Below, piece after piece: positions 1 to 64,000 of a stretch of DNA of 64,000 bases (the first letter of the stretch is position 1; each line of letters opens with the position of its first letter). Source of the stretch: Felis catus (taxonomy: Eukaryota); the NCBI RefSeq assembly GCF_018350175.1, contig NC_058368.1, forward strand, positions 85,252,001 through 85,316,000, written 5' to 3'. Below the pieces are notes generated by a model, which was not told the DNA's origin, ran no database searches, and saw only the letters and a list, made by a program, of their open reading frames with translations. Made by a program: the position numbers and the translations under genes.

Positions 1-1075
1 TGATTGGGTAATTTCACAGTTCTTATTCTGTAGCTCACTAATTCTGTCTTTCATATTGCCTAGTCTATTTTAAATGCCCTCTGTTCCATCATTTGCCTAA
101 CTTATTGTAATCTTCAGCTGCAGAATTTGTTTCTCTCTTATGAGTTCTCTCTTTGTTAAATTCCTAATCTGTCCTCCACGTATTATTTTCCCAATTTCAT
201 TGAATTCTCTCTTTTTTTCTTGAAGTTCTTCAGTTTCCTCAAAATGGCTATTTTAAACTCTTTATCAAATAGATAGAAAAATCTTCTGTCTTTGATTTTA
301 AATATTTGAGGTTTATTGTTATCTTTCAGAGGTGACAGGTTTCCTTGATTCTTCATGTTCCTTGGAGTTTTTACATTTGAAGTAGCAGACATCTCAGATC
401 TTTAATAGGGAGTGGGATACACTGTTTGTTGGTCCTGTTATATATGTGGCTTTCTCCAACTTTCTGTGGATGTATTGCTTCACACTGCTTGCTCCCTCTT
501 GTGGCAGAATTCATAAGATTTTATGTCTTTCCTGGTTCTTATTATTAACAGTCCCAGTATCTGAAAACCTCTTTCTTGTATTTTGCAGTGTGGCACCATA
601 GGTAAAGCTTGTGTTTTCTAAATGATGGAGAATGTTCTCACTATGGCACCTGGGAGCACACACACAGGAAGCCTGCCTCCAGTGAAGGAAAGTGTGAATT
701 TAACACTTGGGGCATCAAGGGTGCTTAAGGCCTCCTTGTGGACCCTTATGTGAGGTTTACTCAGAGGCTTACATATAAGCTTTCTTCTGAAGTGCTGTGT
801 CCAGTCAGCAGGGCTGTATCCTTTAATGAACTTTAGCATTCTTATCTGCATCTTTATCTGTTCCTCCTCCCAGTCATCTCCATGACTGGATTCAGTAGGT
901 TGTGTGCTGCTGTAGAGAACCAGGCTTCTTCTTCTTGCACAGCTAGGGTAACCAGGACGCATGCCCACTGTGGGAGAGGTCATCTTTGGCCAGTTTGGCC
1001 CCATGCTCTGTTGTTCAGGGAAGGAGAAGTACTGACAGAGTTTCTCATATGCTGTCCAGTATATTCAAACCTCTT

Positions 1076-1118
1076 CTTTTTTTTTTTTCTTTGAATTATT
1101 TTTTAAGTTTATTTATTT

Positions 1119-1154
<36 letters not shown>

Positions 1155-1309
1155 GAGGGGCAGAGAGAGAGGGAGACACAGAATCTGCAGCAGGTTCCAG
1201 GCTCTGAGCTGTCAGCACAGAGCCTGACACAGAGCTCAAACCCATGGATTGTCACATCATGACCTCACTGAAGTTGGACACTTAACCAACTTAACCACCC
1301 GGGTGCCCC
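1076..1309 (-). mobile_element. Can-SINE
   Basis: T tail, (GA)n, gagctgtcagcacagagcc, head ...gggtgcccc. Confidence 0.9.
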
Positions 1310-1997
1310 AGCAAACTCATTTCTTACTTGCTCCCTCCGGATACTCTAACATTCCCTCGGCAAGGCTGGACTTCTGCAGAGTCTCTTTCCTTGGAGGTGG
1401 ACTGCCTAAGTCAGCACTCTGCAGGTTTTCCCTAGCTGCAGCCAGGGGTTTTGGGGCTGGGTTTGTCAGCTCATATTGATTCTGCAGCCCATACTGAAGT
1501 CTGTCCTCAAATTACCATATGCTCAGTGGGTGAAAATTCTTACGTGTCCCTTGGCATGTGTCCCTGGATCCCACAGCTCCCAGAGGGGCACTCTTGTTTG
1601 TGGATAAAGGTCCCCTTAGTTGCTAAAAAGGGGGACAAAAAGAGGGACATCTGTGCCACTGTGATGGTGATCTCATCAGCCATTCCTTATGTGTAGGATT
1701 GCTACTGACAGATTTTCACAGCTCACTGTCTGTATTCCTGAATGATAACTTTGCTGAATGTAGAATTCCTGATTTACCGGTTTTTCTTTCAGCACTTGAG
1801 AAATGTGCCACCTCCTTCTGACTTCCATAGTTTCAGATGAAAAATCTACTTTCATTTAGATGTGTTTTCTTGTACAGGAACTGTCATTTCTTTCTGTCTG
1901 CTTTTACTACTTTTTTCTTATCAGTGGTTTCTAAAACTTTTATGATGTTATATCTTGTCATACATTTCTTTGGGTTATTCCTACTTGAGGTTCACTA

Positions 1998-2199
1998 ATT
2001 TTTTTTTATTTTTGAGAGAAAGCAAGAGCATGAGTGGGGGGAGGGGCAGAGGAAGAGACAGAGGGAAAGAGAGAGAATCTTAAGCAGGCTACATGCTCAG
2101 CATTGGACCCAACATTGGCCTTAGTCTCATGACCCTGATATTATGGTCTGAGACAAAATCGAGTTGGATGTTCAAACAACTGAGCCATCGAGGGGCCCC
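1998..2199 (-). mobile_element. Can-SINE (diverged)
   Basis: ttttgagaga...ggggcagag...caactgagccatcgaggggcccc. Confidence 0.8.
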
Positions 2200-3878
2200 T
2201 ATTGGTTTTTTTTTTTTTTTTTTGAATATGTAAGTTTATGTCTTTCACTAAATTAGGGGACTTTTAACAATTATTTAAGTGTTCTCTCCATCCCACATTC
2301 TGTGTCCTCTTCTTCCTCTGTAATACCAATCTGATTACTTTATTTTTGTGACACAGATTGATGAGCTCTGTTCATTTAACTTTTGTTCTATTTTCTCTCT
2401 GTTGTTCAGATTGACTAAATTATATTGATCTGCCATAATGTTCACTAATCTTAACTTCAGTCATCATGATTCTATGGAGACTATTATAGAATATTTTTAT
2501 TTCAGTTATTGTTGTTTACTTCTATAATTTTTATTTGGCTCTTTTTTTTATATCTTCTATTTCTTTACTGAAGTTCACTTTTTCATCTTTACTGTTATTT
2601 AGAATTTATTATTGACATGTTTTTATAATATCTGCTTTAATTATTTTTTCAGATAATTTCAACAGATGATTCGTCTTAGTATTCAAATTGGTTGATTGAC
2701 CTTTCTTATATTTTTGATTTTTCTGTTTCCTGGTATGAAGAGGAGTTTCCAGTTGTATACTGGGCTTTTGGGCTTATGTTACAGCCTGTTCTAGTCTTCT
2801 GTTCTAGCTGATATTTGTACCATATTTAAGTATAGCATCCAAAGCCTACTTTGGATTACTGCCATTGCTATTTGGTAATATTATATGGTATTTGAGGGAT
2901 GATGGACTTGGGGGATGGAAGATATTTCTGCTGCTCTCATCTCCAGGTACTCTGTGCTTATGAGTTTGCACTCTTTCTCTGCTGTTGTTCCTGGAGGAGA
3001 GAAGTGCTGACTTGTATTCTCTTCTGTTACCCAGAAGAGGGCAAAAGCCACAGGGTCTAGGTGGAGAGTTAGGAGACCCTAGTCCTGATTCCTTGCTGGG
3101 GTGGGTGGAAGGCCACTGGTTCCCTTGCCTGGATCATATTCTGTTGCTAGGTGGAGATGCAGGTGTGTCTTCATATGTATGGCTCCCTGCCTTGGACTGG
3201 AGGGCCAAAGACACTGGTGCCTTCCTGCTTTCTCTTGCCACTGGATGTAGAAATGGGGGGTGTCAGGTTAAGCACCAGGAGAGGGAACATAGGTGAGAAG
3301 AGGGGTCCACCTGTTGCCTCCTGGTGTGGGTTGGTGATGAGGTCAGGTGATGAGTGGATTCTATAGTCAGCAGGTTTGGGACAGGGAATGGGTTAATACC
3401 ACTAGCTGTGCTGGCAGCACTGATGCAGGTAGATGAAACCAGGCACTGCCACAAGTCATGGGTCTTCCTGCTAAGGCCTGTGGTTAGCTGACCTACACTA
3501 GATGTGAGTGGGTGGTGCTTCCAGATTAGGTTGGGCTAAGTCATATGCTGCCATCCATTTGACTTTCTCCTGTATCTGTGAGTTGACTTTAGACCATGGT
3601 CTGTTATGAACTGGGCTGAAGAAACTTATCTGTGAAAGCTTTGTCCTGCATTTCTCTAGTTACCTCTGAGTCCAGCAGACTTACCTGGGGTTGTCCATAA
3701 GAGTGATAGAGGCAGAAACAAGCAAGTGTGCTTGCATAGGTAATTTCCAACCCTCTACATAACTTCCACTAACTTCCAGTGGCCCAAGTAAGTGACATGG
3801 CTGAGTCCAGGGAAGGAAATCTGGGCCAACGAAATGAAAGTCAACTATATATATATTTTTAAATATTTTAAAATACTT

Positions 3879-4110
3879 CTTTTTTTAAGTTTATTTATTT
3901 ACTTTGAGAAAGAGAGAGTGACAGGGAGAGAGTGAGAGTGTGTGTGTGTGTGTGTGTGAGTGGGGAAGGGGCAGAGAGAGGAAGAGAGAGAGAATCTCAA
4001 GCAGACTCCATGTTGTCACTGCAGAGCCTCACATGGGGCTCATTCCCATGGCTGTGAGATCATGATCTGAACAGAAACCAACAGTCAACTGCCTGAGCCA
4101 TTTGGGTGTC
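3879..4110 (-). mobile_element. Can-SINE
   Basis: aagtttatttatt, (GA)/(GT) tract, ctgagccatttgggtgtc; flanked by gtcaactata repeats. Confidence 0.8.
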
Positions 4111-5152
4111 TGTCAACTATATTTTTAAAGATATATGCCTAATGAAAAAATTTTGAAAAAAATTAAAAGAATGCTGATTACAAAGTTAAGATATGTGGTC
4201 ATTAAATGAGTGATTGCTTTATAATATTTTGTAAAACTTCACATTATTTCGTAGAAGTTTTCAGTGTATGTTTTACTTTTAGGAATACAAAATACTAGGG
4301 TTAATTTCAGGAGGATCTACCAAGTGGATCTGGGAAATATAGTGTATTTTTATTGTTTTAGAATCTGAGGAGGGTTAATGTTACAACCAGGTCATATATT
4401 GATCTAAGAGGACAGGTAGAAGGAAGGGAATTGCCGGTGTAACTTATGCACATGTGTTTTGTTCCTTAGACTTGGAAGGTCACTGTCAGTTTCCTTGTTG
4501 GTTGTCAGGAAATTAGAAAATGTACCAAACATTCAGTTACTGGTTGTAGTTCCCTCAGAAAGATGAACCAGGAGCTATGCCTTGGGCAAAAGAATCAATC
4601 CCTTAACAAAAGTTACAGTTACTTAAAGTTTGCAGTCTTTCATTATATTGGAGAACATGTTTTTCCCTAGGAAAATAAATATCATAGGACAGTGATGTCA
4701 CGATTTATATGCATCAGTATTAAGAATTATGCACTAAATTTTAGTCAGTGGTGAATTATTTATCTATATTAGACAATTTAAAGTCAATAAAGGCTCATTT
4801 AATGAGCATAGAATTATGAAGACCAACCCATGGTCTCCTGGGTGTTTGTGACCATGAGTTCACCCATTTTTTGGTTATTAACTTGGCAACTAAAGTAATA
4901 CATTGATGTAGATGAGTCTACAATAAGTTTACTTGGATGAGAAGAAGAGGGATTAGAAAACTGCTGCCATGTTTTGAGGACAGTTAAAACCAGGTCATGG
5001 AAGTAATATTGACCCAGTTGGCAGGTGTTGAATATGAGTATTTCCTGCAGTGTGTTTGAGGTCACAGCTGTCATTGCCTTAGACAGACACAGTGGCAGAA
5101 AAAGAGACTACAAGCCCAGGTTTCCAGTGTTCAGGATCCTCATCTCACCTCT

Positions 5153-5206
<54 letters not shown>

Positions 5207-5340
5207 AGGGGAGGGGCAGAGAAAGAGGGAGAGAGAGAATCCCAAGCAGGCTTTACACTCTCAAGAACAGAGCCCAACATAAATTGGGGCCTGAAGTGAA
5301 ATCAAGGGTCAGACACTTAACTTAGTCAGCCAGGCATCCC
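5153..5340 (-). mobile_element. Can-SINE (partial)
   Basis: (GA)n, gagaatcccaagcaggct, aaatcaagggtcagacacttaac. Confidence 0.8.
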
Positions 5341-5479
5341 GAGGTTTTTTAATGAACATTTTGTCATATACTGATTATAAACCTTCTCCTTCTCTCTAAA
5401 TGTAGTATCTACCTTGATGGTTAACATGATAGAGTAGTTTTGTAGTAATACTCATTTTTAATTAAAGAAAAAAAATATT

Positions 5480-6500
5480 GAAATGATTTTTTAAAGAAAT
5501 AATACAAAGAATCCCTTGTACATTTAGCCCAGTGTCCCCTAGTGTTATTTGGAAAAACTATAGTATCACAACCAGAATATTGACATTAATAAAATTCATC
5601 AATGATATTCAAGTTTCAACAGGTTTTTATATGTATTAAATTCTATATACTTTTTATGCATTTATTCTTGAATACCCACAACCATAGACAAGATAATGTT
5701 AGTACCACCAACATTTGGATGTACTGTGTTGCCATTTTATAAACATATCCACTCAACATCATCCTAACAATGTCACTAAGTCCCTGCGGTCACTAATCTG
5801 ATGATTTCTAAAATGTCATTTCAAAATTCTTATTCACGTACAGAATCTTACAGTGTGTAAACTTTTGGGATTGGCTTTTTACTCAACATAAATTCCATGA
5901 AAACCATCAAATTTTGTGTTTATTAATAGTTTATTTTTACTGATGAACATTATTCCATTGTATGTATTATAATATTTGTTTAACATTTCATCTGTTGAAA
6001 GATATACAGTCTATTCTAGTTATGAGATTATTACAAACAAAACTTTTTTGAACATTCTTTTATAAGTTTTAGTTGGGACCTAAATTTTCATATCTTCGAG
6101 ACAAATACTAAGGAGTGAAATTGCCTGATCAGTCTAAGAAACTTCCAGACCATTTTCCAGGATGGATTGATCATTTTATATTCCAACCAGAACTGTATGA
6201 ATGATCAAGATTCTCTGCACCTATCCTCACTCTGTGTTGTCAATCTTTTTTAGTTTAGCAATTCTAATTGATCTGTAGTAATATCTCAATGTATTTTTAA
6301 TTTGCATTTCCCTTAGGCTGAAGGTAGTTGAACATCTTTTCACATGTTTATTTTTCATCTCCATATTCTCTTTAAAATGAAATGTATGCTCATGTTTTGT
6401 CTGTTTTCTAGAGTTACATGGTTTATCAGATACATTGCAAATATTTTCTTCCACCTGCACTTTGTTTTTTTATTATCATCATAACATATTTTATGTAAAA
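5480..6500 (-). mobile_element. Old L1 (L1MB/MC-like) 3' end, resumed at about 13200-13745 after the full-length L1
   Basis: ORF 6227-6460 (KHVKRCSTTFSLREMQIKNTLRYY) is the L1 ORF2 C-terminus; sequence continues collinearly after 13200. Confidence 0.75.
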
Positions 6501-6508
6501 ATTTTTGA

Positions 6509-9500
6509 AGGGGAGTCCAATATGGCAGAGAAGTAGGAGGACCTGAAGTTCCTTAGTTCCTCAAACACAGCAATGTTGAGGCCAAAGGACTTTGAATTCC
6601 AAGAGTCTGGGCTGCAGAGAGACAGAGATGTCTCCAGGGGCCCATGGGGACAACTTGGAGGCCATAGGTATATGATTGTGAACTGAGAGAGACAGAACAG
6701 GTGACCTAGGCACAGAGGGGAGGGATCCCCTTCTGTGGAGAGACAAAGGGAAGTGAAAGAGAGGCTGTGGAAGTGTAGGATTGTATCCCATGGACCAGGA
6801 CAGAGAAAGATCCATTCTCTAACTGCGGGGCTTTCTCCAGAACTGGGGCCGGCTGCCATGTTCATGCATCTCGGGAAGAGGGGAGCCAGCCCTGGGCTCA
6901 GTAACTAGTTCAGATGCGTAGTCCGCAGTGGGAGAAAGCAATCCCCTCCCCTGAGTGCGGTGGGAAGAAGGTATATAGTGATTACAAGGACAAAGGACAC
7001 TCCCTGTGCCCGCCATCCAGAGGCCATTTATGGGCAGGTGGAGCAGCACTTTCCTGGAACCAGGGCATGCAGAGCAGGACCCTTTAAGACACTGGGGTTT
7101 GAATTCCAGCCCAGCACCAAGGAGGCACGGGAGTTGGCAGAATGGGACAAACTGCCTCATTCACACCCGTGGCACTGTGAGGATGGCCTGAACACAGTGG
7201 TTTGGGACACCCAATCCAGGAAGGATAGAAACTAGGGTGTTCCCAATTTCTCCCCATCACCAACAAAGTAAGGCTTCAGGGAGCATCCAACGGGCCCACT
7301 GTGGAGGCTGTAACTGTCTACACCAAACCATGTCCCTCCACACCTGGTAACTGCTTATCTACTGGAGCAGGATTGACCCTGAGGAACCAGACAGCCCCTC
7401 CTCCAGACCAGCACTGTACCGGTTCCAAGGCTCCCAGCGGTTTCACATATCTTGATTTAATTCTTGGACAATTTTTATTATATGTATACTTTTTTCTTCC
7501 TTTTATCCTTATTTCTTCCCTCCTTCAGTCTGGTTATTCTGGTTGTTGGTTTGTTTAAGCAGACATATATAATCTAGTCTCTTTACACCTGTTCTATATC
7601 TTCTTTATTTTTCTCTCTGTCTCTGGATTAAGCCATATAGTTTCTCTACCTGGTCTATTTTATTTATTTTATTTTATTTTATTTTATTTTATTTTATTAT
7701 TTTCCCCCACCCTATCATTTCTGTCTTTGTATGAGATAAGGCTCTTCCATCACCACCACCCCACCTTTTATTTTTAAAAAAAATTTCCCCCAGGGCTACT
7801 TCAAAAAAACCAATCAAAGCACACCTGGTGGAAGGTCCAAAACATTACTACAAGTAGGAAGATAAGGCAACCAAAGTCACAAAAGCAGAAAGCAAGCAAT
7901 GCTCTCCAAAAATCACCTCCTGAAGGGCCAGGTCCTAGACAGTGTGTGACCCCTCTTTAATATAGTAGGGCTTTCATGTGCAGGGCACATAAAAGGATTT
8001 TAACACACATAAGGAACAGAAAACTAGGGAAAGTGATGAAACAGAATAATTCTCCTCAAAAGAAATTCCAGGAAGAAATGACAGCTAAAGAATTGCTCAA
8101 ATCAGATATAAACAATATATCTGATCAAGAATTTAACATTAGTAGTCATAAGAGTAGTCACTGGGCTTGACAAAGATCATATAAGACAGCAGAAAATCTA
8201 TTGCTGAAGAGATCAAGGAACTAAAAAAAGCAGTCATGTTGAATGAAGAAATGTAAATGAGGTGCAAAATAAACTAGATGCAGTCATGGTGAGGATTTAA
8301 GAGGCAGAGGGGAGAATACGTGAAATAGAAGATAAAATTTTGGAAACAGATGAAGCAGAAAAAGAGATAAAAAAATTCTAGACCATGAGGGGAAAATTAG
8401 AAAACTTAAGTGATTCACTGAAACGGAATGATATCCATATGATAGGAGTTCCAGAAGAAGAAGAGAAAGGAGTCAAAGGTTTACTTGAACAAATCATAGC
8501 TGAGAACTTCCCAGATCTGGGGAAGGAAACTGACATTGAAATCCAGGAGGCACAGAAAACTCCCTTCAGAGGTAACTTGAATTGATCTTCTGCACAACAT
8601 ATCATAGTGAAACTGGAAAAATACAAAGATAAAAAGATAATTCTGAAAGCAGCTAGGGAAAAATGATCCTTAACATACAAGGGTAGACACATAAGGGTAG
8701 TAGTAGCAGACATATCCACTGAAACTTGGCAGGCCAATGTGAGTGGCAGGAAATATTCAATGTGCTGAAAATGAAAAAAAAAAAAAAAAAGATTCCGCCA
8801 AGAATCCTTTATCCAGTAAGGCTGTCATTCAGAACAGAAAGAGAGATAAAAGTTCCCCCCACACCGCCCCCCCAAAAAAAAGAAACTGAAGGAGTTCATC
8901 ACCACTAAACCAGCCCTACAAGAGATCATAAGGAGGACTCTGTGAGTGGAATGTGCAAAGACTACAAAGGACCAGTAGAATGTGCAAAGACTACAAAGGA
9001 CCAGAGTTATCACGACAAGCAGGAATCCTATAGATAGCATAATGACAATACATTTATCTCTCAGTAATAACACTGAATGTAAATGGACTAAACACTCCAA
9101 TCAAAAGACGTAGGGTAACAGAATGGATTAAAAAAAAAAAAAAAAAAACAAGACCCATCTATTTGCTGTCTACAAGAGACACATTTTAGACCTGAGGACA
9201 CCTTCAGATCGAAAGTGAGGAGCTGGAGAACCTCACTGTGACTGCATCTATCTACTGGAAGTCAAGAAAAAGCTTGAGTAGCCACACTGATAACACTGAT
9301 AACAGACAAACTAGATTTTAAATAAAGTCTATAACAAGAGATGAAGAAGAGCATTATATCATCATTTATCACCCCATCATCATTATCATCATTATCATCA
9401 CCCCATATCATGGGGTGTATCCATCAAGAAGAACTAACAATTATAAATGTTTATGCACTCAATTTGGAGGAACCCAAATATATAAAACAATAATCACAAA

Positions 9501-12500
9501 TATAGGCAATCTTATTGGTAAGGATGTGGTCATTGCAGGGGACTTTAATATTCCACTTACAACAATGGACAGATCATCTAGACAGAAAATCAACAAGGAA
9601 ACAATGGCCCAGAATGATACACTGGACAAGATGGACTTGACAGATATATTCAGAGCTTTTCATCCCAAAGCAGAATATACATTCTTCTTGAGTGCTCATG
9701 GAACATTCTCCAAGATAGATCACATACTGCGTCACAAAACAGCTCTCAATAAATATAAAAGAATTGACATCATACCATGCACATTTCAGATAACAATGCT
9801 ATGAAACTTGAAACAAACTACAAGCAAAAGTTTGGAATACCTCCAAATGCATAGAGGTTAAAGAACATCCTACTAAAGAAAAAATGGGTCAACCAGACAA
9901 ATAAGAAATTAAAATATACATGGAAACAAATGAAAATGGAAATACAACAGTCCAAACCCTTTGGGATACAGCAAAGGCAGTCCTAAGAGGAAAATACATT
10001 GCAATTCAGGCCTATCTCAAAAAACAAGAAAAATCCCAAATACAGAATCTAAAAGTACTTGTAAAGGAACTATAAGCAGAGCAGCAAAGAAACCCCAAGG
10101 CCGGAAGAAGAGAAATTTTAAAGACTAGAGCAAAAATAAACAATATAGAATCAAAACAAAACTAAACAACAACAACAAAAAAACAGATCCATGAAACTAA
10201 GCTGATTTTTTAAAAAATAACCAAAATTGATAACCCACTAGCCAGACTTCTCAAAAAGAAAAGATAGAGGACCAGAATAGGTAAAATCACGAATGAAATT
10301 GGACTTATCACAACCAACCCTTCAGAAATACAAACAATTTTCAGAGAATATGAAAAAAATATATGCCAACAAAGTGGACAACCTGGAAGAAATGGACACA
10401 TTCGTAGACACCCACACACTATCAAAGCTTAAATGGGGAGAAAGAGAATATTTGAACAGACACATAAATAGTGAAGAAATTGAATCAGTCATCAAAAATC
10501 TCCCAACAAATAAAGAGTCCTGGACCAGATGGCTTCCCAGGGGAATTCTACCAGACATTTAAAGCGGAGTTAATACCTATCCTTCTCAAGCTGTTCCAAA
10601 AAATAGAAATGGAAGGAATGCTTTTGGACTCATTCTATGAAGCCAGCATTACTTTGTTTCCCAAACTAGACAGAGACCCCACAAAAAAGGAGAATTACAG
10701 GACAATGTCTCTGATGGAAATGGATGTAAAAATTGTCAACAAGATACTGGCAAATAAAATTAAACAGCATATAAAAAGAATTATTCACCATGGTCAAGTG
10801 GCATCTATTCCTAAGCGACGGGACTGGTTCAATATTCACAAATCAAACAATGTGATACATCACATTAATAAAAGAAACAATATAAATCATATGATCTTGT
10901 CAATAGATGCAGAAAGAGCATTTGACAAAATACAGCATCTTGTCTTAATTAAAAACACTCAAGAAAGTCTGAATAGAAGGAACATACATAATCATAAACA
11001 CCATATATGAAAATCCCACAGCTAATATCATCCTCAATGGGGAAAAACTGAGAGCTTTCCCCCTGAAATCAGGAACATGACGGGGATGGCCACTCTCACT
11101 AGTGTCGTTTAACATAGTGTTGGAAGTCCTAGCCTAAGCAATCAGACAACAAAGTGAAACAAAAGGCATAAAAATTGGCAAAGAAGAAGTCAGACTCTCA
11201 CTATTCACAGACTATGTGATAACTCTATGTAGAAAATCTGAAAGACTCCACCAAAAAATTGCTAGTACTGATACTTCTCGTAATATGAAATCAAAATACA
11301 GAAATCTGTTGCATTTCTATACACCAATAATGAAGCAGCAGAAATCAAGAAATTGATCCCATGTACAATTGCACCAAGAGCCATAAAATACCTAGAAATA
11401 AACCTAACCAAATATGTAAAAGATCTGTATGCTGAAAACTATAGAAAGCTTATGAAGGAAATTGAAGAAGGCACAAAGAAATAGAAAAACATTCCATGCT
11501 TATGGATTGGAAGAATAAATATTGTTAAAATGTCAATACTACCCAAAGCAATCTACACATTCAACGCAATCCTCTTCATACCGGCATTCTTCTCAAAGTT
11601 AGAACAAACAATCCTAAAATTTGTATGGAATCATAAAAGACACCAAATAGCCAAAGTAATGTTGAAAAAAAATGCAAAGCGAGAGGCATCACAATCCCAG
11701 GCTTTAGCCTCTACTACAAAGCTGTAATCATCAAGACAGCATGGTATTGGCACAAAAACAGACACATAGACCAATGGAATAGAATAGAGACCCCAGAATT
11801 GGACCCACAAACATATGGCCAACTAATCTGTGACACAGCAGGAAAAAGTGTCCAATGTAAAAAAGACAGTCTCTTTAGCAAATGGTGCTTGGAGAACTCG
11901 ACAGCAACATGCAATGAATGAATGGAACTAGACCACTCTCTTACACCATACACAGAAATAACTCAAAATGGATGAAAGACCTAAAAGTGAGATAGGAAAC
12001 CATCAAAACCCTAGAGGAGAAAGCAGGAAACAACCTCTTTGATCTCAGCTGCCCCAATTTCTTGCTTGACATGTCTCCAAAGGCAAGTGAATTAAAAGCA
12101 AAAATGAACTCTTGGGACCTCACCAAGATCAAAAGCTTCTGCACTGCAAAGGAAACAATCAACAAAACTAAAAAAAAACAACTGACGTAATGGGAAAATA
12201 TATTTGCAAATGACATATCAGATAAAGGGTTAGTATCCAAAATGTATAAAGAACTCACCAAACTGAACACCCAAGAAACAAATAATCCCGTGAGGAAATG
12301 GGCAGAAGACATGAATAGACACTTTTCCAAAGAAGACATCCAGATAGCCAATAGACACATGAAAAGATGCTCAATGTCACTCATCATTAGGAAAATACAA
12401 ATCAAAGCGACACTGAGATACCGCCTCATACCAGTCAGAGTGGCTAAAATTAACAACTCAGGAAACAACAGATGCTGGCAAGGATGTGGAGAATTGGGAA

Positions 12501-13170
12501 CCTTCTTGCACCGTTGGTGGGAATGCAAACTGGTGCAGCCTCACTGGAAAACAGTGTGGAGGTTCTCAAAAAATTAAAAATAGATCTACCCTACAACCCA
12601 GCAATAGCACTACTGGGGATTTAGCCAATGGATACCAGAGTGCTGATTCATAGGGGCACATGTACCCCAAAGTTTGTAGCAGTGCTTTCAACAATAGCCA
12701 AATTACGGAAAGAGCCTAACTGTCCATCAACTAATGAGTGGTTTATATATACCATGAAATACTACTTGGCAATGAGAAACAATGAAATCCTGCCATTTTC
12801 AGCAAAGTGGATGGAACTGAAATAAGTCGGTCAGAGAAAGACAGATATCAGATGTTTTCACTCATGTGGAACTTGAGAACCTTAAGACCGTGGGGGAAAG
12901 GAAGGGAAAAAAAAAAATTAGTTACAAACAGAGAGGGAGACAGGCAAACGATAAAAAACTGTTAAATACAGAGAACAAACTGTGGGTTCATGGGTGGGGG
13001 GAGAGGGAAAGATGGATGATGGGCATTGAGGAGGGCACTTGGGGTGAGCACTGGTGTTGTATGTTAGCAATGAATCACAGAAATCTACCCGCAAAACCAA
13101 GAACACACTGTAGACACTGTATGTTTACAAACTTGACAATAAATTACATTTTAAAAATAATAATAAAAAA
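6509..13170 (+). mobile_element. Full-length carnivore/feliform LINE-1, inactivated
   Basis: 5' start ggggagtccaatatggcag (YY1-like). GC-richer 5'UTR; ORF1 remnant about 8030-8945 (IGVPEEEE..IIAENFP); ORF2 remnant about 9042-12830 ([34 protein letters not shown]-terminal [19 protein letters not shown]); A-rich tail. Degenerate TSD taaaaattttt/taaaacttttt. Many stops and frameshifts. Confidence 0.95.
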
Positions 13171-13172
13171 TA

Positions 13173-13203
<31 letters not shown>

Positions 13204-13748
13204 ACTGTCGACGAGGTCCAGTATATAAATTTTACCTTTCATGGATTGTGCCTTCAGTGTCATGTCTAAGAATTCTGCCAACCATAGATCCTGATGATTT
13301 CCTTTTTCTTTTCCCTGCAAAACATTTTTTAAGTTTTTGTTTTAGTTCCAGTTAGTTAACATAGAGTATAATATTAATATACTAATACTATCACTAAACT
13401 GTGACTCAAAGAGGTACATAGTGATTCAAAAGGGGTACATACACCCCAATGTTATTGCAGCATTATCTATAATAGCTAAATTGTGGAAACAGCCCAAATG
13501 TCTTCTAAACAGTTTATAGTTATATTTTATACTTTGTTCATGATCAATTTTGAATTAACTTTATATCTAGTGTGAACTTCAGGTTGATGTTTATTGTATT
13601 TGCCTGTGCATGCCCAATTCCTTTGTCACTATTTGTTATGAAAGCTAAACTTCATCCATTGATTGATTGGCACATTGGCTAATACTCATCTGGGCATAAT
13701 CTTGTGGGTCTGTTTCTACATTTTGTCCCATTAATTTATGTTGCTGTC

Positions 13749-14225
13749 TGTGGTAGGCAGAATAATGGTTCTGCCAAAATACTCACATCTGAGTTTATGA
13801 AACCTTAAATAAGTCATGTCACATGACAGTTGTTAGTTGAAGCATCAGATGGATTTAAGTTGCTAGTCAGTGTACTTTAAAATAAAAGGATTAACCTGGA
13901 TTATCTGGCCAAACATAATCACAAGGGTTCTTAAATGGGAAAGATGGAGGCAGAAATGTCAGAATCAGAGAAATGGTAGTGTGCAAAAGAATTGACCAGT
14001 CATTGCAGGTTTTGAGTTGAAAGGGGACATGAGGCAAGAAATGTGAGCATTATGTAGATGCTTGAAAAAGACAAGAATATGGATTATCCCCTAGACTCCA
14101 GAAAGGAGTGTATACATGGTGACACCTTGATTTATGCCCAGTGAAACAAATTATAGATTACTGTCTAAGAGAAATTCAAGTTAATGAGTTAAGTCACTAT
14201 TTTTTTTGGTAGAAAAGAAAAACAA
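13749..14225 (+). mobile_element. MaLR LTR (MLT1D-like)
   Basis: Starts tgtggtaggcagaataatgg; internal ctggattatctgg, gtgacaccttgatt, cccagtga motifs typical of MLT1. Confidence 0.75.
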
Positions 14226-14503
14226 ACAAAGTATGGAAAAATAAGATAAAAACAAACTTCTTATTTGAAGGTTGGAAACTGATAAGCATTAAAGAGAAAC
14301 TAAAAGAAAGTACAAATTACCATAAGGTTTTCTAAAACCATCAGCATGCTACAGATTCCGCAAATACTGAAAAGATAATATGATACACGGTGAACTTTAT
14401 GTCAAAACAATGACAACTGATGAAATTGACATATTCCTTGAAAAAAAATCATAACAGATACAACAAAAATATTAATTTGGTAGATATCTTTAAAATATCA
14501 GCA

Positions 14504-14680
14504 GGGTGCTTGGGTGACACAGTCAGTTAAGTGTCCAACTCTTGATATTGGTTTCAGTCATGATCTCACAATTCATAAAATCAAGCCCCATGCTGTCAAC
14601 ACAGAGCCTGCTTGGGATTCTCTCTCCCTCTCTCTCTGCCCTTCCCTCATTGTCTCTTAAAATAAATAAATAAACGTTTT
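14504..14680 (+). mobile_element. Can-SINE
   Basis: gggtgcttgggtgacacagtcagttaag...gggattctctctccctc...aataaataaa. Confidence 0.85.
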
Positions 14681-14827
14681 AGAAAAATCTACAAAGAAAT
14701 TTACACATCTCCATATTCTCATGAGTAATTTTTATGAATATTTATGTAGATATATTTTTATTCCATAAACCATTTCAGAAAATATAGAAAAAGAAGTCTG
14801 CCCTATTCATTTTGTTAGCTCAAAAGA

Positions 14828-15038
14828 GGGGCGCCTGGGTGGTTCAGTCAGTTAAGCATCTGACTTCAGTTTGGGTCACAATCTTACGGTTCATGGGTTC
14901 GAGCCTTACATTGGGCTCTGTGCTGACAGCTCAGAGCCTGGAGCCTACTTCAGATTCTGCGTCTCCCTCTCTCTTTGCCCCTCCCCCACTCAATCTCGGT
15001 CTCTCTGTGTCTCTCAAAAGTGAATAAATGTTAAAATA
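14828..15038 (+). mobile_element. Can-SINE
   Basis: ggggcgcctgggtggttcagtcagttaag; TSD ttagctcaaaaga. Confidence 0.92.
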
Positions 15039-15851
15039 TTAGCTCAAAAGACCAAAATATAATAATAATTATACAGATTTTTATATAATTTTACATAGCT
15101 ATATGTAAATAAGTATTTTATAAGTATTGTATTATTGTAGATATTTATAATGCTTTTTTAAATAACATTTAATAATAACTAAGAATCATAATATCAACAA
15201 TCAAAAACAATGTCCATCAATAATCTAGGGAAAAGTATTTAAGATATAAGTAACAATGATTGTACTCTGTATTGGAAAGCATAATACATCATACATCGAT
15301 ATTTGATCAAGGAATGAGTTTTCTTATATCTTCAAAGTGACCTTTGAAGGTCATTTATTATTTACCAGAATTAATAAGGGAAAACCATATGATCAACTCA
15401 TTTGATGCAGAAAAATATTTACCAAAATTCAAAATCTGCTCAGGATAAGAAACATAATAAATAGGAATAAAAATGTCCTTGATATCACAGTCATGCTAAT
15501 AGTGGACCTCTTGGGGGGGGGGGGAGGTAACACTGTATTTGTTAGCATCGAAATCTTTATTTATGGAATAGTTTTGGCAGGATGTGCTTGACTGTCTAGG
15601 ATTCTTCAGGGAATACAACATTTGAATTTCTCTATGTAGGGACTAAGTCTCCCTGTAAAATATCATCATAATTTAATCATAATATGTCTAAAAAAAACAT
15701 ATTTTTAACCAAAACGTTGTATTCAATGTAAGTGCTATGACTGTACATTACACAGATCATAGAAACGTCATATGTTAAATTGAGTAAAAGGGATGTGTGA
15801 TATGTGTCTGAAAAATTGCACTGGAAAGCTTAGACTTCATCAATGACAACT

Positions 15852-16025
15852 GTTTTGTTTTTGTTTATTTTGAGAGAGTGTGAGCATGGGAGGGGCAGAG
15901 AGAGATTAACTCCACACTGTCAGTACAGAGCCCAACATGGGGCTTGAACTCACGAATCATGAGATCACGACCTGAGCTGAAATCAAGAGTCAGACACTTA
16001 ACTGACTGAGCCACCCAGGCGCCCT
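15852..16025 (-). mobile_element. Can-SINE
   Basis: actgactgagccacccaggcgccc head. Confidence 0.88.
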
Positions 16026-16199
16026 GATATTTAATTGTTTTTATGTTTGAAATTATACACAAACTTGATGCTAAGGGAGATGTTTGGGTTTTGTAAGCAT
16101 AATTTGAGAATTCAGTCATTAGTTTTATCTCATACACACCTTAAAAATTATATAACGGTAGGCAAAGAAGAAAAACCTGTAGGACAAAAGAAGAAAAAA

Positions 16200-17820
16200 T
16201 AAGGTAGATTAAAACTTGGAATATGGAGGGTCATCAGCAAGCTGAAAAACTAAGAAGCTCCTTCCCCACAAAAGACAGCAAGTTAACAAACATATAGGCA
16301 TCAGAGTAATTTTGAGAACTCTAGAGACAAGTTGAAAAGCCATAGCACACAGGCCAATGTAAAACTGAAGGGATTCAAACACAAGTGTAGGAAGTTTCAC
16401 ATATTTGCATGCATATGTGTGACACTCCCTTGTCCCCAGTGAGCAGTGAAACTGGGAGGAATCTCCCATACCAGAGTAACTGCCTTGGGATTGAAACAAG
16501 GAAGGGACTGTATGTTCAATATTCTACCTGTCTGGAGACAGCCTGAAGGACTGGATAATCTATAGCTTCATTTAGAGTGCTTATGACCTGTGGCCAAATT
16601 TGGAAACCACTGAAAATATTTTATAGCTGCAGTTCTGCGAGCAGACACCAGTGGGAACAAGAGATCAGAAAATGTTTCCCTAGTTAAGATGAGATAAAAC
16701 CAGTGTTTAAAAAAAAAAAAAAAGGAAGTGATGATCGTTTATCCAAATGCCCAAATCTCATGTATAGATCACAATAAATAAAAGTAACAGGGAAACAGGG
16801 CCCACCCAAAGGAAAAAAAAAAAAACACAAAAAACAACAGACACCAATCCTATGGAAAAGCACATTTATAATATTCCTGAAAAAGAATTTAAAATAATTG
16901 TTGTAAAGAAGCTTAATAGACTAAAACAGAACACATTGAGATAAACAAATCAGGAATATATTGCATGAATAAAATGAGGAATATCAACCAAGAGATAGAA
17001 ACTATAAAAAAGAACCAAACTGGGGAGTCTGGGTGGCTCAGATGGTTGAGCATCTGACTTCAACTCAGGTTATGATCTCATGTTTCATGGGTTTGAACCC
17101 TGCGTCAGGCTCTGTGCTGACAGCTCAGAGCCTGGAGGTTGCTTCAGATTTTGTGTCTCCCTCTCTCTCTGTCCTTCCCCTGATCATGCTTTGTCTCTCT
17201 CTCAAAAATAAACGTGAAAAAAATTAAAGAAAAAAGTACCAGACTAATTCTGAAGTTGAAAAATATGGTAACTGAGCTGAAACTGCCCATGAAGACAGGT
17301 CATTTGAAATCCATGAGTCAGAGAAAGAAAAATATGGTTTCAATCATATATGAAGTTTAAGAAATAAGTGATTAAGGGGAAAAAGAGAGACAATCCAAGA
17401 AACAAACACTTCACTATAAAGAACTGATGGTTGCCAGAGGGAAGGTTGTCAGAGGAGATTGGGGGGGTTGGAGGGAATGGATGAAATCAGTGATGGGGAT
17501 TAAGGAGTGCACTTGCTGTGATGAGCATTTGGTGACATATGGAACTACTGAATCACTCTAATGTACACCTGAAACCAACAAAACACTGTATGCTAATTAT
17601 ACCGGAATTAAAAACTTAAAAATAAATGAAATGGAGTCAGAGGAGCAAAAATAGAAGGAAGAAAAGTTAGAGGCTATGGGATATATGGGATACCATAAAG
17701 GGAATTCCTATATGCATTATTAACATCCCAGAATGGAAAGAAAGAGGGGAAGGGGTAGAGAGTATATTTGGCAAATAATAGCCAAAATATGCTCAAGGAG
17801 GAAAGAAATCGTCATAAAAG
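16200..17820 (+). mobile_element. Old L1M 5' region/ORF1 remnant with a nested SINE and an L1 3' fragment (about 17335-17630)
   Basis: ORF1-like A-rich sequence (cctgaaaaagaatttaaaataattgttgtaaagaagc); carnivore L1 3'UTR motifs nested inside. Confidence 0.6.
17021..17232 (+). mobile_element. Can-SINE
   Basis: gggagtctgggtggctcagatggttgag...ctctgtgctgacagctcagagcc. Confidence 0.9.
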
Positions 17821-18079
17821 TTAAAATTTAATGGAAGTCCAGTTTATCAATTATTTCATCCATGGATCATGCCTTTGATGTTCTATCTAGAATGTCATTG
17901 CCATAATCAGAGGATGCTAAGAAAGAAGAACGCTCTTATGTTGTTGGTAGGAGTGTAAACTGGTGCAGACACTGGAAAACAGTATGGACATTCCTCAAAA
18001 AGTTAAAAATAGAACTATCTTATGATATAGCAATTGCACGACTAGATATTTACCCAAAGAATACAAAAATATTAATTTG

Positions 18080-18916
18080 TTTTTTTGTTGTTCTTTTGGT
18101 TTTTGTTTTTGTATTTTACATGTTTATTCTGACAAAGAAGGTTGTAACACACATAATCTTCTCTTGCCTACACGATATTTTTTTATAAGGTAAGTAATGG
18201 GCATATATTTTCATTTTGAATCCAGGGAAGCCAAACCACTTGCCTGAAATTAAAGGAAATCAGAAAAATGGCTGGAAAAAGAGGGAAGGCGTGGTCTCAC
18301 TGTACGTCCAATTCTGTTTGCATTTAGACCATGCTGCTTCTGGTCTGGTTTAATCAAAATAGTAAAATCAGTCAATAGGCCACTAGCTGGGCTTTAAACA
18401 CTATTTTAGTAGAATAAAGAAAGCGCATAATCATCTCTGTTTTTGACAGTGTTCCGAAACGACAAAAGAAACTCAAAGCTTTGGTTCCTTTGCTATTTGA
18501 AACATGACTGTTTAAAGATCATGCCTGAGTTGCTGAGCCATAGAAGTGTGACAGAAAGCAATGATGGACTCTACAAAACCCACAGAAGAGATCAGTGGTG
18601 TGCAGGCGTCAGAGGTGAGCTGGTGAAGTCCCCCTCAGATGCCATCTGGGTGATGACCACGAGTGGTGCAAAGCTGAAGGCTGGCTTCTGCCATTAGATC
18701 CCCATAGGGTATCTTTTGAAAACAACCTGGGCTTCAATGGCACTTCTGAAACCAGACTTTTTTTTCTTTTCACAGAATTAATTTATCCTCAATATCATGA
18801 ATCACAAAAACACATTTTTGCTTGAGCACAGGCATGAAATATAATTCACTTTCTTTTTTGTGTCCAGAAATGCCCTTCACACATATAGTAAATCGTGCTC
18901 GTTTGACAATTGTGTC
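18080..18916 (-). pseudogene. Retrotransposed 3' end (probably 3'UTR) of an unidentified polyadenylated transcript
   Basis: Non-repeat-like insert inside an L1 3' end. Flanked by a 16-bp TSD (caaaaatattaatttg 18064-18079 / caaaaatactaatttg 18917-18932). Degenerate poly(T) at 18080-18110; minus-strand AATAAA at 18123-18128. Confidence 0.8.
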
Positions 18917-19251
18917 CAAAAATACTAATTTGAAGGGATACATGCACCACAATGTTTGTAGACACATTGTCAACAATAACCAAGTAGCCCAAATTTCCGT
19001 CAACTAATGAATGGATAAAGAAGTTGTGGTATATATACACAACAGAATAATACTCAGTCATAAAAATTTATGAAATCTTGCTATTTGCAAAGATGTGTAT
19101 GGAGCTAAGAGTATTATGCTAAGTGAAATAAGTCAATCAGAGAAAAAAATACTAAAAATAGTATATTATTTCACGCATGTGTGGGATTTAAGAAAAGAAG
19201 CCATTATGGGGGGGGGGGTGAGGGGAAGAAAGGCAAACCAAGAAACCAATT

Positions 19252-19474
19252 CTTTTTTTTATTTTGCAATTTCATTTTATGTTTATAAATTTTTGAGAGA
19301 GAGACACGGCATGAGCAGGGGAAGGGCAGAGAGAGAGGGAGACACAGAATCCGAAGCAGATTCCAGGCTCCGAGCTGTCAGCACAGAGCCCCATGTGGGG
19401 CTCAAACTCAAAACCACAAGATCATGACCTGAGCCGAAGTTGGTCACTTAACAACTGAGCCACCCAGGCGCCCC
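19252..19474 (-). mobile_element. Can-SINE
   Basis: Typical body; TSD ccaattctt. Confidence 0.9.
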
Positions 19475-19660
19475 CCAATTCTTAAATATAGGGAGCAAAC
19501 TGATGGTTACCAGAGGGGAGGTGGGTGAGGGAGATGGGCTAAATGGGCAATGGGGATTAAGGAGAGAACTTGTGATGAGCACTGGGTGTTTGAAGTGTTG
19601 AGTCACTAAATTGTACACCTGAAACTATTATTACACTGTAAGTTAACCAGCTGTAATTTA

Positions 19661-19883
19661 TTTTTTTTTAATTTTTTTTTCAACGTTTATTTATTTTTGG
19701 GACAGAGAGAGACAGAGCATGAACGGGGGAGGGGCAGAGAGATAAGGAGACACAGAATCAGAAACAGGCTCCAGGCTCTGAGCCATCAGCCCAGAGCCTG
19801 ACGTGGGGCTCGAACCCACGGACCGCGAGATGGTGACCTGGCTGAAGTCGGACGCTTAACCGACTGCGCCACCCAGGCGCCCC
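19661..19883 (-). mobile_element. Young felid SINE (SINEC_Fc-type)
   Basis: CpG-rich gtcggacgcttaaccgactgcgccacccaggcgcccc; perfect 17-bp TSD taaccagctgtaattta. Confidence 0.95.
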
Positions 19884-19919
19884 TAACCAGCTGTAATTTA
19901 AATAAAAACTAAAATTAAA

Positions 19920-20960
19920 ATTTCATTACCATATTCAATGTGATCTAGGATTTTCCCTATGTTATCTACTGGGAGTTTAATAGTTTTCCACTTTCTATTT
20001 AGGTCTGTGACCCATTTTAAGCAAATTGTTTTTAAGGATGTAAAGTCTGTGTCTGGAATTTTTTTTTTCCTTCTATTGCATGTGGATGTCTAGTTTTTAC
20101 AGCACCATTTGTCAAAAAGGTTATCTTTGCTCCATTGTATTTCCTTTGTTTCTTTGTCAAAGATCAGTTGATTATATTTATGATGGCCTATTTTCTGATC
20201 TCTCTCTAGTTTCTTCCACAGATCTATTTATCTCTTCCATTCAAATACCATGCTGTTTTGATTAATATAACTTTATAGTAAGTCTTGAAGTCAGGTAGTG
20301 CTAGTCCTCCAGCTTTGTTCCTTTGACAATTTTTTACTCACGTGATTTTGTTTTTTTTTTTGTTTTGTTTGTTTTAGTTATTGAGTTGTAGGACTTCTTT
20401 ATATTTTCTGGATATTATCCCCTTATCAAATATATGTTGTTCAAATATCTTATACCTTTCCATAGTTTGCCTTTTCACTCTGGGAGTTTTCTTCACTGTG
20501 AAGAAAAATTCTAGTCTAATGTGTCTTCGTTGTCTATTTGTGTTTTTTTTCCTTGTCCTTTTTGGTGTCATACCCAAGAAATTTTGATAAATCCAATGTC
20601 ATGAAGCTTTCATCCTGTTATATTGATGGTCTTAAATTTAGGTCTTTAGCTCATTTTGAGTTAATTTTTGTGTGTGTTGTAAGAAAAGTTTCCAACCAAT
20701 TTCTTTTATATTTTTCATTCTATCCAGTTTTAACAATGCTGTTTATTGAAGAGACCATTTTCCCATTGAGTAGCCTTGATATGCTTGCTGAAGATCATAT
20801 GATCATATACATCAGGGTTCATTTCTGGGCTCTTTTTTTAATCCTGTAGGTCTGTGTGCCTTTATGCAACTTGTTTGTTTGCAAACTGTTTGTTTGTTTC
20901 TTTGTTTTCCCTGTAGCTTTGAATGTTGTGAAATAAGGAAAGGAGCGTCCTCTTAGTTCT
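19920..20960 (-). mobile_element. Old L1 ORF2 3' fragments
   Basis: Antisense L1 motifs (cagcaccatttgtcaaaaag; ORF 20374-20577 VKRQTMERYKIFEQHIFDKGIIS). Confidence 0.75.
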
Positions 20961-21504
20961 TATTTGACTCATTTTTATCACTTGTTTGCCTCTGAAATAT
21001 TGGGGATAGCTTTGCCCTGTGTCCTCCCATCTCTTGCAGATACAAGAAAAACTTTTTTGCTTCTGTTTTTGTTTGTTTTGGGGAGGTTGTTTGCTTTTTG
21101 TCTGTTCAGCTATTTACTTGTTATTAGAATGCAATGACAACTTCTAAATTCCTTACATGCATAACCAGAAACTAGAAATCCGTGGGTTATTTTAAAATTA
21201 GGATGGATTCAAGATACTTTCCAAAACTATCAGAACAAGGTAAAGTAAACTTGAAAATATCCAAAGATGAATAAAAATATTTAATAAAATTTTCCACTTT
21301 TCATGATATGATTTATAGCAAACCATAAATAGAAGTGGATTTTCAAATTTAATACAGTAAGGTGACCCCCAAAGCCTTCAGGAAACTCTATGCTTGATTG
21401 TAAATCTTTGAAAGTTTTTTTTTATACTAGCTATTATCTCTATTTCTCTTCTGTATTGTATTTAGGCTTTCATTTAGTACTGCATTCTCTTTAGCATTTG
21501 TTAT

Positions 21505-22480
21505 TGTGACTTATATTAAGAAATGTATATTTGAGGGCACCTGGGTGGCTTAGTCATTTAAATGGCTGACTCTTGATTTTGGCTGAAGTCATGATCTCAT
21601 GGTTCCTGAGTTCAAGTCTCGCATCGGGTTCTGCACTGTGCAGAGCCTGCTTGTGATTCTCTCTCTGTCTCTCTCTGCCCCATCCATGCATTCTCTCAAA
21701 ATAAATAAATCAACTTAAAAAATAATGAAATGAATATTTGATTTTATCTTAGTTCCTGGAACAGAACTTCTAAAAACCTTGAAATTTCCCAAGTGATAAC
21801 AGTGATAAAGATGATAGAGCATTTTTTTGTTTTTCATAACAAATCCCTCTGAAGTACAGTTGAATTTATGTTAATGAAGTGATATTTGGAAAGCTCCTAG
21901 TTAATCACAGGATAGGGGCTGGTTGCTAGAAGAACCAAAAATTGCCTAAAGGGTTGAAACTTTGAGTCCTACGCTGACCTCCCTGGAGAAGAGAAGGGAT
22001 GGAGGCTGGAATAATTATGGCCAGTGGCTTAATGAACCATGCCTAGGTATTGAAGCCATCATAAAAATACCTGAAGTGTGAGATTTAGAGAACTTTTAGG
22101 CTGGTGAACAAGAACATAGCCATGTGTTGGGAGAGTGACACACCCCAAACTCCATGGGGATAGAAGCTATTGTGCTTGGGACCCATTCAGACCTGGTCCT
22201 GTATATCTCTTCAGCTGGCAGTTGATTTGTATCTTTCAAAATATACTTGTAATAAGACAGTAGTAGTAAATTCCTGAGTTCTGTGAGCCTTTCTGGTAAA
22301 TTATCAAACCTGATGTTTAAATTGTAGTTACTCCCAATTTGTAGCCAAATCAGACAGAAATTAGAAATCTGAGATGGACTAGTTATGATTGGCCTCTGAG
22401 ATAAGGTGGGGTAGTCTGTGAAGCTGAGCCTTTAACCCTTGTGATCTGAAGCTAACTCCAATTAGTGTCAGAATTGAATT
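21505..22480 (+). mobile_element. MER21-like LTR with nested SINE
   Basis: gttcctggaacagaacttctaaaaaccttgaaatttcccaagtgat, ttatgttaatgaagtga, tagtgtcagaattgaattg match recalled MER21-family features. Confidence 0.65.
21535..21725 (+). mobile_element. Can-SINE
   Basis: gggcacctgggtggcttagtc; TSD gaaatg(t/a)atatttga. Confidence 0.88.
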
Positions 22481-23206
22481 GTTAATCTATTCAGTGACTA
22501 CAACTTTACTTGTCTTGTATATGTAATGACTCTCATCCTTCTACTTTGACATAAATTCCAAATTTATATATTTCCCTGCATAAATCAAATTCAGATTTGC
22601 TGCACTCTAGGCACCCAAAACTCAGCATCCACAGAATAGATCTAGGTTTCTGTAATTTTCTTAACTGAATTTGTTATCCATTTGTCCATTCATCCACTCA
22701 CAATATAGTTATTGATTTGATACTGCAAGTCAGAAAATGGGCTTAGTATTTGAGATGCAACATAAGGAACACAAACACGGTCCCTGATATTATAATCTGG
22801 TTCAATTAGCTGAATAAAAGTATAATACAAATAATAATAAGTGTTATAAGCATTGTAAAACAAAATGCAATGGTTCCATATACAGGGTGGTCTACATAGC
22901 TGAGAAACTGGTAATGTGTTCATATAAAAATGATTAAACAAATGACAAGAATGCCCAGATTTTGAATTGGGGAAGGTGGAAGGATGCAGTAAGAATATTC
23001 CAGGAAGTGAAAATATTAGTTGTGCTAACCATAACTTAAAAAATAGTCTGAGAATATGAAAAAATTTAAAAAGTTCAAGAAAGTTGTAATATTGACATTA
23101 GGGGAAAGGAGAAAATGCGAACAAGAAATGGGAAAAAAGGAGGGTTAGGAAAAGTATCATGCGGATTAGTAAGATTTGGTTCTTTATTCTAAAGGCAAAA
23201 ACAGGT

Positions 23207-23422
23207 GGGGTGTCTGGGTGGCTCAATTGGTTAAACTTCTGACTTCAGCTCAGGTCATGATCTCATGGTTCGTGGATCTGAGCCCCGCATCAGGCTATGT
23301 GCTGACAGCTTAGAGCCTGGAGCCTATCTTTGGATTCTGTATCTCCCTCTCTCTCTCTGCCCCTGCCATGCTTGCACTGTCTCTCTCTCTTTCTCTAAAA
23401 TAAATAAAACATTAAAAAAATT
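23207..23422 (+). mobile_element. Can-SINE
   Basis: Typical body; TSD taaaggcaaaaacagg. Confidence 0.92.
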
Positions 23423-24042
23423 TAAAGGCAAAAACAGGCTATTTGAGAATATTAAGTATCAAATGTCCAATGCAAGGAAAAAGATGTCTTCTGGAATTTA
23501 TTTGAGTATGATGATGCCTGCCTGAATGATGATGTCTGCTGATTGGATTATTCATATATGAAGTTTCTGTTTTAATAAGCAATTTGTTGCTCATTTGTAA
23601 ACCAAACATTTTTTTAATTGGTATTTTCTCTCAAAAGTATTATCCCAATTGTTTTTATGTCCAAATTATATCTTTAAATACTATGTAAAAGTATGCAACT
23701 TTATTTATCATGTATCTCTTTTTCATCCTTGAGTAACTTCTATGCCTCTGATGGCATGGATTAGATGTATTTCTTCGGTGAATCTAAATATGTATCAATC
23801 AATAAGTGTTCGTAATGTTTTTTCTTTTTAAATACTGTATATTAGGTAAATCCATATTTTATAGTTTTCTTACAGTTTTTAATTTATTAACTATGTAAAA
23901 TAGTTACCACAATTCAGTTTGATAATCAATAATCAGTTTGATGTCAAAAATAAAACAATCTATCTCATATGGTTTTTGTAAAGTTAAAAAGATTCAATTT
24001 TTAGAAAAATACTAATACATAGTATTAAATGTAGATGGTGAT

Positions 24043-24242
24043 GGGGTGGCTGGGTGGCTCAGTTGGTTAAGCATCTGACTTTTGATTTCAACTCAGGTCA
24101 TGATCTCACAGCTTGTGAGATCCAGCCTCACGTCAGTCTCTGCACTGACAGCGAGGAGCTTGCTTGGAATTCTCTGTCTTCCTCTCTCCCTGCTCCTCCC
24201 TTGCTCATTCTCTCTCTCTCAAAATAAATAAATAAAAATTTT
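24043..24242 (+). mobile_element. Can-SINE
   Basis: Typical body; TSD tgtagatggtgatg. Confidence 0.88.
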
Positions 24243-24438
24243 AAAGTGTAGATGGTGATGGTCATAATGTGGATGAGGATGGTGGTGATGATGATAACAA
24301 AAATGAATGTACATCTCATTATTTAATGATTATAAATGACATTATACTGCGATAAACAGATTGATTCTAGGCAAAAGCATTTGTGATGAGTATGTTGTTT
24401 TGTTTTTATTTTTGTTTTTAAGGCTTAAACTATTTCTT

Positions 24439-25178
24439 TTTTTTAATATATGAAATTTATTGTCAAATTGGTTTCCATACAATACCCAGTGCTCATCCCA
24501 ACAGGTGCCCTCCTCAATACCCATCACCCACCCTCCCCTCCCTCCCACCCCCCATCAGCCATCAGTTTGTTCTCAGTTTTTAAGAGTCTCTTATGCTTTG
24601 GCTCTCTCCCACTCTAACCTGTTTTTTTTTCCTTCCCCTCCCCCATGGCTTCCTGTTAAGTTTCTCAGGATCCACATAAGAGCAAAAACATACGGCATCT
24701 GTCTTTCTCTGTATGGCTTATTTCACTTAGCATCACACTCTCCAGTTCCATCCACGTTGCTACAAAGGGCCATATTTCATTCTTTCTCATTGCCACGTAG
24801 TACTCCATTGTGTATATAAACCACGATTTCTTTATCCATTCATCAGTTGATGGACATTTAGGCTCTTTCCATAACTTGGCTATTGTTGAGAGTGCTGCTA
24901 TAAACATTGGGGTACAAGTGTCCCTATGCATCAGTACTCTTGTATCCCTTGGGTAAATTACTAGCAGTGCTACTGCTGGGTCATAGCGTAGGTCTATTTT
25001 TAATTTTTTGAGGAACCTCCACACTGTTTTCCAGAGCAGCTGCACCAGTTTGCATTCGCACCAACAGTGCAAGAGGGTTCCTGTTTCTCCACATCCTCTC
25101 CAGCATCTATAGTCTCCTGATTTGTTCATTTTGGCCATTCTGACTGGCGTGAGGTGATATCTGAGTGTGGTTTTGATT
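24439..25178 (-). mobile_element. Young 5'-truncated felid L1 (740 bp)
   Basis: Uninterrupted ORF2 C-terminus ([23 protein letters not shown]...), 3'UTR and T tail. Perfect 18-bp TSD aggcttaaactatttctt (24421-24438 / 25179-25196). Confidence 0.95.
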
Positions 25179-25259
25179 AGGCTTAAACTATTTCTTACAA
25201 AAGTTGTTTTCACAAGTTCTTTTCTAATTTGGGAAACTTTTATTTTAATTAGAATTGTC

Positions 25260-25591
25260 ATAAATTATTCTCTAGAGACTATTGTTTCAGTAGAAACCTT
25301 GCCCTTAGGGAACCAGCAGTAATGAACTCAGGCTTCCCTCCTGTTTCTGAGTTCCAATAATCTGCAGATGTGATCAGTGGCACTCCATAGTTTTGAATCA
25401 TTCATTCTTACACAGAGTCCTTATAAAGTCTTCTATAGTCATGGCTATATACTCCCCTCCATAGTTTCTTTACATTCTGAGACTTTCAGCCTGAATGATA
25501 TCCAAATCAAGAAGTTATAAAGGAGTAATACTCTGAAACCATGCACTTGTACATTCATAAAAACTCTGAGGTACACCTTCAGCAGGTAAGT
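25260..25591 (+). promoter_or_regulatory. Putative promoter and 5' non-coding exon of the plus-strand OR
   Basis: O/E-like ttctctagaga (about 25268) and gcccttagggaa (about 25301); TAATGA at about 25320; consensus donor CAG|GTAAGT at 25583-25591 that could join the acceptor at 27441. Confidence 0.5.
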
Positions 25592-26671
25592 AAAAAATTG
25601 ACAATGTTCTACTCTCAATTCATGGTCTTTGGATTTTTTTTCTCTCTTTTATTTTCCCAATCACTGATTTTCTTCTTTTTCCTCCACTTTTCACTCATTG
25701 ACAACCTAATGCAAAATTTTGGAATTAACTGAAAGGATCGTTATTTTCCCAAGTTGAGAGTTTAGTGTTTGCCTTACATTGCTAGTGCCTCAAGGCATCC
25801 GTAGCAGAACACAGGAAAGTCTCTTTCAAATAATACACATTCCTCCACAATTACTTTTTTTTCCTTTTCCTCCAAATTCATCAATATTTATTTTCTATGA
25901 TTTTAGGAAGCTAGACTGAGCCCTTCATACTGTGTCACTGAATTAACGAATTTAGTCTCTATTAACTAAAATACTCAATTTGTGTTACTGTATTCAGAAT
26001 AATTATTATAAACAATCATGATGAAAACTCCCAACTTTGATCCAAATTTGTTTTACTCTTTTATAAAGTGAATGATATGCCTATAAGTGAGAAATTTATC
26101 TGTGTTCTCACTTGTTTCCCCATTGTTAAGTAAATATATAAGAGTAAGTCAGTGAAAATATAAATAAGTATTTTGGTCAAAAAAATGAGCAAAACCTAAA
26201 TTAAAACACACAAGGTCTTATTTCTAACATTGATCCTTCTATGATATAAATTTTAGCTAACCATTACAGCATTCACCCATCACATCTACTGAAAAGTAAC
26301 AATGGAAATTCCCACTTATCTAAAATTAGCCATTCCAACACCTACCAATATCAAATTTGTGTTTCTTATAACCTGAAATTTGAAATCACTCTCTAATCCA
26401 AAACTTTATTTAACAAAATTCCTCTCCAAGAATGTTCCTGTGTCTTTTTTCTTCACTTTTTATTCTTCATTTATAATACGAACTGTACTTACACTTTTGC
26501 TTCTTCTCTTAGTAAAATTCAGAAGTTCAGTTTCTCTACCCTTCTCACCAAATGTTTGCTCTGTTTGAATTAATTCCAAGATAAATACAATCAGCATTGA
26601 TAAAGTCATATGTTTGATTCTTTTTCTTATTTTAAAAAGACCTGTGAGCATCTTATGAACTATGAGAAGTG

Positions 26672-26890
26672 ATTTTAAAGTTTATTTATTTACTTTTAGA
26701 GTGAGAGAGTGAGCAAGTGAGCATGAGTGGGAGAAGGAAAGAGAGAGAGAGGGACAACGAGAGAGTCCCAGGCAGTCTCCAAGCTGTCATCACAGAGTCC
26801 AATGCAGGACTTGAACCCACAAACCATGAAATCATGACCTGAGCCAAGACCAAGATTTGGACACTTAACAAACAGCCCCTCAGCTCCCCT
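26672..26890 (-). mobile_element. Can-SINE (in the putative OR intron)
   Basis: aagtttatttattt...atcatgacctgagccaag...acacttaac. Confidence 0.85.
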
Positions 26891-27458
26891 GAGATATGAT
26901 TCTATATAATGATTACATGAGGCTGACTTTACATTAATGATCAATTTAACAGTAATAGAGGTTGGTACCCATAACTAAAGGGTCATGAACCTATTATCGA
27001 TCATGTCTAGTTGGGTTTTTTTAGCTTTTTTTTCTCACTGATAATAAAATATCTTTTCAAAGTTATTTTTGTATATGAATATTAATATAGAATTAGACTT
27101 GATAGCAAGTCTGTCTGCCAGCATTCTTTTACATCTGAATGGATTAAAGTCACTGTGATGTGCCTATCCCAAAGGGCACTACTCATATGTTCACATGGCT
27201 CATGAACAGCTAACTTCACTGTTAGAGTCCATACACTGAGCACAGACTCACAGGTCTTTCAAAAGAACAATTGTGTCAATCTTAATGTAGAAGTGCATTC
27301 CACAGTTCATCTCAGGACTTATTTTATTTTGTTTTTATTATCATCCTTCCACAAAGAAAAAGATAATTTCTATAGTAAGGGCACTTCCAAAGTTAAGTTG
27401 CAAAGACCAACCATGAACTTATATTTTGTTTATTATGTCAGGTGGAAGTGTCAACATT

Positions 27459-28654
27459 ATGGATCACAGAAACAAGACCAGAGTCATGGAGTTTATTCTT
27501 CTGGGGTTTCAGAATGAAAAGGAAGTAGAAATTCTTCTTTTTTATGCATTCTTGCTCATGTACATGACGTCTCTGATTGGCAACACCATGATCGTCCTTT
27601 TGGTGTGTGGTGACTACCATCTGCATTCACTCATGTATTTCTTTGTAGCCAATCTTTCCTTCCTTGAAGTTGCCATGACCTCCACAGTGGTGCCTAAGAT
27701 GCTGGCAAACATATTTTCCCTCACCAAGGCAATATCCTTCATAGGATGTCTCACACAGTCTTTCTTCTACTTCTTCTTGGGATCCACGGAATCCTTCATC
27801 CTGGTCGTCATGTCATTTGATCGATACATTGCCATCTGCAACCCATTGAGGTATGCCATCATCATGAACAAACAGACATGCATATTGTTGCTTCTGGGAT
27901 CCTATTTAGGTGCATTTTTGTCAATTTTAGCACCATCAATCTTAACTGCTCCTCTGCCCTTTTGTGGACCAAATATTATCAATCACTTCTTTTGTGACAG
28001 TGGCCCTGTGCTAAAGCTGGTCTGTGCAGATATCGCTCTGGCTGAGCTGGCTGACTTTATCTCCTCTGCTGTGTTGCTCTTGGGCTCCTTGCTCTTCACA
28101 GGAGTGTCTTACATGTACATTATTATTGCTATCCTTAGAATTCCTTCTGTCCAGTGACAGCAGAAAGCTTTCTCCACTTGTGTTTCACACATCACTGTTG
28201 TGACACTTTATTATGGAAGCTCCATCTTTATTTACATCCGCCCAAAAAAGGGTGATGTGATGGATCTTAACAAATTTGCCACAGTGCTGAACACCGTTGT
28301 AACACCGATGTTGAACCCTTTCATCTATAGTCTTCGAAATGAGAAAGTCAAAGAATCCCTGAGAGATGCTTTCAATAAATATGCAGGCATGTTAACAAAT
28401 TCAAGATCTTTTTTAAATTTTTTTTTCAACGTTTATTTATTTTTGGGACAGAGAGAGACAGAGCATGAACGGGGGAGGGGCAGAGAGAGAGGGAGACACA
28501 GAATCGGAAACAGGCTCCAGGCTCCGAGCCATCAGCCCAGAGCCTGACGCGGGGCTTGAACTCACGGACCGCGAGATCGTGACCTGGCTGAAGTCGGACG
28601 CTTAACCGACTGCGCCACCCAGGCTCCCCAAGATCTTTAAAACCACAAAAATAA
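27459..28654 (+). pseudogene. Olfactory receptor family 6-like pseudogene (nonsense codon plus SINE insertion near the C-terminus)
   Basis: MDHRNKT...LHSLMYFF...MSFDRYIAICNPLRY...HFFCDSGP...[17 protein letters not shown]...[16 protein letters not shown]. In-frame TGA at 28155-28157. A SINE at 28412-28629 interrupts the last codons; the original TAA is at 28652-28654. Splice acceptor ttttgtttattatgtcag ends at 27441. Confidence 0.93.
28412..28629 (-). mobile_element. Young felid SINE (SINEC_Fc-type) inserted in the OR coding end
   Basis: Near-identical to the copies at 19661 and 60677; TSD (c)aagatcttt at 28402-28411 / 28629-28638. Confidence 0.95.
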
Positions 28655-31600
28655 TATCTACAACAAAGATATCTTCATGTCTGGCAATAAAATGATTTTG
28701 TAATATAACTCAAAGTTAATATGCTTGCATAAGGAAAACATTTAGGAAAACATATATCACTTCCTGATTTTTGTCCAGGTTTACTTAACAGTAAGTCACA
28801 TAGATCTAAAATTATGTACATGCATTCATAATACATACAAACATACTGATAGATAGATATAAATATGTCAGTAATTATTATTCCCATTTTTTCTGTGCCT
28901 CCAGTGTTTTAAAAATCAAAATTTTGTACAGTCTAGGGATTTTTAATTCAAACAAAGCCAGTATTAGGTGTTTCTTCTGTAAGTATTTTCTTAATTTACC
29001 ACAGTTTTCAAATATTAACTTATATTTCACATTTGATTCATATGGATTGTTTTTAGAAGAAAATATTAAACATGATCTGACTTCAACTTTGAAATGTTGC
29101 GTATATTGTCCCTTTGTTACTTAAATTTGGATTTTAATTGTGGACTGATCTACTCATGACTCCATGTCCTTAGCATTTGTACTCAAATTCTATGCCATAG
29201 AATATAAGGATATATCTACCTGTGGCAAAGGAATTTATCAGAACTTACAGGCCTCTGCTAATTATGCAGACAACTGATAGGTAAGTAGCAGAAATTTATC
29301 ACAATGGCCTATTTACAATATTTTTTTTCAGAATAGTAGGAAATTACTTCAGATACTGAACTTTGAACATAAAAATTTTTATAAGAAGAGGTTTTATTAA
29401 AAACTAATACTAATAATGACCTTGGAATTGCAACATAACTTAGATTGCATCACTTTTTCACTATTTGAAAGGACAGTAAAAATATCTTAATTAGGTATAA
29501 GTGAGAAAATAACTCTAAAGTAAGTACTTAGACTAACATGATCTGTGATCCATCATTGTTACTGTGAATTATATATTTCACGAAAACTGAGCTGTCTCCA
29601 TAACGAGCACGTAATTTCAATCCACAGATCACAGAGGTACTCGTCTCATATACAACAAAATTTTCTGACCATTAAATACTCTGTAAATGTTTCAAGCATG
29701 GCTTTAGCCTTGCTTACAGTAAACTGATATAAAAAACTACAATTTGATTTGTCAATTATTCCCAGATTCCTTCCTATCTGTCTTTTCTGATTCCTAGCTG
29801 TTAACTTCTTATACTCTCCACCTCTCTGACTTTAAAATTCTTACTCTTTTAGAAAAGAAAAAAAAACTATTAATAATTGTGCTCATCTATTCTCAGTTAG
29901 TACCCCCATGTCCTAGCAAGACTTCTATGGCGTGCCTGGATGGAGACCATTCATGGTGTTGAAATCACTATGTGCGAACAGAAAGAAAATTAGAATTTTC
30001 ACTCATAGAATGCCTTTGAAGTTATTATTATTTTACTTTACTGTATTGTCATCAATAAAACCTAGAAATATAATTAATGACTGTATGAAAGGGAGCATAA
30101 CATTTCTGAAGAAAAAATATAAAATCAGCTGGGTAATCACAAGGGGTGACAATAAGATTCCTAGCAACAGATCACTTTTTCCATCATAAGCCTCAGATAA
30201 GGCAGACTTCTTCACATTCCCTGGATATTACAGCTCCTAGGACCTCCTACACTAAATTATATTTAACATGGATCACCCTCCCTCTTGCAATTGGATGGCG
30301 AATTTTATTTCCTAAAAGACTGAGTTTTCAGAATAGGACATTAATGGTGACTGTTTTATTCATTTGTGTTCCATCCCTGGCTAAATAAGTTTCAATTAAG
30401 TGTGTTTCAGTAAGTTACAACTGAAGCACTATACTTTTATAATAAGTCATGTTCATTTTGAATCTGTAAATATATCTTCTAATTATATACTTTTGCATTA
30501 CTCATATTGTATGTGACAATGCTCTGGGAGGAATTTACAAATTTCCAGAAGTTAATAAAAGTTGATTCATATGTTTCTATTTCCCCCAATAAACTAAAAC
30601 ATGAGAAAGTAAAATCACTCATAGAACTCCTTCAAGTTTTAAGATGAGTTCAACCATTTGTCAACAAAATAACAATTTTTGTGTCTAATATCTTACAAGT
30701 ATTAGAAATTTTGTATTCAAACCACTAATGTGAAGATGATGAAAATGAAGCAAAGGAAGTTATGTATTATTGACCGTCACAAAACAGTAAGAGCAAGAGT
30801 TTAATGGAATTCAGAATTTTAGTCATTGTTTCATTTAATATGTATTTCTAGTTCTGTTATATGCAAAGATAGTTCATAGATACCAATGAATCACAGTAAA
30901 GAAAGAAATCTAGGTAAATGTTCAAAATGGCAAAAGGGATAGTGATGAATAAACAATTAATGACAATAGAATTTCATAAATGATCTCTTTTTTTGACCAA
31001 TATAATTACAACATACTGTTTACATGTATATTCATTTAGAAATGTTTCTATAAATATTTACACATATATTTTAATGTAAATATGGATTATACATGCTACT
31101 TTTATTCATGGTAAAATATACATAAAACTTTTTTTTTCTTCTTGAGTGCACAATTCAGTGACATTAAGCACATTCACACCACTGTGCAACCATAATCACT
31201 GTCCATCTCCAGAGCTTAGTCATCCTAAACTCTACTCATTAAAATAAGAGCACAAAAGTTGGTACATAGGTTTGGGCTTGCTACATGATATGTGATCAAT
31301 AAATATTAAAAATTTTTTCTGATGTAACTCAAATGCTAAAGAAATACTATTATCCATTCTTATTCTACCTGTGTCCTGTACCAGTCATCAAGTGAAATTA
31401 TTAGTACTTTTTCACACTTCAGAATGTCAAGTGTTGATGCCACTACCCTACCTACAGGGATAGGATATTGGTTGCCACCTGGGTGGTGAGTAATCCAATT
31501 TCAAAATGTTATTTTATGGGTATGATTTCCAATAACACTTTTTAGAAAGGGGAAATACATCCAGGAGAGGACTCTTGGAATCACTAGAAAACATGTATTC

Positions 31601-31769
31601 CAGGTTACCCCATCAGTGACAGAAGGTATTTGGTATACCAACTCCTATCAGTCATTGATGAAGAACTGGACACAAAATATATTAGATCTTTGGCACATCT
31701 AGTCTGCTACACAACAGGGTTTAATAAGCCAGTAACAGCACTCTGGATTGAAATACAAACATTTCAGTG

Positions 31770-32700
31770 AAAGTGAACTGATAAAGAATTCCTAGAAACT
31801 CACACATTATAAACACTGAAACATGAAGAAATATAAAACTTGACAGACCCAACACCAGACAAGAAATTGAATCAGTAATCAGAAATCTCCCAACAAATAG
31901 GACTCCTGGCCCAGATGGCTTCTCAGGAAATTCTACCAAACATTTAAAGAAGAGTTAATACCTAGTCTATTCAAACTGTTACAAAAAATAGAAATAGAAG
32001 TAAAACTTGAAAACTGGCTCTAAGAAGCCAGCATTACATTTATTTCAAAACCAGCCAAACACCCCCACTGAAGAGGGTAATTACAGTACAATATCCTGAA
32101 TGATCATGGATGCAAAAATTCTTAACAAGACACTAGCAAATAGAATTCAAAAGTACATTAAAATAATTATTCACCATGATCAAGTGAGAATTATTTCTGT
32201 GCCACAGGGCTCACATCAACATCATACACCACATTAAATAAAGTAAGGATAACAACAATACAATCTTCTCAACAGGCAAAAAAAAAAAAAAAGGCATTTG
32301 ACAAAATGCAGCATAGGGGAACATACTTCAACATCATACACACCATATGTGAAAGACCCAAATCTAATACCATCCTCAGAGGGGAAAAATTGAGAATCAT
32401 TCACGTATGGTTAGTAACAAGACAAGTATGTCCACTATTTAACATAGTATTAGAAGTCTTAGCCTCAGAAATAATAAAACAAAAGAAATAAAAAGCATCT
32501 AAATCGGCAAAGAAGAAATCAAACTCCCTATTTGCAGATGACATGGTACTCTGTGTAGAAAATCCAAAAGATTCCACAAATATTTGTAGAAGTAATAAAT
32601 GAATTCAGCAAGATCAACAGATATTAAATCAATGTGCAAAAACTCTCGCATTTCTATACACCAATAACAGAACAACAGACAAATCAAGGAATCACAGTGG
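31770..32700 (+). mobile_element. L1 ORF2 (RT region) fragment
   Basis: cctggcccagatggcttctcaggaaattctacc (PGPDGF) and tttgcagatgacatg (FADDM). Confidence 0.85.
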
Positions 32701-33279
32701 TTAAAAAACTTTGAGTATTCATTTGTTCACAATTTCTCACTTTTGGAAAAGTATGAAATAGCAAAATGTTTCTAGCCTTAAAACTATGACATTTATAAAG
32801 TTTCTGAAAAAAATAAGCAAGAATGCACATAGTTTTGGGAATTGGAGCTAATGAATTAGTGTGTGCATCCTTCTCGAGTAGGATGGTATACATGTGACAC
32901 AGATTTGTTTGTGAGATTTGTTTGCTTCCATTGACAGTCAGATAACTCTGTAATTTAAAGCATTTTGGACACAGCACAGAATTATTTTCATTGGTGTTTT
33001 CAGGGTACCATTTGTCTATTTAAATAATTATAATAGCTTTTAGAGTTCGGCTAAATTTTCAAGCAATGAGATGGGAATGTGTCAGTGGTGACAACTATCA
33101 AAGTGATTTCAATGTCATTAAAAAAGAAAAATAATAATTTATGACATTCAGTTTAAGAAATATAACTTTTTTCTTATTATCCATTAATTTTTTAAGCAAT
33201 TTTTAACATAAAATATATGCCAGCTCGATGACTGGCAAGTAGTGAAAAGTAAAAGTAATTTATAAAAGTCAAACAGAAA

Positions 33280-34545
33280 TCTTCAATTCTAATGGGAAAA
33301 TAAACCTCAAAATAAAAGATAGTATTATTTGACATAGATTTAAAATAACTATGGATAAAATGTTTAAGAAGTTAGAGGACAAATTTGGGATACTGAAAAA
33401 AAATGAAAATTATACAATGGGAAAGAAAGTAAAATACAGAAGTCAATAATGAAATAATTGAATTAAAAACCCAATGGATAAGATTTACTTCAATCTCAAC
33501 CAAATTCAAGCATGATTTTTGGGGAAATTAACAAGCTAATTATGAAATATGTATTTAAAAAAGTAAGAAAAATGGAAAGAATTGTGGAAAAAATTAAGTG
33601 AAATCTGTCAGATTTAGAAATCTTGAGTCAGATACGTAACTGACTCATCTACCCAGGAAACACTTGAAAATAATTTAAAAAGTTGATTTTAAATGTTATT
33701 GCTTAAAAAACAGCAATTATTTGAGGTAATGAAAGTGTCAGCTAACATTATTGCGGTAATCACTTCTCAATGTATAAGTTTATCATATCATCATGTTATG
33801 CACCTTAAAGTTACATACGTTATATAAATAATATTTCAGTAAAGCTGGGGAAACTTATGAAAGATACAGGAAAAAATATATCACCTGGGCAAAAATGTAT
33901 AAACAAGTAAATGAAGAGCACTTCATTCCTTCCTCATTACATATAGAACAACTAAGTTCACATGGATCATATGACTAAATATAAAAAGTAAAATTATAAA
34001 GATTATAGAAGAAGGCATAAGCAAAGATATATTAGAGGTGAAACAACCATTACACAAAAACTGGACCTCCTCAAAAAATGGTATATTGGTAGCTTAAAAT
34101 ATACTTAGCATCATTAGTAATCAAATGCAAATTCAAACCATAGAGATATAAAGCTTTCATAGTCTCAAATGACTTTTAATGACTGTTTTAAAAATATGCA
34201 CAAATCAAAGCATTGAAAAGTATGCGATATAACAGAATTTTTATCACTAGTGGAAGTTTAATGTTATAAAAGCTGAAAATACTCCTTGATGTTTCTTATA
34301 AGATGTAAGATGTGCCTATCCTTTGAAACAGGATTAGACTTTTAAACATTAGTAATTTTTATTAGAAAGTGGACCTATAAAAAGTTGGCACATGTTCATA
34401 CTAGTTTTTTTTCTATAATAATCACACATCAGACCCAATCAAAATCACGAGGAAACAAGGGAGAAACAGAGTATGATAAACTCTATATAGCAAAATGTCA
34501 CTCAGCAATAAAAAAACAAATATTGATATTCACAACCATGTGTGT
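33280..34545 (+). mobile_element. Very old L1M fragments
   Basis: Degenerate L1 ORF2-end/3'UTR motifs (aaatgcaaattcaaacc, cactcagcaataaaaaa). Confidence 0.5.
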
Positions 34546-35812
34546 GGTCCATGGCTACTGCAGTGTCCAGGTCTCTTCCTCTTTCTCCTCTGCTCCTGAG
34601 CTCCCCACTGCAGGCCAGGTTCTGACACCTGTGGTATGAAGGGTGGCCACTGAAACAGCAGCAACAGAACCTGGAAGATAGCAGCCTAAGAGACCAGGGG
34701 AGAGTCAATGCCCAGGAGAAGGTTCTGGCTGGAAAACCATCTGAGAAGCTGTGTGTGGGGGGCAGAGTTCCTATTGATGGCGCCTGGAGGGCATTTCTGA
34801 TGGTCTACACCCTGTGCCAGGCCCAGCAAGCAGGGCAGTAGGCACTGAGGTCCTGACCCAGGAAGAAGGACTACAAATAGGGAGGCAACAGGTGGCTCAG
34901 GAAAGGCAGGAAAGTGTGTTAGAGGTGTGGCCAGCAACAACACCAAGCCCCGTTTTAGGAAGGTCAGACATGAAGCTCCCATGCCATCAGGGCCACGTGG
35001 TATACAGTGGGGCCAACAGGGAGTGCCCACCACACTCCGTGCCTGTACCACCTGAATGGGGAGCCTACTGGCCTCCACAGGGTCACCCCCAGCCCATCCA
35101 GGTTCCACAGCACCACAGGCACACAGAGGGAGAAGGGGAGGTTCCAACCTGTGGGGAAGGGAGGAGGCCATGACATGGGAAGAATGCTAAGGGACAGAGC
35201 ACAGCGACAGTCCACCTTCTGAGGTACACCCTGCACAGTCCCACTTACACCCAAGAAGGTCTTCTACCATCACAGGCAACTTTGAACAGGTCCCAGTGAG
35301 GGCAGCCCATAAGCCTGTGCTGAGGATAACTACTGACAAGTACAACACCACCAGACAGCCCAGAACAAGTACTGCCACTCAGCCCAGGGTGAGCCCTCAG
35401 GCACAGGGCAGAGGTCACAGCCCACTCCTCTTCCCACCTGCATCCACAGAAGATGCTCTGGCACCTCTAAGAACTTCAGGTTTCTGACTGGGAGTCCAGA
35501 GCTTGAGTGAGAAGCAGAACTGCCTGAGCCCAGTCTGTAAGTGAGAGAGGGGCGGCCCTAGTGCGCTCAGCCTGGAGGGGCATCCCTGGCACTGCACCTT
35601 CACTGAGACAAGGGGCTCCTGGCTTCCAGACCCAGAGGCCAGCCTCCCTCCAGGTTCCCAGGGCCCCATCACCTGGCTCAGCCCTGGCAAGGAACAGGTG
35701 CACAGGGTAACAAGGCTGTGCTGTGGAGTAGGGGGTGGAGTGTCTCCTACTCACAAGATTAGACTCAGGGAAGCCACAGTCCTGTGGGCTTCCATCAAGG
35801 AGCACCACAACC
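34546..35812. other. GC-rich, non-repeat-like insert; probable decayed retrocopy of an unidentified gene
   Basis: Abrupt switch from AT-rich L1 sequence to GC-rich, coding-like sequence with scattered stops. No protein family recognised. Confidence 0.45.
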
Positions 35813-36402
<590 letters not shown>

Positions 36403-36702
36403 AAGAATGTTCAGTTACCTCAAGTTCAGTCCATGAAAATGTGTCATGTACAAGTCTTCTCAGCCCTGATACTAACCTTGCCAGTCATATAACCCAGCCT
36501 CAGCCATGACCTGACTGTAGGAGTGCCCCCAGGGGAAAGTGACTCTGGACCCAGTGGACTCCTACAGTGGACTCCTTATCCTACAGGCTGGATAAGGTGC
36601 CACTGTTTTAGTGTACTGAAATTCCATTTGTAATTGGGCTAAAGTTATTCAATAAGTTTCCCTTATAATCCATAGAATATACAGTGATAGTTTAATTTTC
36701 AT

Positions 36703-36912
36703 TCTTTTTTTAAAGTTTGTTTATTTTGAGAGAGTCAGAGACAGCATGAGTAGGGAAAAGGCAGAGAGGGAGAGAGAGAGAGAACCCCAAGCAGTCTCTG
36801 CGCTGTCAACATGGAGCCCTATTCAGGGTTCAAAACCGCAAAACCATGAGATCATGATCTGAGCCAAAATCAAGATTCATACATTTAAACTACTGAGCCA
36901 CCCAGGCACCCC
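36703..36912 (-). mobile_element. Can-SINE
   Basis: ctgagccacccaggcacccc head. Confidence 0.88.
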
Positions 36913-37515
36913 TAATTTCTTTCTTAATATTGATATTTTGTGAGTTCTCTCTTTTTTTACTCAGTAGGGTCTTACATATTTTATTATTTTTTTTTCTAAG
37001 AGCCAATATTTATTTGGCTTGAATTCCTGCATTCTGTATATATTTTCTACTTCATTTTGACTTGAGTTTATTCGTATTATTATTTTCTGTTACCTACTTT
37101 CAGTAAAGTATGCTTTTTCTGGTTGTGTTATGTGGAAATTTGCATAACATATTTTCAACCTGTTATTCTGATTAAGGTGTTTAAAGTTGTAATTTCACCA
37201 TGAAGCCCTGCGTTAGGAAGAAACCACAAATTTTGTGTTGTGCTTTTATTGTCAATATTAAAATACTTTCAAGGTATTTTCTATTTTGTTTTTTTTTATT
37301 TTTTCTTATTCCCAAGGTTTACATAGAAATGGTTACTTAATTCTCAATTCTTTGAGAATTTTTATAAACATTATATTTTATTGAATTCTAATTTAACTCC
37401 ATTATTAGGATATATGCTTCGTATGAGTTCCTTCCTTTGAACTATGTTGAGAATGATTTATGCACCAGCCTATGGTCTGTCTTGATGAACTTTCCATATT
37501 CACTTCCTGAGAGTT

Positions 37516-38016
37516 TGAAGGCATTCAGAGACTGTCACTCCAAAATATGCCACTTTGGCATGTGGATTGTTTTTAGTTATAGGCTCTAGCAATAGCAGGT
37601 GCATAAGGACACTCGGACCCTCCTTTTTATTCTGAAAGCAGGAGATAAAACTCCCTGTGAAATGTGCCCTCCTATACAAGGAGGGAGACATCCTTATCAC
37701 CAGAGACAGGGAATTTAGGATTGACAAGGCTGTGAAATCAAACCCTGTTAATTCTTCACTATTTCTACGTGTAGCCCAAACCCCTCTGTTTTGCAAATTC
37801 TTCAGAAATTCATTGTTTCCTCTTTTGAAAGATATAACATTTTCCTGCTCTGGTCACAACTTCAGGTCTTCATTGCTTTGTAAAGGCTCTCATGTATGTG
37901 TAAAATCTCAATGAAATTTGGACACTTTTCTCCTGTTAATCTGGTTTATGTCAATTTAATCCTTAGGCCCAGCCAGAGACTCTAAGAAGGCAGAAGAGAA
38001 TTTTTCCTTCTCTACA
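37516..38016 (+). mobile_element. Solo ERV1-class LTR (MER34-like)
   Basis: TG...CA termini, 501 bp; ccaaaatatgccactttggca near the 5' end; ttttctcctgttaatctg and ttttccttctctaca at the 3' end. Confidence 0.7.
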
Positions 38017-38659
38017 CATAGAATGTGTGTTCTGAAGATAGTGTGTTGTTTTAATGTTTAACTGGATCAAATTGTTTGACAGTATTTGGAAATTCTATAT
38101 ACTTACTGATATTTTTACTGATAATTACATAGTATTTATCAATTATGGGGAGAGAAGATATTAAAATCTCTGACTATGATACAGACTCAGCAAGTTTTCC
38201 TTGCACTTCCATAAATATTTGGCTTTATGGGGTTGGATGTTCTGTTGCATTGTTACATAATTTGATAATTTGAAATATTATCCCTTTCTTTAAACTGTAT
38301 CATTTTTCCAGTATGTAATACTCTTGATTATATCTCTCAATAGTCTTCACCTTGAAATTTATTTGGTAAATGTCAATGGTCACCATTTTCCCTCTGCTTA
38401 ATATGCCCATAGGATATCTTCTGTATTCTATCCTTTTCTTTTTATGCATATCTCTCTTTAGAATGCATCTTTTATAGACAGTGTAAATCAAGTTCTTCTT
38501 TACCCAGTCTGAGACTTTCTGTCATTACTTGGTGTTTTGTGTTTTAAGTCTATTCCTATTTAATTAAATTTCTCATTCCAATTTTAATTCTACCTGATTA
38601 CTTATTGTCCCTTCATCCTGATTGCTACTGCTGTTGTTCCTCAGTTTGTCCTTTCCTAT

Positions 38660-38775
38660 CTTCTTCCTTCCTTCCTTCCTTCCTTCCTTCCTTCCTTCCT
38701 TTCCTTCTTTCTTCTCTTTCATTCCTCTTTCTTTCTTTCTTTCTTTCTCTTTTCTTTCTTTCTCTTTCTTTTTGT
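38660..38775 (+). repeat. (TTCC)n/(TTTC)n polypyrimidine microsatellite
   Basis: Direct reading. Confidence 0.9.
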
Positions 38776-39039
38776 TAATGACAAATTATTTTACTGTTCC
38801 CTTTCCTTTCTTCCACTATACTGTCACTATACATCCATACTTCCTACTTGCCTCTTCTTCCCCTTGAATCCACCGTGAGATTTTTTTGAAGGATAGAATA
38901 CACTTTATTAGTATAAATGACATATAACCCTTATAAAGTGGCAACACAAGTAGAAATTTGATAAATTTTTCTATAATTTATAGAAATTATAATTTTTTTC
39001 TATGCATTTTTCCTCCTGTATGACCAGAATCAACAATAA

Positions 39040-39795
39040 TTCTTTTATTTTATTTTTACTATTTTACTTTTTGTCCTCATTGTTTTAAATTTAATTCCCA
39101 GTTAGTTAACATATAGTGTAATAATGATTTCAGGAGTAGTATTTTGTGACTCATCACTTACATATAACTCCCAGTGATCATCCCAACAAGTGTCCTCCTT
39201 AATGCCCATCACCCATTTAGCCCATCCCCTGTTACCACCCTCTAGCAACCCTCAGGTTATTCTCTGTGTTTAAGACACTCTTATGGTTTGTCTCCCTCTC
39301 TGTTTTTAATCTTATTTTTTCTTCCCTTCCCCTATGTTCATCCGTTTTGTCTTATTCCAAATATGAGTGAAATCATGTGATATTTGTCTTTTTCTGACAA
39401 ATTTTTCTGACTCATTTCAGTTAGGATTGTACACTCTAGTTCAATCCACACTGTTACAAATGACAAGATATCATTATTTTTATCACTGAGTAATATTCCA
39501 TAGTTTATATGTATACCACATCTGCTTTATCCATTTATCAGTCAGTGGACGTTGGACTCTTTCCATACTTTGGCTATTGTTGATAGTGCTACTATAGACA
39601 CTGGGATGCATGTGAACCTTCAAATCACAATTTTTGTATACTTTGGATAAATACCCAGCAGTGCAATTGCCAGATCATAGGGTAGTTCTATTTTGAATTT
39701 TTTGAGGAGCCTCCATATTGTTCTCCAGAGAGGCTGCACCATTTTTCATTCTCACCAGTAGTGTAAAAGGGTTCCTCTTTCTCTGCATCCTCTGA
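39040..39795 (-). mobile_element. Carnivore L1 3' end
   Basis: cccagtgatcatcccaacaagtgtcctccttaatgcccatcaccc plus other L1 3'UTR motifs; T-rich tail. Confidence 0.85.
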
Positions 39796-39896
39796 AACCA
39801 CCTTGAGATTTCTAGTGTCCACTTCCTACACCTGCATACACTTCCTCTTCCTATGCCCTATTTCTCAAATATAATAATCATTAGTCAACTTTTATT

Positions 39897-39924
39897 ACAT
39901 ATATATGTATACGTATGTGTATAT

Positions 39925-39965
<41 letters not shown>
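39897..39965 (+). repeat. Compound (TA)n/(CA)n microsatellite
   Basis: Direct reading. Confidence 0.85.
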
Positions 39966-40029
39966 AACTCTGTTATTGCACATTAGATACTTTTATGGTG
40001 TTTATATATATATACTTACTATCTTGTTA

Positions 40030-40031
<2 letters not shown>

Positions 40032-40066
<35 letters not shown>

Positions 40067-40269
40067 ATGTGTGTGTGTGTTTAGTAAGAGAGAGAGAGAG
40101 AGAGAGAGCCAGTTGGGGAGAGGCATAGAGAGGGAGACATACAATTCAAAGCAGGCTCCAGGCTCTGAGTTGTCAGCACAGAGCCCGACACCAGGCTTGA
40201 ACTCACAAACTGTGAGACCATGACCTGAGCTAAAGTCGGACGCTTAACCGACAGCTATCCAGATACCCC
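40032..40269 (-). mobile_element. Can-SINE with (TG)n-expanded tail
   Basis: aagtcggacgcttaaccgac, ggctctgagttgtcagcacagagccc. Confidence 0.85.
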
Positions 40270-41924
40270 ACTCTCTTGTCTTTTAGATGACATGATAAAA
40301 ATAAAGTAAAATTGCTCATATTTGCTAACTTGTTAACCATTTGGTGACTTTTGCTCAAATAAATTAATACAAGTTTCCATTTGGAGTAATTTTCCATCAG
40401 CCTGAAGATATCTTTTAACATTTTCTGTCATCTACACGGGCTGGTGACACATTATTTCTGCTTTGTTTTATTTTAATAAGGAAGGTCCTTACTTTATTAT
40501 CATTTTTAAGGATATGGATGTTTGAATTCCAGAGGTTTTTTAATTATTATTTGTTTTTATTTTTTTAGCCCCTCAACATGTCTTTCTGTTGTCAATTGCT
40601 TACCAATTTTTCATGAAAACTCAGAGATGACTTTTAGCCATTTCTCTACATATTAAATGTGACTTTATTTCCTGTGGTTACTTGCAAATTTTATCTTTAG
40701 TGCAGGTTTACAGCAGTTTGACTAGTGTGTGCCTAGATGTTGTTAACTTGATAATGATTTTGGTGAGATTTGGTACCCTTATTTTTCTTTTTGTGGAAAT
40801 ATGTCAGCTTAAATATCTGAATTGGGAATTAAATCAATCACTATTTTTTTTTATATTTTTTCCTCACAAATCACCTGTTTCCACTGTGGGGATATAAATA
40901 TACATAGATTAAAGAATGTCATATTGTGACGAGGCTCCCTTTGGTGCTACTCATCTTTTTCTCATTGTTTTCCCTCTATTCCTCAGTTTAGATAATTCAT
41001 ATGAATTGCCTTCATGTTCAATTTCCCATTTTTCTGCTATCTCTAGCCAGCAGTTTAGAAGTATGGAAAACTTCCTGTATCTTGTATAACCACCATTTTT
41101 CCTAAAGAAGAATTTCTAATATTACCGTTCACCAAATTATTACTTCCTAGCTTGTGCAAAAATGGTATCTTAATTGTCCTTAACAAATCCATATTGCTAA
41201 ATTTCTCCTTCTATATTTTTGCTCTTTAATTATCCTATATTGTTATAGTGCCTCTGTCACTTTAAATGTATTAGATTTTCATGTGTATCAGTATACTAAA
41301 TTGCAAAACACATGTACTTGAAGAAACTGTGGGAAAAATATATATATCTTTGGAAGGTTTTCATATAAATAGTAATGTCATAAATAAAATTGAACTGACA
41401 TGAAATATAAAGCAAATTAATAATGCATATGTTATTCCAAAGTATGATAGAGTTTATGCCCCTACTAAAACATTTCAAATTCTATTTCAAGGTGTAATTC
41501 TTGTGTGTGTGTGTGTGTGAGTTCAACTTGTTGGATTGTAGACAAAGTTTTTAGAGCAGTCTTATACCTAATGCAAACACACACACACACACATATTAAT
41601 TACACTTTAATTTATTATGATGATTTAAAATAATATATACATTTCCAACCAACTGATATCTGAAACTGAGTTTTTAGTAAATACTATACTATTACTTCTA
41701 TTACTAAACACATCATCATCTATTAGCACTTATAAATGAAAATATTAATTATTGTAACAAAATCTTCAAAATCTAACATACACATGAAACCTGTATATTT
41801 GGTTATCAAGTTAAAATACTTTCATAGCACACATTATTTGTTAATTTACGTACATCATGGGGCTTTGCTGGAATCATGGATGAAGCTGAGGATCCCAGAA
41901 TTAAAATGACTCTCACAGATCGTG

Positions 41925-42881
41925 TCACTTGGACCTCATCCCCTTGAGGAAGTTCCAGCCCTTGGCCAAGCTGTCCTTCAGAACATCTTTCATGGTTTCA
42001 TTCCGTAGACCGAAGATGAAGGGATTCAGGAGGGGTGTGAGAACACTAGAGAGGATAAAGAGGATCTTGTTGAGATGTAAGCTGCTCTTCTGGGAGAGGT
42101 GGACATACACAAAAATGGAGATCCCATAGCCCATGGAGACCACAATGAAGTGAGAGGCACACGTAGCAAAGGCTTTGCGTTGACCTTGACCTGAGGGTAT
42201 CTTCAGAATGGTGGAGATGACATAAACATAGGAGACCACAGTGAGTGAGAGGGAGCTGATGAGCAGGACAAGGGAGCTGAGGAAGTCTAACAGCTCAATG
42301 ATGTGGATGTCAGCACAGGCCAAGTGGAGGAGGGGGGCACTGTCACAGAAAAAGTGATCAATCACATTGGGGCCACAGTATGGCAGCCCCACCTTAAGGA
42401 CAGTGGACGGGAGAATGAGGAGAAAACCACCCACCCAAGAGAGGATAACAAGACGCACACACAGTGAGCTGGTCATAATTGCTGGGTACTGAAGAGGGCT
42501 GCAAATGGCCACATAACGATCATAGGACATAACTGCAAAAAGGATAAACTCAGTACATCCAGAGAGGAAGTAGAAATAAGACTGGGTGAAGCATCCACCA
42601 AAGGATATGCTCTTTCTGTCTGACAGGAAGCCTGCCAGCATCTTGGGAACAGCACAGGTTGTGGTTAATACTTCACTGAAGGAGAGATTGCTGAGGAAGA
42701 AATACATGGGTGAGTGAAGCCTATAATCCATGAGAATCAGCATAATGATTAGGCTGTTTCCAAGGACTGTCACCAAGTAAGCCAATGAAAAAATAAAGAA
42801 CAGGAGACCCCCAAGAGCTCTGGTGGTTGGTATCCCCACAAGAATAATCTCAGTCACCAATGTCCAATTCCTTCTTTCCAT
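41925..42881 (-). CDS. Olfactory receptor, class II, family 6-like (intact, single coding exon, 318 aa)
   Basis: Uninterrupted ORF with OR hallmarks: N-glycosylation site NWT, LHSPMYFFLSNLS, MSYDRYVAICSPLQY, HFFCDSAPLL, KAFATCASH, PLLNPFIFGLRN. A splice acceptor (ctctctttacag, minus strand) ends at 42900, 18 nt before the ATG. Confidence 0.97.
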   Translation of the reverse strand: MERRNWTLVTEIILVGIPTTRALGGLLFFIFSLAYLVTVLGNSLIIMLILMDYRLHSPMYFFLSNLSFSEVLTTTCAVPKMLAGFLSDRKSISFGGCFTQSYFYFLSGCTEFILFAVMSYDRYVAICSPLQYPAIMTSSLCVRLVILSWVGGFLLILPSTVLKVGLPYCGPNVIDHFFCDSAPLLHLACADIHIIELLDFLSSLVLLISSLSLTVVSYVYVISTILKIPSGQGQRKAFATCASHFIVVSMGYGISIFVYVHLSQKSSLHLNKILFILSSVLTPLLNPFIFGLRNETMKDVLKDSLAKGWNFLKGMRSK

Positions 42882-44558
42882 ATTTATGTCTCTTTTTTAC
42901 TGTAAAGAGAGTTATAGCATAGGAAAAAGAATGGTGAATCATTCATCAAATTAAGAAATCAAGGAGAAATTTAAAATAAAATTTTAGCTACTTTTTCTAG
43001 CAAAATTGAGAAAGACAATTGATATTATGATTGGGTACACCATATCCTACAAAAATACAGCTGAAGAGCTATGAAAATCAATTTTGATAACTCCATCTTT
43101 CCTTTCTATATTCTGTAACACTTGGGTGGGGTGTGCTAAATATATAATTACAACTATATATTTTATCAATAAGAACTTTGTCCAGTAAGTGTTCTGATAA
43201 AATACACAAATGAAAGATTAGTTGGTACCTGTAAATATAGAAGCAATTTACTTCCAGTGTTTGTCTCATGAAGACTGGGCTGTCCCAATGTTACAAGGGC
43301 ACATAGAGAGTACAGACTCCAGCTTCAAGCCAATGGTGCATCTAGGGTTCAAGAGCCACGTGGATAGTGGGCACATCTTGCAGGCACATTTTCTCACCTG
43401 AGATTCTAGTGCTCCAATGGCCAGTAAAGGCAGAAAAATAAAAATTAATTAGCTTATCCTCCTTTGTATATTTAAAATTACTTTTTAAAGGTTTTATTTA
43501 AATCCCAGTTATCTCTATAGATTTCAACTTGTCCTTCTTTTCTAACATTTATTTTTCATTGCATTGTATTGTATTCCATTGAAGTTAACCTCTTCTTGAA
43601 ATTTTTACAGTGTAAAATATTACACAAATAATGTGTCAATATTTGCAAAAGTGTTGATAATTTTTCTATTATGCTTTTGGAATGTCATATTTGATGGGAC
43701 AGGGTGATGATTAAAAGTTTGTTTCTGAATAATTTTACAGAAAAGAGGGTTACAATGACTTGGCAGAAGTACAAAATAATCCTCTAGTTTGACAAATAAT
43801 CATATACAAAATAACCACGATAAAAAAACTATAGGGAGATTATATAACTTTGGCAGAAATCAAAGGCATCAATAGTGATTTTCTCCCCCCCCCAAAAAAA
43901 AATGGGGATAGAGATAAACATAATCTACTTTTGCAATAACAAACAAAAAACACTAAAATCCATTTTGAAAATAATAATCATAAATCTGCAGCAATAAGAA
44001 TTGTACCAATAAACAATATATTAAGTGGTACAGTTATACATATAGGACTGGAATGAAAAACTAATGCAATTTTCCAGAAATACACACAACATAAAATGAT
44101 TCAATACGTAAAAAATATAAGCATTGGTATAAATATTTTAGAAAACACGTGAAAAATTGAAATGTGAGTTGTAATACTCATGGTATAAAAACTGTTATCA
44201 ATGCAAGGAATGCAAAATTAGACAAAAATCAGATCAAAATTTTATGAAACTATATGATATGAGAGATTACATCAAATTTATGGTAGGCAACTTTTAAAAA
44301 CACAAGCAAAAATAAAAATAACATGGTAGTAAGAAAAATTGACATAATATTTTTATGTTTCAGAAAAATTAAATAATGAATGGTATATGGGGATTATTAA
44401 AATAAGGTATTTAGAAATAAATGTTAAGAAATATCCATAATATTATGAATGGAATGACAAGTCAAATCCACTAATTGGAATTAATATTCCAAATTATTTA
44501 TACATAATATTCAGTTATAACCAAAATATAGGATTGGGTTTATTTCAAAAATGACCAG

Positions 44559-44768
44559 AGAGCGCCTGGGTGGCTCAGTCGGTTAAGCCTCCGTCTTCGG
44601 CTCAGATCCTGATCTGGCGGTTTGTGAGTCCGAGTCCCATGTCAGGCTCTGTGCTACCAGCTCAGAGCGTGGAGCCTGCTTCCCATTCTGTGTCTCCCTC
44701 TCTCTCTGCCCCTCCCCTGCTCATGCTCTGTCTCCCTCTGTCTCAAAAATAATTAAAACATTTTTAAA
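44559..44768 (+). mobile_element. Can-SINE
   Basis: gcgcctgggtggctcagtcggttaag. Confidence 0.92.
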
Positions 44769-45659
44769 AATGGCTAATATATTTAAAATATAATCTCTAA
44801 TTTTTATAGACTCTATTTTTAAGCAATTCAATAAATGATTTCACAGTATTAGGTACTATGCCATTATTTAGACAAGGCTAAACAATTCAAGGCAAATATC
44901 CCAAATATAGTTTGAATAACTAACTGTAAACATAGTTACATAGTTTAGTTCCCCAAAATAGTTTGAAGAACTATTTGATGAAATGTGCCTTGAAGCAAAC
45001 CTGGACATTGAATGTTTGGATTGAAGTTAAGATAAGAAAAGGCGAAAAGTAGATATTACAGAAGTGGAGAAATTTTTGACATCCCAAAGAAAGATGTGTG
45101 AGAGCATGGAAGTTTATTTCTCATTAAAATGAAGCAATTCTGACTTTCTGAAAGCAAATGTCAGGTTTAGTTCTAATCATATAATATTCTAACTTCCCTA
45201 GCATCTCACTTTCACACAAATGTAAAACATTCGATGCAGTTGCATTTGATCTTCTTACTAGAAATGTTTTTACACAGGGAATACCTTTGTTAAGTCCCTC
45301 ATCTTCTTTCCAAACACAGTAAACCTCTTCCTCTATTACCCCATAGTGTTGTCTCACAAGAAGTGCCCCCTGTCCAATAAAAATGACTTTGATGAAGAAA
45401 AAGCAGAAGAAATTCCCATCTTTGTACCACTGGCTTTCCTTTTGAAACTGAATTCTTGGGCCCAGGAAACACTGATTCCCATAAAAACTGTTCAGTCCCA
45501 ACTCCTTGTGATGACAAAATATCACAGGACAATTCCACAGCACCATGCATTCCAGATGCATAGTTTTGGAGGCTAACATAGTTTTAAAAGCAGCTCCTCA
45601 GCCTATGTGCCCACAGAGAGCTTGACTGGGTGGGGAGGAGTCATGTTTTCATTCTCTCT

Positions 45660-45790
45660 ATGTTTGTGAAACTTTTTAATGAGTCTACTCTTCTGAGACT
45701 CCCATGTACACAGAGAACTTTGTGTTCCCAGGAGAAGTTTTAAGACTAAAAGGATGATGTACTTCAAGTAAAACTAATTATTTTCTGTGA
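45660..45790 (-). promoter_or_regulatory. Putative OR promoter/enhancer core: homeodomain (Lhx2-type) plus O/E (Ebf) sites
   Basis: AACTTTTTAATGAGTCT at 45670-45686, O/E-like TCCCAGGAGA at 45726-45735, TAATTA near 45775. Repeat-free DNA about 2.8 kb upstream of the intact OR ATG. Confidence 0.65.
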
Positions 45791-46599
45791 AAACTTGGCT
45801 AAAATGTTTTAGGTAATTCTTTTTTTAATCTATAAGTATTCTGTCCTATGATATCAGGAGCATATGTACTCCATTATTTGTTTTTATTACTTTTCAGTTG
45901 ATGACTCTGATTAAAGTGCAAACATGATTTCACCATAATGTGCTTGTCTAATAAGTATGAAAGATTTATTCACCAAACATAATCTAATTACTTGACCTGA
46001 AGCCTACAAGCGGGATGGTAAATATTGATGAAGAAGTTGTTCACTAAAAAAGGATCCCTGGGTAGGGGCAAGATCTATTGGACATGCAAAGTAAGTTTGT
46101 GTGGATGATGATAAGGGTCTCAATTTTTCTGATCATTTTATTATCATTTTTCCCCAAAGAACAAACATTTTTCATTTGTTTATGTTCCTGTATGTACTTG
46201 TGGTAGTACTACATGTGTGTATATTTTAAAAAATTTATTTATAATTATTGCTGAATATATATTGTTTTCCTGTCCTGGCAGGAATTATTTTATGTGAGCA
46301 AAAATAATATTCTCTTCTACACTGTTGGATTCACAAATGTAATTTCTTCTCCCATAAATGAGTGTCTGCACCTTTCTCATTTAGATATAATGAGATATAA
46401 TGGAATTGATGTTTTAATGCCTAATATGGATGTCCAGCTAGCTGTGTTCCCTCTGAAAGCATTATAATTACTTTTCTTTCCTCCTAGGGTCCTCTGAATA
46501 TTATATATATTAATATACACACACTGTGTAGTAACTACACAGTGTAGAAATATACTACATTCTAAGTATATTTATGCTTTTCTCAAACTTTTAGTGAAA

Positions 46600-46715
46600 T
46601 TATTCAGAATAAATATTTCATTCACCTTGGATATTTTAATCTTAATATAGTGGCATATAGGAACTGGTTGAAAGTATTTTATGAGTGTTTGAATGAATGA
46701 ATGAATGAATGACTA
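46600..46715 (+). mobile_element. L2 3' end
   Basis: atagtggcatatagga...tgtttgaatgaatgaatgaatgaatga terminal (GAAT)n. Confidence 0.5.
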
Positions 46716-48529
46716 TGGGAAATTGACAGTATTGTCTGTTATTCATGAAGAGTGGCAAAATCTGTAAGATTTCATTACGTTTCAAAAAAAGGATTGTAAA
46801 TGCAACCTTCACACTATGGACTGAAGTCTAATGAAGGTCTTATCCAAAAAGAATAGAGAATTTGGAGGCTAGGAACTTATTGAAGGTAAATAAGAAAGTG
46901 GCTTCATATAATTTATGATAAAATTATACCATGAAAAGATATTATGGCCTTACAATTCATTCCCAGTGAACAATATCTGACAGAATAAATCACATAATAT
47001 ACAGGAATCCTTGAATTATACATAAGCAAAACTACTATGAGAAAACATTGTATTTTATAGCTTCTTTTGAGGCAGAAGAGAATAGTTGTGCCTTTCTCTA
47101 TTTCAATTCCTTTCCTCTGTGAAAACCAAAATATTTTTCATTTTTGGAAGTTATATTTCAAAGTTGTGAATTATGACGTTTCTCCTAGTTTAGGGCTCCA
47201 TAGGACCAAACAGATCTTCCTGACTTTTTTCCATATCTTCCTCTTCTTCAAGGTATAACTTAATATGATCTCCTTGAAAGGGATTTTGGTGCTACTCCAC
47301 TGCCCACCAACCCATTTCACCTCCACAGCTGTGATTTCAGAAACCCACCATGTGACCATTAAGCTGGGCTGTCATACAAGTTTTAGGTTTTTTGTGTGCT
47401 ACTTTTATCTGTCTAGAGTATTATGCATTTAAGGAAAGGAACCATACCCAGAATTCACTACTGTTATGTTCAATATCTAGCATGGTGATCAATAATTACT
47501 ATAATGATTTCTATTATGAATTCTCACACTATTTCCATAGACCTCATAAGATCAGAAAGTAATGAATCTCCTCAAATAGTTAATTTAAAAAAGAGTTATG
47601 AAATATAAATTTGGAGAAAGATAATTTATCCATAACTTGAAAATATAAATACATATTATGATAATTTTAATCAACATTTTATATATGTAACATAATTTTA
47701 GCAATAATAATCATATACACTTTTATTATCTGCTTTTCTCCATGACACTACTTTATAAACTATACCCTATATGTCTATTCCATATTTTAAATTTATTTAT
47801 TTGTCTATAGGTAACTTACACAGATGGTATTATCCATCACAGTTGCCAATATGTTTTACATGTAAGGAAAAAATATTATAAACATAGAGGAGGCTCTTTG
47901 AAAGAACAATGGGGCAGTAGACATGAAAGGGAATAAAATGATTTTTGAGATAAAAATGTTATGGTAGAACAATGTCACAGCATTTTAAGAACATGATGAC
48001 AAGTATGAGCATTTAACATGTGAAGATATTAAAAGAATAAATTCAGGAAGAAGAAAAGATAATAATAAGGCACATGTGGTGAAAATATATTGAGAACACC
48101 AGACAGCTTATAATGTAATTTAGCTTGATGTAAAAAAAATATGTATATAAAAGCTTAACTAACATTTATTTATTATGTAACAAAATAAAAAAAATTAATG
48201 GAAACACAATTTTATATGAATAAATTCTGTTCAATTATTTTGTATGTGACCAAAATCAGAAATAGTCATAAAATATATTTGTGTATCATCATCTTATTAT
48301 GAAGTACATTACACTTATATAAAAGATATTGTAACTTCATTTGTCAGACTCAGAAATTCTTGGGTTCTGCCTGTTGTCCCAGCAAATTATTAATATTATT
48401 TGACATCACCATCACTGTGTCCCACTTTAGACAATAAAGTATATGGTTATTCTACCAACAGGACAACACATTTGGTAATTAATTTCTTAAACTGATTTGC
48501 TTCTGCCTTCCCTTCTTTTGCTGATGTTC

Positions 48530-49950
48530 AGCAACATGAAAAATTCAAGAGCAAGAGAGCAGAATAGGAAATATCAGCTTTTATCACCCTCCCAACACAT
48601 AAAAACAAAATTGGATTATAATAATAAATAAAAATAAAAGAAACAAACTAAAGTAGCCCTTGCAGGGCTTGAAAGTAAAATTAAGAGTCTACAGTAACAG
48701 AGTGGAGCACAATATGGAGAATCACCACACAGAGAGGACCACTCAGGAGACTAACAAAGTGAAGACATCTGGAAATGTGTGGAGAGGCTACACAGACACA
48801 GGGGGAGGCTACTAGTATCTGTCATGCAGCAGGTACCATTGCCATGTTGAGTGGCTTCCTCTGCTGAAGACCCTAACAGTCTGGGCTGTTGTGGACTCCA
48901 CCAGCCTCACAACAGCTACAGACTCCCCACAACTGTCACAGCATGGGGACCCTGCAGTGTTCATCATCACAGACCCGAGTTGACTGCTGTTGCAGAAGAC
49001 ACTGAAAGCTCTCACCACTGAGGTAAACAGCGGCCATTGCTGGGAGACGCAGCTCTGCTCCATCATCCCAGAAGGAATTGCTGTTGTTTTACCACGGGAC
49101 TAAGGTTGTGAAAATCCCTACCTGCCCTGTGGATCCCCTGAACCCTAGAGTCATAACTCATCCATGTATGCTTGAGCGCCAAACTATAGCTCTGTACACC
49201 TGCCCATGTACCCATCCTCCAGACTCCAGCTCCACAGCTATTCCTTATATGCCCATGTTCCAGGCAGTAGGACCAATGCCACTGCAAGCTAGCCAGTGCC
49301 CCAGACTCCAGAGCTGTTGTCACACTGTGAGAACCTATGCCACAGTCCCAGCTCTGTGGCTGCTCCACTGGCAGCTACCCATCAGACACTAGTGCAACCA
49401 CCACTGAGAGAGGTCTCAAATAAACCGCCTAATTTATGACTCAAAGAATAGAAAATGAGAACATTAAATCCAAGTTACTACAAGGAAGGAAATAACTGAG
49501 AGCAGTAAAGAAATCAAGTAAATGGAGACTAGAAAAACACTAGAAAAACTAAATTGACAAAAGTTTAGGTACACTAAAGAAAGTGAGAATATGCAAATAA
49601 ACAATATCAGAAATGAAAGAGGAGACATTAAAACCAATACTGCAGATATACAAAGTATGGATAGTTATATGCCAAGAAATTTGATAACCTATAAGAGTAA
49701 GATAAATTCGTAAAAATATAACCCACCAAGATGGAATCATGAGAACTCGGAAAGCTGAGCAAATAACTAGTAAAAGAGATTGAATCAGTAATCAAAAATC
49801 TCCTAACAACAAAAGCCCAAGAACAGATAGATTCACTAGTGAATTCTACCAAACAAGTCAAGAATAATTAACATCAATCCTTCTCCAACTCATCCAAGGT
49901 ATTGAAAAGTAAGGAATACTTCAAAATTCATTTTATTGGAGTATCATTAT
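48530..49950 (+). mobile_element. Old L1M 5'UTR joined to an ORF2 fragment
   Basis: GC-richer L1 5'UTR-like block (48780-49410), then agagattgaatcagtaatcaaaaatctc...gaattctaccaaaca ORF2 sequence. Confidence 0.6.
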
Positions 49951-49959
49951 CTCTGTAAA

Positions 49960-50905
49960 TAAGCAGCTCAGACTTTTGTTAAAGGTCAATCAACCAAAGA
50001 CCACCTAGTTGCCTATTCAAGTTGTACTTTTCAGAACTTGGGAAATAGCCCCAGGATGGTTTCAGAGACCCAATGAACTCACTGTGAGATAGCCATAAGC
50101 TAAAACTCAATTGAATATCTGACCTCCATAAACTCCTACTCTGACTGATGAACCACAGTGATGTTAATTTTCTTGGAATTAATGTCAATATCCATTAACT
50201 TCTACAAAATCTGATTGTTCCCCTTTCCTCAATGCACATTTACACTGATAAGTGGCATGGGTTCTTTTGGAGACAGTTGAGAAGGACATTTAACATTATA
50301 GTATGTTTTTACTGTAGTGGGATCTTGCCTCAAAGGAACATGAATTCCCCTTCATTCAAAGTGTCCTGGATTTCAAATCTGGGTTAAGTCTGGGATTTGA
50401 CTGATGATTATGATTTTCTGTTTTGGGATTTCAAGTTAGACTTCTGTTCACTTGACCCACATTGCTTTGACTTATTCAAACCAAATAAGGATTTAGTTAC
50501 TGCCCATCTAACACTTTTCATGAGTACACCATGATGAGCTAGTTAGTGCCCTACATCTCAGTGAATCATACTATTGTGATTGTTGTTTTGACTCCATTAT
50601 GCATTATGATAATCACACACATATTGACTGTAATTGATTATTACATACCTCCCAGCACCTGATCCCATTGTCCCCTTTGTATTTAGGGATACCAGTACAG
50701 TGGTAGCAGTTTCCGCTGTAATTTCTGATCTGCAGAAAAAAGGACTCCAGAATTTTCCAAAGATACTGGGGCTCTCCTCTCAAAGCAATTACTCACAGTC
50801 ATGGTGAAAAGTGTATCTACTAGACCTTCCTGCATCAGATGAGTTGGTCTCACATGACAAAGTCCATTCTAATATATTTATCTCCTTATTCTTTTGGATT
50901 GTTAC
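49960..50905 (-). mobile_element. ERVL internal (gag/pro) remnant
   Basis: Minus strand reads ..LEWTLSCETNSS..; RAPVSLE..; EITAETATT..; GTMGSGAGR, matching recalled ERVL gag motifs with frameshifts. Confidence 0.6.
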
Positions 50906-51099
50906 TCTAACAATTTTGCATTCCCACCAGCAATGAATGAGAATGGTGTCTGTTGTTCAACATTCTTACCAGCAATAAGTATTTATAGGGTTGGTATTTA
51001 TTTATTTATTTATTTAATACAGTTCTGGCATTTCAACATCATGTAATGTAGCACATCCTTGGGCCCTTGTTTCAGCCAACTAACCAAATCATCAGAATC

Positions 51100-51330
51100 C
51101 TTACAGGTTGCTTTAAGAATTTACTAAACACGTGGTGGCTTAAAACAACAGAAAATTATTCTTCACAGGCTGGAGATCAGAAGTCTGAAATCAAGGTGTC
51201 AGCAGGTTTAACTCATAATGGAGGCTCTGGGGAGAATCTGTTCCATGCCTCTCTCCTATCTTCTGATTGATATTAGTAATGCTAGGCATTCCGTGGTTTA
51301 TAGGTTATCACTCCAGTCTCTACATCTATA
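51100..51330 (-). mobile_element. MaLR LTR fragment (MLT1B/C-like)
   Basis: ggtggcttaaaacaacagaaa...gaagtctgaaatcaaggtgtcagcagg...ggctctggggagaatc. Confidence 0.75.
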
Positions 51331-51339
51331 TACAAAATT

Positions 51340-52980
51340 CACATGCAACTTTTTTTATAAACAAAAGTTTTCTAATCAGTTGAATAAATAACAAGGGACA
51401 TTATTGTCAGATAATATATGTTTAAGTTTAGCTTTGTTAGAAACTGTCAGATAACCCATCTTCAAAAGAGGGTTTACAGGGGTGACTGGGTGGCTCAGTT
51501 GGTTAAGTGTTGGGCCTCAGCTCAGGTCATGATCTCAGGGTTTGTGGGTTTGAGCCCTGCCTTGGGTTCTGTGCTGATAGCTCAGAGCCCGGAGACTGCT
51601 TCGAATTCTGTGCCTCCCTCTCTCTCTGTTCCTCCCCCACTCACACTCTCTCTTTCTCAGAAATAAACATTAAAAACAATTTTTAAAAAAAGAGACTATA
51701 CTACTTTGCATTCCCACCAGCAATGAATGAGAATGGTGTATGTTGCTCAGCATTCTTACCAGCAATAGGTATTTCTAGGGTTAGTATTTATTTTTTTTTC
51801 ATTTATTATCTTACTTATTCTAAAAGGGCTATAGGGAAATTGGTTTTAATGTTCATTTCCAGAATGACCATAGATGTGAAGCATCTTTTCTTAGGTTAAT
51901 TTTCCACCTCGACATATTCTTTTCCAAGAGGTACATAAATATTTTCCACATTTTCAAAACTGAGTTGTTTATTGGTGAATTTTAAGCTTCCTTTGTACAT
52001 TTGTATATAAGCTCCTTATCTGATACATGATTTGTAAATATTTTCTCCCAGTCATTGCCTTGGATTTTCACTCACTTAATAATACCTTTAGCAGGGCAAA
52101 GTTTTAATTTTAATAAAGTTCAACTTTCAATTTTTTCTTTCTTTTATCATGCTTTGAATGTTGTACCTAAAAAGTCATCGTTCCAACAAATGTCATTATA
52201 GATAATCTATGTTTTATTTCTAAAGTTTTATAATGTTGAATTTTATCTATCATCTATCTATTTTGCTCTTTGTAAAAGATGTAAGGTGAGTGTCTAGAAT
52301 TTTTTTGTATATAGATATTGAATTATTACAGCACAATTTGTTGAAGACACTGCCTTTCCTCCATTGCGTTCCCTTTAAGCCATTGTTGATAATTAGCTAA
52401 CTGTAATATATAGGTGTGTATTTCTGGGCTTCCTGTCCTGTTTTATTGATCTGTTTGATTTTTCTTTTACCAATACCATACAGTCATGATTACTGTAGAT
52501 TTATAATAAGTCTTGAAATCAGTTTGTTTAAATCTTCCTAGTTTGTTTTCATTTTCTAGCATTATCTTGGCTATTCTATGCACTTTGTGTCTTAGATAAA
52601 TTTTAGGATACATCTGTTAATACCTATGAAATTATACTTTGGGATTTTCGCTTGGATTGTGTTGAATATGTAGATCAAGTTGGGAAGAACTGACATCTTG
52701 ACAATATTGAATTTACCAACATGTAAACATAGAAAATATCCATGTGTATTTAGATTTTTTTTATTTATTCCATCAGTATTTTTGTAGTTTTTCACATATA
52801 GAACCTGTAAATATATTGTTGGATTTGTGTAGAAATATTTCATTTCGTTTGGTACCATTGTATATATACCTATATATTTTTAAATTCTAGCTGTCCATAG
52901 CTGGCGTATAGGACAGCAAATGAAGCTTGTGTACTGCTCTTGTACAACACAACCTTGATAATCTCTTAATAGCATCGGAG
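51340..52980 (-). mobile_element. Old L1 ORF2 3' half
   Basis: ORF 52592-52858 (FNIVKMSVLPNLIYIFNTI) is L1 ORF2. Confidence 0.8.
51479..51690 (+). mobile_element. Can-SINE
   Basis: ggggtgactgggtggctcagttggttaag. Confidence 0.9.
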
Positions 52981-53182
52981 TTCTGAGCTGATCTAAGAGT
53001 CAATAGATATAAAGTTGGTCAATTAAGGCCATGAACCAAAATGAAAGTAATAACCAAAAACTTTATTCATTTAATTAGGCAAGAGGCAAGAAAGAAGGTA
53101 CCAGCTGCCCCAGTGTTCCCTTTTTTCCCCATGGAATGACACTGGGTTAATGTCATATGGATCAGATTACAAGGAGGAATCA

Positions 53183-53619
53183 TGTCACTGCTGAGATACC
53201 CCCATGTTGGGGATCATGATCAAAAAGACATGACTGCCAATTGACCTGTAAGTTAGACCCAAGCACTTGCAGGCTCTCTGATCTTTGTCCTGCCCCTGGA
53301 ATGTGGGTTCTGCTTAATTTTCTGGTTCCCAGAAGCTGTTCCAAGGACATAGCCTTGAGATGTAATACGATATTGAAAACACCTACATGATATATATGTG
53401 ACTGCATCTAGTTAGGGCTTCTTTATAAGCTTTTAAAATTTGGAGAGTGGGAACAAGGATCCATTCATCTTGCTGACATCCAAGACAAGCCTCATATGTA
53501 AGTTCCCTCTGCTCTTATTGAAACTGTCAACTACCAAGCTGTAGTGGCCCGCCTCTTCCTTTGATTACACCAGGGAAGATTCCAAGACAGTTGTGAACCT
53601 ACTCAAAACCCCTTCAACA
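53183..53619 (+). mobile_element. Solo LTR nested in the ERV 3' end
   Basis: TG...CA termini, TATA-like tttataag at about 53422, LTR-like length. Confidence 0.5.
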
Positions 53620-54521
53620 AAAGGCCCTTCTTAAGATGATTCTAGGGGCAGGGGAGGGGAGTTTGAAGGGTTAGTAGCTGTAAAGGACTGAATCATGAAT
53701 CACAGTGGAGAAAGGAATCTTTGAGAGCTCCTGATGAGTAGGTGTCTCAGAAGTACCTGAAGTGTTTGGCCAAATATCTCTGATTATGAGACCTCTGAAT
53801 AAAGATACCTGTGCTAGGAACGTATTTATAAGAGCATGCTGGCTGGAGGGCCAGAGTCCTTAACTGTAACTTCCCACTAAGTCTGCAGTGTGCCAGCTGT
53901 GCACCAAGTCTGGAGTAGTGAGGGCAGCTTTTCCTTCTGGGACCTGTCGGGTAAAGCACTTGTAATAGCCTGTGGTTGGACCTATAAGATCATGAATGGT
54001 GTTTTGTCTGGGAGCCAAACTCTTCAACTTTATCTCCTTAGTTTCTTGAGCTCAAATGTGAAATAGACTAACTCAACATTGAACCAGATAGGTTTGGCTT
54101 TGAATAGCTGTGCCAAAAAACTGAGTAATTAGCCTGAGGCCATAGGGAGAGGAAAGTCACAATCAAGATCATTCCAAGAAGTATTACCAGGGCTACCTGG
54201 AGGATAGAACTTAGCCATAAGCTCCAATCATTGCCAAGCCAGGAAAAGATATCCCAAAATAAATCTTTCTTCAGAGAACCTGAAGTCTTCTTTTATAAGC
54301 TGTACAATGGACTGTATTTTGCATTCCATTGATCCAGGTGCAACACAAAGTGTTAGCAATTGCACAGACTTGTCTTGGCTGGCCATCAGGAAGTTGAGGA
54401 CTGTGGTCATTCAAAAATCCTGGGGCCAAAGAATTGGGTCTCATTCACTGTGCCTCCAAAGTTTAAGGTATTATTAATCACCTCAGAAAAGATCAAGGAC
54501 AAGTTTTATACAACCTTTTCT

Positions 54522-54686
54522 TTTTATTTAATATGAAATTTATTGTCAAATTGGTTTCTATACAACACCCAGTGCTCATCCCAACAGGTGCCTTCCTCAG
54601 TGCCCATCACCCACTTTCCCTTCCCTCCCACCCCCATCAACCCTCAGTTTATTCTCAGTTTTTAAAAGTCTCTTATGGTTTGGCTC
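54522..54686 (-). mobile_element. Very short felid L1 3' insertion (165 bp)
   Basis: L1 3' terminus near-identical to that at 24439. Perfect 15-bp TSD tatacaaccttttct (54507-54521 / 54687-54701). Confidence 0.9.
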
Positions 54687-54956
54687 TATACAACCTTTTC
54701 TAACTGGAGGACCCTGATAGTGGGGATAATTCCCTGGTTCATTTATTTTAGCATAGTTAGTAATATCACCTGGCATTTCCTTCACTAATCAGCATCTGCC
54801 TGGTTTTGGAGTTACTGCCTTACTTGTCTTTGTGTGATATTGCTAATTAGAGGGACTATTTTGATTATTTTGAAGTTTCTTATTGCTGACCCATATGAGC
54901 ATGTTACATTGCTAGGGAAAAGACAAGTAAAAGTCTGGCCTTTAAAAAAAGAAATA

Positions 54957-55085
54957 GGGGCCCCTGGATGGCTCAGTCAGTTAAGCATCTGACTTTGGCT
55001 CAGGTCATATCTCATACCTTGTGAGTTTGAGCCCCATGTCAGGCTCTGTGCTGATAGCTCAGAGCTGACAGCTGACAGCTGACAA

Positions 55086-55122
<37 letters not shown>

Positions 55123-55165
55123 CCTCTTTCTTAAAAATAAATAAACATTAAAAAATTAGAAAAAA
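54957..55165 (+). mobile_element. Can-SINE with an internal (agctgac)3 slippage
   Basis: ggggcccctggatggctcagtcagttaag; agctgacagctgacagctgac replaces part of the body. Confidence 0.88.
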
Positions 55166-56084
55166 ATATCCCAAAGTGGCCCTCACAGTGCTAAGAGTGT
55201 AATAATACTACCATGGAGATCAATTCATCACAAATCCCTGCCAAAGGGAAGATCCGTTAAGTGGAACTGAACAGTCTATATAAGGCAGGAGCAAGAATGG
55301 GATAGGAGAAGGCTGCCACTATCAAGGCCAAAACAACCCTAAAGTTTTTCATCCTTTTCCCATACATTCTGATCGTCCCCATCTTTGACAGGGATGAGCT
55401 AACATCTTGGAAGGTGTTTTATTCCTACAGTATAAGAGTTCAGCTGTGGAACTCTGGGTCTAGATTAATAAAGTTGGGGTATATTAGGTAGCAGAATGTT
55501 CCATTTTTAGAAAAATGTCCATTCATAGTACAAAGTGGCACAGAAGCCATGTTTGTCGGTGGGATTGGACAATGAGTGACATATTCGTTAGTCAAGTTCA
55601 GTGCATTGGCAACAGCCTGGGACATATATATCAATAAATTTGGTGAGGTGGGAGTCACACAGTCTACTCTTTAGGAGAGAGAGAAGAGGTATTAGATCCG
55701 CATGCCTCCCTCAAGCTTATCCAGGCTCACTGATCTGAAAATGATGATGTTCTATCATTTGGGGGACTTTTCCCCATCAACTGAGACAGGGGCAGTCTTT
55801 TCTGTACGATGAGTAAACATAGTATCTTTCATGAATCCTCCAGTGGGGGAAACACAAATATTCACATATGGATCTCCTCTTGTGGCTCAATAGCACTTTC
55901 TATTCTAGACATTGGTACCCATCACAAGGGGCTATCCAAAAAAAAGCAGGAGGACCACCTTAGGAAACTAGAGCCTTAAATTAATGGTCATCAATTTCAA
56001 AGTCTTTGTAGGCAAAACTTCAGAATGATTCTAATCTCCTTATCTGTTTAAATTTTCAGCAAGTGGTCTAAGAACATGGGAGAT

Positions 56085-56950
56085 TATAAGAGGGAAAAAC
56101 AACTTTGTTTTAGTTTACACTATTACTACTCTCAGTACTTTTGGCCAAAAAATGTATGGGCCTTTCTCACATCAAACAATTCTCCAAATTTCTGTGGACA
56201 CCAGTTGGGTGTCCTACAATTCAATTTCATTCTCACACTACCTAAAGATAGATCCCACAGATTAAAGTCTCCATACTTCAAGACTACTCCATCTCTCACA
56301 CATGCACACTTCAGTTACAGATCCATAGTCATCTGTACTTCTGAATGCTGTCTCTATACAGAGATTCCCATGATTCTTTTCTTGAGTTTGATAATTTGCT
56401 ACAGTGGCTCACAGAACTCAGAAAATCATTTTACCTTCTAGATCATTGGCTTATTATAAAAGGACATAACTCAGGAATAATAAGATGCAAGAGGTGCATA
56501 GGGAAAGTTATATACAAAGGGACATAGAGCTTCCAAGCCCTCTTCAAGAGCATTACACTCCTAGCACCTCCAAATTTTCCTAGAAGCTCTCTGAACTCCA
56601 TACGTTAGGGATTTTTTATAGAAACTTTAATACATAGGTGGGCATGATTGATTCAATCATTGACCATTAATGACTAAATCAACCTCCTACTTTTCTCCCC
56701 TTCCCAGTGGTCAGGGTTGGAAATGAATGCTCCAATATTGTAATCACATCATTCATTCCCCTGGCAACAAGTTCCATCCATAGGGGTTTTCCAAAATATA
56801 AACTCAAGTGTGGTTGAAAGGGACTTGTTATAAATAGCAAGACATTCCTTTACTCTTATCACTTAAGAAATTACAAGGGTATTAGGAGCCCTGTGCCAGA
56901 AATTGGGACAAAGACCAAAGATATAATTTTATTATTAATCACATTATCAA
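56085..56950 (-). mobile_element. MER21-like LTR
   Basis: gacaccagttgggtgtcctacaattcaatt; ggagccctgtgccagaaattgggacaaagaccaa (reverse complement of the MER21-like 5' part seen at 21750). Confidence 0.7.
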
Positions 56951-56963
56951 AAGGTCTCTTTAT

Positions 56964-57195
56964 TGGGGTGTCTGAGTGGCTCAGTTGGTTAAGCATTGAC
57001 TCTTGATTTCAGCGCAGGTCATGATCTTATAATTCATGTGTTTGAGCCCAGAATCAGACTCTACTGATAGCCTGGAGCCTGCTTGGGATTCTCTGTCTCC
57101 TTCTCACTCTCTGCCCCTCTCCCACTGTGCATTCACTCTCTCCTCCTCTCTCTTTCTCTCCCTGTCTCTCAAAAGAAATAAATAAACATTTTTAA
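56964..57195 (+). mobile_element. Can-SINE
   Basis: ggggtgtctgagtggctcagttggttaag. Confidence 0.88.
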
Positions 57196-58199
57196 ATGGC
57201 CCTTTTTGTGTCCACCACAGAAATTGATGAAACAGACAGCACAAATAATAAATGCCCCTTCAAAAAATGCTGTATTATGATGACAGGTTTCTCACTTGAG
57301 ATGTGTAGTTTGGACTGTGGTTATTTTCTCTTCTCTTCTAATCCACCACTTAAGCATGCCCTTCAATTTTTATTAACATTTCATCTTCTCTGAGGCTTGG
57401 TAGAAATATGGAACATAAATAATTCATTGAATACCCTTGATTGGGGCCACTGATGTGTAGCTTCAGCCTCAAATATTGGACTGTTGTCATATGCAATGTG
57501 CTCAGGACATCCAAACAGGAAATAAATGTGTTCTTGTAGGGCTTGGCTAACATGGCCCAAGTGGAACACATGAAGTGTCTATGACAAACCAATAAGAAAT
57601 TTCAATTGTGGTCAGAACCCAGTGGGATTTTTGGGATGGGATGAGAGTTCCAATATGATCTAGTGGAAGGAGTGTCCTGGCCCATTGGATCAAGAATAAG
57701 TCCCTGGGCAAAGTTTTGGCCTTGGTCAGAGTCTGGCAAATAGGGAAGATTTTCCATGTTATTTTTACATCTTCTGAATATATTGGTTGTCCAAACTTTG
57801 TTTCTATATTTATTAAATCATCATCAGTTAATATAGATCTTCATGAAAGTATGATAGCTTCCATGGAAAGCCATGACTTATAAATCATTTTAATACATTT
57901 ATTTGAGACTTCTTGCCTTCCTTCATTCACTCTCTTCATTTTATGGGGAAGAAGATTAATGATATTTGTATTTCCACATATTATTTTTGCATTCACTCAA
58001 GTTACATTTGCTTTTGTTGATGTTTGTTTTTTAAAAATTTGTTTATAGTGGACACATAAAATCACATTACTTTCAGATGTACAACATAGTGATTCAGCTT
58101 TTAAATTTTTATTTTGAATGTTATAGCAACTTACTGAAGGAGAAAGATCACAATATTAGAAGTGTAAGGGTGCATTTCCCCCCAGTTAAGAGACTTTTA

Positions 58200-58770
58200 A
58201 GCATACAGTAATTCATTACCACAGCTGATAATCTAATAGTGCTCACAGAACACATTTCATTGAGACCTCCTAAGTCAATTTAATGGTGAACATCAACAGA
58301 ATGCATTTTTAAAAAGACCCTAAAAAAAAAGGATCCTGTCATATATTTTCTAGATGAAAGTCACTTCAAATATAAATACATTGGTAGATTAAAATTAAAA
58401 TGATGAAAAAATATATGCCATGGAAACATTAATTTTAGCAAAAAACGAGGAGTGAATAAAATAAAACAAATAAAATCATTAGAGAAAAAATGAGATATGG
58501 TGTATGAATAAAAATATCAATTCACCAAGAAGATATAAGAATTTTAAATGTATATACACCAAACAATAGAGTTTCAAAATGCATTAAGAAAAAACAACTA
58601 GAGCTAAAAGAACAAAAAACAAATACACACTTGTAATTAGATAATTCAGTCTTCCTTCTCGGCAACTAGCAGAATTACTAGACAGAAAATCAACAACAAT
58701 ATAGAAGAACTAAAAGAATGAAATTCACTAATAGGAACTACATGGATATACATGTAGAACATTATATTCT
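58200..58770 (+). mobile_element. Old L1M ORF2 endonuclease-region fragment
   Basis: caattcaccaagaagatataagaattttaaatgtatatacaccaaacaatagag; agacagaaaatcaac. Confidence 0.65.
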
Positions 58771-58774
58771 GACC

Positions 58775-58814
58775 TGAATTAGACAGTATTCTCCTGAGAT
58801 TCTATCAATCTATC

Positions 58815-58857
<43 letters not shown>

Positions 58858-59428
58858 TAGATTTTCCCAGATTAGATAGATAGACAGATAGATAGATAGA
58901 CATATCTATATATAGAGAGAGACAGAGAAAGATGGAGAGAGAGAGAGACAGAGATGGACAGAGACAGACACAGACACAAAAACACAGTGATAGAAGCAGA
59001 GAGGCAGAGGTAGAAAGAGAAGCAGTATAAGGAATATTTTTATACAATAAGGTAGGCTGAGAAGTCCCCAATCTGCTGTTGTCAAGCTGGAGATCAGGAG
59101 AGTTGATGGCATAGTTGCAGTCTGAGTCCAAAGGCCTGGAAAGAAGAGACAGTGGTGGATATTCCAGTATAAGAGCAAGAGAAAACTAATATTTCTGCTC
59201 AGCATTCAACCAGGAGATGCTTCCTTCTTAGACTTTTTTGTGCTATCCAGGTATTCAACTGATTGAGGTCCACTCACAAAAGAGAGAGCGATTTGTTTTA
59301 TTCAGTCTCCCAATTCAAACATTAATCTCATTAAGAAGCAACTTCACAGGCACACTAAGAAAAATATTTGTCCATATTTTTGGGTACATCCTACCCAATC
59401 AAGTAGACACATGAAATTAACCATCATA
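58775..59428 (-). mobile_element. ERVL LTR (MLT2-like) with internal microsatellites
   Basis: Ends ccaatcaagtagacacatgaaattaaccatcata (reverse complement of the MLT2 start); ggctgagaagtccc, gtctgagtccaaaggcct. (CA)n/(GATA)n/(GA)n at 58805-58990. Confidence 0.75.
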
Positions 59429-59740
59429 CTTCTAATACGAATGAGGGTCTGGTTTATTATGGGAGAAATTCTCCTGAGGATCGGGTCAGTAGAACACTGA
59501 GAAAATTTTGATGATTAATGCAGGCAAAGGGTAGGTATTTGAACTTTATAATGAGGAATCAGAGCACTGTTACAACACTGGCAAGCTTCCCATGAGATAT
59601 GGAACTGAGGATACTGGGACAATACAGAGAAACTTCTGACAGAAATGCAGGCAGTGTTTACTATTGGGCAATTTAAACATTTTATGATCATTAATATTGG
59701 AATGAAGAATAGAACACTAATATCTTACCAAAAGTATCAA

Positions 59741-59955
59741 GGGGCACCTGGGTGGTTGAGTCAGTTGAGCACCCAACTTTGGCCCAGGTCATAATCTCAC
59801 AATTTGTGAGTTCAAGCCCCACTTCGGGCTCTGTGCTGACAGCTCAGAGCCTAGAGCCTGCTTTGGATTCTGTGTCTCTCTCTCTCTTTGACCCTCCCCT
59901 GCTCGCACTCTGTCTCTCTCTGTCCCTCAAAAATAAATTAAAATTTTATTTAAAA
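59741..59955 (+). mobile_element. Can-SINE
   Basis: ggggcacctgggtggttgagtcagttgag. Confidence 0.9.
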
Positions 59956-60676
59956 AATATATCAAAATTGGGACAAAAAGGTAGAAGAAGCCCCATCATA
60001 CCTTGTTCTCCCACAGAGACACAAACGTAACATTATACAACCCAAAAAAATCTTTATGAAAATGCCAGAAATCAATTCAGAAGGTGCAATACCCCAAGAA
60101 GGCGAAGTTAAGGACAGCATGATGAAATGTGTAAGAAGAGCTGTTGAATTTAGTCTACGAAATCCCTTCCCCAAGCAAGCAAATATTGGCACAATTTGGA
60201 CAAAAGATCCAAGTTGAAGTTTTTCCTTTGGGAGAAGAATAGAAGAGTGGAAATGACTTCCAGTGTTTCAGGGACTTTCCTGAGGGACTGGTTTTTGTCT
60301 TGCATAACTTGTGGAGTGATGATGGGAACTAACAAATATTGGACACCATGGGGTTGCTGAAAACAAAGAGAGGAGAGGGGTCTGTGACACTACCAGGGAA
60401 TTTGCATTACCATGGGCAAACATCAATGAGAGCATGTTTTCTGAAAAAGACACTGGCAAAAATCTTTAAATGGGAAATTGCATGCACAAGACTAAAGGAG
60501 ATTTGTCCAGAAAAGTTTTCAGAAGTTCCCAGAAACTCTACCCAGGCTGGTTGGTGAAAGGTTTTCCCTGTATAAAGGCAATGGCAGAATATACATTCTT
60601 CCCAAGTGCATAAGTATATCATGTGGTAGCCCACAAAATAATTATTTTTCCCCATAACTTTTAATTATTTCCTCTT

Positions 60677-60899
60677 TTTTTTTTAATTTTTTTTTCAACC
60701 TTTATTTATTTTTTGGGACAGAGAGAGACAGAGCATGAACGGGGGAGGGGCAGAGAGAGAGGGAGACACAGAATCGGAAACAGGCTCCAGGCTCTGAGCC
60801 ATCAGCCCAGAGCCTGACGCGGGGCTCGAACTCCCGGACCGCGAGATCGTGACCTGGCTGAAGTCGGACGCTTAACCGACTGCGCCACCCAGGCGCCCC
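60677..60899 (-). mobile_element. Young felid SINE (SINEC_Fc-type)
   Basis: CpG-intact copy; perfect 15-bp TSD taattatttcctctt. Confidence 0.95.
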
Positions 60900-61189
60900 T
60901 AATTATTTCCTCTTATAGACAGAAGTGCCAAGTATTCCTTTTGGAAGAAATTTTCTTTGAACTACAGGTGTCTGCTTTGCTTTGCTTTATTATTTTGGTT
61001 AACATACAGTGCTATCGTAGGTTTAGGTGTACAATTTAGTGATTCAACACTTATGTACAACACCCTGTATCATCACAAGTGTACTCCTTTGTCCCCATCA
61101 CCTATTTAACCCCTTCTTCCACCTATCTCCCCCCCCCCCCGGTAGCCATCAGTTTGTTCTCTATAGTTAAGAATCTGTTTCTTTGTACT

Positions 61190-61377
61190 TAAGTTTATTT
61201 ATTGATTTTGGGAGAGAGAGAGAGAGTGCAAGCAGGGGAAGGGCAGAGAGAGAGAGAAAAAATCCCAAGCAGGCTCTGTACTGTCAGCATTGGGCTCAAT
61301 CCCATTAACTGTGAGATCATGACCTGAATCTAAATCAAGAGTTAAATGCTTCAACACCTGAGCCACGCAGGTGCCCC
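61190..61377 (-). mobile_element. Can-SINE
   Basis: Typical body; TSD aagaa(t/c)ctgtttc. Confidence 0.88.
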
Positions 61378-61605
61378 AAGAACCTGTTTCATGATTTGTG
61401 TCTCTCACTTTTTTTTGCTTTGCTCATTTGTATTCTTTCTTAAATTCCACATATGAATGAAATCATAAGGTATTTCTCTTTGGCAGACTTATTTCACTTA
61501 GCATTATACTCTCTAGCTCCATCCATGTCATTGCAAATGGCAAGATTCAATTATTTTTTATGGATGAGTAATATTCAATTATATATGTATATATACATAT
61601 ACATA

Positions 61606-61647
<42 letters not shown>

Positions 61648-62924
61648 GTGTGTTATCTCTCTTCTTTATCCACTCATCAACCAATGAACATGTGGCCTGC
61701 CTCAATATCTTGGGCATTTTAAATAATGCTGCAATAATCGTATGGCTCATGTATCCCCTTAGATTACTGTTTTTGTATTCTTTGAGTAAATACCTATCAG
61801 TATGACTGCTGGATCATAAGGTAATTTAATCTTTTTAACTTTTTGAGGACCCTATATACTGTTTTCCACAGTAGTGTCTGAAAACTTTTTCTTCTGTGCA
61901 TAGCTACATATGTATTCATTTTTATGCCAGTACCATACTGTCTTGATTATTACAACTTTGTAATGTAACTTGAAGTCCAGAATTGTGATGCTTTCAGCAT
62001 TGCTTTCCTTTTTCAAGATTGCTTTGGTTATTCAGGGTCTTTGAGGTTGCACACAAATTTTAAAATCGTTTGTTCGAGTTCTGTGAAGAATTCTGGTGGC
62101 ATTTTGATAAGGAATGAATTAAATGTGTAGATTACTTTAGGTAGTGGAGAAAATTTAACATTTGTTCTTCCAGTCCATGAGCATGGAATGTCTTTCCATT
62201 TCTTTGTGTCCTCTTCAGTTCTTTAATCAGTGTTTTATAGTTTACAGAGTACAGATCGTTTGCCTCTTTGCTTAGGTTTATTCCGAGGTATTTTGTTTAT
62301 GGTATAATTGTAAAATGGATTGTTTTCTTAATCTCTCTTTCTGCTGCTTCATTTTTGGTGTAACAGAAACACAACAGATTTTTTTACATTGATTTTCTGT
62401 ATTCTGCAACTTTACTGAACTCAGTTATCAGTTCTAACATTTTTTTGGTGGAGTCTTTCAGGTTTTCAATATATAGTATCATGTAATCTGCAAATAGTGA
62501 AATTATTACTGTTTGCAAATTGGATGCTTTTATTTCTTTTTGTTGTCTTATTGCTGTGGTTTGGACTTCCAGTACTATGTTTAATAAAAGTGTTAAGAGT
62601 GGACATCCTTATCTTGCTCCTGATGTTAGGGGAAAAACTATGTTTATTCCCCTTTTTTGGATAATGTTAGCTGAGAGTTTTTCATAGATGGCATTAATAT
62701 GTTTAGGTATGTTCCCTCTAAACCTCCTTTGTTGATGGTTTTTTATCATGAATGGATGTTGTACTTTATCATATGCCTTTCTGCATCTATTGAAATGATC
62801 CTATGTTTTTTATTATTTCTCTTGTACATGGGATGTATCACAATGATTGATTTGTGAATATTGACATGTCTGGATCTCCATAATAAATCCAATTTTATTG
62901 TAGTAATGACTTTTCAATGCACTT

Positions 62925-62949
62925 ATTTTTTTTAAATATTTATTTATTT

Positions 62950-62990
<41 letters not shown>

Positions 62991-63142
62991 GCGGGGGGGG
63001 GGGGGGGACACAGAATCCAAAGCGGGCTTCAGGCTCTGAGCTGTCAGCACAGAGCCTGATGTGGGGCTCAAACTCATGAACTGCAAGATCATGACCTGAG
63101 CTAAAGTTGGGCGCTTAACTGACTGAGCCACCCAGGTGCCCC
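62925..63142 (-). mobile_element. Can-SINE
   Basis: Typical body; TSD tcaatgca. Confidence 0.9.
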
Positions 63143-63744
63143 TCAATGCATTTTTGAAGATGGTTTGATAGTATTTTGTTGAGGACTTTTGCATCTGTGT
63201 TTGTCAGGGGTATTGGTCTGTGTAGTTCTGTTTTTTAGTGGTGTCTTATCTGGTTTTGGCATCAATGCAATACTGGCTTCATAGAATAAATTTGGAATAT
63301 TTGTTTCCTTTTATATTTTTTGGGCTAGTCTGAGAAAAAATAGGTATTTACTCTTCTTTAAGTGGTTGGTACAATTCACCTGTGAAACAATCAATTCCTT
63401 AAATTTTGTTGTTGGGATTTTTTTTCATATCATTTTAAATTATTTGCTGGTTATTAATCTGTTCAAATTTTCTATTTCTTCCACTTTCAGTTGTGGTAGT
63501 TCATATGCTTCTAGGAATTTATCCCTTTCTTTTAGGTTGTCCAATTTGTTGGCATATAATTTTTGATAATATTCACTTAAAACTGTTTGAATTCCTGGGT
63601 GTTGGCTTTTCTCTTCTCTCATTTATGATTTTATTCACTTAAATCTTCTCTCTCTCTCTTTTTTTTTAATAATATTGGCTAGAGGTTTATTGATCTTATT
63701 GACCTTTCCAAAGAACCAGATCCTGCTTCATTGATCTGTTCTTT

Positions 63745-63941
63745 AATTTTTTTAAGTTTATTTATTTTGAGAGACAGTGGAGGGGTAGAGAGAGAGGGAG
63801 AATCTCAAGCATGCTCCACGCTGCCAATACAGAGCCCAATATGGGGCTCTGATATGGGGCTCAAACCCACAAAACTGCGAGATCATTACCTGAGCTGAAA
63901 TCAAGAGTCAGATGCTCAAACAACTGAACCATCCAGATGCC
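63745..63941 (-). mobile_element. Can-SINE
   Basis: Typical body with a short internal duplication (atatggggctc x2); TSD cttcattgatct. Confidence 0.85.
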
Positions 63942-64000
63942 ACTTCATTGATCTATTCTACTGTTTCTTTAGTTTTTATGTCATTGGCAGATGACATGAT

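Follow-up and report, generated by a model that had tools for sequence, protein, structure and literature searches.

What is a 17-base match to the mouse H element doing 2.8 kb upstream of an intact odorant receptor (OR) gene of the cat? A sequence-only reading had noticed the match in the window, by which we mean the whole 64,000-nt stretch of DNA analysed, and had proposed either a strong Lhx2/Ebf promoter that gives this receptor a high probability of choice, or an unannotated enhancer for the cluster. The module around position 45670 is most likely one more instance of a known motif, serving as the promoter of a conserved felid family-6 OR.

The receptor genes of the locus

The window holds two ORs, arranged tail to tail and 51% identical, with no further OR remnant found in it. 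The first, on the minus strand at 41925–42881, encodes an intact class II receptor of 318 amino acids belonging to family 6, whose relatives are named "6M1-like". It is 95–99% identical to felid "6M1-like" entries (99% for the snow leopard), 88–89% identical to hippo and bear entries, 82% to marsupial and 73% to echidna entries; with identities reaching from felids to marsupials and echidna, this class II family-6 receptor is an old one. In great apes, the annotated relatives are shorter products of 260 amino acids with ~84% identity, and bears and pigs have several close copies of this receptor type. Neither in the best 120 of 6859 protein matches nor in the member lists of 10 clusters does a named mouse or rat orthologue occur. 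The only rodent entry among those best 120 is a fused model at 44% identity, and no rodent orthologue above ~65% identity is named there. This pattern is suggestive of a loss of the orthologue in rodents and, since none is named among the best 120 matches, an overlay of mouse ChIP data by way of the gene may be impossible.

The second OR, also of family 6, occupies 27459–28409 on the plus strand and is interrupted by one in-frame stop, ahead of the sixth transmembrane region. As its reading frame is open everywhere else, it has probably become a pseudogene only recently or is a polymorphic allele. A SINE is inserted right at its 3′ end, and three SINE copies in the window, at 19660–19886, 28406–28629 and 60676–60902, are mutually 95–97% identical and form a young subfamily, the older copies standing at ~75–80%. 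Two cat database entries, P0028 and P0042, fuse an N-terminal part of the intact OR type to a C-terminal part of the other type, probably as gene models of chimeric origin; a few residues of P0028 depart from the window sequence, a hint that a near-identical paralogue or allele exists.

An extended homeodomain site and its neighbours

The match itself, AACTTTTTAATGAGTCT, lies at 45670–45686 on the plus strand and comprises 17 consecutive bases out of the 21 in the H-derived element x21, as the sequence-only reading had stated. The 21-mer that it named agrees with the one printed in 10.1101/2021.09.28.462154 and PMC8213819, and its 13-mer with the sequence that PMC7804114 and PMC5638857 assign to H, P and the P3 promoter. 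This extended homeodomain 13-mer, the same as in mouse H, P and the P3 promoter, spans 45670–45682 and ends in its TAATGA core (45677–45682). The four bases that follow, GTCT at 45683–45686, agree with mouse H only; P and P3 differ there. In H, they make up a 1-bp spacer and the first three bases of an adjoining O/E-like half-site. The 13-mer occurs exactly once in the window, and the 17-mer has no other match there even when up to two mismatches are allowed. From the start of the motif to the ATG of the intact OR (42881) the distance is 2789 nt, in line with the 2.8 kb first given. The description of the DNA around the motifs as repeat-free needs trimming: the 4.9 kb from 44772 to 49664 have no repeat match in a comparison confined to the window, in which old repeats may remain, but a SINE-like repeat at 44544–44770 sits between motif and gene.

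The companion O/E site reported about 40 bp away is indeed there. It is a strict O/E (Ebf) consensus site, TCCCAGGAGA, at 45726–45735 on the plus strand (the window has 10 such strict sites, all distinct), and it is separated by 39 nt from the end of the 17-mer and by 43 nt from TAATGA. The latter gap falls within the published range for close but separate Lhx2 and Ebf motifs, such as promoters too are expected to show. A homeodomain core, TAATTA, is present at 45775–45780 as the sequence-only reading had it; TAATKR, however, occurs at 204 sites in the window, about once per 300 bp, so the extra TAATTA carries no weight. The O/E-like site near 46055 can likewise be read in the sequence, as TCCCTGGGT on the plus strand (46055–46063; the whole site is taken as 46055–46064), 370 nt further upstream and with one mismatch. 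Closer in, a degenerate O/E-like site, TCTTCTGAGA, at 45689–45698 on the plus strand agrees with 8 of the 10 positions of the consensus YYYYNNRRRR. This half-site lies 6 nt from TAATGA, which is 5 nt beyond composite-motif spacing, and it may be a chance occurrence; an O/E-like half-site falls within 0–10 nt of 11 of the 204 TAATKR sites in the window (~5%). The nearest other TAATGA words are at 45121 and 46388, i.e., 556 and 711 nt from the motif core. Short AAGTTTTC and AAACTTTT words at 45788–45798 and 25231–25249, near both candidate promoters, resemble parts of J-element and TAAR-element motifs and are too short to exceed chance. An open reading frame of 151 codons runs from 45124 to 45579.

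A second module occupies 59542–59597, with a homeodomain site that matches 12 of the 13 bases at 59542 and a strict O/E site at 59588, in the same orientation as the 45670 module. From the start of the homeodomain site to the start of the O/E site it measures 46 nt, versus 56 nt at 45670. It lies 16.7 kb upstream of the intact OR, with no nearer OR in the window, and just outside the end of a repeat that we take, by resemblance, to be LTR-like. Since this module is so far from any OR in the window, homeodomain–O/E modules need not mark start sites. By a criterion set after the module had been seen, one module of the 12/13 type turned up in 6 of 300 simulations and two in none of 300; the one-mismatch 13-mer site by itself is at chance level, two or more being present in 19 of 100 shuffles. 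For the second module, a role as distal promoter or as enhancer is conceivable, as is a promoter serving some gene outside the window or a chance occurrence. That the two modules are paralogous was considered and set aside: their local alignment scored 34, against a mean of 26 and a maximum of 39 over 200 shuffles, higher scores came from at least 12 of 532 other segments of the window, and the flanks are unrelated.

Promoter, enhancer or chance match

To the reading in which the stretch ~45600–45780 would be the proximal promoter of the minus-strand family-6 OR gene we assign an even probability; the homeodomain and O/E sites form a real and probably functional module. Mouse OR start sites lie on average 4.2 kb from the ATG (range 0.2–24 kb), in repeat-poor, AT-rich DNA devoid of CpG islands, and O/E sites are 3.3-fold enriched in the final 200 bp before them (Young et al., 2011, PMC3247239). 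The cat stretch combines O/E and homeodomain sites 2.7–2.8 kb from the ATG, within that range, in AT-rich, repeat-poor DNA with no CpG island (CpG observed/expected is 0.07). In addition, composite Lhx2/Ebf motifs are reported to be depleted from promoters; as none is present at 45670, the promoter reading is favoured. A GC peak has been described at OR start sites (PMC12547500). Here, a local peak of 0.56 at 45601–45650 on the minus strand, directly downstream of the motifs in the direction of the gene, is the highest among the 24 50-nt intervals of 45101–46300, and this single interval constitutes the predicted transcription start region.

In the mechanism that we infer, Lhx2 or Emx2, as olfactory-neuron homeodomain factor, would bind the extended TAATGA site and an Ebf dimer the O/E site ~45 bp from it, and transcription would start shortly downstream, near the GC peak at ~45650–45550. 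The transcript would open with a non-coding first exon, probably ending at a donor at 45209 and spliced across ~2.3 kb to a candidate acceptor 18 nt before the ATG (42900–42915, minus strand, read from the sequence), with a second exon possibly included in between. The long match to H would then represent a recurring preferred binding context for the factor, not common descent with H. Donor-like sites were scored by a simple count against a consensus, and four on the minus strand between 42890 and 46300 reach at least 7/9. The candidate at 45204–45212 (donor at 45209, 7/9) would close a first exon of ~400 nt, and that at 43392–43400 (donor at 43397, 8/9) may belong to an internal 5′ exon or close an alternative first exon. 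Since a mere 0.5 kb separates this best-scoring donor from the ATG, the real first exon may be the one at 43397, with the motif 2.2 kb further upstream.

The broken OR at 27459–28409 is laid out alike. Its probable promoter, at 25301–25326, just beyond an L1 fragment and ~2.1 kb upstream of its ATG, consists of an O/E-like palindrome and TAATGA; a perfect splice donor follows at 25585–25593 (near 25587), and an acceptor precedes the ATG at 27430–27441. Homology between this upstream region and the motif region was rejected, as the two gave no convincing alignment. Also discarded as evidence of transcription were the RNA-labelled sequencing runs that hold parts of the stretch, whose shares are about what assembly size predicts, as for genomic DNA; none of the 24 runs holding part of the stretch bears a nasal or olfactory label.

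Could the match instead be a chance or decayed, non-functional one in AT-rich OR-cluster DNA? Under Markov backgrounds of orders 0–6, trained on the window minus the site, the expected number of 17-mers per window is 2.6e-5 to 8.3e-5 (~6e-5), which bears out the earlier rough estimate of well under 0.001, and that of exact 13-mers is 0.014–0.025 (~0.02); an exact 13-mer was present in 1 of 100 shuffles. In a genome of 2.4 Gb, however, ~500–950 exact 13-mers and 1–3 exact 17-mers are expected by chance. With ~1.4e-3 chance 13-mers per 5-kb upstream region, one or two would occur upstream of the roughly 1000 OR genes. The exact 17-mer is found, moreover, in at least 120 unrelated metagenome stretches, none of those compared being like the window beyond a few bases round the motif, and no role has been demonstrated for the four H-specific bases outside the context of the half-site, which is lacking here. 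The motif alone is thus not rare genome-wide; what is unusual is its place beside an OR combined with the O/E site. Chance would place ~5e-6 17-mers per gene within 5 kb of an OR start, and an adjacent strict O/E site, whose probability within 60 nt of a given place is ~0.02, brings a further factor of that size. The 13-mer with a strict O/E site within 70 nt arose in none of 300 windows simulated with an order-4 Markov model. A strict O/E site within 60 nt accompanied none of 115 chance 17-mer matches in unrelated DNA, mostly of non-vertebrate composition, and a metagenome scan for the motif with the spaced O/E site returned no match. In the window at large, TAATGA lies near 4 of the 10 O/E sites versus 1.26 expected (p = 0.03), an association that deserves little weight because one of these sites is in presumably LTR-like DNA and another at a SINE edge. 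Finally, a gene intact across mammals, as this one is, must have a promoter at such a distance. Chance is an unlikely source of the motif pair, and the match as a whole is, in our estimate, quite unlikely to be a non-functional accident.

Two further alternatives grant the site a function of another kind. In one, it would act as a Greek Island-type enhancer, intergenic or close to a promoter, to which Lhx2 and Ebf would both bind in most olfactory neurons and which would raise the choice of several ORs in the cluster. Its AACTTTT-TAATKR-R-TCT context recurs in H and Sfaktiria, P itself is promoter-like, and the second O/E-like half-site stands 6 nt from TAATGA. Two sequence hallmarks of such an enhancer fail, however. 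The composite pattern in PMC11643329 is violated at 3 of its 17 positions (14, 15 and 17), and a 2-bp insertion already impairs binding of the composite by a fusion protein (PMC5608512). Nor is there a cluster of TAATGA: H has three in 92 bp (10.1101/2022.05.05.489571) and TE2 three in 206 bp, against a single one here between 45121 and 46388. Conservation between species is the criterion that chiefly guides the prediction of such enhancers. An enhancer is therefore unlikely, contrary to the second proposal of the sequence-only reading. In the other alternative, the element would be a promoter whose single extended site gives the receptor an unusually high probability of choice. Multimers of x21 raise OR choice ~40-fold, and expression differences between strains have been associated with promoter variants in homeodomain and O/E sites (PMC12547500). 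But the x21 effect was obtained with 4–9 tandem copies, not one, and the 10 mouse OR promoters to which Lhx2 and Ebf bind show expression close to the median (PMC5608512), which leaves a high choice probability without support. Both H and P3 of the rat, furthermore, differ inside the 13-mer (PMC6744719), and exactness of the 13-mer is accordingly no known measure of strength. We hold this alternative to be rather improbable. Of the strong, frequently chosen Lhx2/Ebf promoter first proposed, the Lhx2/Ebf-type site survives as the best reading, and "strong" and "high choice" find no support.

A more speculative and very improbable variant sees an undescribed olfactory enhancer, or enhancer-like promoter, of this OR clade: a natural split composite, in which an ancestral composite of the H/Sfaktiria type would have been pushed apart by 5 bp. 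A near-duplication, TCTAC-TCTTC, noticed after the fact, precedes the degenerate O/E site at 45689. A half-turn shift (5 bp) of the composite gave smaller hub-like condensates in vitro, with binding kept (PMC11643329). The clade would have been kept in carnivores, pigs, afrotherians and marsupials and is apparently missing in rodents, for which reason the element would be invisible to all mouse screens. If this variant were true, the 45670 and 59542 modules, whose homeodomain-to-O/E spacings differ by exactly 10 bp, would point to a helical-phase grammar of OR elements. Should other mammals have an intact composite where cats have a split one, the orthologues would make it possible to test in nature whether enhancers and promoters are told apart by composite spacing, and also whether one extended site alters the frequency of receptor choice. 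The promoter reading has plainer consequences. If it is right, the site tells where an unannotated cat OR transcript begins, and the motif already described in H, P, P3 and J gains one natural example outside rodents, which would be useful rather than surprising.

Relation to H, P, P3, J and the Greek Islands

Judged by its letters, the cat motif uses the same extended homeodomain word as H, P and P3, 44-nt segments of which are given for mouse and rat in Supplement 4 of PMC6744719. Its likeness to mouse H, and to x21, extends over 17 of the 21 x21 bases and stops there: outside the 17-mer, only 8 of 27 bases agree with the 44-nt H segment (counted by eye). In H, an O/E-like half-site abuts the homeodomain site, whereas in the window that half-site breaks off; and the x21 choice enhancer is a multimer, whereas the window has a single copy. 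P and P3 carry a second TAATGAG on the opposite strand two bases after the 13-mer, which the cat locus lacks, and their flanks differ from those here. A copy or orthologue of H or P was accordingly rejected, given the unmatched flanks, the one TAATGA and the missing inverted second site. A canonical Greek Island composite at 45670 was rejected too, owing to the three failing pattern positions; the motif is neither.

The resemblance to the Greek Island composite, exemplified by Sfaktiria (Monahan et al., 2017, PMC5608512), consists of a 5′ T-run, the homeodomain core, a purine spacer and the TCT start, and the nearest O/E-like half-site in the window is shifted by 5 nt. The geometry of homeodomain site and half-site in mouse H is that of the Sfaktiria composite probe (PMC5608512, supplement 7), and the composite motif, with its 1-bp spacing, is found in 35 of 63 Greek Islands by stringent and 55 of 63 by permissive criteria. 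[quoted passage not shown]

In the literature searched, which leaves out most subscription journals, nothing on this locus came up for the 13-mer in cats, cat olfactory RNA or carnivore OR enhancers, and the 13-mer was not found in the searched supplementary files of conserved elements and promoters, which may hold coordinates only. Among promoters, the exact extended 13-mer is named in print, in the accessible text of PMC7804114, for P3 only. With P3, the Olfr713 promoter, and the P element, the cat site has an identical 13-mer and a nearby O/E site in common, and it shares with P3 its position upstream of an OR. With class II OR promoters in general, it has in common the paired O/E and homeodomain sites, the AT-rich and repeat-poor setting free of a CpG island, and a distance of a few kilobases from the ATG.
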